Shown here: one piece after another, positions 1 to 64,000 of the stretch
Layout: every line of letters begins with the position of its first letter
Numbering within the stretch: the first letter of the stretch is position 1
NCBI GenBank assembly: GCA_041481225.1
Contig: JBGPBL010000003.1
Coordinates: forward strand, 5,116 to 69,115
DNA from: Sulfurifustaceae bacterium
GTDB taxonomy: Bacteria > Pseudomonadota > Gammaproteobacteria > Acidiferrobacterales > Sulfurifustaceae
Reading direction: 5' to 3'
DNA: 64,000 nt
The notes under the pieces: model-generated
What the model saw: the letters and a program-made list of their open reading frames with translations, nothing else
Told to the model about the DNA's origin: nothing
Databases searched by the model: none
Translations under genes and position numbers: made by a program

Positions 1-540
1 GTGCTCGTAATCCAACAACCCGTCCACAAACGAATCTTGCTGCGCTGAATCTTTATCCCCGAGTGCACCGGGCAACTGCCGTGCAATCGCGTCGATGACC
101 ACCATTGCGGCGAGTTCACCGCCGGAGAGGACGTAGTCACCAATGGACCATTCCTCGTCTACTTCGGTCTCCAGCAGACGCTCATCAATTCCTTCGTAAC
201 GGCCCGTGAGCAGGATCAGGCCTTCACGCCGCGAGAGTTCGAGAACACCCTCGTGATCCAACCTGCGTCCCTGCGGCGACAGGTAAATCACCTTCGCACC
301 GCTCACTTGCCCGCTGCGCGCCGCCGCCAGTGCCTTCGTCAGCGGCTCGGCCATCATTACCATTCCCGGACCGCCGCCATAAGGGCGGTCATCCACGGAA
401 CGGTGTTTATCGTCCGTGTAGTCACGCGGGTTCCACACCCGCAGTGACAACAATTCGTTCCTGATCGCCCGCCCGGTAATGCCGTAGTTCGTAACGGCCT
501 CGAACATCGGCGGGAACAGACTTATCACATCAATTTTCAT
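1..540 (-). CDS. trmD: tRNA (guanine-N1)-methyltransferase TrmD, partial (runs off window start)
   Basis: Manual translation from ATG at 540: [16 protein letters not shown]...[19 protein letters not shown], the TrmD motif; follows rpsP-rimM. Missing from the ORF track because there is no stop in the window. Confidence 0.96.
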
Positions 541-546
541 GGCGCG

Positions 547-1062
547 CTAAAAATCCGCGTCCCAGTCTACCCGGATAAGACCTGCCTCGAGATCCACATC
601 CTGCAGAACACCCGGCGTGGCCGGTATCCAGCGTTCACGCCCATTGCGCACCACGATGACATCGTTTGCGCCCGTCTCGAGCAGGTGGCTCACCACACCC
701 AACTCCTGTCCCGAGAGATTCACTACTTTAAGGCCTTCGAGCTGCGCCCAGTAAAACTCGCCCTTCCTTACCGGCGGCAACCGCGTCGACAGACAACCCA
801 CCTCGACACCCACCAGGCGACTTGCCTGATCGCGGTCATCGTAGCCCATGAACTTGGCGACGATGCCCTTGCCCTGCGCACGCCCCTGTTCGATGGCGAT
901 TTCCCGCCAACCATCCGGCGTGCCCACCAGCCACGGCGTGTAGGTAAGGATCTTCTCGCGCGGCCGAGTATAGGAATACACCTTTACCCAACCCTGCACT
1001 CCGAACAGGCCGTCGATCCGGCCGAGAACCACCAAACCGTCAGGGCATGACGGATCGGTCAT
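547..1062 (-). CDS. rimM: 16S rRNA processing protein RimM
   Basis: GRIDGLFGVQGWVKVYS, EFYWAQLEGL, ETGANDV, VDWDADF; lies between rpsP and trmD. Confidence 0.96.
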   Translation of the reverse strand: MTDPSCPDGLVVLGRIDGLFGVQGWVKVYSYTRPREKILTYTPWLVGTPDGWREIAIEQGRAQGKGIVAKFMGYDDRDQASRLVGVEVGCLSTRLPPVRKGEFYWAQLEGLKVVNLSGQELGVVSHLLETGANDVIVVRNGRERWIPATPGVLQDVDLEAGLIRVDWDADF

Positions 1063-1070
1063 GCGGGGAT

Positions 1071-1316
1071 TCAGGAAGCGGCGACCTGCTTCAGCAGTTG
1101 CGCCACGCGATCGGTCGGCTTCGCACCTTTGCTCAACCAGTACTGCACGCGCGACATGTCAACGCGCACTTTCTCTTCTTTGCCCTTGGCCAGCGGATTG
1201 TAAAAACCAATGCGCTCGATGTTGTTGCCATTCAGCGCACGGCGCCGGTCAGCAACGATGATGCGATAATAGGGGCGCTTGTTTGCGCCACCGCGAGCCA
1301 GACGTATGGTTACCAT
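1071..1316 (-). CDS. rpsP: 30S ribosomal protein S16
   Basis: [23 protein letters not shown]...IERIGFYNP; 81 aa. Confidence 0.98.
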
Positions 1317-1613
1317 TCAGTTATTCCTCGTATCCATTTAGGCGTCGGTCCGGGCGAAAGCCACGGCGACGGCCCACGAAAGCGCGCGATTTTACCCTTG
1401 ATCACCGGGGAAAAGAAGAGGTTCCTCCTGGAAAATGGCTGCCCCATCGAAAATCCAGTCTTTGAGCCGGATATACAGTAGAAATCCCTGCCCTGCCCCA
1501 ACCTGCTCATGGAAACCGCTGATTTCCTCTCAGGGGGGTCAAACTTGCATATTCCCCGTCCCGGGCAGATAGTTAAATCAGGTTCCACATCGGCTTATGG
1601 CCAGGGGTAATGC

Positions 1614-3218
1614 ATGCGCAACCCATCACCCTCCCCCGCCGCCGTCACCATTCAGGCCGACGTTCCGGCTGAATATGCCCATATCCTCACTCCGGAGGCC
1701 CTGGACTTCGTAGCTGGCCTCAGCAGGACCTTCCACACCAAACGCGCGCAACTCCTGACTCGGCGGACAGAACGTCAGGGCAGGCTGGAGAAAGGGGTCA
1801 AGCCGGACTTTTTAACGGAAACCCGGTCTGTCCGTGAGGCCAACTGGACCATTGCGCCGATACCGGCGGAGCTTTCCGACCGGCGTGTCGAGATCACCGG
1901 CCCGGCAGAGCGAAAAATGATCATCAACGCGCTCAATTGCGGCGCCAACGTATTCATGGCCGACCTGGAGGATTCATTGGCTCCCTCCTGGCATAACCTG
2001 ATCCAGGGCCAGATCAACCTGCGCGATGCGGTTGACCGCAGTATCCGTTTCGTGAGCCCCGAGGGAAAAACCTATCAACTGAACAAAACCACGGCAATCC
2101 TGTTCATGCGTCCACGCGGCTGGCATCTGGTCGAGAAACATGCCTTGGTCGATGGCGAGCCCGTCTCGGCCAGTTTGTTTGACTTCGGGCTGTACTTTTT
2201 TCATAACGCCAGAGCGCTGTTCAACCGCGGAACCTGTCCCTATTTCTATCTGCCCAAGATGGAAAGCCATTTGGAAGCACGGCTGTGGAACGATGTGTTC
2301 GTGTGGGCGCAGGAACAGCTTGGGATCCCACGCGGCACCATCAAGGCCACGGTGCTGATCGAAACCATCCTCGCGGCATTTGAGATGGACGAAATCCTGT
2401 ATGAACTACGCGAGCACTCCGCAGGGCTGAACTGCGGGCGCTGGGACTATCTTTTCAGTTGCATCAAGAAATTTCGCAGCGATCCGGAATTCGTGCTCGC
2501 CGACCGCGCCCTCGTGACGATGACCGCACCGTTCATGCATGCCTATTCGCTGCTGGCCATCCAGACCTGCCACAAACGTAATGCACATGCCATCGGCGGC
2601 ATGTCCGCACAGATTCCGATCAAAGACGACCAGGCCGCCAATGAAGCGGCTCTCGCCAAAGTGCGCGCCGACAAGGAGCGCGAAGCCAACGATGGGCATG
2701 ACGGTACCTGGGTGGCACACCCGGGTCTCGTGCCGGTGGCGCAGGAGGTTTTCGACCGCTTGATGAAAACGCCCAACCAGATTGCGCGCAAGCGTGAAGA
2801 CGTATGCGTCTCTGCGGCGGATCTCCTGGCCTTCTCGCCGAAAACGCCGATCACGGAAGCGGGACTGCGGCTCAATATCGAGGTCGGCATCGCCTACCTT
2901 GGATCATGGCTCGCGGGCGCCGGCTGCGTGCCGATTCACCACCTGATGGAAGACGCGGCGACGGCGGAAATTTCGCGCTCACAGGTCTGGCACTGGCTTC
3001 GCAGCCGCCACGGCGTGCTCGCCGACGGCCGTAAGATCACGCTTGATATGGTGCGCAAAATGATTCCGGAGGAACTGGGACGCCTGCGGACATCGTTCGG
3101 GGAAGCGGCATACGCCAGTGGCAGATATGAATTCGCCTCCGGCATGTTCGAAAAACTGATCAGTGCCGACCCGCTGCCGGAGTTTTTGACACTCTTCTGC
3201 TACGACTATCTCGACTGA
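1614..3218 (+). CDS. aceB: malate synthase A
   Basis: [61 protein letters not shown]; 534 aa (A-type length). Confidence 0.96.
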
Positions 3219-3238
3219 GATTCGCTTTGGGGCGAGGG

Positions 3239-4105
3239 TTATATTGAAGGGGTCTTCGGTGCCGGCGTATCCTCCTCGAACAAGGACGGATCGGGGGCTT
3301 CCTGCGGCGGATTGCCGTCATAAATCAGACTGCGGCGCCGTTGGCGATAGGCCTCACGTACGAATACATAAGGGTCCCGACCCGCGGCCTGCTCCAAGAT
3401 ATCGGTCGCATCGAGCAACTGGGCACGCTTGTCCACCGCCTCCACCACAAACAATTTGTCGCGTGTGCCGCTGTCTTGCATATAGTTCGGCGGATAGGTT
3501 TCCCAATCGACAATCAACGCTGGTCCGTCACGCAGGTTGCTCGGGCCGAAGAACGGCAAGACCAGATAAGGACCATCGCCCACGCCCCACACCGCCAGGG
3601 TCTGGCCAAAATCCTCGTTGTGTTTTTGCAGACCAATTTTGGTCGCTACATCAAACAGGCCATAAATACCGACAGTGGAGTTGGTCAGGAAACGGCTGAG
3701 ATCTGAAGCCGCCTGCCCCGGTTTACCCTGCAATAAATTGTTCAGCATCACCATCGGGTCATGCAGGTTGCTGAAGAAATTGGAGATGCTCTTCCGCACC
3801 GGAATGGGCGTTACAGCACGATAACCTTTCGCCACAGGCTTGAGGATATACACATCCAGTTTGTCATTGAATGTGTACATCGCCCGGTTAAACCCCTCGA
3901 ACGGATCAGGATTGCTCTCCTTCTCCAGGGTCGCCTTTGGCTTGGGACTATTGTCAGCCGTGGCGGCATCCTGGCTGGTACTTTCCGGCGAGGTGGTAGT
4001 GTTCGCGGAGGCCGGACGGTTCTCGGATTTTTGGAGTGTCCCGCAGGCGCCAAGGAACAAAAACGAGAGTCCAATCAACAATATCTGGCAGGAACGTCTG
4101 ATCAT
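3239..4105 (-). CDS. mlaA: MlaA/VacJ family lipoprotein
   Basis: Lipobox FLGAC; DPFEGFNR, NSTVGIYGLFDVA, EDFGQTL..WG..GPYLVLPFFGPS, DPYVFVREAY. Confidence 0.93.
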   Translation of the reverse strand: MIRRSCQILLIGLSFLFLGACGTLQKSENRPASANTTTSPESTSQDAATADNSPKPKATLEKESNPDPFEGFNRAMYTFNDKLDVYILKPVAKGYRAVTPIPVRKSISNFFSNLHDPMVMLNNLLQGKPGQAASDLSRFLTNSTVGIYGLFDVATKIGLQKHNEDFGQTLAVWGVGDGPYLVLPFFGPSNLRDGPALIVDWETYPPNYMQDSGTRDKLFVVEAVDKRAQLLDATDILEQAAGRDPYVFVREAYRQRRRSLIYDGNPPQEAPDPSLFEEDTPAPKTPSI

Positions 4106-4266
4106 TATTTATTTTTTCACTCACCGCGCATCAAAAGCGCATACCGGCACTAAGGCTAATGGAAGCCCGGTGCTCGTGTAAAGTAAAAATCGATTCGGCA
4201 GGATGCCAACACATCACGCACTCCGGAAAACCGCCTATGCCCACACAAGGACTCAGGAATCGCCAC

Positions 4267-4845
4267 TCAGCGGGCACGCAGGTAAGTACCAATAACCTCT
4301 GCCTTGGCGAGGACATGGCCCTGGATGGCCTTTTCCAGCTTCGCCTTGGTCGGCTTGCCAAGATCCGGCAACACCGTATCTAGCGCATACAGCTTATGAT
4401 AATAGCGGTGGCGTCCGATGGGCGGGCAGGGGCCGCCGTAGCCCGTGCGCTTCCAGTCATTGATGCCCTCAAGTGTCCCCTTGGGAAGATTCTTGGGGAT
4501 AACGGCTTCTGGCAATCCGGCACTGTCCGGTGGAATGTTATAGAGCAACCAATGCACCCAGATTATACGTGGAGCCGCCGGGTCAGGCGCATCCGGGTCA
4601 TCGACGATCAGCACCAGGCTTTTCGTACCCGCCGGCGTGCCCAACCAGGCCAGCGGTGGTGAGATATCCTGCCCGTCACAGGTGTAGCGGATCGGGATTT
4701 CGCTATTGTGATGAAATGCGGAAGAACTCAGGGTCAGTGACATGCGTACCTCCGTTTCGCCAATGCCATTCTCGACAGCCAAGACCAGCGATACCGCCGC
4801 TACCAATACCATGGATCCCACAAGAACGAATCGCCTTGGCCACAT
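4267..4845 (-). CDS. YbhB/YbcL family (PEBP/Raf kinase inhibitor-like) protein, probably exported
   Basis: YTCDGQDISPPL, DDPDAP, HW, GYGGPCPPIGRHRY. Start set at ATG 4845 (MWPRRF, AGGA upstream, hydrophobic signal-like segment); a shorter start MSLTLSS is possible. Confidence 0.88.
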   Translation of the reverse strand: MWPRRFVLVGSMVLVAAVSLVLAVENGIGETEVRMSLTLSSSAFHHNSEIPIRYTCDGQDISPPLAWLGTPAGTKSLVLIVDDPDAPDPAAPRIIWVHWLLYNIPPDSAGLPEAVIPKNLPKGTLEGINDWKRTGYGGPCPPIGRHRYYHKLYALDTVLPDLGKPTKAKLEKAIQGHVLAKAEVIGTYLRAR

Positions 4846-4993
4846 TCTGTATCCTGCCTGTGTCGCATCAAGGCTAGTTGTAACGCCTTGCCGGATGGGG
4901 CACAAGACCGGCTTTTATCATCGGTACCCGGCATTTCTGTGTGCGTTCTGAAAACCGTCTGAAAAAGGTACACTGGGTCAGGTTTTCCTGCAC

Positions 4994-5605
4994 ATGACCA
5001 AAACCATTGGCCTGATTCTCGCCGGCGGCCGCTCCACCCGCATGGGTGTCAGCGACAAGGCGTTTATTGCCCTGAAGGGTAAGCTGCTCCTCGCGCACCT
5101 CCTTGACCGTCTCAAGCCCCAAGTGGATGAGGTCGTCGTCAACAGCAACGTTGGCATGGAGCGCTTCCACGAATTTGGCACATCGGTTATTCCCGACCGC
5201 TTGCGCGGCTACCTTGGACCCCTTGCCGGGATTCACGCCGGACTCACGGTCTTTCCCGAGGATTATCTTTTGACGGTGGCTGTTGACCTGCCTTTTATTC
5301 CCCACGATCTGGCGACAAGACTCAAAGCCCAATCCGATGGCTCACATTGTTGTTATGCCACCGATGGAAAAAACCACGCGCTGGCCATCCTGTGGCCACC
5401 GGGCATGGCCGTGGCCGTGGAAAACTTTCTCAAAGAAGGAAAACACAGCATCCGCGATTGGCTCGCCCTGCATGGAAAGCCCGTGCGTTTTCATCCCGCG
5501 CCGGATGCCGACATCCAGTTCAACGTCAATTCGCCGGCGGATCTGGAAAAGGCAGAGATATTTCTCTCCGGAACCCATGGCGCGAGAAATAAAAAAGGGG
5601 GCTAA
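4994..5605 (+). CDS. mobA: molybdenum cofactor guanylyltransferase
   Basis: LILAGGRSTRMG..DK, GPLAGIHAGL, VDLPF, FNVNSPADL. Confidence 0.92.
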   Translation: MTKTIGLILAGGRSTRMGVSDKAFIALKGKLLLAHLLDRLKPQVDEVVVNSNVGMERFHEFGTSVIPDRLRGYLGPLAGIHAGLTVFPEDYLLTVAVDLPFIPHDLATRLKAQSDGSHCCYATDGKNHALAILWPPGMAVAVENFLKEGKHSIRDWLALHGKPVRFHPAPDADIQFNVNSPADLEKAEIFLSGTHGARNKKGG

Positions 5606-5618
5606 GCCCCCTTTTTTT
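5591..5618. terminator. bidirectional intrinsic terminator between convergent mobA and pnp
   Basis: AAAAAA-GGGGGC-TAA-GCCCCC-TTTTTTT. Confidence 0.85.
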
Positions 5619-5639
5619 CTTCCAACGTTTTCTGAAAGC

Positions 5640-7736
5640 TTACACCGGTATTTCTTCTTCCAGCGCCTTCATGGAGAGACGGATACGGCCCTGTTTGTCG
5701 ACTTCCAGTACCTTGACCCGCACCACCTCGCCTTCACGCAGCTTGTCGGCGACGTTCTCCACCCGCTCACGCGAGATCTGTGAGATGTGCACCAGGCCGT
5801 CCTTGCCGGGCATGATGGTGACGAAGGCACCGAAGTCCATGAGCTTGGCGACCTTGCCTTCGTAGATCATCCCCACCTCGACGTCCGCGGTGAGCTGCTG
5901 GACACGCCGGCGTGCTTCCTGGGCCGCGGCGTTGTCGGCGGAGGCAATCTTCACCGTGCCGTCGTCCTCGATATCGATGGTGCATCCGGTCTCCTCACAC
6001 AACGCGCGGATGGTGGCCCCACCCTTGCCGATGACATCGCGGATACGCTCCGGATTGATCTTCATCGTGAGAATACGCGGCGCGTACTCGGAAAGCTCAG
6101 CGCGCGGCGCGGAAATCGCCTTACTCATCTCACCGAGGATGTGCAACCGCCCTTCCTTCGCCTGCTTGAGCGCGACATCCATGATTTCGCGGTTGATGCC
6201 TTCAATCTTGATGTCCATCTGCAGTGCAGTCACGCCACTCGTGGTTCCGGCAACCTTGAAATCCATATCGCCGAGGTGATCTTCATCGCCGATGATATCG
6301 GTCAGCACGGAGAAACGCTTGTCTTCCTTGATGAGGCCCATCGCCACGCCGGCAACCGGCGCCTTGATCGGCACGCCCGCATCCATCAGTGACAGCGAGG
6401 CACCACAAACGCTCGCCATCGAGCTCGAGCCGTTCGATTCCGTGATCTCGGACACCACGCGCAACACATAGGGATAGGTGTCCATGCTCGGCAGCACCGC
6501 AATCATCGCGCGCTTCGCGAGACGACCATGGCCAACCTCGCGCCGCTTCGGACTGCCGACGCGGCCCACTTCACCGACGGAATACGGTGGGAAATTGTAA
6601 TGCAGCATGAACGGATCTTTGCGCGAGCCTTCGAGGGCATCGATAATCTGTGCGTCACGACCCGTGCCCAGCGTGGTCACGACCAGCGCCTGGGTTTCAC
6701 CACGCGTGAACAGCGCCGAGCCATGGGTACGCGGCAATACGCCGGTACGGATGGTGATCGGACGTACGGTGCGCGTGTCGCGTCCGTCGATGCGCGCCTC
6801 ACCGGAAAGAATCTGATCGCGCACGGTGCGGTATTCGATATCGCCGATAATCTTGAGCACCTTCTCCTTCGTGCCCGCGGGCGCGCCTTCGGCAGCGTGT
6901 TTGCCGACCGCCATCTCGCGGATCTCGGCCACGCGGTCCTGGCGTGCTCCCTTCTCTTTAATGCGATAGGCCCCGGCAATGGATGAGCCGAATTCCGTTT
7001 GCAACGTATTCTTGAACGCCGTGTCCTCGGCTGGCGGCTGCCAAGCCCAGGGTTGCACACCGGCATCCTTCACGAGTTCGTTGATGGCCTTGATCGCCGC
7101 CTGCATCTGCTCGTGACCGAACATCACGGCGCCGAGCATGACTTCTTCCGACAACTCCTTCGCTTCGGATTCCACCATCAGCACCGCTTTCTCGGTGCCG
7201 GCGACGACGAGGTCAAGCTGTGAATCGACGAGTTCCTTCTTGCCCGGGTTGAGCAGGTACTTGCCGTCCTTGTAGCCCACGCGCGCCGCGCCGATCGGGC
7301 CGTTGAACGGAGCGCCCGACAGCTTCAACGCCGCGGAGGCGCCGATCATGGAGACGACATCCGGATCGATGTCCGGATCCACCGAGATCACGGTGGTGAT
7401 AATCTGGACTTCGTTGGTGAAACCTTCGGGAAACAGCGGGCGGATGGGACGATCGATCAGGCGGGAGGTAAGAATTTCCTTCTCCGAAGGTCGGCCTTCG
7501 CGCTTGAAGAATCCGCCCGGTATGCGGCCAGCGGCAAAAGTTTTTTCCTGATAATCCACCGTCATCGGGAAGAAATCCTTGCCCGGCATCGGTTCCTTCA
7601 TCGTCACCGCGGTCGCAAGCACGACGGTTTCGCCCATGCTGATCATGCAGGCACCTGAGGCCTGGCGTGCTATTTCGCCGGTTTCGAGTGTGACGGTGTG
7701 ACTGCCGTACTGAAATGATTTCGTGATTTTTGCCAA
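5640..7736 (-). CDS. pnp: polyribonucleotide nucleotidyltransferase (PNPase)
   Basis: [55 protein letters not shown] and S1 domains; TTG start. Confidence 0.98.
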
Positions 7737-7757
7737 AGCCTTGTCCTCAAACCTAAA

Positions 7758-8027
7758 TTACTTGCGCAGCCCGAGCCGCTCGATCAAAGAACGATAGCGG
7801 TCGCCATCTTCCTTTCTCAAATAGTCCAGCAGCTTGCGGCGCTGATTGACCATCTTCAGGAGCCCGATGCGGGAATGATGATCCTTCGGGTGTGTCTGAA
7901 AATGGGTGGATAAATCTTCGATGTGCTTGGACAGCAGGGCCACCTGAACTTCCGGCGAGCCGGTATCTCCCTCATGGGTCCGGTAATCCTGCATGACTTT
8001 AGCCTTTGACTGAGCGGTGACGGCCAT
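7758..8027 (-). CDS. rpsO: 30S ribosomal protein S15
   Basis: [34 protein letters not shown]. Confidence 0.98.
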
Positions 8028-8154
8028 TAATTCCTACCTCGTTTCACTGTTTAAAATGACTTTGAAGGGCGCGTATTCTACCTGCGGGGGCATCCGGCCT
8101 CAACCCGGCCGACAAGATTAATTACCGGGCCAAAGGGACCACCTCCCCTGTAAA

Positions 8155-9072
8155 TCAGGCCTTTTCGGCCAACAGCCGCCGTGGCGCCACGCGGCCATCG
8201 TCCAGGACCTGTCCCATCCCGAGAAAACGGCTGTCGCCCTCATACAATCGCAGCCAGTCGCCCGGGACACCACTATGTTTGGCCGAAACCGCCTGCCCCT
8301 GACGCAGATAATGGGTCGCGAGCGGTGTCAGGTGTACGGCCGGTATATACCCCAGAACGCTGTCCGCCGGCAGTAGCCGGGTTGCCCGCGCTCCGGGATC
8401 CGCCATGGCCTCCAGCGTATCCAGGCGCACCGCCTGATCGACATGGATATCCCCAATAGCCAGGCGGCGCAACTGGGTAACATGGGCCCCGCATCCGAGC
8501 CGCTCACCCAGATCGTACGCCAGACTGCGGATATAAGTGCCCTTGGAGCAGGCGACTTCCAGCGTCAGCTCGTCGCCCTGAAAATCCAGCAAGCGCAACT
8601 CGTGCACCCGCACCTGTCGCGGTTCGCGCTCAACCTCGATCCCGGCACGCGCCAGCTTGTAGAGCGCCTCGCCATTACGCTTGATGGCGGAATACATCGG
8701 CGGCACCTGTTCGATATCACCCTGAAAATGGGTCAGGGCCTGCTCAATTTCGCGCCGGCCGACCGTCACGGGTCGGGTCGCCGTCGCCTCGCCCTCGCTG
8801 TCATAGGTGGTCGTGCTCACACCCAGCCGGAATATCGTCCAATAACGCTTGTCGGCATCGAGCAGAAACTGCGAGAGCTTGGTGGCCTCGCCAAAGCACA
8901 AGGGCAGCAATCCCGTGGCAATGGGATCGAGGCTGCCCGTGTGCCCGGCCTTGCAGGCATTGAGCAGCCGCTTGGCGACCTGCAGTGCCTGGTTCGACGT
9001 AAACCCCACGGGCTTGTCGAGTAGCAGCACGCCGCTTACCGGTGAACAGTTACGGCGCGTACGCACCATCAC
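8155..9072 (-). CDS. truB: tRNA pseudouridine(55) synthase TruB
   Basis: LDKPVG.TSN, KAGHTGSLDPIATGLL, VPPMYSAIK, CSKGTYIRSL; ATGA overlap with rbfA. Confidence 0.97.
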   Translation of the reverse strand: MMVRTRRNCSPVSGVLLLDKPVGFTSNQALQVAKRLLNACKAGHTGSLDPIATGLLPLCFGEATKLSQFLLDADKRYWTIFRLGVSTTTYDSEGEATATRPVTVGRREIEQALTHFQGDIEQVPPMYSAIKRNGEALYKLARAGIEVEREPRQVRVHELRLLDFQGDELTLEVACSKGTYIRSLAYDLGERLGCGAHVTQLRRLAIGDIHVDQAVRLDTLEAMADPGARATRLLPADSVLGYIPAVHLTPLATHYLRQGQAVSAKHSGVPGDWLRLYEGDSRFLGMGQVLDDGRVAPRRLLAEKA

Positions 9073-9437
9073 TCCTTGCCGGGCTTGTCCTGCGCGATGG
9101 CCTTATCAATAAGGCTGTCGATGCGCGCACCACGTTCCACGGATTCGTCGAAAATGAACCGGAGTGCTGGCACCGTGCGCAGCGTAAGGCGTCCCATGAG
9201 AATATGCCGCAGGAAACCCGCGGCTTGGTTGAGTTTTTTGACGGTTTGCTTTGCCTGCGTCACATCCCCCATCAGGGAGAAATAGATTCTGGCGGTAGAA
9301 AAATCGCGCGACACCTCGGCTCCGGTAAGCGTAATCCGGTGTGCCTGCGGGTCGTCCAGTTCGCGCGGAATCAACATGGCAAGCTCGCGCTTGATCAGTT
9401 CCGCCACGCGCTGCGGCCGGTTGGTCTCTTTGTGCAT
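9069..9437 (-). CDS. rbfA: ribosome-binding factor A
   Basis: RPQRVAELI, VSRDFSTARIY, LRTVPALRFIFDES; lies between infB and truB. Confidence 0.96.
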   Translation of the reverse strand: MHKETNRPQRVAELIKRELAMLIPRELDDPQAHRITLTGAEVSRDFSTARIYFSLMGDVTQAKQTVKKLNQAAGFLRHILMGRLTLRTVPALRFIFDESVERGARIDSLIDKAIAQDKPGKE

Positions 9438-9451
9438 GGTTACAAAAAATA

Positions 9452-9527
9452 GACAAGATTTACGGGATTAACAGAGAAAGGCTTAACGGATCCGGGTTTT
9501 AATCCTGCAAATCCCGTTAATCCTGTC
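9452..9527. repeat. imperfect palindromic intergenic element with 9-nt periodic arms (REP-like)
   Basis: Left arm GACAAGATTTACGGGATTAACAG (9452-9474). Right arm AATCCTGCAAATCCCGTTAATCCTGTC (9501-9527); its reverse complement matches the left arm at 19/23. Confidence 0.75.
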
Positions 9528-9540
9528 GCTTTAACAGATC

Positions 9541-11985
<2,445 letters not shown>

Positions 11986-12026
11986 TCAATGCCCTGCGTT
12001 GAAGCCGGATTCATTACACTTATACT

Positions 12027-13517
12027 TTACTTTTCAACAAACCATGGCGCCCGTGCGGTCATGATGAGCTGCTTGGCCCGTGCTTCGGTCATCCCTTCAA
12101 TCTCCAGCAGGTCGTCCACCGCCTGTTCCGCGAGCTCTTCCATGGTCTTGATGCCATGGGAAGCAAGCAGATGCGCCGTGTGCTCGTCCATGCCATCCAT
12201 CTCGAGAAGGTCTTGGGCCGGCTGAGCCTGGCTGATCTTCTCTTCCTGGGCGATGGCACGCGTCAGCAGCAGATCGCGCGCGCGATTACGCAATTCATCG
12301 ATCAGTTCTTCATCGAACTCCTCGATGGCCAGCAGTTCCTGCTTGGGCACATAGGCCACTTCTTCCAGGCTCGTGAAACCTTCCTGCACCAGAACCGTGG
12401 CCACGTTTTCATCGACATCCATCAGCTCCATAAAGAGTTTGATGGCATTGGCGGCCTCGCTGGTGCCCTTTTCCTGTGCCGATTCCTCGGTCATGATATT
12501 CAGCTCCCAGCCCGTCAACTCGGACGCCAAGCGCACGTTCTGGCCGCCACGGCCAATGGACTGTGAGAGCTGTTTCTCGTCCACAATGACATCCATGCTG
12601 TGGAGTTCTTCGTCCACCACGATGGAAAGCACCTCGGCCGGCGCGAGCGAGTTGATCACAAACTGCGCCGGGTTGTCGGACCACAGAATGATGTCCACGC
12701 GCTCGCCACCCAGTTCATTCGATACGCTCTGCACACGCGAGCCGCGCATGCCCACACAGGCCCCGATGGGATCGATACGCGGATCAGAGGAACTCACCGC
12801 GATCTTGGCCCGCAGACCGGGATCGCGTGCCGCTGCATGAATCTTGATCAAGCCTTCGCCGGCCTCGGGAACCTCGAGCTTGAAAAGCTCCACCAGCAGA
12901 TTGGGCGCCGTCCGCGAAAGAAACAGCTGCGGTCCGCGGGGTACGGATTTGACGTCTTCGAGGAACGCACGAATACGATCACCCGGACGCAGACCCTCGC
13001 GTGGGATCATCGCACTTTTTGACAGCAACGCCTCGGCGTTGCCCAGATCGACCACGGCGTCGCCGCGCTCCAGGCGCTTGACCACGCCCGTGACCATCTC
13101 GCCCTTACGATCCTTGTATTGGGTGACGATCTGATCGCGCTCGGCCTCACGCACCTTCTGCATGATGACCTGTTTCGCCGCCTGTGCGGCAATGCGGCCG
13201 AACTCAACGGGCTCCAGCGGCACCTCGATAAACTCGCCCACCTGGATGTCCGGCTTCTGCGCGCGCGCTTCGGTCAGTTTTATCTGACGGTCGGGAAATT
13301 CGACGAGCTCGGTTTCATCGGGAATGACCTCCCAGCGGCGGAAGGTATCGTAGGAGCCGATATTGCGGTGAATCAATACGCGTGCGTCAATGTCGCCCTT
13401 GTGACGCTTGCGCGTCGCCGTTGCCAAGGCCGCTTCCAAGGCCTGAAAAATGATCTCCTTGTCGACGCCTTTTTCACGCGAGACCGCATCGACAATCATC
13501 AATATCTCGTTACCCAT
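12027..13517 (-). CDS. nusA: transcription termination/antitermination factor NusA
   Basis: FGRIAAQAAKQVI, ARDPGLRAKIAV, GACVGMRGSRVQ, SIGRGGQNVRLA; C-terminal acidic repeats. Confidence 0.98.
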   Translation of the reverse strand: MGNEILMIVDAVSREKGVDKEIIFQALEAALATATRKRHKGDIDARVLIHRNIGSYDTFRRWEVIPDETELVEFPDRQIKLTEARAQKPDIQVGEFIEVPLEPVEFGRIAAQAAKQVIMQKVREAERDQIVTQYKDRKGEMVTGVVKRLERGDAVVDLGNAEALLSKSAMIPREGLRPGDRIRAFLEDVKSVPRGPQLFLSRTAPNLLVELFKLEVPEAGEGLIKIHAAARDPGLRAKIAVSSSDPRIDPIGACVGMRGSRVQSVSNELGGERVDIILWSDNPAQFVINSLAPAEVLSIVVDEELHSMDVIVDEKQLSQSIGRGGQNVRLASELTGWELNIMTEESAQEKGTSEAANAIKLFMELMDVDENVATVLVQEGFTSLEEVAYVPKQELLAIEEFDEELIDELRNRARDLLLTRAIAQEEKISQAQPAQDLLEMDGMDEHTAHLLASHGIKTMEELAEQAVDDLLEIEGMTEARAKQLIMTARAPWFVEK

Positions 13518-13542
13518 ATTATTCTCCCGTCACAACCGGCGC

Positions 13543-14013
13543 TCAGAATTTGGGGACCAATTTCGCCCGGTCCATGCCTTCAAACGCCAAATCAATATGC
13601 TCGTTATCCACTTCCACCACAACATGGTCTGATGTCACCTCAACCAACCGTCCGGTAAAATTTTTCCGGCCCATGATCGGCGCGTGCATACGGACTTTGA
13701 TCATCTCGCCGGCAAAGCGCTTGAAATCCGCCGGCGTCACCAGGGGGCGATCCAGACCGGGCGACGACACTTCCAGCATGTAGCTGCCCGGCAACGGGTC
13801 CTCGACATCCAGGATGGCGGAAAGCTGCCGACTGACCTTGGCACAGTCGTCGACATTCACTCCCTTCGGGCTATCGATATAGACCCGCAGGGTCGCATGG
13901 TGGCCGCTGCCAACCAGTTCGACATCCACCAGCTCAAACCCCAGTGCGCTGACCCCGGGTTCGAGCAATTTCCGCAAGTCCGCCCGTGCGCCACGCATAA
14001 CTTCTTGCCCCAT
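13543..14013 (-). CDS. rimP: ribosome maturation factor RimP
   Basis: LRVYID, DDCAKVSRQLS..LDVEDP, YMLEVSSPGLDRPL. Confidence 0.96.
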   Translation of the reverse strand: MGQEVMRGARADLRKLLEPGVSALGFELVDVELVGSGHHATLRVYIDSPKGVNVDDCAKVSRQLSAILDVEDPLPGSYMLEVSSPGLDRPLVTPADFKRFAGEMIKVRMHAPIMGRKNFTGRLVEVTSDHVVVEVDNEHIDLAFEGMDRAKLVPKF

Positions 14014-14041
14014 AAAACAAAAGTGGGCACGCGGCCCACTT
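14014..14041 (-). promoter_or_regulatory. rimP-leader-like hairpin immediately upstream of the rimP start
   Basis: Minus strand AAGTGGGC-CGCGT-GCCCACTT-TTGTTTT-ATG; position and form match the proteobacterial rimP leader hairpin as I recall it. Confidence 0.65.
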
Positions 14042-14145
14042 CTTATTTACTGCTTCTGGCTAATTCCGGGTCGGATTATAAGCACTTCCCCGATAATGGG
14101 AAAGTGCCCATGGCTTGCGCCGGCCTTTTTGACACCCGGGGAAAC

Positions 14146-14170
14146 AAAAAAAGGCCCCGCCGGGGCCTTT
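14146..14170 (-). terminator. intrinsic terminator after tRNA-fMet
   Basis: Minus strand AAAGGCCCC-GGC-GGGGCCTTT-TTTT, between the tRNA and rimP as in the E. coli metY operon. Confidence 0.8.
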
Positions 14171-14176
14171 GAGATT

Positions 14177-14253
<77 letters not shown>

Positions 14254-14370
14254 GCAGGACGGCGAAGTCTACCGTTGAGGACAGATTAATTCAAGGAAAA
14301 ATAGGAACTTAAGCGCTGATGATGATGTCTTCAGGCAGGCTAACGACCCGCAACCGCGTGGACCTGGCCC

Positions 14371-15093
14371 CTATGACGAGGCTTCCTGCAGTACCTCAAC
14401 ACAATAGACGTAGGCGACCCATCCGAGAATGCCACCCACCAGGCTTACCGCCAAATCGAGCCACAGGGGACCATCCGCCGGGAGAAACAGGGAAACCAGC
14501 AATGGCGCTAGCATCATCAGCGCCAGAAAGGCGGATTGCGGCAAGCGCGTCCATGCCATCTTGAGCGCCGCGCGCAGACTCGGCAGCAAACTGAATTCAC
14601 GGCGCACGAACACCCACGGCAGCCAATAAACAAAGATGAATGACAATACCCCTGACATCGGACCAAATACCGAGGTCAGCCACTGGGCCGTGGCTTTCAG
14701 ATCGTACCCCCCGACAAAAACGACGAAAAAAGTGACCACATTGATCACCACCATCAGCAGAAGACCGGCCTTGAGGGTCAGCCAAACAAAGGCGGAAAAA
14801 ACCGCCTTGCCGCCACGAAGAACCTCCTCGACCAACAGGGCACCCCGCCCCTGAGCCAGCGCATGAAAGGCCCCGGCCTGAAGATAAAAGAACAACATCA
14901 GCGCCAGCGCCGTCAGGAATATCGCGAGTGAAGCGAGAAGGGGAGACTCCCCTTCGGGTACCCGCCATTGCAGTGACAGGATCAGCGCCAGCTGTGCCGT
15001 AAGCACAAGCCATATGCCCCGGCTCAGCGCCGTACGGACGATGGCGTGCAGCCGCCGTGCGCCCTCGGTTAGGTGATGGGGGCTATCCGACAT
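14371..15093 (-). CDS. hypothetical multi-pass membrane protein (about 6 TM segments)
   Basis: 240 aa with several long hydrophobic stretches; no recognised motif. Confidence 0.7.
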   Translation of the reverse strand: MSDSPHHLTEGARRLHAIVRTALSRGIWLVLTAQLALILSLQWRVPEGESPLLASLAIFLTALALMLFFYLQAGAFHALAQGRGALLVEEVLRGGKAVFSAFVWLTLKAGLLLMVVINVVTFFVVFVGGYDLKATAQWLTSVFGPMSGVLSFIFVYWLPWVFVRREFSLLPSLRAALKMAWTRLPQSAFLALMMLAPLLVSLFLPADGPLWLDLAVSLVGGILGWVAYVYCVEVLQEASS

Positions 15094-15103
15094 TCAGGGG
15101 TTC

Positions 15104-15124
15104 AACGCAGGAAACACAGGAAAT
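15104..15124. repeat. isolated 9-nt periodic repeat arm
   Basis: AA-CGCAGGAAA-CACAGGAAA-T in the 43-nt spacer between the cupin gene and the membrane protein gene. Confidence 0.4.
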
Positions 15125-15136
15125 CTCGGCGTACGC

Positions 15137-15412
15137 TCACTCGAAATTATAATGTTTCTGGATCGGACTCAGGATTTCCCACGTGCAGGACAGGCCAGCC
15201 GGGAACATGACCAGGTCGCTCTCCACAATCCGCACGGGTGCGCCATTATCGGGCGTCACAATCGCCTCGCCTTCCAGGATGTAGCAGGTTTCCTTTTGAT
15301 CGTACTTCCAGGGAAATCTCGATACTTCCTTGGTCCAGACCGGCCAGTCGTAGACTCCAATGACATCGAGTTTTTTTGGTGAAGGATTATGTTCGATATG
15401 AATTTCATTCAT
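15137..15412 (-). CDS. cupin domain protein (DUF861/cupin_3-like)
   Basis: WPVWTKEVSRFPWKYDQKETCYILEGEAIV, DLVMFPAGLSCTWEI..PIQKHY. Confidence 0.88.
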   Translation of the reverse strand: MNEIHIEHNPSPKKLDVIGVYDWPVWTKEVSRFPWKYDQKETCYILEGEAIVTPDNGAPVRIVESDLVMFPAGLSCTWEILSPIQKHYNFE

Positions 15413-15498
15413 GGCCTGACCTCACGAGAGCGTCCGCCATTCTACGTTGCCGGACGATGGCATGGCAATGCGCCGGACACACAAAGACCGTCTCTCCT

Positions 15499-16752
15499 TC
15501 ACGACGCGCTCAGAAAAATCCAATAGACCAGCACATTCACCACGGTCAATGGAATGCCAACGCGGGCAAAGTCGAGGAAGCTTAGCGTCTGGCCGGATTT
15601 ATTTTCCGCATTCTGGATAATGATCACATTGCTCGCGGCACCGAGAATAAAAAGATTTCCGGCCAGTGTGCTGCCGGCCGCCAGGGCCATCAGCTCCTTG
15701 CCGGAGGCTCCGGCATGCATCAGCAGCGGCAAGTACAACGCCACCAGCGGGACATTGGAAATCAGCTGGCTCAGAAACACGCTGACAACAAGGATGGCCG
15801 TGACCGATACGGCGCCCCACGAACTATGCGCCATCAGCGATTGAAATAAACCGGTGGCCCAGACGCTCTCCATCAGCACAAACATCGCGCCAAAGAAAAT
15901 CAGTGTGTGCCAATCGATGCGCCGGACGATATGCCAGCGTTTCGGACTGAACAACAGCACTGGCGCTGCCGCCAACAGCGCTATATAGGTCAAGGGGAAA
16001 TCGACATTTACTTCCAGAAATACCAGCACGATTTTTGCGGCCACCAGAAAAATGAGCGTCATTAAAGATAGCCTGGCTAGCCGCGCCAGCTTCTTGTCTT
16101 TCAGGGCGACACGGGTATGCACCAATGACTCACCATGGAAACTCTCGCGATAGAAAAACCGGAGAATAAGATAGGCGGCAAGCAGATTGATCAGGGTCGG
16201 GAGCGCGAGATAGCGGAAAAATTCCACAAACGGATTCTCCATCCGCCCGTGGATGGCAATAAGGAGGTTCTGGGGATTGCCGATGGGGCTGGCCACGCTC
16301 CCGAGCGTGACAGCGAATGCCAGCGCCAGCAGCAACACCTTGGGTGACATCCGATGCTGCTTCGCCAGCAACAACACCAGCGGCGTCCCGATGATCGCGA
16401 GTGTGTCGTTCATCAGCAACGCCGAGGCCATTCCCGCACCGAACAATATCAGGAGTATCAGCGCATCTGCCGACCCGGCCCGATTAAAAAGCCGGTACGA
16501 CAGGTGAAACAGGTAACCGCTTTCTTCGAGCGCCTGCCCGACCACGAATGCCCCAAACAGGAACAGCATGACATCCGGGTTGATGGCACGAAGCGCCAGC
16601 GAGGGGGATATCTGGCCGGTCGCCAGCACGATCAGCGCCCCGAACAGCATGGCCTGCCAGATCGGAAGCCTGAAATTCTTCACACCCCTGAAGGCAATAA
16701 GCAGGAAAACGGTGACGAGAACAAGGATCGGAATATTCATCATGCGGGCCAT
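15499..16752 (-). CDS. ArsB/NhaD (IT superfamily) anion transporter
   Basis: Highly hydrophobic; SALLMNDT, GSVASPIGNPQNLLI, SQLISNVP, GSTLAGNLFILGAASNVII. Substrate cannot be determined from sequence. Confidence 0.85.
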   Translation of the reverse strand: MARMMNIPILVLVTVFLLIAFRGVKNFRLPIWQAMLFGALIVLATGQISPSLALRAINPDVMLFLFGAFVVGQALEESGYLFHLSYRLFNRAGSADALILLILFGAGMASALLMNDTLAIIGTPLVLLLAKQHRMSPKVLLLALAFAVTLGSVASPIGNPQNLLIAIHGRMENPFVEFFRYLALPTLINLLAAYLILRFFYRESFHGESLVHTRVALKDKKLARLARLSLMTLIFLVAAKIVLVFLEVNVDFPLTYIALLAAAPVLLFSPKRWHIVRRIDWHTLIFFGAMFVLMESVWATGLFQSLMAHSSWGAVSVTAILVVSVFLSQLISNVPLVALYLPLLMHAGASGKELMALAAGSTLAGNLFILGAASNVIIIQNAENKSGQTLSFLDFARVGIPLTVVNVLVYWIFLSAS

Positions 16753-16963
16753 CCTTGGACAGGAATAGTATCCGGTGCTAAACCTCTACCATAAATCGGC
16801 TTTTTGCCTGGCCTACCAGCCAGCCGCGGCAGGACACCGCCGCTAGTCAGGAAAACCTGGGCTTTCGTCACATGCCGCTTTCGCCGCCCTGTGGTTTTTG
16901 GCCAGAATGCTATGGTAACTTTAGTCGTGCGAAATGGACGTTTCAGACAAAGGAAAGGGACAC

Positions 16964-17200
16964 ATGAACAAGATTTGGATCTCCGCGGCCATCGCTGCCG
17001 CCCTGCTCGTTCTCTCCGGCTATGCGCCGGCGCAGGACAATCTGAACAACTCATCCAACAATGAGCCTGCCCAGAATGTCCCGATGCCGAAAAAACCTTT
17101 TGAAAAAGTAGTCTATCAGCCCATCACCACTGCCGTGCAAGAACCGAAGAAACCCGCTGATACATTACTCAGTGACCTGAAAATTTATCCCTCATTCTAG
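16964..17200 (+). CDS. small hypothetical secreted protein (78 aa)
   Basis: SD-like AAAGGGA then ATG 16964; signal peptide MNKIWISAAIAAALLVLSGYAPA-Q; followed by a terminator. Confidence 0.65.
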   Translation: MNKIWISAAIAAALLVLSGYAPAQDNLNNSSNNEPAQNVPMPKKPFEKVVYQPITTAVQEPKKPADTLLSDLKIYPSF

Positions 17201-17216
17201 TCAGGGTCCTGAAAGT

Positions 17217-17243
17217 AAAAAAGCCCCGACAGGGGCTTTTTTT
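17217..17243. terminator. bidirectional intrinsic terminator
   Basis: AAAAAA-GCCCC-GACA-GGGGC-TTTTTTT between the small ORF (+) and zwf (-). Confidence 0.85.
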
Positions 17244-17290
17244 ACGCACCTTTAATTGGCAGTGGCTCCATTTCAGTCCGTGGCGGAAAA

Positions 17291-18796
17291 TCAATATGCC
17301 TGCAAATCGGCGCCGTCGACGTCCAGCGAATGGCGCCAGAATTGGTCATCACGGTCGAATAAGCGGTAGGTGCCGCGCGGCCCCCAGGTGCCCGCCGGAT
17401 AGGGATTGATAAAATCACGTTCCATGGACCACACTTTGAGCACCGGATCCACCACACGCCAGGCCCACTCTACTTCGTCGTAGCGCAGAAACAACGAATG
17501 GTCGCCCTGCATCACATCGAGCAGCAAGCCTTCGTACGCATCGATGTCTTCGTCCCCGCCCTTGCGGTATGTCGCATCCAGGCTGATGGTGCGCGTGTGC
17601 AAATCAAGGCCGGGCACTTTGACCTGCATTTCCATTTTCAGACAGTCGTCGGGCTGGATGCCCAGCAATATCCAGTTGGGGCGTGCCGGTTCGCGGCGCG
17701 TATGGCGCAGCAAATCCTGTGGCGGGTTCTTGAAGCGAATGCTGATCGCCGAGCTGTTCTCCGCCATGCGTTTGCCGGTACGCAGATAAAACGGCACACC
17801 GGCCCAGCGCCAGTTGTCGATGAATAATTTCAACGCCGCATAGGTTTCGGTGACGCTATCGGACGCCACCCCTGCTTCCTCCATATAGCCGGGCACCGGC
17901 TTGCCATCGATGCTGCCGCTGGCGTATTGGCCACGGAAGGCATGCGCATGCACCGCGTTTTGTGTAATCGGGCGGATCGCCTTGAGCACTTTCACTTTCT
18001 CGTCACGCAGGTGCTCCGCCCCCATGGACAGTGGCGGTTCCATCGCCACCAGCGTCAGCAATTGCAGCAGATGGCTTTGGATCATGTCGCGCAGCGAACC
18101 CGAGTTATCGTAATAATCCGCACGCCCTTCTATACCCAAGGTTTCGGAATGGGTGATTTGCACGTGATCGACGTAATGGCGGTTCCACAACGGCTCGAGC
18201 AGTAAATTGGCGAAGCGGAACACCATAATATTCTGCACCGTGCCCTTGCCAAGATAATGGTCGATACGATAAATCTGCGGTTCGTCCAGGTGCCGGTACA
18301 GGCCCTGCTGCAACGTCTGCGCGCTCAGCAAATCGTGGCCGAACGGTTTTTCGATCACCACGCGGCGCCATCCGTGTTTTTGTTTAAGCAGGTCCACTTC
18401 GCCCAGTTTCTCGACGATGGCGGGAAATTCAGAGGGGCGCACCGCCATGTAGAACACCGCATTGGCGGAAAACCCAGGCGTCTCTTCCAGGGTTTTTTGC
18501 AAGCGCCGGTAGGCCTCGGTATCGCCGGGCGGGTTGGGATGATAATGGAGGCGCGCGCGGAAACGCTCGAATGCCAGCTCGTCCAGCCCGTGCGGATATT
18601 TGGCCAGCAACATATTGGACACTTCGGTGATCCACTGTTCGCGTCCCCACGGCTCTAGGCTGGATGCGAGAATCACCATTTTTTCGGGAAGCCGCCGCCC
18701 CACCTCCAGGCGAAACAGTGCCGGGATCAGTTTGCGCCGCGACAAGTTTCCGCCCGCGCCGAAGATCACCAAGGTGCACGGGTCCAGGGTTTTCAT
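17291..18796 (-). CDS. zwf: glucose-6-phosphate 1-dehydrogenase
   Basis: [63 protein letters not shown]. Confidence 0.96.
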
Positions 18797-19713
18797 TTTT
18801 TCACCCCTGTCTGTTTCACCGCGTGGCCGCCGAAGGCGTTGCGCATCATGGAAAGCAGCCGGTAGCTGTAACCCTTCTCGTCCTGACTGGCGAAGCGCAT
18901 TTGCAATGCCAGGGTGAGCACCGGCGCGGCCACTCCCTGTTCCACCGCTTCCATCACCGTCCAGCGGCCCTCGCCCGAATCGGCCACGTAGGGAGCGACC
19001 GCCTCGAGGGTTTGGTCACTTTGTAACGATTGCGCGGTCAAATCCAGCAGCCAGCTGCGCACCACCGAGCTATGGCGCCACAACTCGGTGATCTGCGCCA
19101 GATCGGGTGCGAATTCTTTCTTGCCATGCAGCAACTCTAGCCCCTCGGCGAGCGCTTGCATCATGCCGTATTCAATGCCGTTGTGGATCATCTTGGTGAA
19201 ATGCCCTGCACCGATTGGCCCGACATGCGCCCAGCCGCGGTCAGGCGCGGGCGCCAACGCTTTCAGAATGGGCTCCATCGTTTTTGCCACGTCGGGGCTA
19301 GCCCCCACCATCAGGCAATAACCATTTTCCAGCCCCCAGACGCCGCCGGATGTGCCGGCATCCATGAAGCCGATGCCGCGTTCTTGCAACCACGCACCGC
19401 GGCGTTGGCTGTCGTGATAATTGGAATTGCCGCCATCGACCACGATGTCGCCCCTGGCCAACAGCAGTGCGAGTTCATGAATTTGTTTCTCGGTGGGATC
19501 GCCGCTCGGCAGCATCAGCCAAACCACGCGCGGAGCAGAGAGCTTCGCCACCGCGTCGGCCACCGAGGAGGCCGCGATCATGTCTGCCTCGGCCACGAGC
19601 TTGGCCACGACATCCTGTGTGCGATCGTAGCCGACGACTTCGATACCCGCGCGGCGCAGCCGCCGCGCCATGTTGCCGCCCATCTTGCCCAAGCCCACCA
19701 TTGCCAGCCGCAT
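18793..19713 (-). CDS. gnd: 6-phosphogluconate dehydrogenase, decarboxylating, short (YqeC/GntZ-like) type
   Basis: [44 protein letters not shown]. Start moved to ATG 19713 (MRLAMVG, AAGAGG upstream); 306 aa. Confidence 0.93.
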
Positions 19714-19838
19714 AATGTTCCTCTTTTTGACTATTGATCTGATTCCATTCTGTTGCGCGAGCCAGTTCATGCCATAGGCAAAATCGCGTACAGTGCGTAA
19801 TAAGCTGTTGGATACCTTATTAACTATCGGACAGATTC

Positions 19839-20552
19839 ATGGTTTCTTCAATGAAAAAGGACGCACTTCGACAATGCCGCTGGCATGACTATGCCGCGAT
19901 TACCGAGCTGGAACAGGCGGCGGCACACGAAATCCTGCGTCAGGCACAAGAGGCGGTGCGCCACCGCGGTGTCTTCCGCCTCGTGCTGGCAGGCGGCGCC
20001 ACCCCGCGCGGAGTCTATGGTTTATTACGCGAGGCCCAGGCCGATTGGGGTGCCTGGCATATTTATTTCGGCGACGAGCGCTGCCTGCCGCCCGAACATC
20101 CCGAACGCAACAGCCGCATGGCGGCGGAGACATGGCTGAACCACGTGGCGATTCCGCGCCACCAGATTCATGCGATCCCGGCGGAACGGGGGGCAGAGCC
20201 GGCCGCCGCCGCGTACGCCCAAACCCTCTCCGCCGTCGGCGAATTCGATCTGGTCCTGCTCGGCTTGGGCGATGACGGCCACACCGCGAGCCTCTTTCCC
20301 GGCCACACGTGGGGGGAGAAATCCGGCGCGCCCGTGACCATCGCCGTGCACAATGCCCCCAAGCCACCGGCGGACCGTGTTTCACTCAGCGCCGCACGTT
20401 TGAGCGCATCGCGCGCGGTGATTTTTCTGGTCAGCGGGGAAGCGAAGCGTCAGGCCGTGGCGGATTGGCGCTCCGGCAGGCGCATTCCGGCAAGCGTCAT
20501 CACAGCCGTGGCAGGAGTAGATATTTTTCTGGGGTCAGCACTGCTCAACTGA
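19839..20552 (+). CDS. pgl: 6-phosphogluconolactonase
   Basis: LAGGATP, YFGDERC, SNSR-like RNSRMA, GDDGHTASLFPG, PKPPADRVSLS. Confidence 0.93.
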   Translation: MVSSMKKDALRQCRWHDYAAITELEQAAAHEILRQAQEAVRHRGVFRLVLAGGATPRGVYGLLREAQADWGAWHIYFGDERCLPPEHPERNSRMAAETWLNHVAIPRHQIHAIPAERGAEPAAAAYAQTLSAVGEFDLVLLGLGDDGHTASLFPGHTWGEKSGAPVTIAVHNAPKPPADRVSLSAARLSASRAVIFLVSGEAKRQAVADWRSGRRIPASVITAVAGVDIFLGSALLN

Positions 20553-20611
20553 ACGGCATCGCGGTTCCACAGCGTATGAAACAAAAAATGGCAACCACGA
20601 CGACCTGTCCG

Positions 20612-21451
20612 TCAAAGCGAGCCGATGATGCTGACCATGATCCCTCGGTTATTCGTGATGCTGTCAGGTTCAAAGGCGGATACCGTATTTCCGTTCAGGA
20701 TTACCTCTCTGCCTGGGCTGCGCCCCAATTCCCAGCGCTCATAATACGGCTCGATGTTTAGTCGCAGTTTTTTTTGCAACGGATTACTCCAGGGGAACGC
20801 GATGCGCACACCGTTCCGCTCAGCAAGCGGGAATTGCACGGAATTAAATTCCATACTGGGGCTGAGCGTGCGCTGTATTCGCAGATCGACTTTCCATGTG
20901 TGACGATCGCTTTGATCCAGCACATGGTCCAACCCTAAAGCGGCATAATCCCAACGATAGGTTTCGCTCAAACCGGATACAGCCCCGGTGGAACGTATTT
21001 CGCGGCGCCAGTAATGATGTCCCACACCGCCATAGAGGGAGTAACTGGGCCTGCCCTCGACACGAAACTGGCGCCCGACCTGCAGGAACACATCGAGGAT
21101 AATGGCGTCGCTCCGAGTAACGACAGCTAGGCCTGTTTGGGTGTGTCCATCGTACAGGACATCGCCGGTGTGATAATTCAGTTTTCCCGTGACGAACCAG
21201 TCGTTTTCCATCCGGGTTGCCTCTACCGCGAACCCCGGAAGCAAACCGTTTTCATAGTCCAGAAGCCCGCCACCAACATCGTATTCCGCGTAGTGAAAGT
21301 TCAGGAACGAAACACCCACCGAGGCTGACATTTCAGCTTTCGGAGACACGTCCGCAGACAGTGTGAAGGATGGCCACAAAAAGATCAGCCACGTCAGACA
21401 GAAAATCGGTAAAAAATGCAGATGGCGGTTGTGAGAAATCGTATCAGACAC
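20612..21451 (-). CDS. hypothetical exported protein, probable outer-membrane beta-barrel
   Basis: Signal-like N-terminus followed by aromatic/Gly-rich alternating segments; no family recognised. Confidence 0.6.
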   Translation of the reverse strand: MSDTISHNRHLHFLPIFCLTWLIFLWPSFTLSADVSPKAEMSASVGVSFLNFHYAEYDVGGGLLDYENGLLPGFAVEATRMENDWFVTGKLNYHTGDVLYDGHTQTGLAVVTRSDAIILDVFLQVGRQFRVEGRPSYSLYGGVGHHYWRREIRSTGAVSGLSETYRWDYAALGLDHVLDQSDRHTWKVDLRIQRTLSPSMEFNSVQFPLAERNGVRIAFPWSNPLQKKLRLNIEPYYERWELGRSPGREVILNGNTVSAFEPDSITNNRGIMVSIIGSL

Positions 21452-21480
21452 GCAGAGATGGAACTATGTTTGATGCATTC

Positions 21481-21503
21481 AAAAAAATCCCCTCGAAAGG
21501 GGA
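21481..21503 (-). terminator. intrinsic terminator of the nuo operon
   Basis: Minus strand TCCCCT-TTCG-AGGGGA-TTTTTTT, starting about 27 nt after the nuoN stop. Confidence 0.82.
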
Positions 21504-21529
21504 ATCCAGTTTTCGGGTATTCCCGTCAC

Positions 21530-22975
21530 TCAGGCCAGCGCCTGGATCGCCTCCCGGCACAGATCCATGATGATGCCGACCCAGGGCAATATGCCCACCA
21601 GCAACAACGCATTCACGCCGATCAACACCTGCATGTCCCAACCTGCTTCGATTGGCTCATGCACCACGGCGTCATCAAAATACATGAGCTTGATAATGCG
21701 TAGGTAATAGTAGGCGCCCACCACGGCCAGCAGCACGGCCACCACGGCCAGCCAGATCATATCCGCGTTAATCACGGACTGGATCACCAGCAGTTTGGCG
21801 TAGAACCCGGCCGTGGGCGGGACACCCGCCATCGACAGCATCAGGAGCATCATCAGGAACGCATACCACGGGCTACGCTGGTTCAGGCCCTTGAAATCCT
21901 CCAGGCGCTCGGCCTCGAATCCCGCGCGCGACAGCAGGATAATCATGCCGAAGGCACCCAGACTCATCACCGCGTAAATCAGCACGTAAAACATGGACGA
22001 GCTGTAGCCATTGGGACTCGCGCTCAGGATGCCGAGCAGGAGAAAGCCCATGTGGGATATCGAGGAATACGCCAGCATGCGCTTGATGTTGTCCTGGGCG
22101 ATGGCGGTGATGTTGCCAAGGGCAATCGACAGCACGGCAATAATCGTCAGCATCTGTTGCCAGGAGACCGAGAGCGGCTCCAGCCCACCGACCAGCAAAC
22201 GGATAATCATGGCGAAGGCTGCCACTTTTGGCGCCGTGCCAATATACAGCGCCACCGCCGTCGGCGAACCGTGATACACATCCGGCACCCACATGTGAAA
22301 CGGCACGGCGCCCAGCTTGAACGCCAGCCCCGCAATCACGAATACCAACCCAAATATCAGGATAATGTCGTCGCTCGACATGCGGGCGATGGCACGGCTC
22401 ACCGCCGCGATATTCAGATTTCCGGTCGCGCCATAGATCATGGACATGCCGTACAGCAACATGCCGGAAGCGATTGCGCCGAGCACGAAGTACTTCATTG
22501 CCGCTTCGGTGGCCTCGCCCGAATCGCGCTGGAACGCGATCATGGCGTACAGCGAAAGCGACAGCAGCTCCAGTCCGAGGTACAGCGTCAGAAAATGACT
22601 GGCCGAGGCCATCACCATCATCCCCACGATGCCGAGCAGGCCCAGGACGAAGTACTCGCCGCGGTACATCCCGCGCTCACGCAAGTAATCGCGCGAATAG
22701 GCAAACACGAAGAAGGCGATTCCGTAGATGGCGAGCTTAAGCACGTTCGACAGGGGATCCTGAACAAACATGTGACTGAACGTAAACACCGATGCCACGG
22801 CCATGCCTTTCAAGGTAAGGACAAAGGCGCCAACCAGGGTAGCCTGCGTCAACCAATAGGTCACGACGCGCTGCCGGTCCGACAGGAACAAGTCGAGAAT
22901 CAGAATCACGCAGGCCATGGAGAACACAAAGATCTCCGGGACGGCAGGCAGCATGTCGGGGGTAACGAATTTCAT
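21530..22975 (-). CDS. nuoN: NADH-quinone oxidoreductase subunit N
   Basis: GLELLSLSLY, EAAMKYFVLGA, FKLGAVPFHMWVPDVY, KRMLAYSSISH. Start moved to ATG 22975. Confidence 0.96.
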   Translation of the reverse strand: MKFVTPDMLPAVPEIFVFSMACVILILDLFLSDRQRVVTYWLTQATLVGAFVLTLKGMAVASVFTFSHMFVQDPLSNVLKLAIYGIAFFVFAYSRDYLRERGMYRGEYFVLGLLGIVGMMVMASASHFLTLYLGLELLSLSLYAMIAFQRDSGEATEAAMKYFVLGAIASGMLLYGMSMIYGATGNLNIAAVSRAIARMSSDDIILIFGLVFVIAGLAFKLGAVPFHMWVPDVYHGSPTAVALYIGTAPKVAAFAMIIRLLVGGLEPLSVSWQQMLTIIAVLSIALGNITAIAQDNIKRMLAYSSISHMGFLLLGILSASPNGYSSSMFYVLIYAVMSLGAFGMIILLSRAGFEAERLEDFKGLNQRSPWYAFLMMLLMLSMAGVPPTAGFYAKLLVIQSVINADMIWLAVVAVLLAVVGAYYYLRIIKLMYFDDAVVHEPIEAGWDMQVLIGVNALLLVGILPWVGIIMDLCREAIQALA

Positions 22976-22986
22976 ATTTCTCGGCC

Positions 22987-24468
22987 TTACAGTTTGGTCA
23001 CCGCCACCTGTTGCAGCAGGTGCTCGACGGAGGTATGCATTACATTCAGGAACGGATACGGCCACAGGCCCATTACCAACACCGCCAGCGCCAGCAGCGC
23101 GAGGAAGGTTCCCTCGCGGGGTGTGATGTCGGTCAACGCCTCGACATGTTTATTGGCCACGGCGCCAAAAATAACGCGCTTGTACATCCACAGGGTGTAG
23201 GCCGCGCCAAATACCAGCGTGGTCGCCGCGACAAACGCATACCACCCGTTCACCTGGAAGGCGCCGAGGATCACCAGGAACTCGCCCACGAATCCGGACG
23301 TGCCGGGCAGACCGCTGTTGGCCATGGCGAACAGCATCATGAACGCGGCGAATACCGGCATGCGATTGGCCACCCCGCCGTAATCCTTGATCTGGCGCGA
23401 GTGCAACCGGTCATACAGCACACCGACGCACAAGAACAGCGCCCCGGAGATAAATCCGTGCGAAACCATCTGAGCGATACCACCCTCGATACCCTGGACA
23501 TTAAAGATGAAAAATCCGAGCGTCACGAAGCCCATGTGGGCGATGGAAGAATAGGCAATCAGCTTCTTCATGTCCTCCTGCACCAGCGCCACGAGGCCGA
23601 TATAGACCACCGCGATGAGAGAAAGCGCGATCATGAAGCCGGCAAGCTCGTGGCTGGCGTCTGGGAGAATTGGCAGCGAGAACCGCAGGAAACCGTAGGC
23701 GCCCATCTTCAGCATGATCGCCGCCAGAATCACCGAGCCGCCCGTGGGCGCCTCGACATGCGCATCCGGCAGCCACGTATGCACCGGCCACATCGGTACC
23801 TTGACGGCAAAGGCCGCGAAAAACGCGAAGAAGATCAGAATCTGTTCTTTAAGTCCAAGCCGGAGATGGTGCAGATCCAGGATGTCAAAACTGTTGCCCG
23901 CCTTGAAGTAGAGGTAAATGAAAGCCACTAGCATCAGCACCGAACCGAGGAAGGTGTAGAGGAAAAACTTGATGGTGGCATATACCCGGTTCGGACCGCC
24001 CCACAAACCGATGATTACAAACATGGGCACCAACATCGCTTCCCAGAAAACATAAAACAGGATGGCGTCGAGCGCACTGAACACACCGATCATCAGGCCT
24101 TCCATGATCAGGAACGCCGCCATGTGCTGGGCCACCTTGTTCTGGATCGCCTGCCACGCGGAGATGATGACCAGCACCGTGCTGAAGCTCGTCAGCAGAA
24201 TCATGAGCAGGGAGATGCCATCGATGCCCAGGTGATAGCGGATATGCAACGCCTCGATCCACGAATAATCTTCCACGAACTGCATTGCCGGAGTATGCAC
24301 ATTGAAATGGGTGTAAAGCGGAATCGTGGCGACAAACGCGGCCATGGCCACGCCCAGGCTCAGTTTCCGGGAAAAATCGGCGTTGTGATCCCGACCGGTC
24401 AGCAACACCAGTACGGCACCGAGTATCGGCAACCAAGTGGCAAGGCTTAGGGCGTGTTCAGCAAGCAT
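22987..24468 (-). CDS. nuoM: NADH-quinone oxidoreductase subunit M
   Basis: LFYVFWEAMLVPM, VKVPMWPVHTWLPDAHVEAP, KKLIAYSSIAHMG, GLPGTSGFVGE. Confidence 0.97.
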   Translation of the reverse strand: MLAEHALSLATWLPILGAVLVLLTGRDHNADFSRKLSLGVAMAAFVATIPLYTHFNVHTPAMQFVEDYSWIEALHIRYHLGIDGISLLMILLTSFSTVLVIISAWQAIQNKVAQHMAAFLIMEGLMIGVFSALDAILFYVFWEAMLVPMFVIIGLWGGPNRVYATIKFFLYTFLGSVLMLVAFIYLYFKAGNSFDILDLHHLRLGLKEQILIFFAFFAAFAVKVPMWPVHTWLPDAHVEAPTGGSVILAAIMLKMGAYGFLRFSLPILPDASHELAGFMIALSLIAVVYIGLVALVQEDMKKLIAYSSIAHMGFVTLGFFIFNVQGIEGGIAQMVSHGFISGALFLCVGVLYDRLHSRQIKDYGGVANRMPVFAAFMMLFAMANSGLPGTSGFVGEFLVILGAFQVNGWYAFVAATTLVFGAAYTLWMYKRVIFGAVANKHVEALTDITPREGTFLALLALAVLVMGLWPYPFLNVMHTSVEHLLQQVAVTKL

Positions 24469-24472
24469 GGCG

Positions 24473-26443
24473 TTACCGGTGCAGGAAGAAAGTAATGAGC
24501 AGGAACAGGCCCAGGATCATGGCGAAGGCATAGTGGTACACGTATCCGGACTGGAGGTGCCGGATCACCGACGACATCCAGCCGATAACACGCGCCGTGC
24601 CATTAACGGCCATACCATCAATCAATTTCACGTCGCCCACTTTCCACAACAGGCGGCCAAAGAGGCGCGCACCACCGGCAAAGACGAATTCGTTGAACTC
24701 GTCGAAAAAATATTTGCGCGACAGGATGGTATAGAGCGTGTTGGCCTTGGCGCGGAGCTGATCGGGCAGGAACGGATAGCGGATATACATGAGCCAAGCC
24801 AGCCCGATACCGGCCACGGCCAGCAGGAACGGGGCCGACTGCAACCCCTGCGCAATAAACGGCCCTATGCCACTATAGTGAGAACCGATTTCCCGCACCA
24901 CGTCGTGCACCGGCAACACCTTGATGGACTCGGAAAAATAACCGCCGAACAACAGCGGCTCGATCATAAAAAATCCAGACACAAGCGAGGGGATCGCCAG
25001 CAGCATAAGCGGTACCGTCACGACCCATGGCGATTCCTTTACATGCTTGAGCGTGTGGTTGTCCATGCGTGGTTTGCCATAGAACGTCATGAACAACATA
25101 CGAAAGGTGTAGAAGGCCGTGACAAACACACCCATCAGTACCGCCGCATAGGCGAAACCGCTGCCCCGGAGGTGCGAATGCTCGACGGCTTCAATGATCA
25201 TGTCCTTCGAGAAGAACCCGGCGAACGGCGGAATGCCGGCCAGCGCAAGCGAGCCCACCCAGGCGGTGATAAAGGTGAATGGCATGTATTTCTTGAGTCC
25301 ACCCATCTTGCGCATGTCCTGCTCGTGGTGCATGGCAATGATTACCGAGCCCGCACACAGGAACAGCAGCGCCTTGAAGAACGCATGCGTCATGAGGTGA
25401 AAAATACCGGCACTGTATGCCGAGGCGCCCTGCGCCACCATCATGTAGCCGAGTTGTGACAGGGTCGAATACGCGACCACGCGCTTGATATCGTTCTGCA
25501 CAATGCCCACAAAAGCCATGAACAAGGCGGTGATCGCGCCGATCACCAGCACCACCGACAACGCCGTTTCCGACAGTTCATACAACGGCGACATGCGCGC
25601 CACCATGAACACACCAGCCGTCACCATGGTCGCGGCATGGATCAGGGCCGAGATCGGCGTCGGGCCTTCCATCGAATCCGGCAGCCACACATGCAACGGG
25701 ACCTGAGCTGATTTTCCCATTGCACCGATAAACAGCAGGATGCAAATCACGCTCATCAGGCTCCAGTCCGTGCCTGGCATGATCTGAATCGTTTTGGTGG
25801 CCAGTTGCGGGGCCATGGAAAACACCGCGCCATAATCGAGCGTGCCAAAGGTCATGTAGATGGCGGCAATACCCAGAAGAAAACCGAAATCGCCGACACG
25901 GTTCACGAGGAAGGCCTTGAGGCTGGCGTAGGTCGCCGACTCACGTGTGAACCAGAAACCGATCAGCAGGTACGACATCAGGCCCACCGCCTCCCAGCCG
26001 AAGAACAACTGCAGAAAGTTGTTCGACATCACGAGCATCAGCATGGCAAAGGTAAAGAGCGCGATATAACTGAAGAAACGCTGGTAGCCGGGGTCTTCAT
26101 GCATATAGCCGATGGTGTAGATGTGCACCATGAGCGACACGAACGTCACCACCACCATCATGAGCACAGTCAGAGGATCGATCAGGAAACCGAGTTCCAT
26201 CGGAATGCCGCCGCTCACGCCCCAGGTATAGACCGTACCGTTGAAAGTATTGCCGGCGAGCACATCCGGCAATACCACAAAGGCAGACAAGGCAAAGGCG
26301 GCGGCGACGCCAAGAATGGCCACGGTGTGCGCACCGACGCGGCCTATCTTCCAGCCGAGCAACCCCGCCAACAGCGCGCCCGCCAGGCAGGACAACGGAA
26401 TTGCCAGGTAAACCAACTCCATGTCGAAGGTAAATTCGGACAC
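24473..26443 (-). CDS. nuoL: NADH-quinone oxidoreductase subunit L
   Basis: FFGWEAVGLMSYLLIGFW, GKSAQVPLHVWLPDSMEGPTPISALIHAATMV, HAFFKALLFL. Start is GTG 26443 or ATG 26422. Confidence 0.97.
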   Translation of the reverse strand: MSEFTFDMELVYLAIPLSCLAGALLAGLLGWKIGRVGAHTVAILGVAAAFALSAFVVLPDVLAGNTFNGTVYTWGVSGGIPMELGFLIDPLTVLMMVVVTFVSLMVHIYTIGYMHEDPGYQRFFSYIALFTFAMLMLVMSNNFLQLFFGWEAVGLMSYLLIGFWFTRESATYASLKAFLVNRVGDFGFLLGIAAIYMTFGTLDYGAVFSMAPQLATKTIQIMPGTDWSLMSVICILLFIGAMGKSAQVPLHVWLPDSMEGPTPISALIHAATMVTAGVFMVARMSPLYELSETALSVVLVIGAITALFMAFVGIVQNDIKRVVAYSTLSQLGYMMVAQGASAYSAGIFHLMTHAFFKALLFLCAGSVIIAMHHEQDMRKMGGLKKYMPFTFITAWVGSLALAGIPPFAGFFSKDMIIEAVEHSHLRGSGFAYAAVLMGVFVTAFYTFRMLFMTFYGKPRMDNHTLKHVKESPWVVTVPLMLLAIPSLVSGFFMIEPLLFGGYFSESIKVLPVHDVVREIGSHYSGIGPFIAQGLQSAPFLLAVAGIGLAWLMYIRYPFLPDQLRAKANTLYTILSRKYFFDEFNEFVFAGGARLFGRLLWKVGDVKLIDGMAVNGTARVIGWMSSVIRHLQSGYVYHYAFAMILGLFLLITFFLHR

Positions 26444-26446
26444 GCG

Positions 26447-26752
26447 TTATCCTTTCAGGCTGCTCAGGTCTTCGACATTGATAGTCTGACGGTTGCGGAA
26501 CACCACCACCAGAATGGCAAGTCCGATGGCCGACTCGGCCGCGGCCACCGTAAGAATAAAGAATACGAACACCTGCCCGGCAAGGTCGCCCAGATAATGC
26601 GAGAAGGCAATGAAATTCATGTTCACCGCAAGCAACATGAGCTCGATCGCCATCAGCAGAATCACGAGATTCTTGCGATTGAGAAAAATTCCCACCACGC
26701 TCAGGGCAAACAGGATGGCCCCGAGAATCAGGTAATGGTTGAGTGGAATCAT
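26447..26752 (-). CDS. nuoK: NADH-quinone oxidoreductase subunit K
   Basis: [24 protein letters not shown]. Confidence 0.97.
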
Positions 26753-26787
26753 CGTCCCCTTCCTCTGCTCATGATTTGAACCGCAAA

Positions 26788-27393
26788 CTAGACTTTTTTT
26801 TCGCTGCGCATCTTCACCAGACGCACACGCTCGTTTCGATTGATCTCGATCTGCTGTCCCGGATCCTGGTACTTGGTGTCCTTGCGCCGGCGCAGCGTGA
26901 GCGCGATCGCGGCCACAATCGCCACCAGCAGAATCAGCGCGGCAACTTCGAATGGATAGGCATAGACCGTGTACAGCAGTCGTCCCAATTCACGCGTGTT
27001 GCTGTAACCGGCAGGCAGCGCGTTGGGTTCCGGCATCAGCCGCAGTCCAAAACGGTCCGCACTCAGGATAATCCCCATTTCTATCATAAGCAGTGTCGCC
27101 ACCAGGCCGCCGATGGGCAGGTATTCACCGAACCCTTCGCGCAGCCGCACCAGGTTGATATCGAGCATCATGACGACAAACAGGAACAGCACCATAACCG
27201 CACCGACGTACACCAGCACCAGGACAATGGCGAGAAATTCCGCCTGCAACAGCATCCACAGCCCGGCCGCGCTGAAGAACGCCAGCACCAGAAACAGCGC
27301 CGCCCGCACCGGGTTGCGCACCGTAATCACCATCGCGGCGGCAAACACCAGCACCGACGCGAAGAAGTAGAATACGAGTTGTTTAAATTCCAT
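26788..27393 (-). CDS. nuoJ: NADH-quinone oxidoreductase subunit J
   Basis: [37 protein letters not shown]. Confidence 0.97.
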
Positions 27394-27398
27394 GGTTT

Positions 27399-27890
27399 CT
27401 ACCGGTATTTCGCGTCCGCCGCCTTCATGGCCGCGATCTGTTTTTCGTATTTGTCGCCCACGGCCAGCAGCATTTCCTTCGTGTAATACAGGTCGCCGCG
27501 GTTCTCGCCATGATATTCCAATATCGGGGTTTCAACGATCGAATCCACCGGACAGGCCTCTTCGCAGAACCCGCAATAAATACACTTGGTCAGGTCAATA
27601 TCGTAACGCGTGGTCCGGCGCGTGCCGTCCGCGCGTTGTTCGGATTCGATGGTGATGGCCAGTGCCGGGCACACCGCCTCGCACAGTTTGCAGGCGATAC
27701 AGCGTTCCTCGCCATTTGGGTAACGGCGCAGCGCATGCAGACCACGAAAACGCGGAGAAATCGGCGTGCGCTCTTCCGGGTACTGCACAGTGATTTTGCG
27801 CACGAACAAATGACGTCCGGTGACGAGCAGGCCCTTAAGCAGCTCATACAGCAAAAACGTGCTGATGTATCGTTTTAGAACTTTCACCAT
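27399..27890 (-). CDS. nuoI: NADH-quinone oxidoreductase subunit I
   Basis: Two 4Fe-4S motifs: [12 protein letters not shown] and [12 protein letters not shown]. Confidence 0.98.
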
Positions 27891-27909
27891 GGTCGTTTTT
27901 CCTGTGCGC

Positions 27910-28989
27910 TCAGTGGAAGATAAATCCCCACGGCGTGAGAAACATCACACCACCCATGATCACGATCCATGCCAGTGTCACCGGGATAAAAACCTTCCAG
28001 CCCAGACGCATGATCTGGTCGTAACGGTAACGCGGAAACGTGGCACGGAACCACAGAAAGCAAAACAGCACAAAACTGATCTTGAGCAATAGCCAGTGCA
28101 GGCCGTTCCCCAGAAGAGGGCCAACGACAGGAATCGACCAGAATTTGGCTGGGACCAGCCCGTCGAGCGGGGACAACCAGCCACCCAGAAACAGGATCGA
28201 CGTCAGCGCCGCGATCAGGATCATGTTGGCGTATTCGGCGAGGAAAAAGATGGCGAACGCCATCCCCGAATATTCCACGTGAAAACCGGCCACGATCTCG
28301 GATTCGCCCTCGGCCACGTCAAATGGCGAGCGATTGGTCTCGGCCACGCCGGAAATAAGATACACCAGAAACAGCGGGAACAGCGGCAGGAAATACCAAT
28401 GATGAATTCCGCCCTGCTGATGCAACACGATCTCGCGCAGGTTCAGACTGCCGGCCGCCATCAGCACGCCCACGAGGGCAAAGCCCATGGCGATTTCATA
28501 GGCCACGATCTGTGCCGCCGAGCGCATCGCACCGAGAAAGGCGTACTTGGAGTTCGACGCCCAGCCCGCGATGATCACGCCATACACACCCATCGAGGTC
28601 AGCGCCAGAATGAACAAGAGGCTCGCGTCGATGTTCGTCAGCCACAGTTCATCGGTAAACGGAATGACGGCCCAAGCCACCAGTGCCGGCGCGAACGAAA
28701 GTACCGGGGCGATGATGAAAAGGAACTTGTTGGCCTTGGACGGGATAATGATTTCCTTGAACAACAGCTTGACGGCGTCGGCGATCGGTTGCAGCCAGCC
28801 GCGTGGTCCGACGCGATTGGGGCCAAGACGCACTTGCATGTATCCAATGATCTTGCGTTCGGCATAGGTGAGGTAAGCCACCGAGAGCAGCAGCGGCACC
28901 AGGATCAGCACGATCTTGCCAAGGTTCAGCAGCGCAATCTGCGACCACTCCGGGAACCAGCTCCAGATGCCGAGGAAGAAATGCTTCAT
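27910..28989 (-). CDS. nuoH: NADH-quinone oxidoreductase subunit H
   Basis: [50 protein letters not shown]. Start moved to ATG 28989 (ATGA overlap with nuoG). Confidence 0.97.
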
Positions 28990-31412
28990 GACGCGGATCT
29001 CACGCTCACGGGTCCGTGCGCCCCGAGCGCCGCCGTCTCCGGGTAACCCGCGGGGATCAGCACGCAACCCTCCGGCACGCGTGCATCAATGACAAGTTCC
29101 AGTTGCGTCTTGCCCTTCCCCATCGTCACCACCACCGCTTGGCCCGCGCGCAGATGGAGTTTCTCTGCCTGGGCCTGGTTCATGCGCGCCGCCGGCGCCG
29201 GATTGTCTGCGGTTCTTTGCAGCGAAGGGGCACGCCGCGTCAGCATGTCGACGGCGTAGATCGGCACCTCGGCAAGCCGCATCACCTGTCCGGCCGTCGG
29301 GGCGGCCGCCTTTGGCGAGGCGGGCAGTATCCAGGGTTGGGTTTTGGCGGTGGTCGCCGTGCCGGAGGCATTAAGCTCCTTGCGCACATCGTCGATACTG
29401 GCCTGTTCAAAACCGGAGACGCCCATCCTATTTCCGAGCATGCGCAGGATTTTCCAGCCCGGCCGGGTCTCGCCAGTCAGCGGAACGGCGGCACGGAATG
29501 TCTGGCACCGGCCTTCCGTATTGACGAACGTGCCATCGGTCTCCGTGAACGGCGCGAGCGGCAGCAGCACATCGGCATACTCCACGGCCTGTGTCTTATA
29601 TAAGGAAGGCTTGAATGGCGTCAGCATGACGACAAATTCCGCGGCGTGCATGGCCGACGCGGCCGCGGCGCCATCCAGACTGTCGAGTTCCGGCTCCACC
29701 GCCAGCAACAGGTAACCTTTCAGCGGCGCACGCAGCATCTCCAACGCATGCTGCCCGACCGCCGCGAAACTTCCCACCGGGCCACGGTGCGGTACACATC
29801 CGGCGAGCCAGGCCCCGGCGGAATTGGCATCCGCGAGATAACCGAGCTTCGCGCCAATGGACTCCGCCGCCAGTTGCGCCAGCGCCCGCAGCGTGGCCGC
29901 CTGCGGATGACCGGCGGCAAAACCACCCACCAGCACCGCGGAATTCTTGGCCTTTACCAGGGCATCGGCCATGGCCTGCTCCGCGGCTGTCGGCGCCACC
30001 TCACCGAAGCGCGATCCGAACGCCGCGGGTAGCTCTTTTTTCTTTAGAGTATGCAACGCGCGCACAATCCCGGCGAGTACCAGTACCATCTTTGCCGGGT
30101 CGACAATAATCTTGCCGGCAAGCTTGTAATTGAAATCGTAATCGATCGCATGCACGCTGAGTATCCGCGCTCCCTTGCGTGCAGCTTTGCGCAACCGCAG
30201 GTTAATGAGCGGCTGCTCCTTGCGTGGATTTGCGCCAATGAGAAGCACGCCCTCCAGCTTTTCGAGGTCGGCGATGGCCTGACCGAGCATGGGAAAGGGC
30301 GGCGCCGTGTCGTCATCGCTGAAATCCATCTGCCGCAGCCGATGATCCACGTTGCCTGAACCGAGCGCGCGCACCAGCTTCTGCAGCAGATAAAATTCTT
30401 CGAGCGTGGCCACGGGTGAGGCCAGGGCACCGAGACCCTTGGGACCATGCGCGTCGATCACTTTCTTCAGCCCCTGAACCGTGAATTCGAGAGCCGTATT
30501 CCAGTCTGTCTCTTCCCACTTGCCGCCGCGGCGAATCATGGGGGCATGGAGACGATCTTTGCCATTCAGGGCTTCATAACTGAAGCGGTCGCGGTCGGCG
30601 ATCCAGCACTCGTTGATCTCGGCATTCTCGCGCGGCACGACACGCATAACTTCCCCGCGACGGACATGCACGTCGACGTTGGTGCCGACACAGTCGTGCG
30701 GGCTGATGGAGGCAACACTTTGCAGTTCCCAGGGACGCGCCGTGAAACGGAACGGTTTGGAAGTCAGCGCACCGACCGGGCACAGATCGATCACGTTACC
30801 GGAGAGTTCCGAGTCCACGCTGCGGTCCAGGAAGGTGCGGATTTCGGTATGCTCACCACGACCCAGGCCGCCAAACTCCGTCACACCCGCAATCTCGTCC
30901 CCGAAACGTACGCAACGCGTGCAGTGGATGCAGCGCGTCATCTCGGTGGCGATGAGCGGTCCGATGTCCTTGTCTTTGATGATGCGCTTGGCCTCATGAT
31001 AGCGCGAGATGTCCTTGCCATAGCCCATGGCCAGGTCCTGCAACTGGCATTCGCCGCCCTGATCGCAAATCGGACAATCGAGCGGATGATTGATCAGCAG
31101 AAATTCCATCGTGCCCTTCTGGGCATCGTGCGCCTTGTCCGAGCGGGTGCGCACCACCATGCCCTCGGCCACGGGTGTGGCGCAGGCGGGCAAGGGTTTC
31201 GGTGCCTTCTCCACTTCAACGAGACACATGCGGCAGTTGGCCGCGATCGACAGCTTTTCGTGATAGCAGAAACGCGGAATGTAAATGCCCGCGGCGTCGG
31301 TGGCCTGGATCAACATCTGTCCCTTCCGCGCCGGAATCTTCCTGCCGTTGACCTCAATCGTTACCGTATCCGAGGCCGGCGGCGCCTTCGTGTTATCCAG
31401 TTGCGCGCTCAT
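28986..31412 (-). CDS. nuoG: NADH-quinone oxidoreductase subunit G
   Basis: [53 protein letters not shown]. Start moved to ATG 31412 (ATGA overlap with nuoF). Confidence 0.97.
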
Positions 31413-32701
31413 GCCTGCCCACCTCCGTGTGTTCCCGGAAGGCAACGCCGGTTCTCGACGTGGTACTCGAACTCGCGGCGGAAATGTTTGACGAAACTCT
31501 TTACCGGCCAGGCCGCGGCATCGCCGAGCGCGCAAATCGTGCGCCCTTCAATCTTGCTGGCCACGTCCGTCAGCATGTCGATGTCCTCCGGCCGGCCCTG
31601 GCCGTGTTCGATGCGGTGTATCACGCGCGCCATCCAGCCGGTGCCCTCGCGACAGGGCGTGCACTGACCGCAGGATTCCTCATAATAGAAGTGTGAGATA
31701 CGCGCGAGCGCACTCACCATGCACGTGGTTTCGTCCATCACGATGACCGCGCCGGAACCCAGCATGGTGCCAGCCTTGGCCAGCGCATCGTAATCCATGG
31801 TCAGTTCCATCATGATCTCCCCCGGTAACACGTTTGCCGAGGAACCGCCGGGGATAACCGCCTTCAACTTGCGCCCCTGCAACATCCCGCCCGCCATTTC
31901 CAGCAGTTTCGCAAACGAGGTGCCTAGCGGGACTTCGAAATTTCCGGGCTTGTTCACATGCCCCGACACGGAAAAGACCTTCGGCCCGCCATTGTTGGGT
32001 TTGCCGATGGCCAGGAACCACTCGGCGCCGTGGCGCAGAATCTCCGGGACCGAGGCCAGCGTTTCCGTATTATTAATAGTGGTCGGGCGTCCGAACAGAC
32101 CATAGTTCGCGGGGAACGGTGGCTTGAAACGCGGTTGGCCCTTCTTGCCTTCGATGGATTCCAGCAATGCCGTCTCTTCGCCGCAGATATAGGCGCCGGC
32201 ACCCAAATGCGTATGCAGATCAAAATCCACGCCTGAACCAAGAACATTTTTTCCGAGCATGCCGGCCGCGTAGGCTTCCTTGAGCGCACCCTCGAACCGC
32301 TCATAGGGCTCCCAGAACTCGCCACGGATGTAGTTATAACCCACGGTGGCACCAATGACGTATCCGGCAATGGCCATGCCCTCAATTACCGAGTGCGGGT
32401 TGTAGCGCAGGATATCGCGGTCCTTACAGGTTCCCGGCTCACCTTCGTCAGAGTTGCACACGATGTATTTCTGACCTGGCGCAGTGCGCGGCATGAAGCT
32501 CCACTTCAGGCCCGTGGAGAAACCGGCGCCACCACGTCCGCGCAGTGCCGACTTCTTGAGCTCATCGATAATTTTTTCCGGCGGCGTCTTTTCCTTGAGT
32601 ATCTTTTTCCATGCCTCGTACCCGCCCGTACGCTGGTAGGTGGCGAGCGTCCAAGGCTCTTCGCGGCCGAGATTGCGGAAACAGAGCAGTTCGTTTGCCA
32701 T
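31409..32701 (-). CDS. nuoF: NADH-quinone oxidoreductase subunit F
   Basis: [50 protein letters not shown]. Confidence 0.98.
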
Positions 32702-32706
32702 CGCCG

Positions 32707-33216
32707 CTACTCCAGATCCTTCAGAATCTCATCCACCTTTTCCGGGGTGAGATCCTCATAATAGGTATGATCGACCATCATCATCGGCGCGCCGACGCAG
32801 GCCCCCAGACATTCCACTTCCTTGAGGGTGAATTTCCCGCCGGGCGTGGTCTCGCCCACCTTGACGCCCAGCTTCTTCTGCAGGTGTTCCATGATCTTGT
32901 CGGAGCCGCGGAGCTGGCAGGAGATATTGGTGCACACGCAAACCTTATGTCTTCCGACCGGCTTCAGATCATACATGGTGTAGAAGGTGGCTACCTCGTG
33001 CACTTCCACCGGTGGCATCTCCAGATACTCGGCCACCGCCTCGATCAGATCGGTCGAGAGCCAGCCGCCGTTCTGATCCTGGGCAATGCGCAACGCCGCC
33101 ATCACCGCCGAGCGCTTGTAGTCCGGTGGATACTTGGCGATCCAGCGGTCGATCTCGACGCGCGATTTGGCTGACAGCAGATCGATTTTGGAGGCGGGCT
33201 TGGATTGCGGCTTCAC
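32707..33216 (-). CDS. nuoE: NADH-quinone oxidoreductase subunit E
   Basis: [27 protein letters not shown] (2Fe-2S ligands). Confidence 0.97.
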
Positions 33217-34466
33217 CGGTCGATCTCCCCAAACACGATATCCATGGTACCAATGATCGCCACCACGTCTGCGATCATGTGTCCGCGGGTCAATTCATCC
33301 ATCGACGACAGATGCGCGAAGCCGGCGGAGCGGATCTTGACGCGGTACGGCTTGTTAGCGCCGTCTGAAATAAGATAGACACCGAACTCACCCTTGGGAT
33401 GCTCGATCGCGGCGTAGGCCTCGCCTGCCGGGATGCAGTAACCTTCGGTGAAAAGTTTGAAATGATGAATCAGGGATTCCATGTCGTCCTTCATCTTCTC
33501 GCGGGAAGGAGGCACGATCTTGTGGTCCTCGATCATCACCGGGCCGGGATTTTTCCTGAGCCACTCGACGCACTGGCGAATGATGTGGTTGCTCTGGCGC
33601 ATCTCTTCGATGCGTACCAAGTAACGGTCATAACAGTCACCATTCACGCCCACGGGGATATCGAAATCGAGCCGGTCGTACACTTCGTACGGCTGTTTCT
33701 TGCGCAGGTCCCATTCGATGCCACTGCCGCGCAGCAACGGGCCGGTAAAGCCGAGCTGCAGCGCACGCTCGGGAGAAACCACGCCGATACCGACGGTGCG
33801 CTGTTTCCAGATACGGTTGTCGGTGAGCAGCGTTTCGTACTCGTCGATATGCTTCGGAAAACGCTCGGTGAAGTCCCAGATAAAATCGAGCAGCGAACCG
33901 CCACGATTGGCGTTGAGCAGCGCCAGATCATCCGCGTTGCGCCATTTCGACGGCTCATACTTCGGCATGGTGTCGGGCAAATCGCGATACACGCCGCCCG
34001 GACGGTAATACGTCGCATGCATACGCGTCCCGGTGGCCGCCTCGTACACGTCGAACAAATCCTCACGCTCGCGGAAGCAATACAGGAACACCGTCATGGC
34101 GCCAATGTCTATGGCGTGCGCGCCGAGCCAGAACAGGTGATTGAGAACGCGCGTGACCTCATCGAACATCACGCGGATGTACTGTGCGCGCAGCGGCGGC
34201 TCGATCCCCAGGAGTTTTTCCAGCGCCAGCACGTAACCGTGCTCATTGCACATCATCGAGATGTAATCGAGCCGGTCCATGTAACCGATCGTCTGATTAT
34301 AGGGTTTAGACTCGGCCAGCTTCTCGGTGGCGCGATGCAGCAAACCGATATGCGGGTCGGCGCGCTGGACGACTTCGCCATCGAGTTCGAGTACCAGTCG
34401 CAGCACGCCGTGCGCCGCCGGATGCTGCGGGCCGAAGTTCATGGTGTAGTTGCGGATCTCAGCCAC
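33213..34466 (-). CDS. nuoD: NADH-quinone oxidoreductase subunit D
   Basis: [45 protein letters not shown]. Confidence 0.98.
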
Positions 34467-35064
34467 GGCCGAAACCCTCCTCTCGGATCACGCGCGGGAC
34501 CAGCACGCGTGGTTCGATGCTGACTGGCTCATACACGACGCGCTGCTTCTCGGCATCGTAACGCATCTCCACCTGACCGATGAGAGGGAAATCCTTGCGG
34601 AACGGGTGTCCGACAAAACCGTAGTCCGTTAGGATACGGCGCAGGTCCGGATGCCCCTCGAACACGATACCGAAGAGATCGAATGCCTCACGTTCATACC
34701 AATTGGCGGAATTCCAGATATCAGTTAGGGAAGCTACCATCGGCATGGCATCGTCTAGATAAGTGCGCAACCGCAGCCGCCGATTATGCTTGATCGACAA
34801 CAGATGACACACCACGGCAAAACGCGGACCCTGCCGCGACCCCTTGTCCGACTCACGCCCGTAGTCGAGGTAATCCACGCCACACAGGTCCATAAGTTGC
34901 TCAAAGGAAAAGACCGGGTCATCACGCAGTGTCCGGCAAACGTCTGCCAGCTTCCCGCGCCGGACTTCAAAAGTCAGCTCACCCGTCTGCCCCGAGACTT
35001 CCACGAGCGCCTCGCCGAATAGCTCTCGCGCGCGCGCCACAATGTCCTGATGCCCATCCGTCAT
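34459..35064 (-). CDS. nuoC: NADH-quinone oxidoreductase subunit C
   Basis: [39 protein letters not shown]. Confidence 0.97.
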
Positions 35065-35085
35065 GATTCAAGTTCTCTTGGCAGT

Positions 35086-35562
35086 TCAGCGGGCGATGGT
35101 GTTGGTACGACAAATCTTTTTCTGTAGCTGGATGATGCCGTACAACAGCGCCTCCGCCGTGGGAGGACAACCGGGTACGTACACATCCACCGGTACGATG
35201 CGGTCACACCAACGTACCACGGAATAGGAGTAATGATAATAACCGCCGCCGTTGGCGCACGAACCCATGGAGATCACCCAGCGCGGTTCGGCCATCTGGT
35301 CGTACACCTTGCGCATTGCCGGCGCCATCTTGTTCACCAGCGTGCCGGCGACGATCATGACATCCGATTGGCGCGGGCTGGGGCGGAAAACGATGCCAAA
35401 GCGGTCCATGTCGTAACGCGACGCCGCGGCGTGCATCATTTCCACCGCGCAACAGGCGAGCCCGAAAGTCATCGGCCACAGCGAACCCGTGCGCGCGGCG
35501 TTGATGAGTTTGTCGGCCTGGGTGGTCACCCAGCCCTTTTCGAGTACCCCTTCTATTCCCAC
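35086..35562 (-). CDS. nuoB: NADH-quinone oxidoreductase subunit B
   Basis: [34 protein letters not shown]. Start set at GTG 35562, overlapping the nuoA end. Confidence 0.97.
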
Positions 35563-35909
35563 TCCAGCGCCCCTTTTTTCCATTCGTAGATGAAACCGAC
35601 GACCAGAATGCCCAGGAACAGCATCATGGCCAGGAACCCGAACATGCCGATTTCATTGAGCGCGACGGCCCAGGGGAAAAGAAACGCGATCTCGAGGTCA
35701 AAGATGATGAACAGAATCGCCACCAGGTAATAACGCACATCGAACTTCATGCGCGAGTCTCCGAACGCCTCGAAACCGCATTCGTAAGGAGAAAGTTTGG
35801 CGCTGTCCGGACGGTGGGGGCCAAGAACCCGCCCCAGCAGGATAATGACGCTGCCCATGAACAGGGCAACACCGATAAAAATCAGAATGGGGAGATAATT
35901 CTGCAGCAT
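35553..35909 (-). CDS. nuoA: NADH-quinone oxidoreductase subunit A
   Basis: [42 protein letters not shown]. Start moved to ATG 35909. Confidence 0.97.
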
Positions 35910-35967
35910 CCGAGCCCCGGTTTGACGGCGGAATTCATTCCGCATTGGTTATTGGAAAGCGTCGGCG

Positions 35968-35997
35968 AGTCTAGGCCGTGGCTGCAAAGGATGTCAA
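35968..35997 (-). promoter_or_regulatory. putative sigma70 promoter of the nuo operon
   Basis: Minus strand TTGACA-N18-TAGACT, about 60 nt upstream of nuoA. Confidence 0.6.
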
Positions 35998-36135
35998 GCC
36001 AAATGGCCTGCACAAAGCGATAGCCATCAAGAAGTTATGGAACTATTGGGGGTATAAACGATGCCTATCGGTTACCCGCGAGGAAAGACACCGATAAGCG
36101 CGCAGGAATGAGACAAAAATACTGGTGTTATGTGA

Positions 36136-36220
36136 TGGTGCCGAAGGCGGGACTCGAACCCGCACGGCTTTCGCCACTACCACCTCAAGGTAGCGTGTAT
36201 ACCAATTTCACCACTTCGGC
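36136..36220 (-). tRNA. leuU: tRNA-Leu (GAG)
   Basis: 85 nt GCCGAAGTGGTGAAATTGGTA...CTACC-TTGAGGT-GGTAG...GGTTCGAGTCCC...GGCACCA; long variable arm; directly after secG. Confidence 0.97.
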
Positions 36221-36241
36221 ATTTGCATCAAAACAGTTTTA

Positions 36242-36604
36242 CTACTTGGGTACCTCGGGGAGCTTCGGCGCCGAGGGGACCTCTGGTGCTTTGCCTGCCT
36301 CGGGGACAGGCGGCATATCCGATTTGACCGGTTGTTCGCTGACCACGCTCTTGGTCACGCTGGCAGTCTCTGACTGCCGCGCATAAATCCACGCCAGCGC
36401 GAGGTTGGTGATAAAAAACACCGTGGCCAGAATCGCCGTCGTGCGCGTCAGGAAATTAGCCGAGCCGCGGCTGCCGAACAGTGTCTGCGAAGCGCCGCTG
36501 CCGAACGCCGCGCCCATGTCCGCGCCCTTGCCCTGCTGCAGGAGTATCAGCCCGATTAGCACCACCGCCGACAGAACATCAATTATCAGAACAATATCTT
36601 TCAT
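36242..36604 (-). CDS. secG: preprotein translocase subunit SecG
   Basis: LILLQQGKGADMGAAFGSGASQTLFGSRGSANFLTRTT. Confidence 0.97.
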   Translation of the reverse strand: MKDIVLIIDVLSAVVLIGLILLQQGKGADMGAAFGSGASQTLFGSRGSANFLTRTTAILATVFFITNLALAWIYARQSETASVTKSVVSEQPVKSDMPPVPEAGKAPEVPSAPKLPEVPK

Positions 36605-36644
36605 TGTTTATCTCCGACTAACACTACCGAATACTGTACGGCCA

Positions 36645-37403
36645 TCAATCGGCCGCACGGCAAACCGTCAGGAACTCTTCCGCCTGCAACGACGCCCCGC
36701 CGATCAGACCACCATCGATGTCCGGCTGGGACTGAAGTTCCTTGGCGTTGCTGCCCTTCATGCTGCCGCCATAAAGCACACGCAGTTTATCCGCCACAGA
36801 CTTGTCCTTGGCGGCAATACGTTCACGGATAAAACGATGCACGTCCTGCGCCTGGGCCGGCGTTGCCGTCTTGCCGGTACCAATTGCCCAAACGGGTTCA
36901 TAGGCGATCACCGCGTTCTTGAAACTGGCAACGCCATGCTTATTCAGCACCGCATCGATCTGGCGCGTCACCACCGCTTCGGTCTGGTTGGCTTCGCGCT
37001 CCGCGAGCGTCTCGCCCACACACAAGATGGGAATCAACCCCGCGGCCTGCGCGGCGCCGTATTTCTCGGCCACAAGCGCGTCAGTCTCACCATAATATGT
37101 GCGCCGTTCCGAATGACCGACAATAACATAAGTACAGCCATAGTCCTTGAGCATCGGACCGGATATTTCGCCGGTATAGGCCCCGGACTTGTGCACGCTG
37201 AGATTCTGCCCGCCCCAAGCCACGGCACTGCCGGCCAGCTTTTCTGCCACCAGCGGGATCAGGATAAACGGTGGGCAAATGGCCACTTCCGCCCTGGAAG
37301 CGACACTCACGCCCGTTTTCAGCGCATCGACCAGCGCCGCGGATTCGGCCCGCGACCCGTTCATCTTCCAGTTTCCTGCTACCAGCGGCCGGCGCTTGCC
37401 CAT
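36645..37403 (-). CDS. tpiA: triosephosphate isomerase
   Basis: AGNWKMNG, GAYTGEIS, VGHSERR, AYEPVWAIGTG, LYGGS, LIGGASL. Start moved to ATG 37403. Confidence 0.98.
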   Translation of the reverse strand: MGKRRPLVAGNWKMNGSRAESAALVDALKTGVSVASRAEVAICPPFILIPLVAEKLAGSAVAWGGQNLSVHKSGAYTGEISGPMLKDYGCTYVIVGHSERRTYYGETDALVAEKYGAAQAAGLIPILCVGETLAEREANQTEAVVTRQIDAVLNKHGVASFKNAVIAYEPVWAIGTGKTATPAQAQDVHRFIRERIAAKDKSVADKLRVLYGGSMKGSNAKELQSQPDIDGGLIGGASLQAEEFLTVCRAAD

Positions 37404-37492
37404 CTGTCCTCCCGGATTCTCTTTAAATCTGCTGAAAAACGGGCGCGATGTTACCGGGCACGGCCCAATAATGCAATTTCTGGGGATTATTT

Positions 37493-37512
37493 CGGCGCAA
37501 AGGGCGCAAAGA
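37493..37512. repeat. 9-nt periodic repeat arm (left)
   Basis: CGG-CGCAAAGGG-CGCAAAGA; an inverted near-copy lies at 38929-38947. Confidence 0.55.
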
Positions 37513-37533
37513 GACTCGAAGTACAACCTCCTC

Positions 37534-37678
37534 TAGAACAATCCAGGCCTCACCGAGGTAATACTTCCCGCAACGCGGCCCGGACATCGTCATCGAGCAG
37601 GGAGACCTGGCGGCTCAGGGTGTTGGCGGTGAGGAAATGCGCTCCAGCGCCGATATAGGCGCGTCGGCAAATCGGCAT
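37534..37678 (-). pseudogene. decayed N-terminal fragment of a REP-associated tyrosine transposase (RAYT/TnpA-REP, HUH family)
   Basis: 37678-37550 encodes MPICRRAYIGAGAHFLTANTLSRQVSLLDDDVRAALREVLPR*, resembling the RAYT N-terminus (M.NYRR...GG.YFFTVNT..RQ..L.D..VR.ALRE). A frameshifted EAWIVL (37551-37534) resembles the DAWVVL that precedes PDHLH; the HUH motif itself is missing. Confidence 0.7.
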
Positions 37679-37697
37679 ACGGCGATTATGTTTGATC

Positions 37698-37718
37698 GGC
37701 GCGTGGTACGCGCCCAAC
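37698..37718 (-). repeat. REP-like hairpin with GTAG-like foot
   Basis: Minus strand GTTG-GGCGCG-TACCA-CGCGCC, about 20 nt upstream of the RAYT-remnant ATG. Confidence 0.55.
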
Positions 37719-37731
37719 GCTTGCCACAGGC

Positions 37732-38799
37732 TCAGGTGTGAGTGGTGTCCGCGTGAAGTACCGAGACATGATTGCGCCCGGATTTCTTCGAGAGGTACAG
37801 CGCCTTGTCGGCGCGTCCGACGAAGTCGTCGTGACTCTCGCCCGGGTGGTAAGCAGCGACGCCGATCGACACCGTCACGCGACCGACGGTCTCGCCCGTG
37901 TCAACGCGCTTCAGCCGGCTGCGTTCGATAGCGGCGCGTAGCACTTCGGCCACGCGCTCGGCGTTGGCGAGCGGCGTTTCGGGCAGCAACACCGCAAACT
38001 CCTCGCCACCCATGCGCGCGACCGTGTCCTTGCCCTTGATGTTTGACGACAGCAGCGTGCCCACCGAGCGGATCACCTTGTCGCCGATGAGGTGGCCATA
38101 GGTATCGTTGACGTTCTTAAAGTGGTCGATGTCGACCAACAGCAGGGAAAGCGTCGTGGCCGGATCCTTGGCGTGATCGCAAGCCTCCTGCAACGCCGCC
38201 TCGAAGGCGCGCCGGTTCTTGAGACCAGTGAGTGCGTCGATGCTCACCTGCTGGCGGGTATGTTCAAGCTCGTCACGCAGCGTCTCAATCTCGCGGCGCG
38301 TGTCGTCCAGCATCTGTTTCAGCAGCTGGCCGTTGTGGGCGATGTCGCGTGTTTCGCCCACCACCTCGCCAAGAATGCGGCGCATCTCTTCGAGCGACGG
38401 TCCGCGCTCAAGATGAGCAGACTTGGCAGCGAGCGATTCTGAAGACCGCTCGGCCTGCGTCTTGGCCTGATTGACGCCGGTGATGGTTTCCGTCACCAGC
38501 GTGCGCAGCTCGCTGCGAATGTTCTCAAGTTGGTGCTTGTTATCGTCCCAAATGAAGCGCCGGTAAAGATCGTGCGCCGCCTCGGCGCTGAAGCGCCCGC
38601 CGGCGAGCACGTTGTCGAGTGCCTCCCGGAGTGCCGCGTTGCGGCCAGCCACGTAGTCGTAGCAGAGGGCGAAGTTGACCGGGTTCGGTGCCATCTTGTG
38701 GCTGCCCAGAAAGGCGAGCGCCAGGCGCAGGTATTCGGATGCCTGTTCCGGGTCTTCTGCGTACGGGTGGCGATCCGTGTTAGAAGGTGTTGTGGCCAT
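37732..38799 (-). CDS. diguanylate cyclase (GGDEF), VdcA-like cytoplasmic architecture
   Basis: DALTGLKNRR, DIDHFKNVNDTYGHLIGD, RMGGEEF, VTVSIGVA, ADKALYLSK.SGRN; N-terminal PNPVNFALCYDYV and coiled coil. Confidence 0.93.
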   Translation of the reverse strand: MATTPSNTDRHPYAEDPEQASEYLRLALAFLGSHKMAPNPVNFALCYDYVAGRNAALREALDNVLAGGRFSAEAAHDLYRRFIWDDNKHQLENIRSELRTLVTETITGVNQAKTQAERSSESLAAKSAHLERGPSLEEMRRILGEVVGETRDIAHNGQLLKQMLDDTRREIETLRDELEHTRQQVSIDALTGLKNRRAFEAALQEACDHAKDPATTLSLLLVDIDHFKNVNDTYGHLIGDKVIRSVGTLLSSNIKGKDTVARMGGEEFAVLLPETPLANAERVAEVLRAAIERSRLKRVDTGETVGRVTVSIGVAAYHPGESHDDFVGRADKALYLSKKSGRNHVSVLHADTTHT

Positions 38800-38881
38800 C
38801 TGTCACTTTATGTTTATTGGCCATTGCCTGGGCTAGTGGAACAAGTTTAGCTTTATTTGACAGAAATATGCCAGAGCAAGC

Positions 38882-38906
38882 GTAGGGCGCATGCCACTCA
38901 TCCGAC
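38882..38906 (+). repeat. degenerate GTAG-type REP-like sequence
   Basis: GTAG-GGCGCA-TGCCACTCATCCGAC; shares GT(A/T)GGGCGC with 37698-37718, but its hairpin is poor. Confidence 0.35.
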
Positions 38907-38928
38907 ATACATGCCACACAGCGTCTAT

Positions 38929-38947
38929 GTCTTTGCGCCTTCGCGGT
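38929..38947. repeat. 9-nt periodic repeat arm (right)
   Basis: GTCTTTGCGCCTTCGCGGT; reverse complement CGCGAAG-GCGCAAAGA vs left arm CGCAAAGGGCGCAAAGA (15/17). Confidence 0.5.
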
Positions 38948-38953
38948 ACCATT

Positions 38954-40315
38954 CTATGCTGCGGCTTCTTCCGCCGCGCGCTGGACGGTATCCGCCAAAA
39001 ATTGGGTCAGGCGTTGCACCTGTCCCCTATCGCGTCCCTCGACCATCACGCGGATCAACGACTCCGTGCCCGAGGCACGCAATACCACCCGCCCCTTGTC
39101 GGCCAATTCGGCTTCCACTTCCTTGATCGCCTGCTGCACCCGGTGCGATTCCTTGACGTCGAAGCGCCGCTTCATGCGCACGTTGATCATGGTCTGGGGA
39201 TAGGTCTCCATGCCCGACTTGATCTCCTTCAGGGATTTACCAGACGCGACCATGGCCACCAAGACTTGCAGCGCCGCGATAATGCCGTCACCGGTGGTGC
39301 TGCGATCGAGGCAAATAATATGCCCCGATGTCTCGCCGCCCAGCTCCCAGCCGTGTTCACTCAACATGCCAAGCACGTAACGGTCGCCCACCGCCGCGCG
39401 CCGGAAGGGAATACCTTGCGCCATGCAGGCCTGCTCCAAACCGAGGTTGCTCATCAGCGTCCCGACCACACCGCCGTGCATGCGGCCGTTGCGCTTGCGC
39501 TCCTGCGCAATGATAAAAAGAATCTGATCGCCGTCAATGATCTCGCCACTGGCATCCACCATGAGCACGCGGTCGCCGTCGCCGTCGAGCGCGATGCCAA
39601 GATCGGCGCCCTTTTCCAGAACCGTCTTGCGCAACAACTCGGGGTGCGTCGAACCGCACTCACGATTGATATTGAAACCGTCGGGTTCGTTGGCGATAGC
39701 GATAACATTCGCGCCCAGCTCGCTGAACACGAGCGGCGCGACGCTGTAGGCCGCACCATTGGAGCAGTCGACGACGATCGTCAGCCCTTCCAGGCCGAGC
39801 TTATGGGGAAATGTACTTTTACAGAATTCAATATAACGTCCACCGGCGTCGTCATAGCGCTTGGCCTTGCCGAGCGAGGCGGCATCCGCCATGGTCAGCG
39901 GCTGCTGCATCATCTCTTCGATGGCCAACTCGACATCGTCCGGCAGCTTGGTGCCCTCGGAGGAAAAGAACTTGATGCCATTGTCTTCGTAGGGATTGTG
40001 CGAAGCGCTGATCACGATACCGGCGCGGGCACGCGCCGTGCGCGTGAGGTACGCAATCGCGGGAGTCGGCATCGGCCCGAGCAGGCGGATGTCCACGCCC
40101 GCGGCCGAGAGCCCGGCTTCGAGCGCGGACTCAAGCAAATAGCCGGAGATACGCGTGTCCTTGCCGATAAGTATCTTGGCGTGATCGCTCGTGCCATGAC
40201 CCAATACACGACCGGCGGCCCAACCCAGCTTCACCACGGTTTCGGGGGTAATGGGCTCTTCGCCCACCTTGCCGCGAATACCGTCTGTTCCGAAAAACCG
40301 CCTTTTTTTACTCAT
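38954..40315 (-). CDS. glmM: phosphoglucosamine mutase
   Basis: [61 protein letters not shown]. Start moved to ATG 40315. Confidence 0.97.
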
Positions 40316-41162
40316 TATCCTTTTCTCCCGTTGTCTTCGGATACACCGCAGCCCACATGCGCAATGCCTCCACCGTGGGACCAACGTCATGCACCCGAAC
40401 TATGCTGGCGCCATTTTGCACCGCGAGAACAGCCAGGACCACGCTCGCGTGCAACCGGTTCTCGACGGACAGGCCCAGCGCCTGGCCGATCATGGATTTG
40501 CGCGAAAGACCCGCCAGTACCGGCGCGCCCAGACTTGTCAGTTTCCTCAAGCCACGCAGTAATTCTAGATTATGCACTAGCGTCTTGCCGAAGCCGAAAC
40601 CCGGATCGATGAGAATCCGGTTGGCCGGAATCCCGGCCACGCTTGCCGCCTGCATTCGTTCCCGCAGAAAATCAGCGACCTCGGCAGCGACGTCGTCATA
40701 GTGTGGGTCGGCCTGCATGGTGCGCGGCTCACCCCGCATGTGCATGAGGCAGACCGGCACCCCGGTACCCGCCGCCGCCTCCAGCGCCCCGGGCTCACAC
40801 AAGGCCCGCACATCATTAATAAGTCCCGCGCCGGCGCTAACCGCTGCCCGCATGACTTCGGGTTTCGAGGTGTCTATGGAGAGGGGCAATGGCACACTGG
40901 CGTGCAGTGCTTCAATAACCGGCAATACACGGTCCATTTCTTCCTGCACCGTGACGGACTGCGCACCGGGCCTTGTGGACTCGCCACCGACATCAATGAT
41001 GTCCGCCCCCTCTTGCGCCATGCGCAAGGCCTGCGTGACCGCATTATGCCGGGACAAAAAATTACCCCCGTCCGAAAAAGAATCGGGGGTAATATTCAGT
41101 ATCCCCATGACGGCCGGGCGGGACAGGTCCAGCGGCCGCCCGCGGCAATCCAACACCGGCAT
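40308..41162 (-). CDS. folP: dihydropteroate synthase
   Basis: [53 protein letters not shown]. Confidence 0.97.
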
Positions 41163-41170
41163 GGCCGCGC

Positions 41171-43081
41171 TCAGTGCTCTCCGGCCGGGGAATCCAGACG
41201 CGGTTTGACCTTGGGCTTGGTCGTCGGTTTCTTCGGTTTGGAGCCGGTATCGCCGGGGCTCCCGCTCACTCCCGCCGGCGGGCGTGGATCTTTCCCCGTC
41301 ATGATGTCCTCGAGCTGTTCAGAATCGAGTGTCTCCCATTCGAGCAGCGCCTTGGCCATCTTCTCGACCTTGTCGCGGCTTTCCTCGAGGATCGTGTGAG
41401 CCCGCGCGTACTGCTCGTCGATGATGCGGCGGATTTCCTTGTCTACAGTCTCGGCCACGGCGTTACTCATGTTCTTGTGCGTCATCACATCCCGTCCGAG
41501 AAACACTTCGCTCTGGTTATCACCGTAAACACGCGTGCCGAGCACGGCACTCATGCCCCAGCGCATGACCATGTTGCGCGCGAGATCGGTGGCACGCTCG
41601 AAATCGTTGGCCGCCCCGGTGGTCATCTGGTTCATAAACATTTCTTCCGCGATACGCCCGCCCATCAACACCGAGATGGTTGACAGCAGGCTGTCGCGGT
41701 CGTGACTGTAACGGTCCTCCGTCGGCAGCTGCATGGTCACACCCAGGGCACGCCCGCGCGGGATGATGGTGACCTTGTGCACCGGATCGGTATTCGGGAG
41801 CGACTTCGCCACCACCGCGTGACCGGATTCGTGGTATGCCGTGTTCATGCGCTCCTTCTCCGGCATCACGATGGAACGACGCTCCGCGCCCATCACGATC
41901 TTGTCCTTGGCCTTTTCGAAATCTTCCATGTCCACGAGACGCTTGTTGGCGCGGGCGGCAAAGAGCGCCGCTTCATTCACGAGGTTCGCGAGGTCAGCCC
42001 CGGAAAAACCGGGCGTGCCGCGGGCAAGGATGTTGGCGTCCACGTCGTCCGCGACCGGCACCTTGCGCATGTGGACCTTGAGAATCTGTTCGCGCCCGCG
42101 GATGTCCGGGAGCGGCACATAGACCTGACGGTCGAAACGGCCCGGACGCAGCAACGCCGGGTCGAGCACGTCTGGACGGTTGGTGGCGGCGATCACGATC
42201 ACGCCTTCCGTGCCTTCAAAGCCATCCATCTCCACCAGCAACTGGTTTAACGTTTGCTCGCGCTCGTCGTGACCGCCGCCCAGACCCGCGCCACGCTGGC
42301 GGCCGACGGCGTCGATTTCATCGATAAAGATGATGCACGGCGAGTGCTTCTTCGCCTGATCGAACATGTCACGCACGCGCGAAGCGCCCACACCGACAAA
42401 CATCTCGACGAAGTCGGAGCCGGAGATGGAGAAAAACGGCACCTTAGCTTCGCCGGCGATGGCCTTGGCGAGCAGTGTCTTGCCCGTGCCCGGACTGCCG
42501 GTCATGAGCACACCCTTGGGAATGCGCCCGCCGAGTTTCTGGAATTTGGACGGGTCGCGCAGGAATTCCACCAACTCCCCGACTTCCTCCTTGGCCTCTT
42601 CCACGCCAGCGACATCGTCGAACGTGACCTTGTTCTGCTCTTCGGTCAACATCCGCGCCTTGCTCTTACCGAAGCTCATCGCCCCACGCCCGCCCATCCC
42701 GCCTTGCATCTGGCGCATGAAGAAAACCCACACGCCCACCAGCAGCAGCAGCGGGAACCAGTTAATAAAGATCGTCAGCAGAAGCGACTGTTCTTCCTGG
42801 GGCTTGGCATCGATGGCCACGCCGTGATCCAGCAAATCGCCGATCAGGCCCGGGTCGCCGGGAGAAAAGGTGGTGAACGCCTCGCTGCTCTTGAGCTTGC
42901 CGGAAATCTCGCGGCCCTGGATGACGACTCGCTCCACATCGTTGGTGCGGATCTTCTGGATGAATGCCGAGTATTCCATCGGGTGCGTGGTTTGCTGGCG
43001 GTTGCCGAAATTATTGAACACCGACATCAGCACGATCGCGATGACGAGCCACAGGAGCAGATTCTTGGTGAGATTATTCAA
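41171..43081 (-). CDS. ftsH: ATP-dependent zinc metalloprotease FtsH
   Basis: Two TM segments; [41 protein letters not shown]; TTG start. Confidence 0.98.
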
Positions 43082-43139
43082 GTGTTACCTCTTTGCGATT
43101 CAACGGGCACAAATCTCCCGCGTTTGTTGCATTTTCCTA

Positions 43140-43793
43140 CTATGTCCTGCCTGAAACAATCGCGCCCTCGCGATCACCCTTAAACCCTTTCCCCAACAGG
43201 TATATTTCGCGACTCTCGGACCGTGAAGCACGGGGTTTGCGGGCAACAAGCTTCTCAAACCGCGATTGCATCTGCTTGTACAGATCGTTGAACCCAGCGC
43301 CCTGAAAGGTCTTCATCACCAGAGAACCGCCCGGCTTCAGGGTTTTGTCGGCAAACTCGAAGGCAAGTTCCGACAGATTCATGCTTTTCGCCTGATCCAC
43401 CGAGGCCACTCCACTGGTATTGGGGGCCATGTCCGATATTACAAGGTCGACCTTGCTGTCCCCGAGCCGTTCCAACACCAAGTCTAGCACCGCCTGTTCC
43501 GCGAAATCGCCCTGAATGAATTCAACGCCTTGGATGGGTTCCATCGGCAAAATATCGAGCGCGAGCACACGCCCGCTGTCACGGAGGCGTTTTTTCACGT
43601 ATTGCGACCAGCCGCCCGGCGCCGCCCCCAGGTCGACCACCGTCATACCGGGGCGCAGCAGGTGATCGTGGGCGTCAATCTCTTCGAGCTTGAATGTCGC
43701 ACGCGAGCGCCAGCCTTCTTTTTGGGCACGCTTGACGAATTCATCGTCAAAATGCCGGCGCAACCAGCGATCGCTGCTTTTAGTGCGAGCCAT
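43140..43793 (-). CDS. rlmE: 23S rRNA (uridine2552-2'-O)-methyltransferase RlmE
   Basis: WRSRATFKL, DLGAAPGGWSQ, VISDMAPN, KPRASRSESREIY. Confidence 0.97.
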   Translation of the reverse strand: MARTKSSDRWLRRHFDDEFVKRAQKEGWRSRATFKLEEIDAHDHLLRPGMTVVDLGAAPGGWSQYVKKRLRDSGRVLALDILPMEPIQGVEFIQGDFAEQAVLDLVLERLGDSKVDLVISDMAPNTSGVASVDQAKSMNLSELAFEFADKTLKPGGSLVMKTFQGAGFNDLYKQMQSRFEKLVARKPRASRSESREIYLLGKGFKGDREGAIVSGRT

Positions 43794-43840
43794 AGGGAAA
43801 CAGGGGGCACGGACTCATTAGGGTTCTCACCACGAGAATG

Positions 43841-43868
43841 GACAGGATTTACAGGATACGCTCAGGAT
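43841..43868. repeat. 9-nt periodic repeat arm, same family as 9452-9527
   Basis: G-ACAGGATTT-ACAGGATAC-GCTCAGGAT; the partner arm (about 43891-43911) is degenerate. Confidence 0.6.
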
Positions 43869-43912
43869 CAATAGGGTTTACCCAATAAATAAACCCGTCG
43901 ATCCAGCTGAAT

Positions 43913-44385
43913 TTAGATGTAACGGATATCGAGGATTTCGTACTCGCGCAGACCACCCGGAACCTGAACCTCGACGACGGCGCCCTGTTCCTTGCTGATG
44001 AGGGCGCGGGAAATGGGTGAACTGATGGAAATCTTGCCTTGGGCGATATCGGCCTCGTAATCGCCGACGATCTGATAGGTCACCTTCTGGCCGCTTTGCT
44101 CATCCATGAGATCCACCGTCGCACCGAACACCACCTTGCCGTTGGCGCTGACCGTGCGCGGATCGATGACCTGGGCATTGGCCAGCTTCATGTCGAGGTC
44201 GGCAATCTTGCCCTCGACAAAACTCTGCTGTTCCTTGGCAGCGTGATACTCGGCATTCTCGGAAAGATCGCCATGCGAACGCGCTTCGGCAATCGCCTGA
44301 ATGATGCGCGGGCGCTCCACCGACTTCAGGCGTTGCAATTCTTCCTTGAGCTTCGCGGCGCCAATAACCGTCAGGGGTACCTTGG

Positions 44386-44389
<4 letters not shown>
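43913..44389 (-). CDS. greA: transcription elongation factor GreA
   Basis: [35 protein letters not shown]; ATGA overlap with carB. Confidence 0.98.
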
Positions 44390-47613
<3,224 letters not shown>

Positions 47614-47620
47614 GGCCTGT

Positions 47621-48751
47621 CTATTTCCCTTCCATCAATCCGATGAAGCGGTCAAACAGCGGCGACACATCGTGCGGTCCCGGGCTGGCCTCGGGGTGGC
47701 CCTGGAAACAGAACGCCGGTTTGTCGGTACGTTCCAGACCCTGAACGGAATTGTCGAAGAGCGAACGGTGCGTTACGCGCAGGTTGGACGGCAGGCTGGC
47801 TTCGTCCACGGCAAAACCGTGGTTCTGGCTCGTGATCATCACGCGGCCGGCCTTCATATCGAGCACTGGATGATTGGCACCATGATGGCCAAACTTCATC
47901 TTGACGGTGCGTGCGCCGGAGGCAAGTCCGAGCAACTGATGGCCGAGACAAATGCCGAACACAGGCAGACCGCTATCGACAATGGTACGGATCGCTTCGA
48001 TGGCATAGGTGCACGGTTCGGGGTCACCGGGTCCGTTGGACAAAAACACACCATCAGGCTTCAGTTTCAATACTTCCGCCGCAGACGTCTGCGCCGGCAC
48101 CACGGTGAGACGGCAACCGCGCGCGGCCAACATGCGCAGGATGTTGCGTTTGGTGCCGTAATCGAAGGCGACCACGTGGAAACGCGGCTTTGCCTGCTGC
48201 ACAAATCCCTTACCAAGCGCCCACTCACCTTCGGTCCATTCGTACGGTTTCTTCACGCTCACGACCTTGGCCAAGTCCATGCCCTTCAGACCCGGAAATT
48301 CGCGCGCTGTTTTGAGCGCCGCTTTTTTATCGAGCTTCCCGCCTTTATCTACAGCGAGGATGCAGCCGTTCTGCGCGCCCTTCTCGCGCAACAGACGCGT
48401 GAGCCGGCGCGTGTCGATGTCGGCGATACCGACAATCTTGTGGCGTTTCATGAACTCGGGCAACGACTCCTGCGAACGCCAGTTGCTCAACGTGGCGGGC
48501 AGATCACGGATCACGAGACCCGTGGCATAGACACCGCCGGATTCCATGTCTTCGCTGTTGGTGCCGGTGTTGCCGATGTGGGGATAGGTGAGCGTGACAA
48601 TCTGCCGCGCGTAGGACGGATCGGAGAGGATTTCCTGATAGCCGGTCATGGCGGTATTGAACACCACCTCACCCACGGCCTGCCCGGAAATACCGATGGA
48701 CTCCCCGTAGAACAGGGAACCATCTTCCAGTGCAAGCAGTGCGGACGGCAT
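47621..48751 (-). CDS. carA: carbamoyl-phosphate synthase small subunit
   Basis: [44 protein letters not shown]. Confidence 0.98.
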
Positions 48752-48778
48752 CAGCGAAATTCCTCGGCGCGGGCATAC

Positions 48779-48809
48779 AAAAACGGGAGAGGCCCATGGC
48801 TTCTCCCGC
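48779..48809 (-). terminator. intrinsic terminator in the carA 5' leader (candidate attenuator)
   Basis: Minus strand GCGGGAGA-A-GCC-ATG-GGC-C-TCTCCCGT-TTTT, ending 28 nt before the carA ATG. Confidence 0.7.
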
Positions 48810-48850
48810 TTCGAATTGCATTAATTAAAGGGTGTTCCGGCTGAGAGCGA

Positions 48851-48879
48851 ATATTACGTGACGGGCGCCATAAAATCAA
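48851..48879 (-). promoter_or_regulatory. putative sigma70 promoter of carAB
   Basis: Minus strand TTGATT-N17-TAATAT, upstream of the leader terminator. Confidence 0.55.
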
Positions 48880-48961
48880 CGCGGCCCGATAGCTCCTTTA
48901 ACGACGGCCTTATTGATAACAAGGCGTGACCACAGACGGGATTTGTCTATAAACTGCGCGC

Positions 48962-49654
48962 ATGGAACATGAATATCCGACGATTCTGATGCACCTTGGG
49001 CTCGCTGTCGTGGCCGGCGGTTTCATCGGACTGGAACGCACCTATCACGGACGTCCGGCCGGCTTCCGCACCCATACACTGGTGTGCACGGCGTCGAGCC
49101 TGCTGATGCTGCTCACCGTCTACCAATGGCAACTGCTCCAGGGTGTGCCACTGGAAACGCTGCGCGTCGATCCCACGCGCATGGCCCAGGGCATCATGAC
49201 CGGCATCGGCTTCCTCGGCGCCGGCGTGATCATGAAAGAGGGTCTCACGGTGCGCGGGTTGACCACCGCGGCTTCCATCTGGATCACTGCCGCCATCGGC
49301 ATCTTGATCGGTGTCGGATTTTATTTTCCCGCTGTGGTGACCACCCTGTTTACGCTCGGCACGCTGTCCCTGTTCCGCTGGATCGAGGCGATCATGCCCA
49401 CGCTTTTTTACGCGCGGTTGCACGTGCGCTTTAAACGCCAGGAAACGCTCCCGGAATCCGACCTGCGCGCCCTCATCGGACAGCACCACTTCACCGTGGC
49501 CAACCTGAGTTACCAGCTGGGAGAAGAAGGGAAGTTTTTTGAATACCAGATGACGATACGCACGCAGGAGAAGGACAACTACCGCGTACTGGCTGAAACA
49601 CTGACGGCCATGGACAAAGTACTGGAGTTCCACATATACCCTACCGGCGATTAG
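48962..49654 (+). CDS. mgtC: MgtC/SapB family membrane protein
   Basis: GGFIGLER, AGFRTH.LV, DPTRMAQGIMTGIGFLGAG, VRGLTTAASIW.TAAIG; C-terminal ACT-like domain. Confidence 0.92.
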   Translation: MEHEYPTILMHLGLAVVAGGFIGLERTYHGRPAGFRTHTLVCTASSLLMLLTVYQWQLLQGVPLETLRVDPTRMAQGIMTGIGFLGAGVIMKEGLTVRGLTTAASIWITAAIGILIGVGFYFPAVVTTLFTLGTLSLFRWIEAIMPTLFYARLHVRFKRQETLPESDLRALIGQHHFTVANLSYQLGEEGKFFEYQMTIRTQEKDNYRVLAETLTAMDKVLEFHIYPTGD

Positions 49655-49675
49655 CCCTCGCGCTAGTCGTCAGCC

Positions 49676-50179
49676 TTACAGCACGACCGGGGCATCGGCC
49701 AGTTCGTTTTTCCTGTCACCCCGTGCCGGATAGTGTTTCGCGAGATGCGCACTGATCGCCTGAATACCGGCAATCACGCCGCTCTCAAACTTTCCCAGGC
49801 GAAACATGGCTTCCATGTTGTGGCAGATTCTTTCCCACGACTCCTGCCCCACCCGTGAATGAACGCCCCTGTCGGCAATAATCTCCACGTTGTGATCGGC
49901 CAGCAGCAAGTAGATGAGCACGCCATTGTTGTGCTCGGTATCCCATACACGCAATTGCGAAAATACCTCGACGGCACGGTGGCGAGCCGACTGGTTGCGT
50001 AGAAGCGGTATCGGATGCAGCGCGTTTTCCACGGCAAACCGGATTTCACCGGCATGGGTGGCCTCACACTGGCGAATGGCGGATTCAATCGTACGCAACG
50101 ACGCCGCCGGGAATACACGCCGCACGCGCCATGGCGCGCTCAGCAAATGCCTCAATATCCGTACAACGTCAATCACCAT
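49676..50179 (-). CDS. TPM domain protein (short partner)
   Basis: AIRQCEATHAGEIRFAVE, LRVWDTEHNNGVLIYLLLADHNVEIIADRG. Start moved to ATG 50179, overlapping the upstream stop. Confidence 0.88.
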   Translation of the reverse strand: MVIDVVRILRHLLSAPWRVRRVFPAASLRTIESAIRQCEATHAGEIRFAVENALHPIPLLRNQSARHRAVEVFSQLRVWDTEHNNGVLIYLLLADHNVEIIADRGVHSRVGQESWERICHNMEAMFRLGKFESGVIAGIQAISAHLAKHYPARGDRKNELADAPVVL

Positions 50180-51012
50180 TTTCCTGACGCTCCACCGCCG
50201 CCAAACCCGCCGCCGCCACCGCTGAAGCCCCCTCCACCCATACCGAAACCACCGACGCCACCAGACCAGCCGCCAAAACGTCCGCCAGCCCCGCCGGCCA
50301 GCGTAGACAAAAACGCAATTATTCCAACAACCGCGGCCACACCCAGTGAACTCAGAATCAGCCACATCACTAACGCCGCCACGCCGCCGGCAATGGAAGC
50401 GCCAGGCAGGCGCCCAAACATGGCGCGCAACGCCCCGCCCACAAAGAAAACGGCAGCAAACGCCACGGGAAGATAGTCCTCGAAGCGCGACCAAGAGCTA
50501 TCGTGTTGTGCACGCGCCGGCAACGCCTCGCCCTCGATCAGCCGCATGAGACGGTGTGTCCCCGCCTGAATGCCACCATAAAAATCGCCCTGCTTGAAAT
50601 ACGGCACAATGATCTCGGCGATGACACGCTTGGCGACCGCGTCCGGGATCACGCCCTCCAGCCCATAGCCAACTTCGATGCGCAGATCACGGTCATCCTT
50701 GGCAATGAGGAGCAATACGCCGTCATCGATTCCCTTTCGGCCAAGCTTCCACGTTTCGGCTACGCGGATGGAAAATTGCTCAACGGTCTCCGGTTGGGTA
50801 GTGGGCACGATCAACACCGCGATCTGGCTGCCGCGGAGCGACTCGAACTCGCGCAGATCCTGTTCGAGATTCTGCCGCTGCGTCGGTGTAAGCAGCGCAG
50901 CAAGATCGGTCACACGGGTCTGAAGCGGTGGCACAACCAGATCGGCGTGCGCCGCTCCGGCCAGCACAAACCACAGCAGGAGGATCCAACCGTAGCGGAG
51001 CGAGCGAGTCAT
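50173..51012 (-). CDS. TPM domain protein (YgcG-like) with Gly-rich tail
   Basis: RVTDLA.LL, SQIAVLIVPTT, WKLGRKG.DDGVLLLIA..DR.LRIEVGYGLEG; C-terminal GGGGFSGGGGGFGGGGASGKW. Confidence 0.92.
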   Translation of the reverse strand: MTRSLRYGWILLLWFVLAGAAHADLVVPPLQTRVTDLAALLTPTQRQNLEQDLREFESLRGSQIAVLIVPTTQPETVEQFSIRVAETWKLGRKGIDDGVLLLIAKDDRDLRIEVGYGLEGVIPDAVAKRVIAEIIVPYFKQGDFYGGIQAGTHRLMRLIEGEALPARAQHDSSWSRFEDYLPVAFAAVFFVGGALRAMFGRLPGASIAGGVAALVMWLILSSLGVAAVVGIIAFLSTLAGGAGGRFGGWSGGVGGFGMGGGGFSGGGGGFGGGGASGKW

Positions 51013-51034
51013 CCGTTAAGCCAGAAATACATCG

Positions 51035-51646
51035 TTACTTACCGCCACCAGCGGGCGCGGAGCCAAAATCCACCTTGGGGGGCTGAGAAATTTCTTTCTC
51101 ATTTTCCACAGTGAAGCTCGGCTTAACCTTGAAACTGAACAACATGGCCGTCAGGTTCGAGGGGAAAGAACGCACCGTGACGTTATATTCCTGCACCGCC
51201 TTGATATAACGGTTGCGCGCCACGGTAATACGGTTTTCCGTACCTTCGAGCTGCGCCTGCAGATCGCGGAAAGCGCCATCGGCCTTGAGTTGCGGGTAAT
51301 TCTCCGAGACCACGAGCAGGCGCGACAGTGCCGAAGACATCTCGCTCTGCGCCGCCTGGAATTTGGCGAAGGCCTGCTCATCATTAATAAGATCCGGTGT
51401 CGCCTGGATCGATCCCACCTTGGCGCGCGCCTCGGTGACACGCGTCAACACGTCTTTCTCATGGGCGGCATAGCCCTTGACCACGTTTACCAGATTTGGC
51501 ACCAGATCGGCACGGCGCTGGTACTGATTCAGTACCTCGGCCCAGCTTGCCTTAATGCTCTCGTCGGTGGATTGCAGGGTGTTGTACCCGCAACCACTCA
51601 ACATCGCAGTGATCAGCAATAAAGCGGATAAGAACCAGCGGCGCAT
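51035..51646 (-). CDS. lemA: LemA family protein
   Basis: GCGYN, WAEVLNQYQRRADLVPNLV, ENYPQLKA, QLEGTENRITVARNRY. Confidence 0.95.
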   Translation of the reverse strand: MRRWFLSALLLITAMLSGCGYNTLQSTDESIKASWAEVLNQYQRRADLVPNLVNVVKGYAAHEKDVLTRVTEARAKVGSIQATPDLINDEQAFAKFQAAQSEMSSALSRLLVVSENYPQLKADGAFRDLQAQLEGTENRITVARNRYIKAVQEYNVTVRSFPSNLTAMLFSFKVKPSFTVENEKEISQPPKVDFGSAPAGGGK

Positions 51647-51693
51647 AGCTTTCTCCTTTAAGAATGGCAGGCGAATTGATAATGGGTACGCCC

Positions 51694-51722
51694 TCGCGGA
51701 TTACAAGCAACGGAATCCGCGA
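51694..51722. repeat. palindrome between mltC and lemA
   Basis: TCGCGGATT-ACAAGCAACGG-AATCCGCGA; 9-bp perfect arms, no U-tract. Confidence 0.5.
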
Positions 51723-51726
51723 TCGC

Positions 51727-52971
51727 TCAGTTTACCCGACTGATGAACTGCTTGCGGTAGTTAACCACCTTCACCAGATACTGTCGCGTCTCTTCGTAGG
51801 GCAGACTCGTGCGTAACTTCTCGTACACCCCCGGTGGTTGCAGGCTGTTGATGGTGTTCACCGCTTCGACCTGGTTTTTTGAGAAGGTCTTGTAGACGTT
51901 GCCCGGACCGGTGTTGTAGGCCGAGATCACACAGTATTCGCGCGTCACGGGATTGGTGACACGTTCCAGCTGGCTATACGTCAGCACGCTCAGGTAGGCC
52001 GTGCCCAATTCGATATTGTTCTCAGCATCGAACAGATACTGCTTCGATGGCGTCTCATCGACCCCCTTGGCCCGGCGATAAGCCTCGCGCCCGCCGCTCG
52101 TGGGCACAAGCTGCATCATTCCATAGGCCGGTGCCGAGCTCACGGCGAAGGGATTGAAATTGCTCTCCGTCCGGATCACGGCGTACACGAGGCTCGGGCT
52201 GATGTTGTACTGCGTGGCGTATTTCTTGACGGGTTCGCTGTACTTCTCGGCCTGCTTGTTCTCGAAATTGGCCACCATGGAAAACTTCACGAACAGCGCG
52301 TTCTTCGTTCCACCTTCGAGTTCCACCGGCCGGTTGGCCGCCTGCTGCGTCAGCAGATGATCCGCAAAGCCTTCGGCCTCGGCGGGCGTGGCGATGACCT
52401 TGCTGTTCTGGTCCACGACCAGACCGAGCAAGTAGGGCTTCTTGTCGCTCGTGAGCGTCACGGCGCTGTCGGAGAAAAGATCGACCGAACGCGGATCGTC
52501 GGGCGTCAGCAGTGTCGTCACGATGGCGTTCTTGAGACTCACGCGCGGATCCTTGTCGTCCACGGTCTCGACGGTGATCTCACCGGCGTCAAAATCGACG
52601 ACGGCACGACTTTTGTAATTCTGGGTGTACTTGATGTACTGCACACGCGAGGGCAGCTTCACTTCCTTCTTGCCCCAGGTCTTGCTTACGTTCCCCGTCA
52701 GCAACGACATCAGGTTGTCGTAATCGTGCTTGATGGTGCGGATGTCCTGAATCAGGGCTTGGGGATTTTGTTCATACACATCGCGACGTTTCTTCAGGGT
52801 CTCTTTGAGAGCCTCCTGACGGTCATCGCTTTTGGCAATCTTGGTCAGGGAGCGGGCGGTGCTGCTGTTCACCACCGACAGGGCGCGGTCGGCGGTATTG
52901 AGCGACTTGTCCAGCGACTCGCAGCTGGACAACAGCATCAGGGAGAGCGCCAGAAAAGTAAATTTTTTCAT
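51727..52971 (-). CDS. mltC: membrane-bound lytic murein transglycosylase, MltC-like lipoprotein
   Basis: Lipobox LLSSC; SLT motifs IRTESNFNP.AVS, GMMQL, AYNTG, ETRQY; N-terminal region like DUF3393. Confidence 0.88.
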   Translation of the reverse strand: MKKFTFLALSLMLLSSCESLDKSLNTADRALSVVNSSTARSLTKIAKSDDRQEALKETLKKRRDVYEQNPQALIQDIRTIKHDYDNLMSLLTGNVSKTWGKKEVKLPSRVQYIKYTQNYKSRAVVDFDAGEITVETVDDKDPRVSLKNAIVTTLLTPDDPRSVDLFSDSAVTLTSDKKPYLLGLVVDQNSKVIATPAEAEGFADHLLTQQAANRPVELEGGTKNALFVKFSMVANFENKQAEKYSEPVKKYATQYNISPSLVYAVIRTESNFNPFAVSSAPAYGMMQLVPTSGGREAYRRAKGVDETPSKQYLFDAENNIELGTAYLSVLTYSQLERVTNPVTREYCVISAYNTGPGNVYKTFSKNQVEAVNTINSLQPPGVYEKLRTSLPYEETRQYLVKVVNYRKQFISRVN

Positions 52972-52986
52972 TCCTCCTCCCGTGAA

Positions 52987-53793
<807 letters not shown>

Positions 53794-54000
53794 TTATTCT
53801 GGTTTGATTCGATCAGTGAGGATAGATGATTTCACCGGCAACGCCAATACAGGAACAGGCCGGTATGGGCCGTGTTTCGGGTCGCTTGAAAGGGAAAACT
53901 TAGAAAGCCTCTGATCAACTCAAAATGTAGCGTGCGCCTGTGCTGTGCATGGATGCGCCGCAGGGGCGGCCGCACCAATCGACAAAGCGGAATTATCCGG

Positions 54001-55134
54001 CTATTTACCGAATACGCCCTTGAGCTTATCCAGCCAGGAATGTTCGCGGGGGTTATGCCTCTCACCGCCCTCGCGCACAAGGTGGTCGAACTCTTCCAGC
54101 AGGCCCTTCTGTTTCGAGGTGAGGTTCACCGGCGTTTCGACGCTGATGCGGCAATAGAGATCGCCGGTGTGACCGGTGCGCACGTTGCGCACGCCCTTGC
54201 CGCGCAGGCGGAAAAGTTTTTCGCTCTGCGAGCCGGGCGGCACCTTGACCGAGGCGCGGCCATCGAGCGTCGGCACTTCGAGCTCGCCGCCGAGCACGAC
54301 CGTGGAAAAGCCCACCGGCATCTCGCAATAGAGATCGTCCTGCTGGCGTTTGAAAATGGGATGCGGCTTCAAGTGCATCTGCACAAACAGGTCGCCCGCC
54401 GGCCCGCCGTTTTCGCCGCTTTCGCCTTCGCCCGCCAGACGTATCTGGTCGCCTTCGTCCACGCCGGCAGGGACTTTCACGGACAGCGTCTTGGTCTGTT
54501 GCACCCGTCCCTGCCCGTGGCAGGTGGGGCAGGGATCAGTGATGGTCTTGCCGCTGCCGTGACAGTTGGGGCAGGTTTGCTGGACGGAAAAGAATCCCTG
54601 TTGCATCCGCACCTGCCCGTGTCCCGCACAGGTGCGGCAGATGGTCGCCGAGGTTCCGCTTTTCGCGCCACTGCCTTTACAGGTATCGCAGGTTTCCATC
54701 GCGGGTACGCGAATGCGCACTTCCGTTCCCTTGACCGCGTCTTCGAGCGAGAGTTCGAGGCTGTAGCGCAGATCGGCGCCGCGAAGGTTTTGTGCGCCGC
54801 GGGTGCGGCCGCCGAAGATGTCACCGAAGACATCGCCGAAAATATCCGCGAAGTTGCCGCCTCCGGCAGAGTAGAAACCTCCAGCACCGGCACCAGCGGC
54901 CGCGGACGGGTCCACGCCGGCGTGACCGAATTGGTCGTAGGCCGCGCGCTTCTGGCCGTCGGAGAGAACCTCGTAGGCTTCCTTGGCTTCCTTGAACTTG
55001 GCCTCGGTGGTTTTGTCGTCCGGGTTGCGGTCGGGGTGATGTTTCATGGCGAGACGCCGGTAGGCCTTCTTGATCTCGGCCTCCGAGGCATTACGCTCGA
55101 CACCCAACACCTGGTAGTAATCCTGTTTCGCCAT
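54001..55134 (-). CDS. dnaJ: chaperone DnaJ
   Basis: J domain with HPD; four CxxCxGxG zinc-finger repeats. Confidence 0.98.
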
Positions 55135-55213
55135 TTCTGATATCCGTTCCGTGCAATGTCACATTGACGGCCACTACAGCGTTATTGTTTTTTCTGCGTC
55201 CCTGCCAGACATG

Positions 55214-55260
55214 GCAAAGGCACCGTGGCAACCGATGCCGATCGGCCACAGCGCCTTCGC
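55214..55260 (-). other. long RNA hairpin in the dnaK-dnaJ spacer
   Basis: Minus strand GCGAAGGCGCUGUGGC-CGAU-CGGC-AUCG-GUU-GCCACGGUGCCUUUGC: 16 contiguous outer pairs (three G-U) plus an inner stem. Confidence 0.65.
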
Positions 55261-55278
55261 TTTCCAGACAAGCAATCC

Positions 55279-57219
55279 CTACTTCTTGTCTTTGTCCTTC
55301 ACTTCCTCGAATTCGGCATCGACCACGTTTTCCTTGTTTTCCTTGGCGCCTGCATGCTTGTCCGCCCCCGGCGCTTCCGCCGTGGCCCCGGCTGTGGCAC
55401 TGGCCTGGGCATACATCTGCTCGGCCAACTTGTGGGAGGCCTCGGTCAACGCCTCGGTCTTTTTCTGGATCTCGTCCTTGTCATCGCCGCGCGCGACGGC
55501 TTCGAGATCCTTGATGGCCGCTTCGATCTTTTCCTTCTCGTCGGCAGCCAGCTTGTCGCCCATCTCCTTCACGGACTTGCGCACACTGTGCAGCAAGCCG
55601 TCGGCGTGGTTGCGCGTGTCCGCGAGTTCATGCGCCTTGCGGTCTTCCTCGGCATGGGCCTCAGCGTCCTTGACCATCTGCTGGATTTCCGCCTCGCTCA
55701 GGCCCGTACCGGCCTTGATGACGATTTTGTTTTCCTTGTTGGTCGCCTTGTCCTTCGCCGATACGTGCAGAATGCCGTTGGCGTCGATGTCGAACGTGAC
55801 CTCGACCTGCGGCACGCCGCGCGGTGCGGGCGGAATATCCGAAAGGTCAAAGCGTCCGAGCGATTTGTTGCCCCCGGCCATCTCGCGCTCGCCCTGAAGC
55901 ACGTGCACCGTTACCGCGGTCTGGCTGTCGTCGGCGGTGGAGAACACCTGCGATGCCTTGGTCGGGATCGTGGTGTTCTTCTGGATCAGCTTGGTCATGA
56001 CGCCGCCCAGGGTCTCGATACCAAGAGACAGCGGCGTGACATCGAGCAGCAACACGTCCTTCACTTGGCCGCCGAGCACGCCGCCCTGGATCGCCGCGCC
56101 GATGGCGACGGCCTCGTCCGGGTTCACGTCCTTGCGTGGCTCCTTGCCGAAGAAATCCTTTACGACCTGTTGCACCTTGGGCATGCGGGTCTGGCCGCCA
56201 ACCAGGATGATGTCGTTGATGTCGGAGGCCTTGAGACCGGCATCCTTAAGCGCCATCTTGCTTGGCTCAATGGTCTTTTGGATCAGGTCCTCGACCAGGG
56301 ACTCAAGCTTGGCGCGCGTGATCTTGATATTGAGATGTTTCGGACCACTGGCATCGGCCGTGATGTACGGCAGGTTCACTTCCGTCTGCTGGCTCGAAGA
56401 CAACTCGATCTTGGCCTTTTCCGCCGCGTCCTTCAGACGCTGCAGCGCCAGCGGGTCCTTGTGCAGATCGACGCCCGCGTCCTTTTTAAATTCGTCCGCG
56501 AGATAGTCGATGATACGCTTGTCGAAATCTTCGCCGCCCAGGAAAGTGTCGCCGTTCGTGGACAACACCTCGAACTGGTGCTCGCCATCCACTTCGGCGA
56601 TTTCAATGATGGAAATATCGAACGTGCCACCGCCCAGATCGTAGACCGCGATCTTGGAATCGCCCGGCTTCTTGTCCATGCCGTAGGCGAGGGCCGCCGC
56701 GGTCGGTTCGTTGATGATGCGCTTGACCTCAAGGCCCGCGATGCGTCCGGCATCTTTCGTGGCCTGGCGCTGGGAATCGTTAAAGTAGGCCGGAACGGTG
56801 ATGACGGCCTCCGTGACTTCCTCGCCCAGGTAATCCTCGGCGGTCTTTTTCATCTTCTGCAGCACGCGCGCGGAAATTTCCTGCGCGGCCATGGCCTTGC
56901 CCTTGACCTCAACCCAGGCATCGCCGTTTTTCGCTTTCACGATCTTGTACGGCACCATCTTGATGTCGCGCTGCACCACGTCGTCTTCGTATTTGCGGCC
57001 GATCAGGCGCTTAATGGCGTAGAGCGTGTTGGCCGGGTTGGTGATCGCCTGGCGCTTGGCCACCTGACCCGCCAGCACATCGGCGTCATCCGTGTAGGCC
57101 ACGACGGAAGGCGTGGTGCGATCGCCTTCGCTGTTTTCGATCACGCGTACCTTGTCGCCTTCCATGATCGCGACGCAGGAGTTGGTCGTGCCCAGATCTA
57201 TACCAATAATTCTTGCCAT
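55279..57219 (-). CDS. dnaK: chaperone DnaK (Hsp70)
   Basis: [45 protein letters not shown]. Confidence 0.99.
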
Positions 57220-57265
57220 TGTTCTTGCCTCAAAAGTTTCAGTGAATTCAGGTAATTTGTTTTCA

Positions 57266-57293
57266 GAATGGGGCTAAATCCCGCGTTTTCAAG
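57266..57293 (-). promoter_or_regulatory. sigma32 (RpoH) promoter upstream of dnaK
   Basis: Minus strand CTTGAAA-N13-CCCCATTC; the -35 box overlaps the grpE stop. Confidence 0.85.
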
Positions 57294-57870
57294 CCCCGGC
57301 ATTGTTATCCACGGCGGGGGGGCGGGCCACCACCACCATGGCCGGCCGCAGCAGCCGGTCGTTCAGCAGAAACCCCTTCTGGACCACGGTCACCACGTGA
57401 TTGGCGGGCACCTCGGCCGATTCCACGGTACTGATGGCCTGGTGTTTCTCGGGATCGAATTTCTGCCCCTGGGGGTCGACCACCGTGATGCCAAACTTCT
57501 GGAAGGTGCTGTCCAGGAGTTTCAGGGTCAGGTCGAGCCCTTCATGCATCTTCTGCACCGCCGGGCTTGAGCCCTCCGGCAATTCCACACCACGGGCAAG
57601 CTCCAAGCTGTCACGGACGTTCACGATCTCGGCGGCAAAACGCTCGATGGCGTACTTGCGGGAATTCCCCAACTCGACCTCGGCACGCTTGCGCTGGTTT
57701 TCCATGTCGGCGCGGGAACGGAGGAATTTATCCAGATTTTCCAGCGCCTCGGCGCGGACCTGGTCCAACTCCGCCTGTAATTGTTTGATCTCGGGCGCGG
57801 GCTCGAGGCCGTGCGGCGACACCGCCTCGGACTCGGGCACAGCGATCTGTTCTTTTATTTCGTCAGCCAA
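57289..57870 (-). CDS. grpE: nucleotide exchange factor GrpE
   Basis: LRSRADMENQRKR, FDPEKHQAI, VVQKGFLLNDRLLRPAMVVV; TTG start. Confidence 0.96.
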   Translation of the reverse strand: MADEIKEQIAVPESEAVSPHGLEPAPEIKQLQAELDQVRAEALENLDKFLRSRADMENQRKRAEVELGNSRKYAIERFAAEIVNVRDSLELARGVELPEGSSPAVQKMHEGLDLTLKLLDSTFQKFGITVVDPQGQKFDPEKHQAISTVESAEVPANHVVTVVQKGFLLNDRLLRPAMVVVARPPAVDNNAGA

Positions 57871-57909
57871 ACCGATACCTCCACATCAAAATAAGCGCAA
57901 TGCCGAAAA

Positions 57910-57938
57910 AAATGGGGTTAATGTTCCGAACTTTCAAG
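57910..57938 (-). promoter_or_regulatory. sigma32 (RpoH) promoter upstream of grpE
   Basis: Minus strand CTTGAAA-N14-CCCCATTT, embedded in the last codons of hrcA. Confidence 0.85.
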
Positions 57939-58982
57939 ACGATGGGGGCGCTCACTGGAACTGAGTGCCCCACTCAACAGCCTGGCCGTGATATCAACGA
58001 TAGAGATCACCTGCTCATAGGGTATCCGGGTCGGCCCGATTACCCCGAGCATACCCACGATCTGTCCATCTACCTGATACGGCGCCGTGACCACGCTGCA
58101 TTCGGACAGCGCATCGTAACCGGATTCGCTGCCAATAAAGATTTTCACGCCGCCGGCGCGCATGCTGCGGTCGAGCAGGTGCAAGAGGTCGCGTTTGGTG
58201 GTAAAGGCATCGAACAGCTTGCGCAGCTTGCGCACATCACCCAGTTCCGGGAAATCCATGAGATTGGATTCGCCGCTCACCACCAGATCGTCCGTCTCTT
58301 CTTCCGCATTGAACGCCTGCTGTGCCATATTAACGGCCAGGTTCATGATCCGCTGCATATCGTCACTCGCTTGCTGTATCTCTTTCAACAAGGCGTGTTT
58401 GACGTCGCTCAGATAATCCCCGGTGTAGGTTTCATTGAAATAGTTGGCGGCCTGGACCAGCTCCGCCGACGAGTAATCTCGATCGGCCGCGATCACCCGG
58501 TTATGCACCTGGCCGTCCTGGGTGACAAGGATCACCAGGATGCGGCGGCTGGAGAGATTAATGAAATCGATCTGTCGGAAGGTGGCCTGCTCCTCGCGCC
58601 GCGGCGCCATCACGATGCCGGTAAGTTTGCAGATCTCCGACAGGACATGCGAGGCACTCTCGATCAACTGCTGCGGATTCTGGTGCGAGAGGAATTCCTG
58701 CTCAAGCTTGTGGACTTCGCTCATATCGAGCGGTTTAACCCGGAGCATGGTGTCGACAAACATCCGATAGCCCAATTCCGTGGGTATCCGCCCGGCCGAG
58801 GTGTGGGGAGAGGAAACCAGACCCAATTCTTCCAGGTCCGCCATCACGTTGCGTATGGTCGCCGGACTCAGATCGATCCCGGTCTGGCGCGCCAGCACGC
58901 GCGAACCGACCGGCTGGCCATCGGCGATATACCGTTCGATCAGGGTCTTGAGCAGAACTTCCGCGCGTGCGTTCAGGGACAT
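57918..58982 (-). CDS. hrcA: heat-inducible transcription repressor HrcA
   Basis: GQPVGSR.L, SPATIRNVMADLE.LG, PHTSAGRIPT..GYR.FVD, GVIGPTRIPY. Confidence 0.97.
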   Translation of the reverse strand: MSLNARAEVLLKTLIERYIADGQPVGSRVLARQTGIDLSPATIRNVMADLEELGLVSSPHTSAGRIPTELGYRMFVDTMLRVKPLDMSEVHKLEQEFLSHQNPQQLIESASHVLSEICKLTGIVMAPRREEQATFRQIDFINLSSRRILVILVTQDGQVHNRVIAADRDYSSAELVQAANYFNETYTGDYLSDVKHALLKEIQQASDDMQRIMNLAVNMAQQAFNAEEETDDLVVSGESNLMDFPELGDVRKLRKLFDAFTTKRDLLHLLDRSMRAGGVKIFIGSESGYDALSECSVVTAPYQVDGQIVGMLGVIGPTRIPYEQVISIVDITARLLSGALSSSERPHRLESSEH

Positions 58983-59009
58983 GGAGAAACCTTGCTTTGG
59001 CCCACAATT

Positions 59010-59036
59010 TTAGCACTCTCCTGGCATGAGTGCCAA
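59010..59036 (-). promoter_or_regulatory. CIRCE operator overlapping a sigma70 promoter
   Basis: TTAGCACTC-N9-GAGTGCCAA, one mismatch to consensus. On the minus strand TTGGCA-N18-TAAAAT coincides with it; 28 nt upstream of hrcA. Confidence 0.92.
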
Positions 59037-59150
59037 GCATGCGTGGCTGCCATAAACGCATGCCACCCCTGTCGAAACCGACCCACCGGCTAAAAATCAA
59101 GAACCTCGGGTTTATTTGCCTCCCGGCCAAGAACCAAAAACCCCCGAACC

Positions 59151-59206
59151 GGACAAAATCGCTGGGGACAATTTTGAACAGCCGAAGGCTGGCCCGAAGG
59201 GCGGGA
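59151..59206 (-). repeat. triple-hairpin structured element with two UUCG tetraloops
   Basis: Minus strand GCCC-TTC-GGGC, CAGCC-TTC-GGCTG, then CAAAAT-N11-ATTTTG. Confidence 0.55.
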
Positions 59207-59247
59207 TACAGGGAGGCCCCCGTTATCCGGGAAAATACAACCTGTCC

Positions 59248-59273
59248 CGGATTCCCGCCGGCACGGGAATGAC
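59248..59273. repeat. ATTCCC-N8-GGGAAT (dRS3/REP-like) palindrome
   Basis: CGG-ATTCCC-GCCGGCAC-GGGAAT-GAC. Confidence 0.65.
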
Positions 59274-59389
59274 AAACAAACGAATAGTCCGGCCTTACAT
59301 TAAGATAGAACCTTATCCGGCGCCGAATCGTGGATTGGCCCAAGGTTCCGTGCGTGCTAGCTTAACGCCCTGTTTCCGGAAAAAATGAC

Positions 59390-60268
59390 GTGAAGAAAAT
59401 AATCAAAACAGTCGGCGTGTTCGGAAAATACCGCGATGATTCTATCGGCGGGCACATTGTCCGGCTGACCAAATTTCTGCAGGAGCGCAAGCTGAGCGTC
59501 CTGATGGACGAAGCCACCGCGGACTGGATTGGACAGCCGTTCGGGCCAGGACAGTCACGCGCCGCCATTTGCCGCGAGATCGACCTGGCCATCATTGTCG
59601 GCGGCGACGGCACGTTATTGAACGTCGCGCGCGACCTGGCCGCCTGCAACGTTCCCATCATCGGCGTCAATCTTGGCCGGCTTGGTTTCCTGACCGATAT
59701 CCAGGCCGAACACATGACCGAGGAAATACGCAAGATCCTCGATGGCGACTACCAGACCGAGAAACGACTGCTGCTGCAGGCCGAGGTCATGCGCAAGGGA
59801 AAAATCGTGCACACCGCAAATGCATTCAACGACGTGGCCATTGGCAAAGGTGAACTCGCGCGCATGATCGAGTTTGAAACGTTCATTGGCGGCGAATTCG
59901 TCAACGACACCCGCGGCGATGGCATCATCGTCGCCAGCCCCACCGGATCCACCGCCTACGCCCTGTCTGCCGGCGGCCCCATCCTGCACCCATCACTGCC
60001 GGCGATCGTGATCGTCCCGATCTGTCCGCATACCTTGAGCAACCGGCCCATCGTGGTCGGGGCCGAGAGCATCATTGAAATAGTCATTACCGGCGCCGTC
60101 AATCAGCGCGCCCACGTGACCTTCGACGGTCAGGCGACATACTCACTCGAAGATCACGACCGTATCTACGTACGTCGCTCGGAACACGATGTCGAACTGA
60201 TTCACCCCTCGCGCCGCAGTCACTTCGAGGTGCTGCGTATTAAGCTCGGCTGGGGCGAATCCTACTAA
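59390..60268 (+). CDS. nadK: NAD kinase
   Basis: VGGDGTLL, GVNLGRLGFLT, FNDV, GDGIIVASPTGSTAYALSAGGP, PICPHTLSNRP; GTG start. Confidence 0.96.
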   Translation: MKKIIKTVGVFGKYRDDSIGGHIVRLTKFLQERKLSVLMDEATADWIGQPFGPGQSRAAICREIDLAIIVGGDGTLLNVARDLAACNVPIIGVNLGRLGFLTDIQAEHMTEEIRKILDGDYQTEKRLLLQAEVMRKGKIVHTANAFNDVAIGKGELARMIEFETFIGGEFVNDTRGDGIIVASPTGSTAYALSAGGPILHPSLPAIVIVPICPHTLSNRPIVVGAESIIEIVITGAVNQRAHVTFDGQATYSLEDHDRIYVRRSEHDVELIHPSRRSHFEVLRIKLGWGESY

Positions 60269-60282
60269 CCGGCGGGAACAAC

Positions 60283-61956
60283 ATGTTGCAACACCTTTAT
60301 ATCCGTGACTTCGCCATCGTGCATCAGCTTGAACTCGCCTTCGATTCGGGCTTCAGCGTGCTGACCGGAGAAACTGGCGCCGGCAAGTCCATCCTCATTG
60401 ATGCCCTGGCGCTGGTGCTGGGCGATCGCGCCGACAGCGATGTTATCCGCCACGGTTGCACGCGCGCCGAAGTGACTGCGGACTTCGCGCTCAAACCGTC
60501 ACACGCCGCCGCCAAGTGGCTTAAGCAACATGAGCTCTTCGACGATCAGGAATGTGTGTTGCGGCGCGTGATCGAAGCCGACAAGCCTTCGCGCGGCTTC
60601 ATCAACGGCCGACCGGCACCCATTCAGATGTTGCGCGAGCTAGGGGAGCATCTCGTGGACATCCATGGCCAGCACGAACACCAATCGCTGCTGAAGCGCG
60701 AGGCTCAGCGTGAGATCCTTGACGGTTACGCGGGACTCACGGACACCGTGCAAAATCTGGCCACCCATTACCAGCAATGGAAATCCCTGGAAGACCGACT
60801 GCAAACACTGCGGCACCAGTCCGCTGACCGCGAGGCACGCGTCGAACTGCTGCGCTACCAGGTAAAAGAGCTCGATGCCCTGGTGCTGGAACCCGGCGAG
60901 ATCCCCGTGCTGGAAGAGGAGCACGCGCGCCTGACCAATGGCGCGGAATTGCTCGAAGGCGTACAGGCCATCGCCCAGAGCGTCTACGACGACGATGAAA
61001 ACGCAGTGGCGCGGCAATTGGCCCGCGCCGTCAGCAAACTGGATTCCTTGAGCCAATACGATCCCAGACTTGGCGAAATTACCGCGCTATTAAATGAAGC
61101 GGCGATTCAGGTCGATGAGGCCGGCAGCCGGCTGCGCCATTATCTGGACAACCTCGAACTGGACCCCGAGCGGTTACAGGCTGTCGAGCGCCGGCTCTCG
61201 TCCGTGCACGATCTCTCGCGCAAACACAAGGTCCGCGCCGAGGAGCTGCCGGCCGTACATGAGCGCCTGCGCACGGAACTGAGCGATATCGAGGATCTCG
61301 ACACCAACCTCGGGAAACTGGAAGAAGACATACATAAGGAACGTGATACTTATCTCAAGGTGGCAAAAGAAGTAACACGCCACCGTGAGACGGCCGCCAA
61401 GAAACTCGCCCGTGCCGTGACGAGCGAGATGCAGGAACTGGGCATGACAGGAGGAAACTTTGACGTGGCCCTCGCGCCACTGGCCGACGGAGAAACCAGC
61501 GCCCACGGTAACGAGCGGGTCGAATTCCTGGTCAGCGCCAATTCCGGCCAGCCGGCAAAGCCGCTCAACAAGGTCGCCTCGGGCGGCGAGCTGTCGCGCA
61601 TCAGCCTCGCCTTGCAGGTAGTCATCGCCGGTCTTGGAAGTGTGCCCACGCTGATCTTCGATGAAGTAGATGTCGGCATCGGTGGACGCGTGGCCGAAAT
61701 CGTGGGGCAAAAGCTGCGCGCCTTGGGAAAATCGCGGCAAGTCCTTTGCATCACCCACCTCGCCCAGGTCGCCGCCCAGGGCGAACGACACCTCGCGGTA
61801 AGCAAGCGGGTAGAAGGAAAAATTACCCTGGCCGAAGTCAGGCCGCTCACCGAGCGCGAGCGCACCATGGAAATCGCGCGTATGATTGGCGGCGTGGAAA
61901 TCAGCAAACAGACCCTCGCCCACGCCAAGGACATGCTCTCCCGTGCCTCAGCCTGA
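60283..61956 (+). CDS. recN: DNA repair protein RecN
   Basis: LTGETGAGKSI, DIHGQHEHQ, ASGGELSR, IFDEVD.GIGG, CITHLAQVAA. Confidence 0.98.
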   Translation: MLQHLYIRDFAIVHQLELAFDSGFSVLTGETGAGKSILIDALALVLGDRADSDVIRHGCTRAEVTADFALKPSHAAAKWLKQHELFDDQECVLRRVIEADKPSRGFINGRPAPIQMLRELGEHLVDIHGQHEHQSLLKREAQREILDGYAGLTDTVQNLATHYQQWKSLEDRLQTLRHQSADREARVELLRYQVKELDALVLEPGEIPVLEEEHARLTNGAELLEGVQAIAQSVYDDDENAVARQLARAVSKLDSLSQYDPRLGEITALLNEAAIQVDEAGSRLRHYLDNLELDPERLQAVERRLSSVHDLSRKHKVRAEELPAVHERLRTELSDIEDLDTNLGKLEEDIHKERDTYLKVAKEVTRHRETAAKKLARAVTSEMQELGMTGGNFDVALAPLADGETSAHGNERVEFLVSANSGQPAKPLNKVASGGELSRISLALQVVIAGLGSVPTLIFDEVDVGIGGRVAEIVGQKLRALGKSRQVLCITHLAQVAAQGERHLAVSKRVEGKITLAEVRPLTERERTMEIARMIGGVEISKQTLAHAKDMLSRASA

Positions 61957-62440
61957 TACCACCCACCCCATCGCCAGCACCGCTGCCCGCGTGCGGCCGG
62001 CGGCCATCCACGACGTACCCGAAATTCACCATCTTCTCGAAATCTACGCGGCGCAGGGCAATCTGCTGCCGCGCTCGATGAGCGAGATGTACCGGCACCT
62101 GCGCGATTTCTTTGTGATCGAAATCAATGGCCGTGTCGCGGCCTGCGCGGCGCTTGAGATCTTTACCGAGAACCTGGGCGAGGTCAGAAGCCTCGTGGTG
62201 GCGGATGAGTTCAAAGGGAAAGGTTTCGGACGTCTGTTGGTCGAGCGCGTTGCTGAAGAAGCGCGCACCATCGAACTCAGGCGCCTGATGGCGCTCACCT
62301 ACGTGGCCCCGTTTTTCCATAAGCTCGGCTTCAAAACCGTGCCCAAGGAGACGCTGCCGGAGAAGGTCTGGGGGATCTGCGTGAAGTGCTACAAATTCAA
62401 CAATTGCGACGAAACCGCAGTGCTGCTTGAGTTGCGCTGA
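61943..62440 (+). CDS. GNAT N-acetyltransferase, short ArgA-like type
   Basis: LLPRS..E.Y..LRDFFV, GEVRSLVV, GKGFG, ALTY...FF.KLGF, PEKVWGICVKC..FNNCDE.A. Start set at GTG 61943 (AAGGA upstream, overlaps recN end); exact start uncertain. Confidence 0.8.
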   Translation: MPQPDTTHPIASTAARVRPAAIHDVPEIHHLLEIYAAQGNLLPRSMSEMYRHLRDFFVIEINGRVAACAALEIFTENLGEVRSLVVADEFKGKGFGRLLVERVAEEARTIELRRLMALTYVAPFFHKLGFKTVPKETLPEKVWGICVKCYKFNNCDETAVLLELR

Positions 62441-62507
62441 AACGGCCATAGCTTACATATCCCCGGAATATGCATTAAGCTTATCGCCTGACACGTCAAA
62501 CTAGGGA

Positions 62508-62819
62508 ATGCGGCAACTGCAGCGGACCATCGTGAAATCCAGATCAAAACTCGCCGGCTACCTCCTTTCTCTGCTGCTGCTCGTGGTGGAAGCGGGCGCC
62601 ATGGCGCACGAACTGGAGCACCAACTCCAGAAACCGGATGCGCCCTGTACACAGTGTCTTTTCGCTAACCATCTGGGCAAATCACCCGTTACCGTTCCCT
62701 ACGTGTTCAGTGCGTACGCGCCTGAAACGTATTCCCTGCCGGTATCCCTCCCCGCACCGCGCCGGCATGAAATCACCTCCTACGCAGTGCGTGCCCCTCC
62801 GTTTCACTCCGAAATCTAG
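62508..62819 (+). CDS. DUF2946-like small leader protein: signal/TM, HxxxH, CxxC and C-terminal RAPP
   Basis: LAGYLLSLLLLVVEAGAMA-HELEH...CTQC...YAVRAPPFHSEI*; AGGGA before ATG 62508. Confidence 0.8.
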   Translation: MRQLQRTIVKSRSKLAGYLLSLLLLVVEAGAMAHELEHQLQKPDAPCTQCLFANHLGKSPVTVPYVFSAYAPETYSLPVSLPAPRRHEITSYAVRAPPFHSEI

Positions 62820-62900
62820 TCTCTAAAACGACGCGTCCGGCTGCGCCCGCGACGCGCGCCTTGCTCAGGCAAGGCGTCCATGTACTCGTTGATTTCGGAG
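62807..62900 (+). promoter_or_regulatory. anti-SD/SD pairing between the leader ORF 3' end and the downstream RBS
   Basis: CTCCGAAATC (62807-62816) is the exact reverse complement of GATTTCGGAG (62891-62900, containing GGAG). Inner pairs AACGA/TCGTT and hairpin CGCCTTGC-TCAG-GCAAGGCG (62857-62876). Confidence 0.75.
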
Positions 62901-62907
62901 AAATATT

Positions 62908-64000
62908 ATGTCGTGTAAAATATTTATCACCGCTGCGGTGTTGGCCATTGCCATGCCGACCGCCACATTCGCGACTTCATCCGACAGTCCATCGGCACAG
63001 TTGGAGCCGACCGCCAAGCAGCCAAGCGAACAGCAGCGCCTGCATTCGCTCGAAGAACGCGTACAGCAACTGGAGTCCGCACCCCCTGCGCCAGCTCCCG
63101 CACCAGCCGCTACGGTTAACAGCTTCAACCCCGCCATCTCACTGATCCTTTCGGGCCTGTACACCAACCTCTCGCAGAACCCGGCGAACTACCGCATTAC
63201 CGGTTTTCCGGTGCCATCCAGTGTGGGGGTCGGTCCAAGCCAGCGCGGTTTCAGTCTTAGCGAAAGTGAACTTGGTATCTACGCCAACATCGATCCCTAT
63301 TTTTACGGTGGATTGAATTACTCGATACACCCGGATGATACCGCCTCGGCGGAAGAAGCCTTCATCCAAACGATCGCGCTGTCGCAAGGATTTACCGTCA
63401 AAGCCGGGCGGTTCTTCTCCGGCATCGGCTATCTGAACTCGCAGCACGCGCACGTCTGGGATTTTGTCGATGCTCCCCTTGCTTACCAGGCATTCCTCGG
63501 CACACAGTTCGGTGACGACGCGGTGCAGGTCAAATGGCTGGCGCCGACCGAGACTTTTCTTGAGCTTGGCGCGGAATTCGGTCGGGGGCGACCTTTCCCC
63601 GGAACCAACCGCGACAAGAACGGCTCCGGCGCCGGTACGGTGTACGCGCATGTCGGTGGTGATGTCGGCGTGAGTCAGAGCTGGCGTGCGGGTCTCTCCG
63701 CGCTCGGCACCTCGCCGCAGAATCGCATGTTTTCCGACACCAGTGTTGATGGGCGCACCGTAACCAACGCCTTCAGCGGCGACAGCCGTATCTGGATTGC
63801 CGACTTTGTGTGGAAATATGCGCCGAACGGAAATTCGACCTACACCAACTTCAAACTACAGGCGGAGTATCTGCGCCGGCACGACGACGGCAACCTCAGC
63901 TACGACACCGGCCCCGGTGGGACCAACAGCACGGCGCCGTACGATGCCAAACAATCCGGCTGGTATCTGCAGGGCGTCTATCAGTTCATGCCGTATTGGC
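62908..64000 (+). CDS. outer-membrane metal-uptake receptor-like protein (family often labelled zinc-regulated TonB-dependent receptor), partial
   Basis: Manual translation: MSCKIFITAAVLAIAMPTATFA...RLHSLEERVQQLE...FNPAISLIL...FSLSESEL...IDPYF...EEAFI...KAGRFFSGIGYLNSQHAHVWDFVDAPL. GGAG SD; open to the window end, so absent from the ORF track. Confidence 0.8.
   Translation, partial: MSCKIFITAAVLAIAMPTATFATSSDSPSAQLEPTAKQPSEQQRLHSLEERVQQLESAPPAPAPAPAATVNSFNPAISLILSGLYTNLSQNPANYRITGFPVPSSVGVGPSQRGFSLSESELGIYANIDPYFYGGLNYSIHPDDTASAEEAFIQTIALSQGFTVKAGRFFSGIGYLNSQHAHVWDFVDAPLAYQAFLGTQFGDDAVQVKWLAPTETFLELGAEFGRGRPFPGTNRDKNGSGAGTVYAHVGGDVGVSQSWRAGLSALGTSPQNRMFSDTSVDGRTVTNAFSGDSRIWIADFVWKYAPNGNSTYTNFKLQAEYLRRHDDGNLSYDTGPGGTNSTAPYDAKQSGWYLQGVYQFMPYW

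Follow-up and report, generated by a model that had tools for sequence, protein, structure and literature searches.

On balance, the DNA between glmM and tpiA in the 64-kb stretch analysed here (the window) appears to be the product of nested insertions into palindrome centres, at a gap in which gene content turns over frequently. A gene for a GGDEF diguanylate cyclase, an enzyme type that makes c-di-GMP, occupies the gap together with the remnant of a RAYT (REP-associated tyrosine transposase) gene. The sequence-only reading had taken this arrangement for nested repeat-mediated capture; an insertion of the GGDEF gene, bracketed by two nested inverted pairs, stood up in the comparison with relatives, but its capture or mobilisation by the repeats did not. 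The slot is delimited by the following features:

36645..37403, minus strand: tpiA (triosephosphate isomerase), downstream flank of the slot (Pfam TIM, 2e-98)
37448..37476, minus strand: tpiA promoter-like element TTGCAT-17 nt-TAACAT (sequence comparison)
38954..40315, minus strand: glmM (phosphoglucosamine mutase), upstream flank of the slot (four PGM_PMM Pfam domains)

A gap of less than 300 bp (62-263 bp) separates glmM and tpiA in about 30 of the 45 relatives for which both genes were located on the fetched stretch, in agreement with the earlier statement that the two genes are neighbours. GlmM is 96-97% identical at the amino acid level to its counterparts in L081, L173 and L175, and about 80% identical to those of Sulfuricaulis-like MAGs. 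The shortest empty gaps (approximately 84 bp; L004, L017 and L031) contain little beyond the tpiA promoter-like element, which is kept in all close relatives and scores under the threshold of a consensus scan; judged by its conservation, TTGCAT-17 nt-TAACAT is a putative tpiA promoter. In other relatives the gap is occupied by a DUF2846/OMP-like gene (L002, L007, L008, L011 and L020), by an ankyrin gene (L010, L015 and L016) or, in L005, by a block exceeding 7 kb that includes dockerin and M64 peptidase genes; L027 has a GAF-LuxR gene there, together with an IS110 and an intact REPtron, that is, a RAYT gene flanked by GTAG-tagged REP hairpins. Across about 35 related genomes the gap contents are of at least five kinds, and they are scattered over the GlmM+FolP tree.

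In the window, the occupant of the gap is the cyclase gene, accompanied by a conserved upstream box:

37732..38799, minus strand: GGDEF diguanylate cyclase gene, 355 aa (Pfam GGDEF, colinear with homologues)
38843..38851, minus strand: GCTAAACTT box, approximately 45-50 nt upstream of the GGDEF ATG (upstream-region alignment)

The identification of this gene from sequence alone was confirmed by a Pfam GGDEF match across the full domain (PF00990, 2.4e-47; TIGR00254, 5.6e-50). The alignment shows an intact GGEEF active-site motif, of the GG(D/E)EF type, and at the I-site KGKD (KxxD) instead of RxxD in all homologues; the N-terminal part of the protein is a domain of roughly 170 aa. Four close lineages (the window, L081, L173 and L175) carry the gene in the glmM-tpiA slot, with 92-94% amino acid identity. 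The empty gaps and the unrelated occupants belong to more distant relatives. A dN/dS of 0.15 against L081, together with dS, GC and GC3 values resembling those of neighbour genes, shows the pattern of a gene under purifying selection that has been vertically inherited and whose function has been preserved in at least four lineages. Homologues of 77-80% identity are located at other loci, and three of the four examined adjoin an aldo-keto reductase gene (L082, L084 and L087; the fourth, L085, lies elsewhere); a 72% homologue was among the matches listed in a scan of metagenome contigs with the GGDEF protein. By this distribution, the presence of the gene between glmM and tpiA reflects a lineage-specific insertion; its other location in relatives means that it either moved or was acquired. 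The GCTAAACTT box is common to the window and the reductase-linked homologues L084 and L087, so the gene appears to have come with its own promoter, of which the box is likely the -10 region. On both sides of the gene, homology to the glutaredoxin/aldo-keto reductase locus ends approximately 10-40 nt from the ends of the inner repeats described below. For a calibration of divergence by housekeeping genes, no genes besides GGDEF were found to be shared between the reductase-linked contigs and the window.

Two REP copies form the inner inverted repeat:

37688..37724, minus strand: inner arm downstream of GGDEF, REP GTTG-GGCGCGT-ACC-ACGCGCC (37698-37718) with a GCAAGC extension
38876..38912, plus strand: inner arm upstream of GGDEF, degenerate GTAG-type REP GCAAGC-GTAG-GGCGCATGCCAC...

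The GT(T/A)G-GGCGC motifs that had been noticed around the gene, GTTGGGCGC (37710-37718, minus strand) and GTAGGGCGC (38882-38890, plus strand), are present, and proved to be the core of this longer, 37-nt repeat (27 of 37 positions match, and 20 of 24 in the core). Shuffling both spacers 300 times never produced its equal, and a chance origin was rejected on that count. The copy at 37698-37718 combines a GTAG-type tag with a short palindrome (7-bp stem, -9.6 kcal/mol as DNA). In the window the stem of the upstream copy, GTAG-GGCGCATGCC..., is gone, and the copy folds no better there than shuffled sequence; in L173 the stem persists. An intact GGCGCGT-NNC-ACGCGCC hairpin stands on the downstream side of GGDEF in the window and L175 and on its upstream side in L173. 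The GTAG ends of the pair face the GGDEF gene across a spacer of 1151 nt. As in a REPIN, the two copies are an inverted pair of one family, but the spacer is of this length and the sequence searched contained no other copies, either in the 64-kb window or, except at the slot, in approximately 25 kb from sister lineages. One REP copy was found at another locus in the close relative L176.

A significant inverted REP pair around exactly one gene and its promoter has the look of a mobilisable unit. The inverted REPs could be ends recognised by the neighbouring RAYT, with GGDEF moved into the glmM-tpiA gap, promoter included, as the spacer of an oversized REPIN-like unit by IS200/IS605-style single-strand excision and integration. 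This reading, which we regard as unlikely, would also predict the homology boundaries close to the REP ends, and it would account for the different locus of the gene in relatives and for the RAYT remnant immediately beside the pair. Against it, the 77-80% homologues at other loci have neither repeat type at their flanks, whereas the sequence-only reading had named GGDEF with the same flanks elsewhere as one possible support, and no second GGDEF copy with these repeat flanks was found. The unit lies at the same locus in all four lineages that carry it, and contigs of close strains from four metagenome runs yielded no empty-site variant in which glmM is joined to tpiA without GGDEF. The sequence is present in sediment and wetland metagenomes (runs X1-X7). 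With GTAG ends that face it, GGDEF falls outside the canonical GTAG-REP...RAYT...REP-CTAC unit of L027. The lack of any other REP copy in the 64-kb window also speaks against capture, as do the published properties of these systems: REPIN spacers measure tens of bp, and RAYTs are single-copy and not self-mobilising (PMC3337134, PMC3733652). As the sole mechanism, homologous recombination that integrates a circle at a REP was rejected, since we infer that it would give direct, not inverted, flanking repeats.

The RAYT sequence adjoins the tpiA-side REP, which lies 20 nt upstream of its frame:

37553..37678, minus strand: RAYT N-terminal remnant, 42 codons, stop at 37550-37552 (transitive homology)
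37541..37718, minus strand: REP + RAYT-5' module, approximately 180-185 nt, homologous to modules in L176 (after pnp) and L175

Support for the remnant, named in the earlier reading, is transitive. Its sole NCBIfam match is REP_Tyr_transpos at E = 0.03, far below cut-off and covering model positions 3-38 of 146; its phmmer matches P0124-P0127 (E = 6e-6 to 8e-4) in turn match REP_Tyr_transpos at 1e-7 to 2e-13. Identity to the fragments P0124-P0127 and to the intact RAYT of L027 (L027:10844-11377) is 34-57%, and in L027 the placement and orientation of the GTAG REPs with respect to the RAYT gene match those in the window. In the window the frame ends with a stop at codon 43, short of the HUH position, and by this reading the window RAYT is a dead fossil. 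A frameshifted EAWIVL continuation was not adopted; homology to L176 and L175 gives a different frame there, VRPGLF*, and this homology ends near 37541. A word search for full-length RAYTs with a remnant-like N-terminus (query composed of the remnant and the L027 tail, with region 1-42 scored) yielded no candidates, the remnant being too decayed.

Homology between the modules extends from the GTWG tetranucleotide to near GGTGAGGC, spanning the REP and the first ~47 RAYT codons. In L176 the module stands after pnp, without GGDEF, and its REP reads GTAG-GGCGCGT-ATC-ACGCGCC; the L176 PNPase is 92.6% identical to that of the window, whose own pnp is followed by no module. The occurrence of the module at different loci in close relatives implies that the REP system was mobile not long ago, which favours capture of the cyclase gene to that extent, but in L176 REP and RAYT are found by themselves, which argues against mobilisation of GGDEF by the repeats. 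The REP + RAYT-5' module may be a previously unrecognised non-autonomous REPtron derivative.

The whole arrangement is enclosed by a second inverted pair:

37496..37512, no strand assigned: outer arm, tpiA side, CGCAAAGGGCGCAAAGA = CGCAAAG-GG-CGCAAAGA (sequence)
38930..38945, no strand assigned: outer arm, glmM side, minus strand reading CGCGAAG-G-CGCAAAGA (half of a palindromic element with CGCAAAG-unit arms)

Both sequences and coordinates of this pair, reported earlier as a 15/17 match, were reproduced. The glmM-side arm reads CGCGAAGGCGCAAAGA on the other strand and is the inverted mate of CGCAAAGGGCGCAAAGA, with 15 matches, 1 mismatch and one 1-nt gap around a 10-nt exact core, GGCGCAAAGA; the tpiA-side arm lies 19 nt upstream of the -35 box of the tpiA promoter-like element. 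When the two outer spacer parts were dinucleotide-shuffled 1000 times, 26 shuffles reached the local-alignment score of 12, and the 10-mer GGCGCAAAGA was not enriched in the 64-kb window. Taken alone, the outer arms exceed chance only modestly, and a chance origin, not excluded from the window alone, was rejected by comparison with relatives: arms of this kind recur at both positions in L003, L006 and L014, which shows the pair to be real.

CGCAAAG-type arms stand directly after the glmM stop in L003, L006, L014, L081 and L173. In the first three, the glmM-tpiA site holds a palindromic element with approximately 20-135 bp of non-coding DNA between the arms, and members of the same family occur at unrelated loci (L004:177-276, L031:2804-2901, L014:12964 and L078:3039). 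Complete triple-unit elements were found in L003, L004, L031, L006 and L014, and single arms in L014 and L078. The elements measure about 105-125 bp (roughly 110), fold at -37 to -66 kcal/mol, and have arms in which CGCAAAG units repeat in tandem every 8-9 nt; the unit varies between genomes and agrees between both arms of one element (CGCCAAG on both in L006). Inverted arms built of tandem 7-9-nt units and dispersed as a family in relatives characterise these periodic-arm palindromes, and by comparison with them the window's outer arms are two halves of one dispersed element of ~110 bp; in the window the halves lie approximately 1.4 kb apart and enclose genes. Orthology of the L003, L006 and L014 elements to the window arms is only partly supported, since the motif AAATAATC beside the tpiA-side arm is common to the window and L003 and absent in L006 and L014; L081 has AAATAAAC at this position.

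These elements bear on two expectations of the sequence-only reading. An empty site with the arms joined as one hairpin was expected under capture and does occur, in L003, L006 and L014, but it fits a pre-existing palindrome at least as well as an excision. Abundant, randomly placed arms were expected if capture was wrong, and this is what was seen in part, the outer-arm family being dispersed at unrelated loci. That the palindromes are gene-free in relatives, and that the unrelated genes in the slot of other relatives lack CGCAAAG-type arms, argues against mobilisation of GGDEF by the repeats.

The outer arms bracket both the RAYT remnant and GGDEF, and the same arms form a family of dispersed short elements in relatives. 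This is the configuration of a TIRtron-like composite, in which the CGCAAAG arms would be terminal inverted repeats, GGDEF a passenger, and the short palindromes of relatives internally deleted non-autonomous derivatives; RAYT-like genes with TIRs from moderately abundant repeat families have been reported (PMC3733652). We consider such a composite quite improbable here. The window RAYT has its own GTWG-tagged REP, the less-decayed L176 copy and the intact L027 RAYT are flanked by GTAG REPs and not by CGCAAAG arms, and no RAYT was seen between CGCAAAG arms in the relatives examined. The L003 slot element has a small central GGCGC-N3-GCGCC hairpin that it shares with the other-locus copies in L004 and L031, which makes it an ordinary member of the palindrome family and not a fresh deletion product.

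Retention of the repeats forms a mosaic among the four GGDEF lineages: L175 lacks both outer arms, L173 the downstream REP and the window the upstream hairpin, and SNPs are concentrated in the spacer. This comparison shows the repeats eroding differently in each lineage, independently of the GGDEF gene. The same decay bears on a role in the host, with the repeats selected as terminators or insulators between glmM, the cyclase gene and tpiA, or as mRNA-stabilising hairpins. REPs and similar hairpins can be attenuators or mRNA stabilisers (PMC3733652), the elements are placed exactly at gene boundaries, and the palindrome arms of relatives stay complementary despite differing unit sequence. Among four lineages with 96-97% identity in the flanking proteins, fast and differing erosion makes selection for such a function very improbable, as does the fold of the upstream REP; a promoter and terminator consensus scan of the spacers gave nothing useful, with no T-tracts and no predicted terminator.

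Layered insertions, a vertically kept gene, a dead RAYT and eroding repeats together lead us to regard the repeats, with somewhat better than even confidence, as scars of selfish elements at a permissive site and not as demonstrated ends of a gene-carrying unit. In the succession that we infer for nested insertion, the glmM-tpiA spacer of these Acidiferrobacterales (Sulfuricaulis-like sulfur oxidisers) would repeatedly gain and lose DNA, with the CGCAAAG palindrome as one resident. A REP/RAYT unit, a REPtron, would have come to sit inside the palindrome, and the cyclase gene, relocated or acquired from the locus beside an aldo-keto reductase gene that it occupies in related species, would have come to lie with its own promoter between inverted REPs, giving a tail-to-tail REP dimer with a 1.15-kb spacer. 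Palindrome or hairpin centres would be preferred landing sites in this succession. All layers were probably already in place in the common ancestor of the four GGDEF lineages. REP dimers have been described nested in larger palindromes, and dimers with the GTAG ends inside (TT) have variable spacers, with DNA inserted between the partners (PMC3733652); REPs also serve as insertion targets of ISPpu9 (PMC8450116).

If nested insertion is the right account, the locus offers a clean example of a core-gene junction acting as a slot for accessory genes, in which REPs, a dead RAYT and periodic-arm palindromes pile up inside one another, and of a regulatory enzyme gene that was relocated and then kept by selection while the repeats around it decayed. 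It also cautions that inverted repeats around a gene are not proof of a mobile cargo unit. If capture were true instead, RAYT/REP activity would extend from short non-coding hairpins to genes, and systems regarded as domesticated and cargo-free could occasionally move host genes, which bears on the question of how RAYTs benefit their hosts.

Variable intergenic hotspots between conserved core genes are known, for example the integration hotspots of genomic islets. Like these, the glmM-tpiA core-gene junction holds differing contents in related genomes; unlike these, it has no integrase or tRNA target, and its inserts are, except in L005 and L027, single genes of 0.7-1.5 kb. Known cargo units bounded by MITEs or IS include integron mobilisation units, composite transposons and IS200/IS605 elements with passengers. 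The window resembles them in that a gene is bracketed by small inverted repeats beside a transposase-family gene, but it differs in having no target-site duplication or intact transposase at the locus and no second copy in the sequence searched, and repeats occur without the gene and the gene without repeats, with no sign of joint movement. As in the known REPtrons and GTAG-tagged REP dimers (Nunvar 2010; Ton-Hoang 2012; Di Nocera et al. 2013, PMC3733652; Bertels and Rainey on REPIN/RAYT systems, PMC3116915, PMC3337134), a REP with a GT(A/T)G tetranucleotide and a short GC-rich hairpin stands 20 nt upstream of the RAYT frame and has an inverted partner; unlike in these, the RAYT is a 42-codon fossil and no dispersed REP population was seen within the 64 kb. 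The spacers of described REP dimers are mostly 20-100 bp, whereas that of the window measures 1.15 kb and contains a complete, expressed-looking host gene; in keeping with the TT dimers of PMC3733652, the GTAG ends of the pair point inward and foreign DNA lies between the partners.

The window appears to belong to a Sulfuricaulis-like member of the Acidiferrobacterales, as placed by GlmM, which is 79-82% identical to that of Sulfuricaulis and 'Muproteobacteria' MAGs. The region, with all its genes on the minus strand, has the order ftsH, folP, glmM, GGDEF gene, RAYT-like frame (RAYT, REP-associated tyrosine transposase), tpiA, secG, tRNA and nuoA, with the following features around the glmM-tpiA junction:

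36645-37403, minus strand, tpiA
37553-37678, minus strand, short RAYT-like frame
37732-38799, minus strand, GGDEF gene
38954-40315, minus strand, glmM

Eighty glmM loci of relatives were fetched and tpiA was then located, both genes being present on the fetched stretch in 45. The glmM-tpiA gap was shorter than 300 bp (62-263 bp) in about 30 of these 45, and the shortest gaps (83-85 bp; L004, L017 and L031) contained little beyond a conserved promoter-like element, TTGCAT-17-TAACAT, located at 37448-37476 in the window. This element and the GCGCCCGTTTTTC motif after it were found at the matching position, very strongly conserved 5' of tpiA, in about 25 relatives; the element was kept across Acidiferrobacterales-like genomes even where all DNA upstream differed. 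Larger gaps held a gene of approximately 360-375 aa with a DUF2846 match and an outer-membrane-like C-terminus (L002, L007, L008, L011 and L020, approximately 8356-9490; the product is described as a secreted protein), a gene for a 194-aa ankyrin-repeat protein (L010, L015 and L016, approximately 8356-8940), more than 7 kb with dockerin/TSP3 proteins and an M64 peptidase (L005, 8350-15350), or, in the more distant relative L027 (8350-13600), a GAF-LuxR gene, an intact RAYT with REPs and an IS110 transposase. No GGDEF gene was found in the gap among these fetched relatives. The gap contents were scattered over the GlmM+FolP tree and differed between sister taxa, which argues that the junction is a high-turnover slot.

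The outer inverted arms reported by the sequence-only reading (37496-37512 on the tpiA side and 38930-38945 on the glmM side) were confirmed, with 15/17 matching positions, one gap and a 10-nt exact core. On their own they constitute weak evidence; the gapped match was reached in 26 of 1,000 shuffles of the outer spacer parts, and the 10-mer core was not enriched in the window over shuffles. The same inverted-arm architecture recurred in L003, L006 and L014, where the arms lie directly after the glmM stop codon and just before the tpiA promoter and the DNA between them, all non-coding, measures only about 20-135 bp. The arm units were tandem with an 8-9-nt period (CGCAAAG; CGCCAAG in L006; CGCAGAG and other variants in L014), and AAATAATC beside the tpiA-side arm was common to L003 and the window, its counterpart in L081 (a lineage that also carries the GGDEF gene) being AAATAAAC. 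L004 and L031 have complete elements at loci unrelated to this junction, each made of TCACCGCAAAGACGCAAAGGACGCAAAGAA, a loop carrying a small GGCGC-N3-GCGCC hairpin and the inverse arm, and L014 and L078 have single arms at other loci. Given these same-site elements and copies elsewhere, the outer arms of the window are the opposite halves of one element from a dispersed family of palindromes.

Palindromic elements in relatives
L004, 172-281
L031, 2799-2906
L003, 8362-8486
L006, 8366-8540
L014, 8355-8450

These elements measured approximately 105-175 bp, each arm consisting of three tandem CGCAAAG-type units at the same period, with a small central GGCGC-N3-GCGCC hairpin in L003, L004 and L031. 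The unit sequence varied by genome (CGCCAAG also in L078), the two arms of one element remaining complementary. Other elements in the window had the outer-arm architecture with unlike sequence, for example 9452-9527, a palindrome with 9-nt-periodic arms (GACAAGATTTACGGGATTAACAG ... CTGCAAATCCCGTTAATCCTGTC) and a fold as DNA of -12.7 kcal/mol (z = -2.6).

The inner motifs, also confirmed, lie at the core of a longer inverted repeat, the longest in the region, 37688-37724 versus 38876-38912 (27/37 matches, 20/24 in the core), which was equalled in 0 of 300 shuffles of the two spacers (best shuffles 17/24 and 24/37). The downstream copy is a REP comprising GTTG and the perfect hairpin GGCGCGT-ACC-ACGCGCC; no further copies of this REP were found in the 64-kb window. 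The RAYT-like frame is a probable RAYT remnant of 42 codons, the sole family match of which was NCBIfam REP_Tyr_transpos (E = 0.03, model positions 3-38 of 146), and a phmmer search with it against 1.8 billion representatives retrieved short RAYT N-termini (P0124-P0127) that match this family at 1e-7 to 2e-13. The canonical arrangement is seen in L027, where a GTAG-initial REP stands before an intact RAYT of 177 aa (Pfam Y1_Tnp) and inverted REPs stand after it, the GTAG ends being outside; the downstream REP of the window is placed and oriented with respect to the RAYT remnant exactly as in L027. Because the upstream copy is inverted, both GTAG ends point toward the GGDEF gene.

The cyclase gene, an insertion at this junction, encodes a full-length GGDEF protein that is colinear with its homologues and has an intact GGEEF, and KGKD at the usual position of the RxxD inhibitory site. 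KGKD replaced the RxxD allosteric inhibition site in all homologues (window and L081-L089), which also had in common a conserved N-terminal domain of approximately 170 aa with no counterpart in Pfam and, after it, a coiled-coil-like linker. Homologues with 92-94% identity were found in three more lineages (L081, L173 and L175), all with the order glmM-GGDEF-tpiA and with GlmM 96-97% identical among the four. Compared with its L081 counterpart, the gene of the window had a dN/dS of 0.15 and a dS of 0.23 (0.25-0.51 for its neighbours), and its GC and GC3 were similar to those of the neighbours; it has been inherited vertically with them and is under purifying selection. Homologues with 77-80% identity were located at other loci, adjoining an aldo-keto reductase gene on three independent contigs (L087, with the order glutaredoxin, GGDEF, reductase; L084, likewise with an ATPase gene inserted; and L082) and lying in another, different context in L085; neither REP nor outer arms were found at the flanks of these four. 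Homology to the reductase-linked locus extended from a conserved GCTAAACTT box about 50 nt 5' of the ATG (upstream limit possibly about -90) to the stop codon and, as it reaches past the ATG to this box, the gene probably came with its own putative promoter region.

The sequence-only reading proposed that the nested repeats had captured and mobilised this gene. The repeats do bracket it exactly and the REP ends come to about 10-40 nt from where homology stops, both of which speak for this idea, but the gene is not part of the canonical RAYT unit, and what capture specifically predicts was not found (same flanks at other loci, precise excision, activity), making capture improbable. A circle that simply recombined into a REP is likewise unlikely as the sole route, because direct flanking repeats would be expected and inverted ones were found.

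The repeats have decayed, and the four lineages retain different subsets of them.

Repeat retention at the junction
Window: glmM-side arm kept; upstream REP stem lost; downstream REP intact; remnant 42 codons; tpiA-side arm kept
L081: glmM-side arm kept; upstream REP degenerate; downstream REP nearly intact; RAYT remnant gone; tpiA-side arm degenerate
L173: glmM-side arm kept; upstream REP a perfect hairpin; downstream REP, remnant and tpiA-side arm absent
L175: both outer arms lost; upstream REP degenerate; downstream REP intact; remnant degenerate

At the position of the RAYT remnant, L081 has a different REP (GTAGGGCGCAATAGC..., 6146-6175), of the form GTAG-GGCGCAATAG-CGCTGC-CTATTGCGCC (10-bp stem, z = -2.95), which makes with the GGCGCGT-type REP a doublet of unlike partners (heterodimer). 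Of the 13 SNPs counted across 6.6 kb in the population of the window, 5 fell in a 43-nt stretch between remnant and arm. Metagenome contigs from four runs had an unchanged region structure, and in none of these runs did a contig join glmM to tpiA with the cyclase gene missing.

The least decayed relative of the remnant, P0124 on contig L176, has a 12-residue string (LLDDDVRAALRE) in common with it. Its module is not at glmM-tpiA; it follows the terminator of pnp in a close relative (PNPase 92.6% identical to that of the window) and comprises GTAG-GGCGCGT-ATC-ACGCGCC, about 20 nt, 47 RAYT codons and an L027-type REP, with homology to the window and L175 from exactly GTWG to ...GGTGAGGC:

L176, 1350-1560, REP + RAYT-5' module of approximately 185 nt (compared: window 37541-37718, 5560-5650)

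The module was absent after the window's own pnp. It follows that the movement of this REP system, or its decay in situ, did not depend on the cyclase gene. In L027 a REP + RAYT-5' piece is duplicated (10336-10417 versus 10756-10907), and RAYT N-termini cut off after 45-58 aa occur repeatedly among library proteins (P0124-P0127). The module may represent a recurrent non-autonomous fragment of a REPtron (a RAYT gene flanked by GTAG-tagged REP hairpins).

The history we favour, with some reservation, is a series of insertions, one inside another, at a junction that tolerates them, after which the selfish parts decayed and the gene was retained. A palindromic element would have occupied the glmM-tpiA junction, a REP/RAYT unit would have entered this element, and the cyclase gene would have entered the spacer of the inverted REP pair, decay of the selfish parts following while the cyclase gene was kept; we infer this order, together with a preference for palindrome centres. 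IS elements are, according to a passage in PMC8450116, known to insert into REPs. By the nomenclature of Di Nocera et al. (PMC3733652), the inner pair is a tail-to-tail (TT) dimer, and the same source reports that the spacers of TT dimers vary, that DNA can be inserted between REP dimer partners, that some RAYT-like genes have long TIRs at their flanks instead of REPs, and that in some species REP dimers lie inside larger palindromes.

Follow-up and report, generated by a model that had tools for sequence, protein, structure and literature searches.

The window, i.e. the whole 64,000-nucleotide stretch of Sulfurifustaceae DNA analysed here, ends in a short open reading frame (62508-62819, forward strand) followed on the same strand by the 5' part (364 of 445 codons, 62908-64000) of a gene encoding a porin-like outer-membrane protein (OMP). 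The remainder of this gene lies past the window, and the full operon was read on locus L001, which has the same sequence. The porin-like gene is the first structural gene of an operon that continues with znuA and an ABC-3 permease gene, and the short reading frame, hereafter called the leader, stands at its head, separated from the OMP gene by 88 nt that are almost wholly structured. The order leader, OMP, ZnuA, ABC-3 is also found in L047 and L049, whose upstream synteny differs. A putative promoter, TTACAT-17 nt-TAAGCT, was recognised by eye at 62453-62481 (forward strand), where it overlaps an imperfect inverted repeat (ACATAT...ATATGC), and it is kept as TTGCAT-17-TAGGGT in sister loci. 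Consensus scans called neither a promoter nor a terminator at the locus. In several lineages the leader begins at most about 15 nt past the stop codon of the preceding gene, and therefore has no space for a promoter of its own.

The preliminary description had called the product of the downstream gene a receptor. TonB-dependent transporters have an N-terminal plug domain and a 22-strand barrel, roughly 700 amino acids in all. The OMP has 445 amino acids and did not match the Pfam Plug or TonB_dep_Rec profiles even at E<=1, and its relatives match PF07642 (BBP2). The best structural matches of its AF2 model (pLDDT 59.5) were porins of 16-18 strands, the first TonB-dependent transporter appearing at rank 42 with a TM score of 0.23. 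The TonB-dependent assignment was therefore rejected in favour of a porin-like barrel devoid of a plug.

The leader encodes 103 amino acids (MRQLQRTIVKSRSKLAGYLLSLLLLVVEAGAMAHELEHQLQKPDAPCTQCLFANH...AVRAPPFHSEI*) if read from the ATG at 62508. The start codon is uncertain, since in the close relatives L020-L023 this ATG runs into a stop codon or a frameshift, and the conserved candidate GTG at 62532, giving 95 amino acids, may be used instead. Inspection of the N terminus revealed a K/R-rich start, a 13-residue hydrophobic run within the segment L15-A33 (62550-62606, forward strand), and AMA just before H34, features of a putative export signal or Nin-Cout membrane anchor. An N-terminal export signal of such kind has been reported for more than 95% of DUF2946 proteins (PMC9426467). 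A candidate metal-binding module, H34-x3-H38-x8-C47-x2-C50-x4-H55 (62607-62672, forward strand), follows, in which HELEH forms residues 34-38 and CTQC, a CxxC motif, residues 47-50. The putative arrest motif RAPP (R95-P98, codons cgt gcc cct ccg at 62790-62801, forward strand) lies 44 residues past C50, and five further codons (FHSEI) lead to the TAG at 62817-62819. HELEH, CTQC and RAPP, the last of them five codons ahead of the stop, had been described earlier, and all proved exact to the base.

Among 29 close homologues the residues H34, H38, C47, C50, H55 and the RAPP motif are invariant. In the wider family, sampled by 150 representatives, C47 never varies, at least 90% conservation is seen at H34 and H38, and the members inspected have either C or H at position 50. 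RAPP is likewise invariant in the family, with synonymous drift at its third codon positions, and the residues between CxxC and RAPP, as well as those past RAPP, vary freely among the homologues. A word-based search with P0186 returned 4 proteins only; a profile search returned 164 clusters of proteins of about 100 amino acids with the same layout. Comparison with Pfam PF11162 (DUF2946) gave 17.4 bits (E 0.008), below the gathering cut-off of 23.7, with leader residues 29-98 aligned on profile positions 46-117, a span that passes through CxxC and reaches RAPP. Similar sub-threshold matches to DUF2946 were obtained for 61 of the 150 representatives, and sub-threshold matches to DUF2607 for 19 of the 150, one of which spans the whole profile up to RAPP. 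By its architecture, with a Pfam match that is sub-threshold, the leader is a putative arrest peptide at the periphery of the DUF2946/CruR type.

The leader shares several features with CruR of Bordetella pertussis (Bp2923; PMC9426467). Both are small first genes of a metal-uptake operon, with an N-terminal export signal that in the leader is putative and was recognised by eye. In both, CxxC is separated from RAPP, a few codons from the stop, by a fixed distance of about 45 residues (44 in the leader, 45±2 in CruR; PMC9426467), and in both a long structured intergenic region precedes an outer-membrane uptake gene. The leader differs from CruR in its sub-threshold Pfam match, its extra invariant His, its zinc-uptake context and its anti-SD tail. 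CruR is longer (145 amino acids against 103), senses Cu and acts through Rho-dependent termination, has no anti-SD helix described, and precedes a true TonB-dependent transporter gene.

The tail of the leader sequence contains an anti-SD arm, CTCCGAAATC (62807-62816, forward strand), which lies within the codons for H-S-E-I and ends at the stop codon. It is the exact reverse complement of the SD arm GATTTCGGAG (62891-62900, forward strand), whose GGAG (62897-62900) stands 7 nt ahead of the OMP ATG at 62908. The minimum-energy fold of 62780-62925 places this 10-bp helix around two GC-rich hairpins (62833-62855 and 62856-62877, forward strand) as an intergenic three-way structure, at -49.1 kcal/mol (z = -3.2; 0 of 200 shuffles equally stable). 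The perfect pairing and the further inner stems noticed in the preliminary description were thus both borne out. Each inner hairpin shows compensatory changes in 4 of its 7 pairs. The second, GCCTTGC...GCAAGGC, has no U-tract and was therefore rejected as an intrinsic terminator. A search of 62300-63100 against Rfam gave no match at E<=1.

RNAalifold, run on a 29-sequence alignment, called the inner hairpins only, and the outer helix was therefore tested explicitly. Conservation among homologues, on which the preliminary description had let its reading depend, was found: the outer helix recurs across 29 distinct homologous loci, where 88% of cells are paired, and the SD is predicted to be paired in 35 of 38 loci. 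The covariation that it had proposed to look for was seen as two compensatory pairs, G-C to A-U in L026 and C-G to U-A in L015, and as a lineage-specific match of tail and SD. In the main clade, conservation of the helix outweighs covariation, with 2 double changes as compared to about 30 mismatched cells. The codons that hold the anti-SD are almost frozen (Ser TCC in 26/26, Glu GAA in 19/20, Ile ATC in 24/26), with third-position entropies of 0.00, 0.29 and 0.39 bits for S-E-I as against 1.57-1.71 bits for the A-P-P codons of RAPP, and GAUUUC adjoining the SD is conserved as well. Across 12 lineages with differing tail peptides, every tail carries the complement of its own SD region, for example CTCCCCG/CGGGGAG, CTCCTTCA/TGAAGGAG, TTCTCCACG/CGTGGAGAA and TCTCTCC/GGAGAGA, and tails paired with their own SD gave a mean of -16.1 kcal/mol, as compared to -11.1 kcal/mol for swapped pairs (permutation p = 2e-5). 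The complementarity is weak in L041. Judged from these sequence comparisons, the anti-SD/SD helix is under selection at the RNA level. A coding tail rich in Pro and Ser and a purine-rich SD could in principle be complementary by chance, for CUCC easily comes from Pro, Ser and Leu codons and the RAPP codons themselves contain CCUCC (62796-62800). In view of the fold z-score, the proportion of paired cells, the frozen synonymous sites, the tail/SD permutation result and the position-specific masks described below, we consider such an origin extremely improbable.

Cryo-EM of ApdA and ApdP placed the stalled ribosome with the first Pro codon of RAPP in the P site (PMC10951233), and the arrest position of CruR has been mapped by toeprint (PMC12992588). 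Modelled on this geometry, a ribosome stalled with the first Pro in the P site would cover the CUCCG of the anti-SD, in agreement with the earlier proposal that the stalled ribosome masks this arm. In L017 and L018 the anti-SD begins about 20 nt past the R codon, where a stalled ribosome would only just reach it. Imposing the stalled ribosome as a folding constraint raised the unpaired probability of the SD only from 0.08 to 0.27, with no rise in the window, and when 30 nt of upstream mRNA were added the opening cost in the window merely fell from 12.3 to 10.0 kcal/mol. With the upstream mRNA left free, CCUCC at 62776-62780 replaces the masked anti-SD in silico and the RBS stays closed. Because these measures showed little change, we turned to the opening cost, i.e. 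the free energy required to open the RBS, computed on RNA from the R codon on and controlled with sliding masks. With a footprint reaching +15 from the P-site Pro codon, the mean cost dropped from 12.2 to 5.5 kcal/mol, and that in the window from 11.3 to 5.3 kcal/mol; the direction of this drop is partly trivial, so that its size and position-specificity alone carry weight. In the window the cost fell only with masks over the leader tail. About 5 kcal/mol of structure is left even in this restricted footprint model.

A ribosome that simply reads to the stop codon at 62817-62819 would also open the helix, so translational coupling in the absence of regulated stalling would work, and the leader could then be a small protein with its own role, such as a membrane or periplasmic transporter accessory. 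In Vibrio, the Zur-regulated zrg operon encodes ZrgD (DUF2607), which counts among the listed components of the zrg system (PMC9820375, PMC9817125); this protein has about 100 amino acids and one N-terminal hydrophobic helix, its gene adjoins zrgA, and the leader has a putative export or anchor signal. The position of zrgD before zrgA is exactly that of relatives of the leader, the likeness being one of position, size and sub-threshold DUF2607 matches. The zrgA operon of Aeromonas caviae is headed by a leader-like ORF with CxxC-44-RAPP, which scores as DUF2946 and not as DUF2607; hhalign of the leader profile against it gave just 20% probability, and the link is one of architecture and gene position. 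Its gap is 36 nt long and AT-rich, with no convincing anti-SD, so that not every member of the superfamily has the helix. No such leader was seen in the zrgA operons of P. aeruginosa and Phaeobacter. An accessory protein would hardly explain why lineages share an invariant RAPP at one set distance from CxxC while the residues between and after these motifs drift; moreover, deletion of zrgD gave no growth phenotype (PMC9820375) and CruR is thought to be short-lived. We therefore regard an accessory role with mere coupling as improbable.

The output of the leader might instead be that demonstrated for its closest characterised RAPP relative, CruR (PMC9426467), where the stalled ribosome shields a Rho-utilisation site and metal-triggered release leads to Rho termination before the outer-membrane gene, with the helix secondary or acting jointly. 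The last 80 nt of the leader region (62748-62827), with 41% C, 17.5% G, a C/G ratio of 2.35 and 21 YC dinucleotides, are the most C-rich and G-poor stretch of the locus and resemble the 'C>G bubble' in which the cruR rut site was mapped, which keeps a Rho mechanism in consideration. This C-richness follows partly from Pro and Ala codons, and the intergenic region has 88 nt, almost all structured, as compared to 162 nt in B. pertussis. Protection from Rho also leaves unexplained the frozen synonymous sites of S-E-I, the conserved GAUUUC beside the SD and the lineage-specific match of tail and SD. Rho termination and an anti-SD switch are not mutually exclusive; as the main output, termination appears unlikely.

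The genes of the operon and their relatives bear on the identity of the metal. Alignment of the binding protein with Synechocystis ZnuA places a His at each of the three His ligand positions, and its best solved relatives are all zinc-binding proteins; the matches of binding protein and permease to the NCBIfam models AztC/AztB/ZnuB lie far under the cut-offs. The operon has no ATPase gene, as in omr-znuA2-znuB2 of Vibrio, whose OMP is 33% identical over 84% of the OMP (E 5e-51), the three-gene order being the same in V. campbellii. Zinc starvation induces this cluster 283- to 1033-fold in V. parahaemolyticus, where it forms part of the Zur regulon. Two TGTTATnnnATAACA Zur boxes are present at the omr cluster of V. 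campbellii; none of this Vibrio type was found within 3 mismatches near 62440-62510, and the Zur box of this lineage may be of another type. A Fur-family gene downstream in sister loci was considered as Zur and rejected, since it scores as Fur proper, with 204 bits at a cut-off of 146, and lies outside the operon. Relatives of the leader precede ZrgA zinc-uptake operons, and in sister lineages the neighbouring gene upstream encodes a ZIP transporter.

The preliminary description had favoured Zn, Ni or Co over Cu. Its preference against Cu stood and Zn was upheld by the operon, the ZnuA ligands and the Zur-regulated cluster, while Ni and Co were dropped, as HupE/UreJ or other Ni/Co genes were found in none of the sampled contexts. 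Binding proteins of cluster A-I can have Mn or Fe as their substrate as well, and Cu(I) binds well to Cys/His sites. The same switch could accordingly sense copper, as CruR and CutF do, or another metal, if the operon is not specific for zinc: Cu is the metal to which all characterised DUF2946 leaders respond, a CxxC with His suits Cu(I), H34 would become an N-terminal His after signal cleavage, and the NCBIfam matches are low as stated. Copper marker genes were found in none of the 11 sampled contexts, and the ligand positions and solved relatives of the binding protein, the zinc-starvation response of the homologous Vibrio cluster, the ZrgA operons and the ZIP neighbour all speak against such a signal, which we hold to be quite unlikely. 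Because the OMP-ZnuA-ABC-3 operon matches omr-znuA2-znuB2 and leader relatives sit before ZrgA operons, zinc, rather than Ni/Co or Cu, is the likely signal on the sequence evidence.

The core of the earlier reading, a CruR-like, metal-binding RAPP arrest peptide with an anti-SD tail, passed all the in-silico tests that were run. Our main reading, to which we give a probability of roughly 55%, is that the leader is a metal-sensing arrest peptide of the DUF2946 (CruR/CutF) superfamily that controls translation initiation of the zinc-uptake operon. In the OFF state, with no ribosome on the last leader codons, CUCCGAAAUC (62807-62816) would pair with GAUUUCGGAG (62891-62900), the two conserved hairpins would bring the arms together, and the OMP RBS would be closed. 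In the ON state a ribosome translating the leader would stall at RAPP with Pro97 in the P site and Pro98 in the A site, and its mRNA channel would cover CUCCG of the anti-SD, so that GGAG would be freed and 30S subunits could start on the OMP gene. At this stall the H34/H38/C47/C50/H55 module would be 42-63 residues from the peptidyl-transferase centre, and therefore just out of the exit tunnel. Metal, most likely Zn(II), may compact the H34-H55 module, with or without pulling by the translocon, and this compaction would lift the arrest, the effect that copper has on CruR; the freed ribosome would terminate five codons on, the helix would re-form, and uptake would be off at sufficient zinc. 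The metal may be sensed in the cytoplasm or in the periplasm.

That metal would relieve rather than induce the stall is a polarity borrowed from CruR, in which the stall is required for downstream expression (arrest shown in PMC12992588), so that the same polarity, metal turning uptake off, is expected here; the signal peptide of CruR is dispensable. The polarity is opposite in CutF of Rhodobacter capsulatus (DUF2946-like; PMC9973294; bioRxiv 10.1101/2025.02.05.636593), where Cu induces the stall and turns on a detoxifying oxidase, and where both EF-P and the signal peptide are needed. CutF carries CxxxC and PPP, as against CTQC (CxxC) and RAPP in the leader. It resembles the present proposal in that an SD-shielding mRNA structure is opened by a stalled ribosome, and an SD-occluding structure that would open at the C-terminal stall site is predicted here too, in silico and by comparison. 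Unmasking of an SD by a stalled DUF2946 peptide is therefore not new, since CutF has already been described. In SecM, ApdA and ApdP (PMC7897499, PMC10951233) stalling also unmasks a downstream RBS and force on the nascent chain frees the arrest; unlike the leader, these peptides sense Sec/YidC activity, not metal, and control genes of the protein-localisation machinery. The physical principle proposed for the leader has a counterpart in an engineered construct, as opposed to a natural regulator. In these ADR1a experiments on the SecM arrest, a zinc finger, i.e. a small Cys/His domain whose folding close to the exit of the tunnel depends on Zn(II), reportedly releases the C-terminal arrest.

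The leader appears to be related to the copper-sensing peptides CruR and CutF but linked to zinc, because a putative metal-binding RAPP peptide precedes a probable zinc-uptake operon and its tail pairs with the next RBS. It would join a sensor/arrest module of CruR type to an SD-shielding output of CutF type. The current view assigns the control of bacterial zinc uptake almost wholly to the transcription factor Zur. We know of no zinc riboswitch, and to our knowledge the published metal-sensing arrest peptides are all copper-linked, Ni/Co having merely been suggested. We tentatively propose, at somewhat less than even confidence, a zinc-sensing nascent peptide whose Cys/His module would fold on Zn(II) at the ribosome exit, release the RAPP arrest and close the anti-SD switch. 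Among regulators of uptake genes it would be the first zinc sensor to act post-transcriptionally, working alongside or instead of Zur, and would also explain ZrgD. The family is compact (leader of about 100 amino acids, intergenic region of about 90 nt) and therefore suited to toeprinting and reporters. If true, the proposal would give a concrete function to genes in the ZrgD position, whose role is unexplained in the literature searched, and with a zinc-linked subfamily the sensing of metals by nascent chains would reach a second essential metal.

The leader, a small forward-strand ORF at 62508-62819 (103 aa), has a basic, hydrophobic N-terminus, HELEH at residues 34-38, CTQC at residues 47-50 and RAPP encoded at 62790-62801, and ends in FHSEI followed by TAG. 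The preliminary description had placed HELEH, CTQC and RAPP in this ORF, and re-reading of the sequence bore this out. Since the ATG at 62508 runs into a stop or frameshift in the closest relatives (homologous loci L020-L023), the true start is probably GTG 62532, a conserved candidate with little or no SD, where L010 and L027 carry ATG. A promoter-like element, TTACAT-17-TAAGCT (62453-62481), is kept as TTGCAT-17-TAGGGT in sister loci and is overlapped by an imperfect inverted repeat, ACATAT...ATATGC, which could be an operator. No Vibrio-type Zur box was found ahead of the leader, and the repeat is not of that type. Further upstream (57918-62440), the housekeeping genes hrcA (minus strand), NAD kinase, recN and a GNAT/ArgA-like acetyltransferase lie in conserved synteny; a nearby Fur-family gene, downstream in sister loci, proved to be Fur proper, not Zur, and is not part of the operon. 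In distant lineages (L011, L013, L033, L036-L041), no more than about 15 nt separate the leader start from the stop codon of the GNAT (N-acetyltransferase) gene before it, leaving no space for a promoter of its own, and therefore control there must be largely post-transcriptional.

The Pfam DUF2946 match of the leader was sub-threshold (17.4 versus 23.7 bits), with the alignment spanning the His/Cys region to RAPP. A word-based search revealed 29 homologues in Sulfuricaulis-like Gammaproteobacteria, in all of which H34, H38, C47, C50, H55 and RAPP were invariant. When 1.8 billion representative proteins were searched with a profile, the family grew to 164 clusters of ~100-aa proteins sharing the leader layout. 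In these, C47 never varies, nor does the second Pro of RAPP, while R95 and P97 are almost fixed; conservation of H34 and H38 is at least 90%, and among the members shown, position 50 holds either C or H. Weak matches to DUF2946 and to DUF2607 (ZrgD family) were obtained for 61 and 19 of 150 family representatives, respectively. CruR, the copper arrest leader of Bordetella pertussis, heads metal operons, and its family has been defined by an export signal together with CxxC and, after a spacer of 45±2 residues, a C-terminal RAPP (PMC9426467); the corresponding spacer in our leader is 44 residues. From these weak matches and the common layout, the leader is, at the level of sequence, a peripheral branch of the superfamily comprising CruR and CutF, the DUF2946-like leader of Rhodobacter capsulatus (PMC9973294; bioRxiv 10.1101/2025.02.05.636593).

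The window stops within the gene after the leader. L001, a longer contig that includes this sequence, and sister contigs show the order leader, 445-aa protein (starting at ATG 62908), ZnuA (PF01297) and ABC-3 permease, with a ZIP gene immediately upstream in sister lineages. The 445-aa protein, called a receptor in the preliminary description, is not a TonB-dependent transporter, as neither Plug nor barrel Pfam domains matched at E<=1. Its relatives match PF07642 (porin-like BBP2), and the best structural matches of a modest AF2 model (pLDDT 59.5) were 16-18-strand porins; we refer to it as a porin-like outer-membrane protein (OMP). The best solved relatives of the binding protein are zinc-binding proteins, and alignment places His at all three ZnuA ligand positions. 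No ATPase gene was present in the operon (L001 10401-12874; L002 10406-13428; Vibrio campbellii L048 3929-6785), and the gene for the energising subunit must therefore lie outside it.

The anti-SD arm CTCCGAAATC (62807-62816) was proposed earlier to pair perfectly with the SD arm GATTTCGGAG (62891-62900), which includes GGAG 7 nt ahead of ATG 62908; the complementarity is indeed exact. In the minimum-energy fold of 62780-62925 (-49.1 kcal/mol, z = -3.2), this helix surrounds two GC-rich hairpins. The leader region had no Rfam match. Conservation in homologous loci agreed with the proposal: across 29 distinct tail-plus-intergenic sequences, 88% of the outer-helix cells are paired, two pairs show clean compensation (G-C to A-U in L026, C-G to U-A in L015), and the inner hairpins covary strongly (4 of 7 pairs in each). 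RNAalifold, run by itself, did not recover the outer helix. The anti-SD codons for Ser-Glu-Ile are frozen (TCC 26/26, GAA 19/20, ATC 24/26; 0.00-0.39 bits at third positions), while the third positions of the RAPP Ala-Pro-Pro codons, an internal coding control, drift freely (1.57-1.71 bits); selection here acts on the RNA and not on the peptide. In 12 lineages with differing post-RAPP peptides, every tail bears the complement of its own SD region, pairing at -16.1 kcal/mol on average versus -11.1 when swapped (permutation p = 2e-5), and the SD is predicted to be paired in 35 of 38 loci. Chance complementarity of tail and SD is thus extremely improbable. Simple translational coupling, with no regulated stalling, is also improbable, if somewhat less so.

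Cryo-EM of ApdA/ApdP (PMC10951233) and a toeprint on CruR (PMC12992588) would, by analogy, place the P site of a stalled ribosome at 62796-62798, and a footprint to +15 would cover CUCCG of the anti-SD. With this footprint modelled, the free-energy cost of opening the RBS (-14 to +3) in the window was 5.3 instead of 11.3 kcal/mol, and the mean in 18 loci 5.5 instead of 12.2 kcal/mol, with ~5 kcal/mol of structure retained in the stalled model and a poorer geometric fit in L017/L018 and L041; control masks elsewhere in the window's intergenic region left the cost at 10-12 kcal/mol. Anti-SD-like CCUCC pentamers also occur at 62776-62780 and, within the RAPP codons, at 62796-62800. With upstream mRNA left free, the former can replace the masked anti-SD in silico.

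We therefore favour, with a probability of about 0.55, a metal-responsive arrest peptide whose stall would open the anti-SD switch of a zinc-uptake operon; binding of Zn(II) by the emerged H/H/C/C/H module would release the stall and shut off uptake, a polarity borrowed from CruR. The anatomy of the leader is well supported, and its function we infer. In CruR, sensor and arrest motif are laid out alike, but the signal is Cu and the output runs through Rho, whereas CutF shares the proposed SD-shielding output but has CxxxC and PPP, and its stall is induced by Cu. A CruR-type Rho component at the leader is less likely but plausible, the 62748-62827 stretch being 41% C and 17.5% G; no intrinsic terminator was predicted.

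Copper as the ligand, as in CruR and CutF, appears less probable still: copper marker genes were found in none of 11 genomic contexts sampled from diverse leader-family members, and in these contexts the family goes with zinc genes. The same OMP family follows the leader, with or without ZnuA and ABC-3, in L042, L044, L045, L047, L049 and L050, and such contexts include loci of unrelated upstream synteny; in L051, a leader relative precedes a true TonB-dependent transporter. In L045/L046 (3654-6038), the leader stands before a shorter 289-aa OMP-like ORF, and genes for a guanylate-cyclase-domain protein and cytochrome b561 replace ZnuA and ABC-3. The P0186 protein's locus and L052 carry ZrgA, an ATPase, a MacB-type permease and DUF3299, i.e. 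the zrg zinc-uptake system. Similarly, zrgA of Aeromonas caviae is directly preceded by a 104-aa ORF that lacks annotation (NZ_AP026896.1; L053 3042-3356); its N-terminus is hydrophobic, and it carries HGHTCTLC, with RAPP placed exactly 44 residues past CxxC; no clear anti-SD was found in the AT-rich 36-nt gap to zrgA. The Vibrio literature gives ZrgD 101 aa, a single helix and no assigned function, and its equivalence to the leader is a lead, not a result. Ni/Co has been proposed for His-only subfamilies. We found no literature linking RAPP/arrest peptides, CruR or CutF to zinc uptake, the only notable co-mention of DUF2946 and zinc being for a gene that lies ahead of the czrCBA efflux genes in Caulobacter.

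The same three-gene cluster in V. parahaemolyticus, omr-znuA2-znuB2, belongs to the Zur regulon and is induced 1033-, 543- and 283-fold by zinc limitation. The V. campbellii homologue (33% identity, E 5e-51) shares its gene order with the window operon, and two Zur-box-like TGTTATnnnATAACA palindromes, with no leader ORF found, precede its OMP gene (L048 3840-3915). The leader and the Zur box may substitute for one another in controlling this operon.
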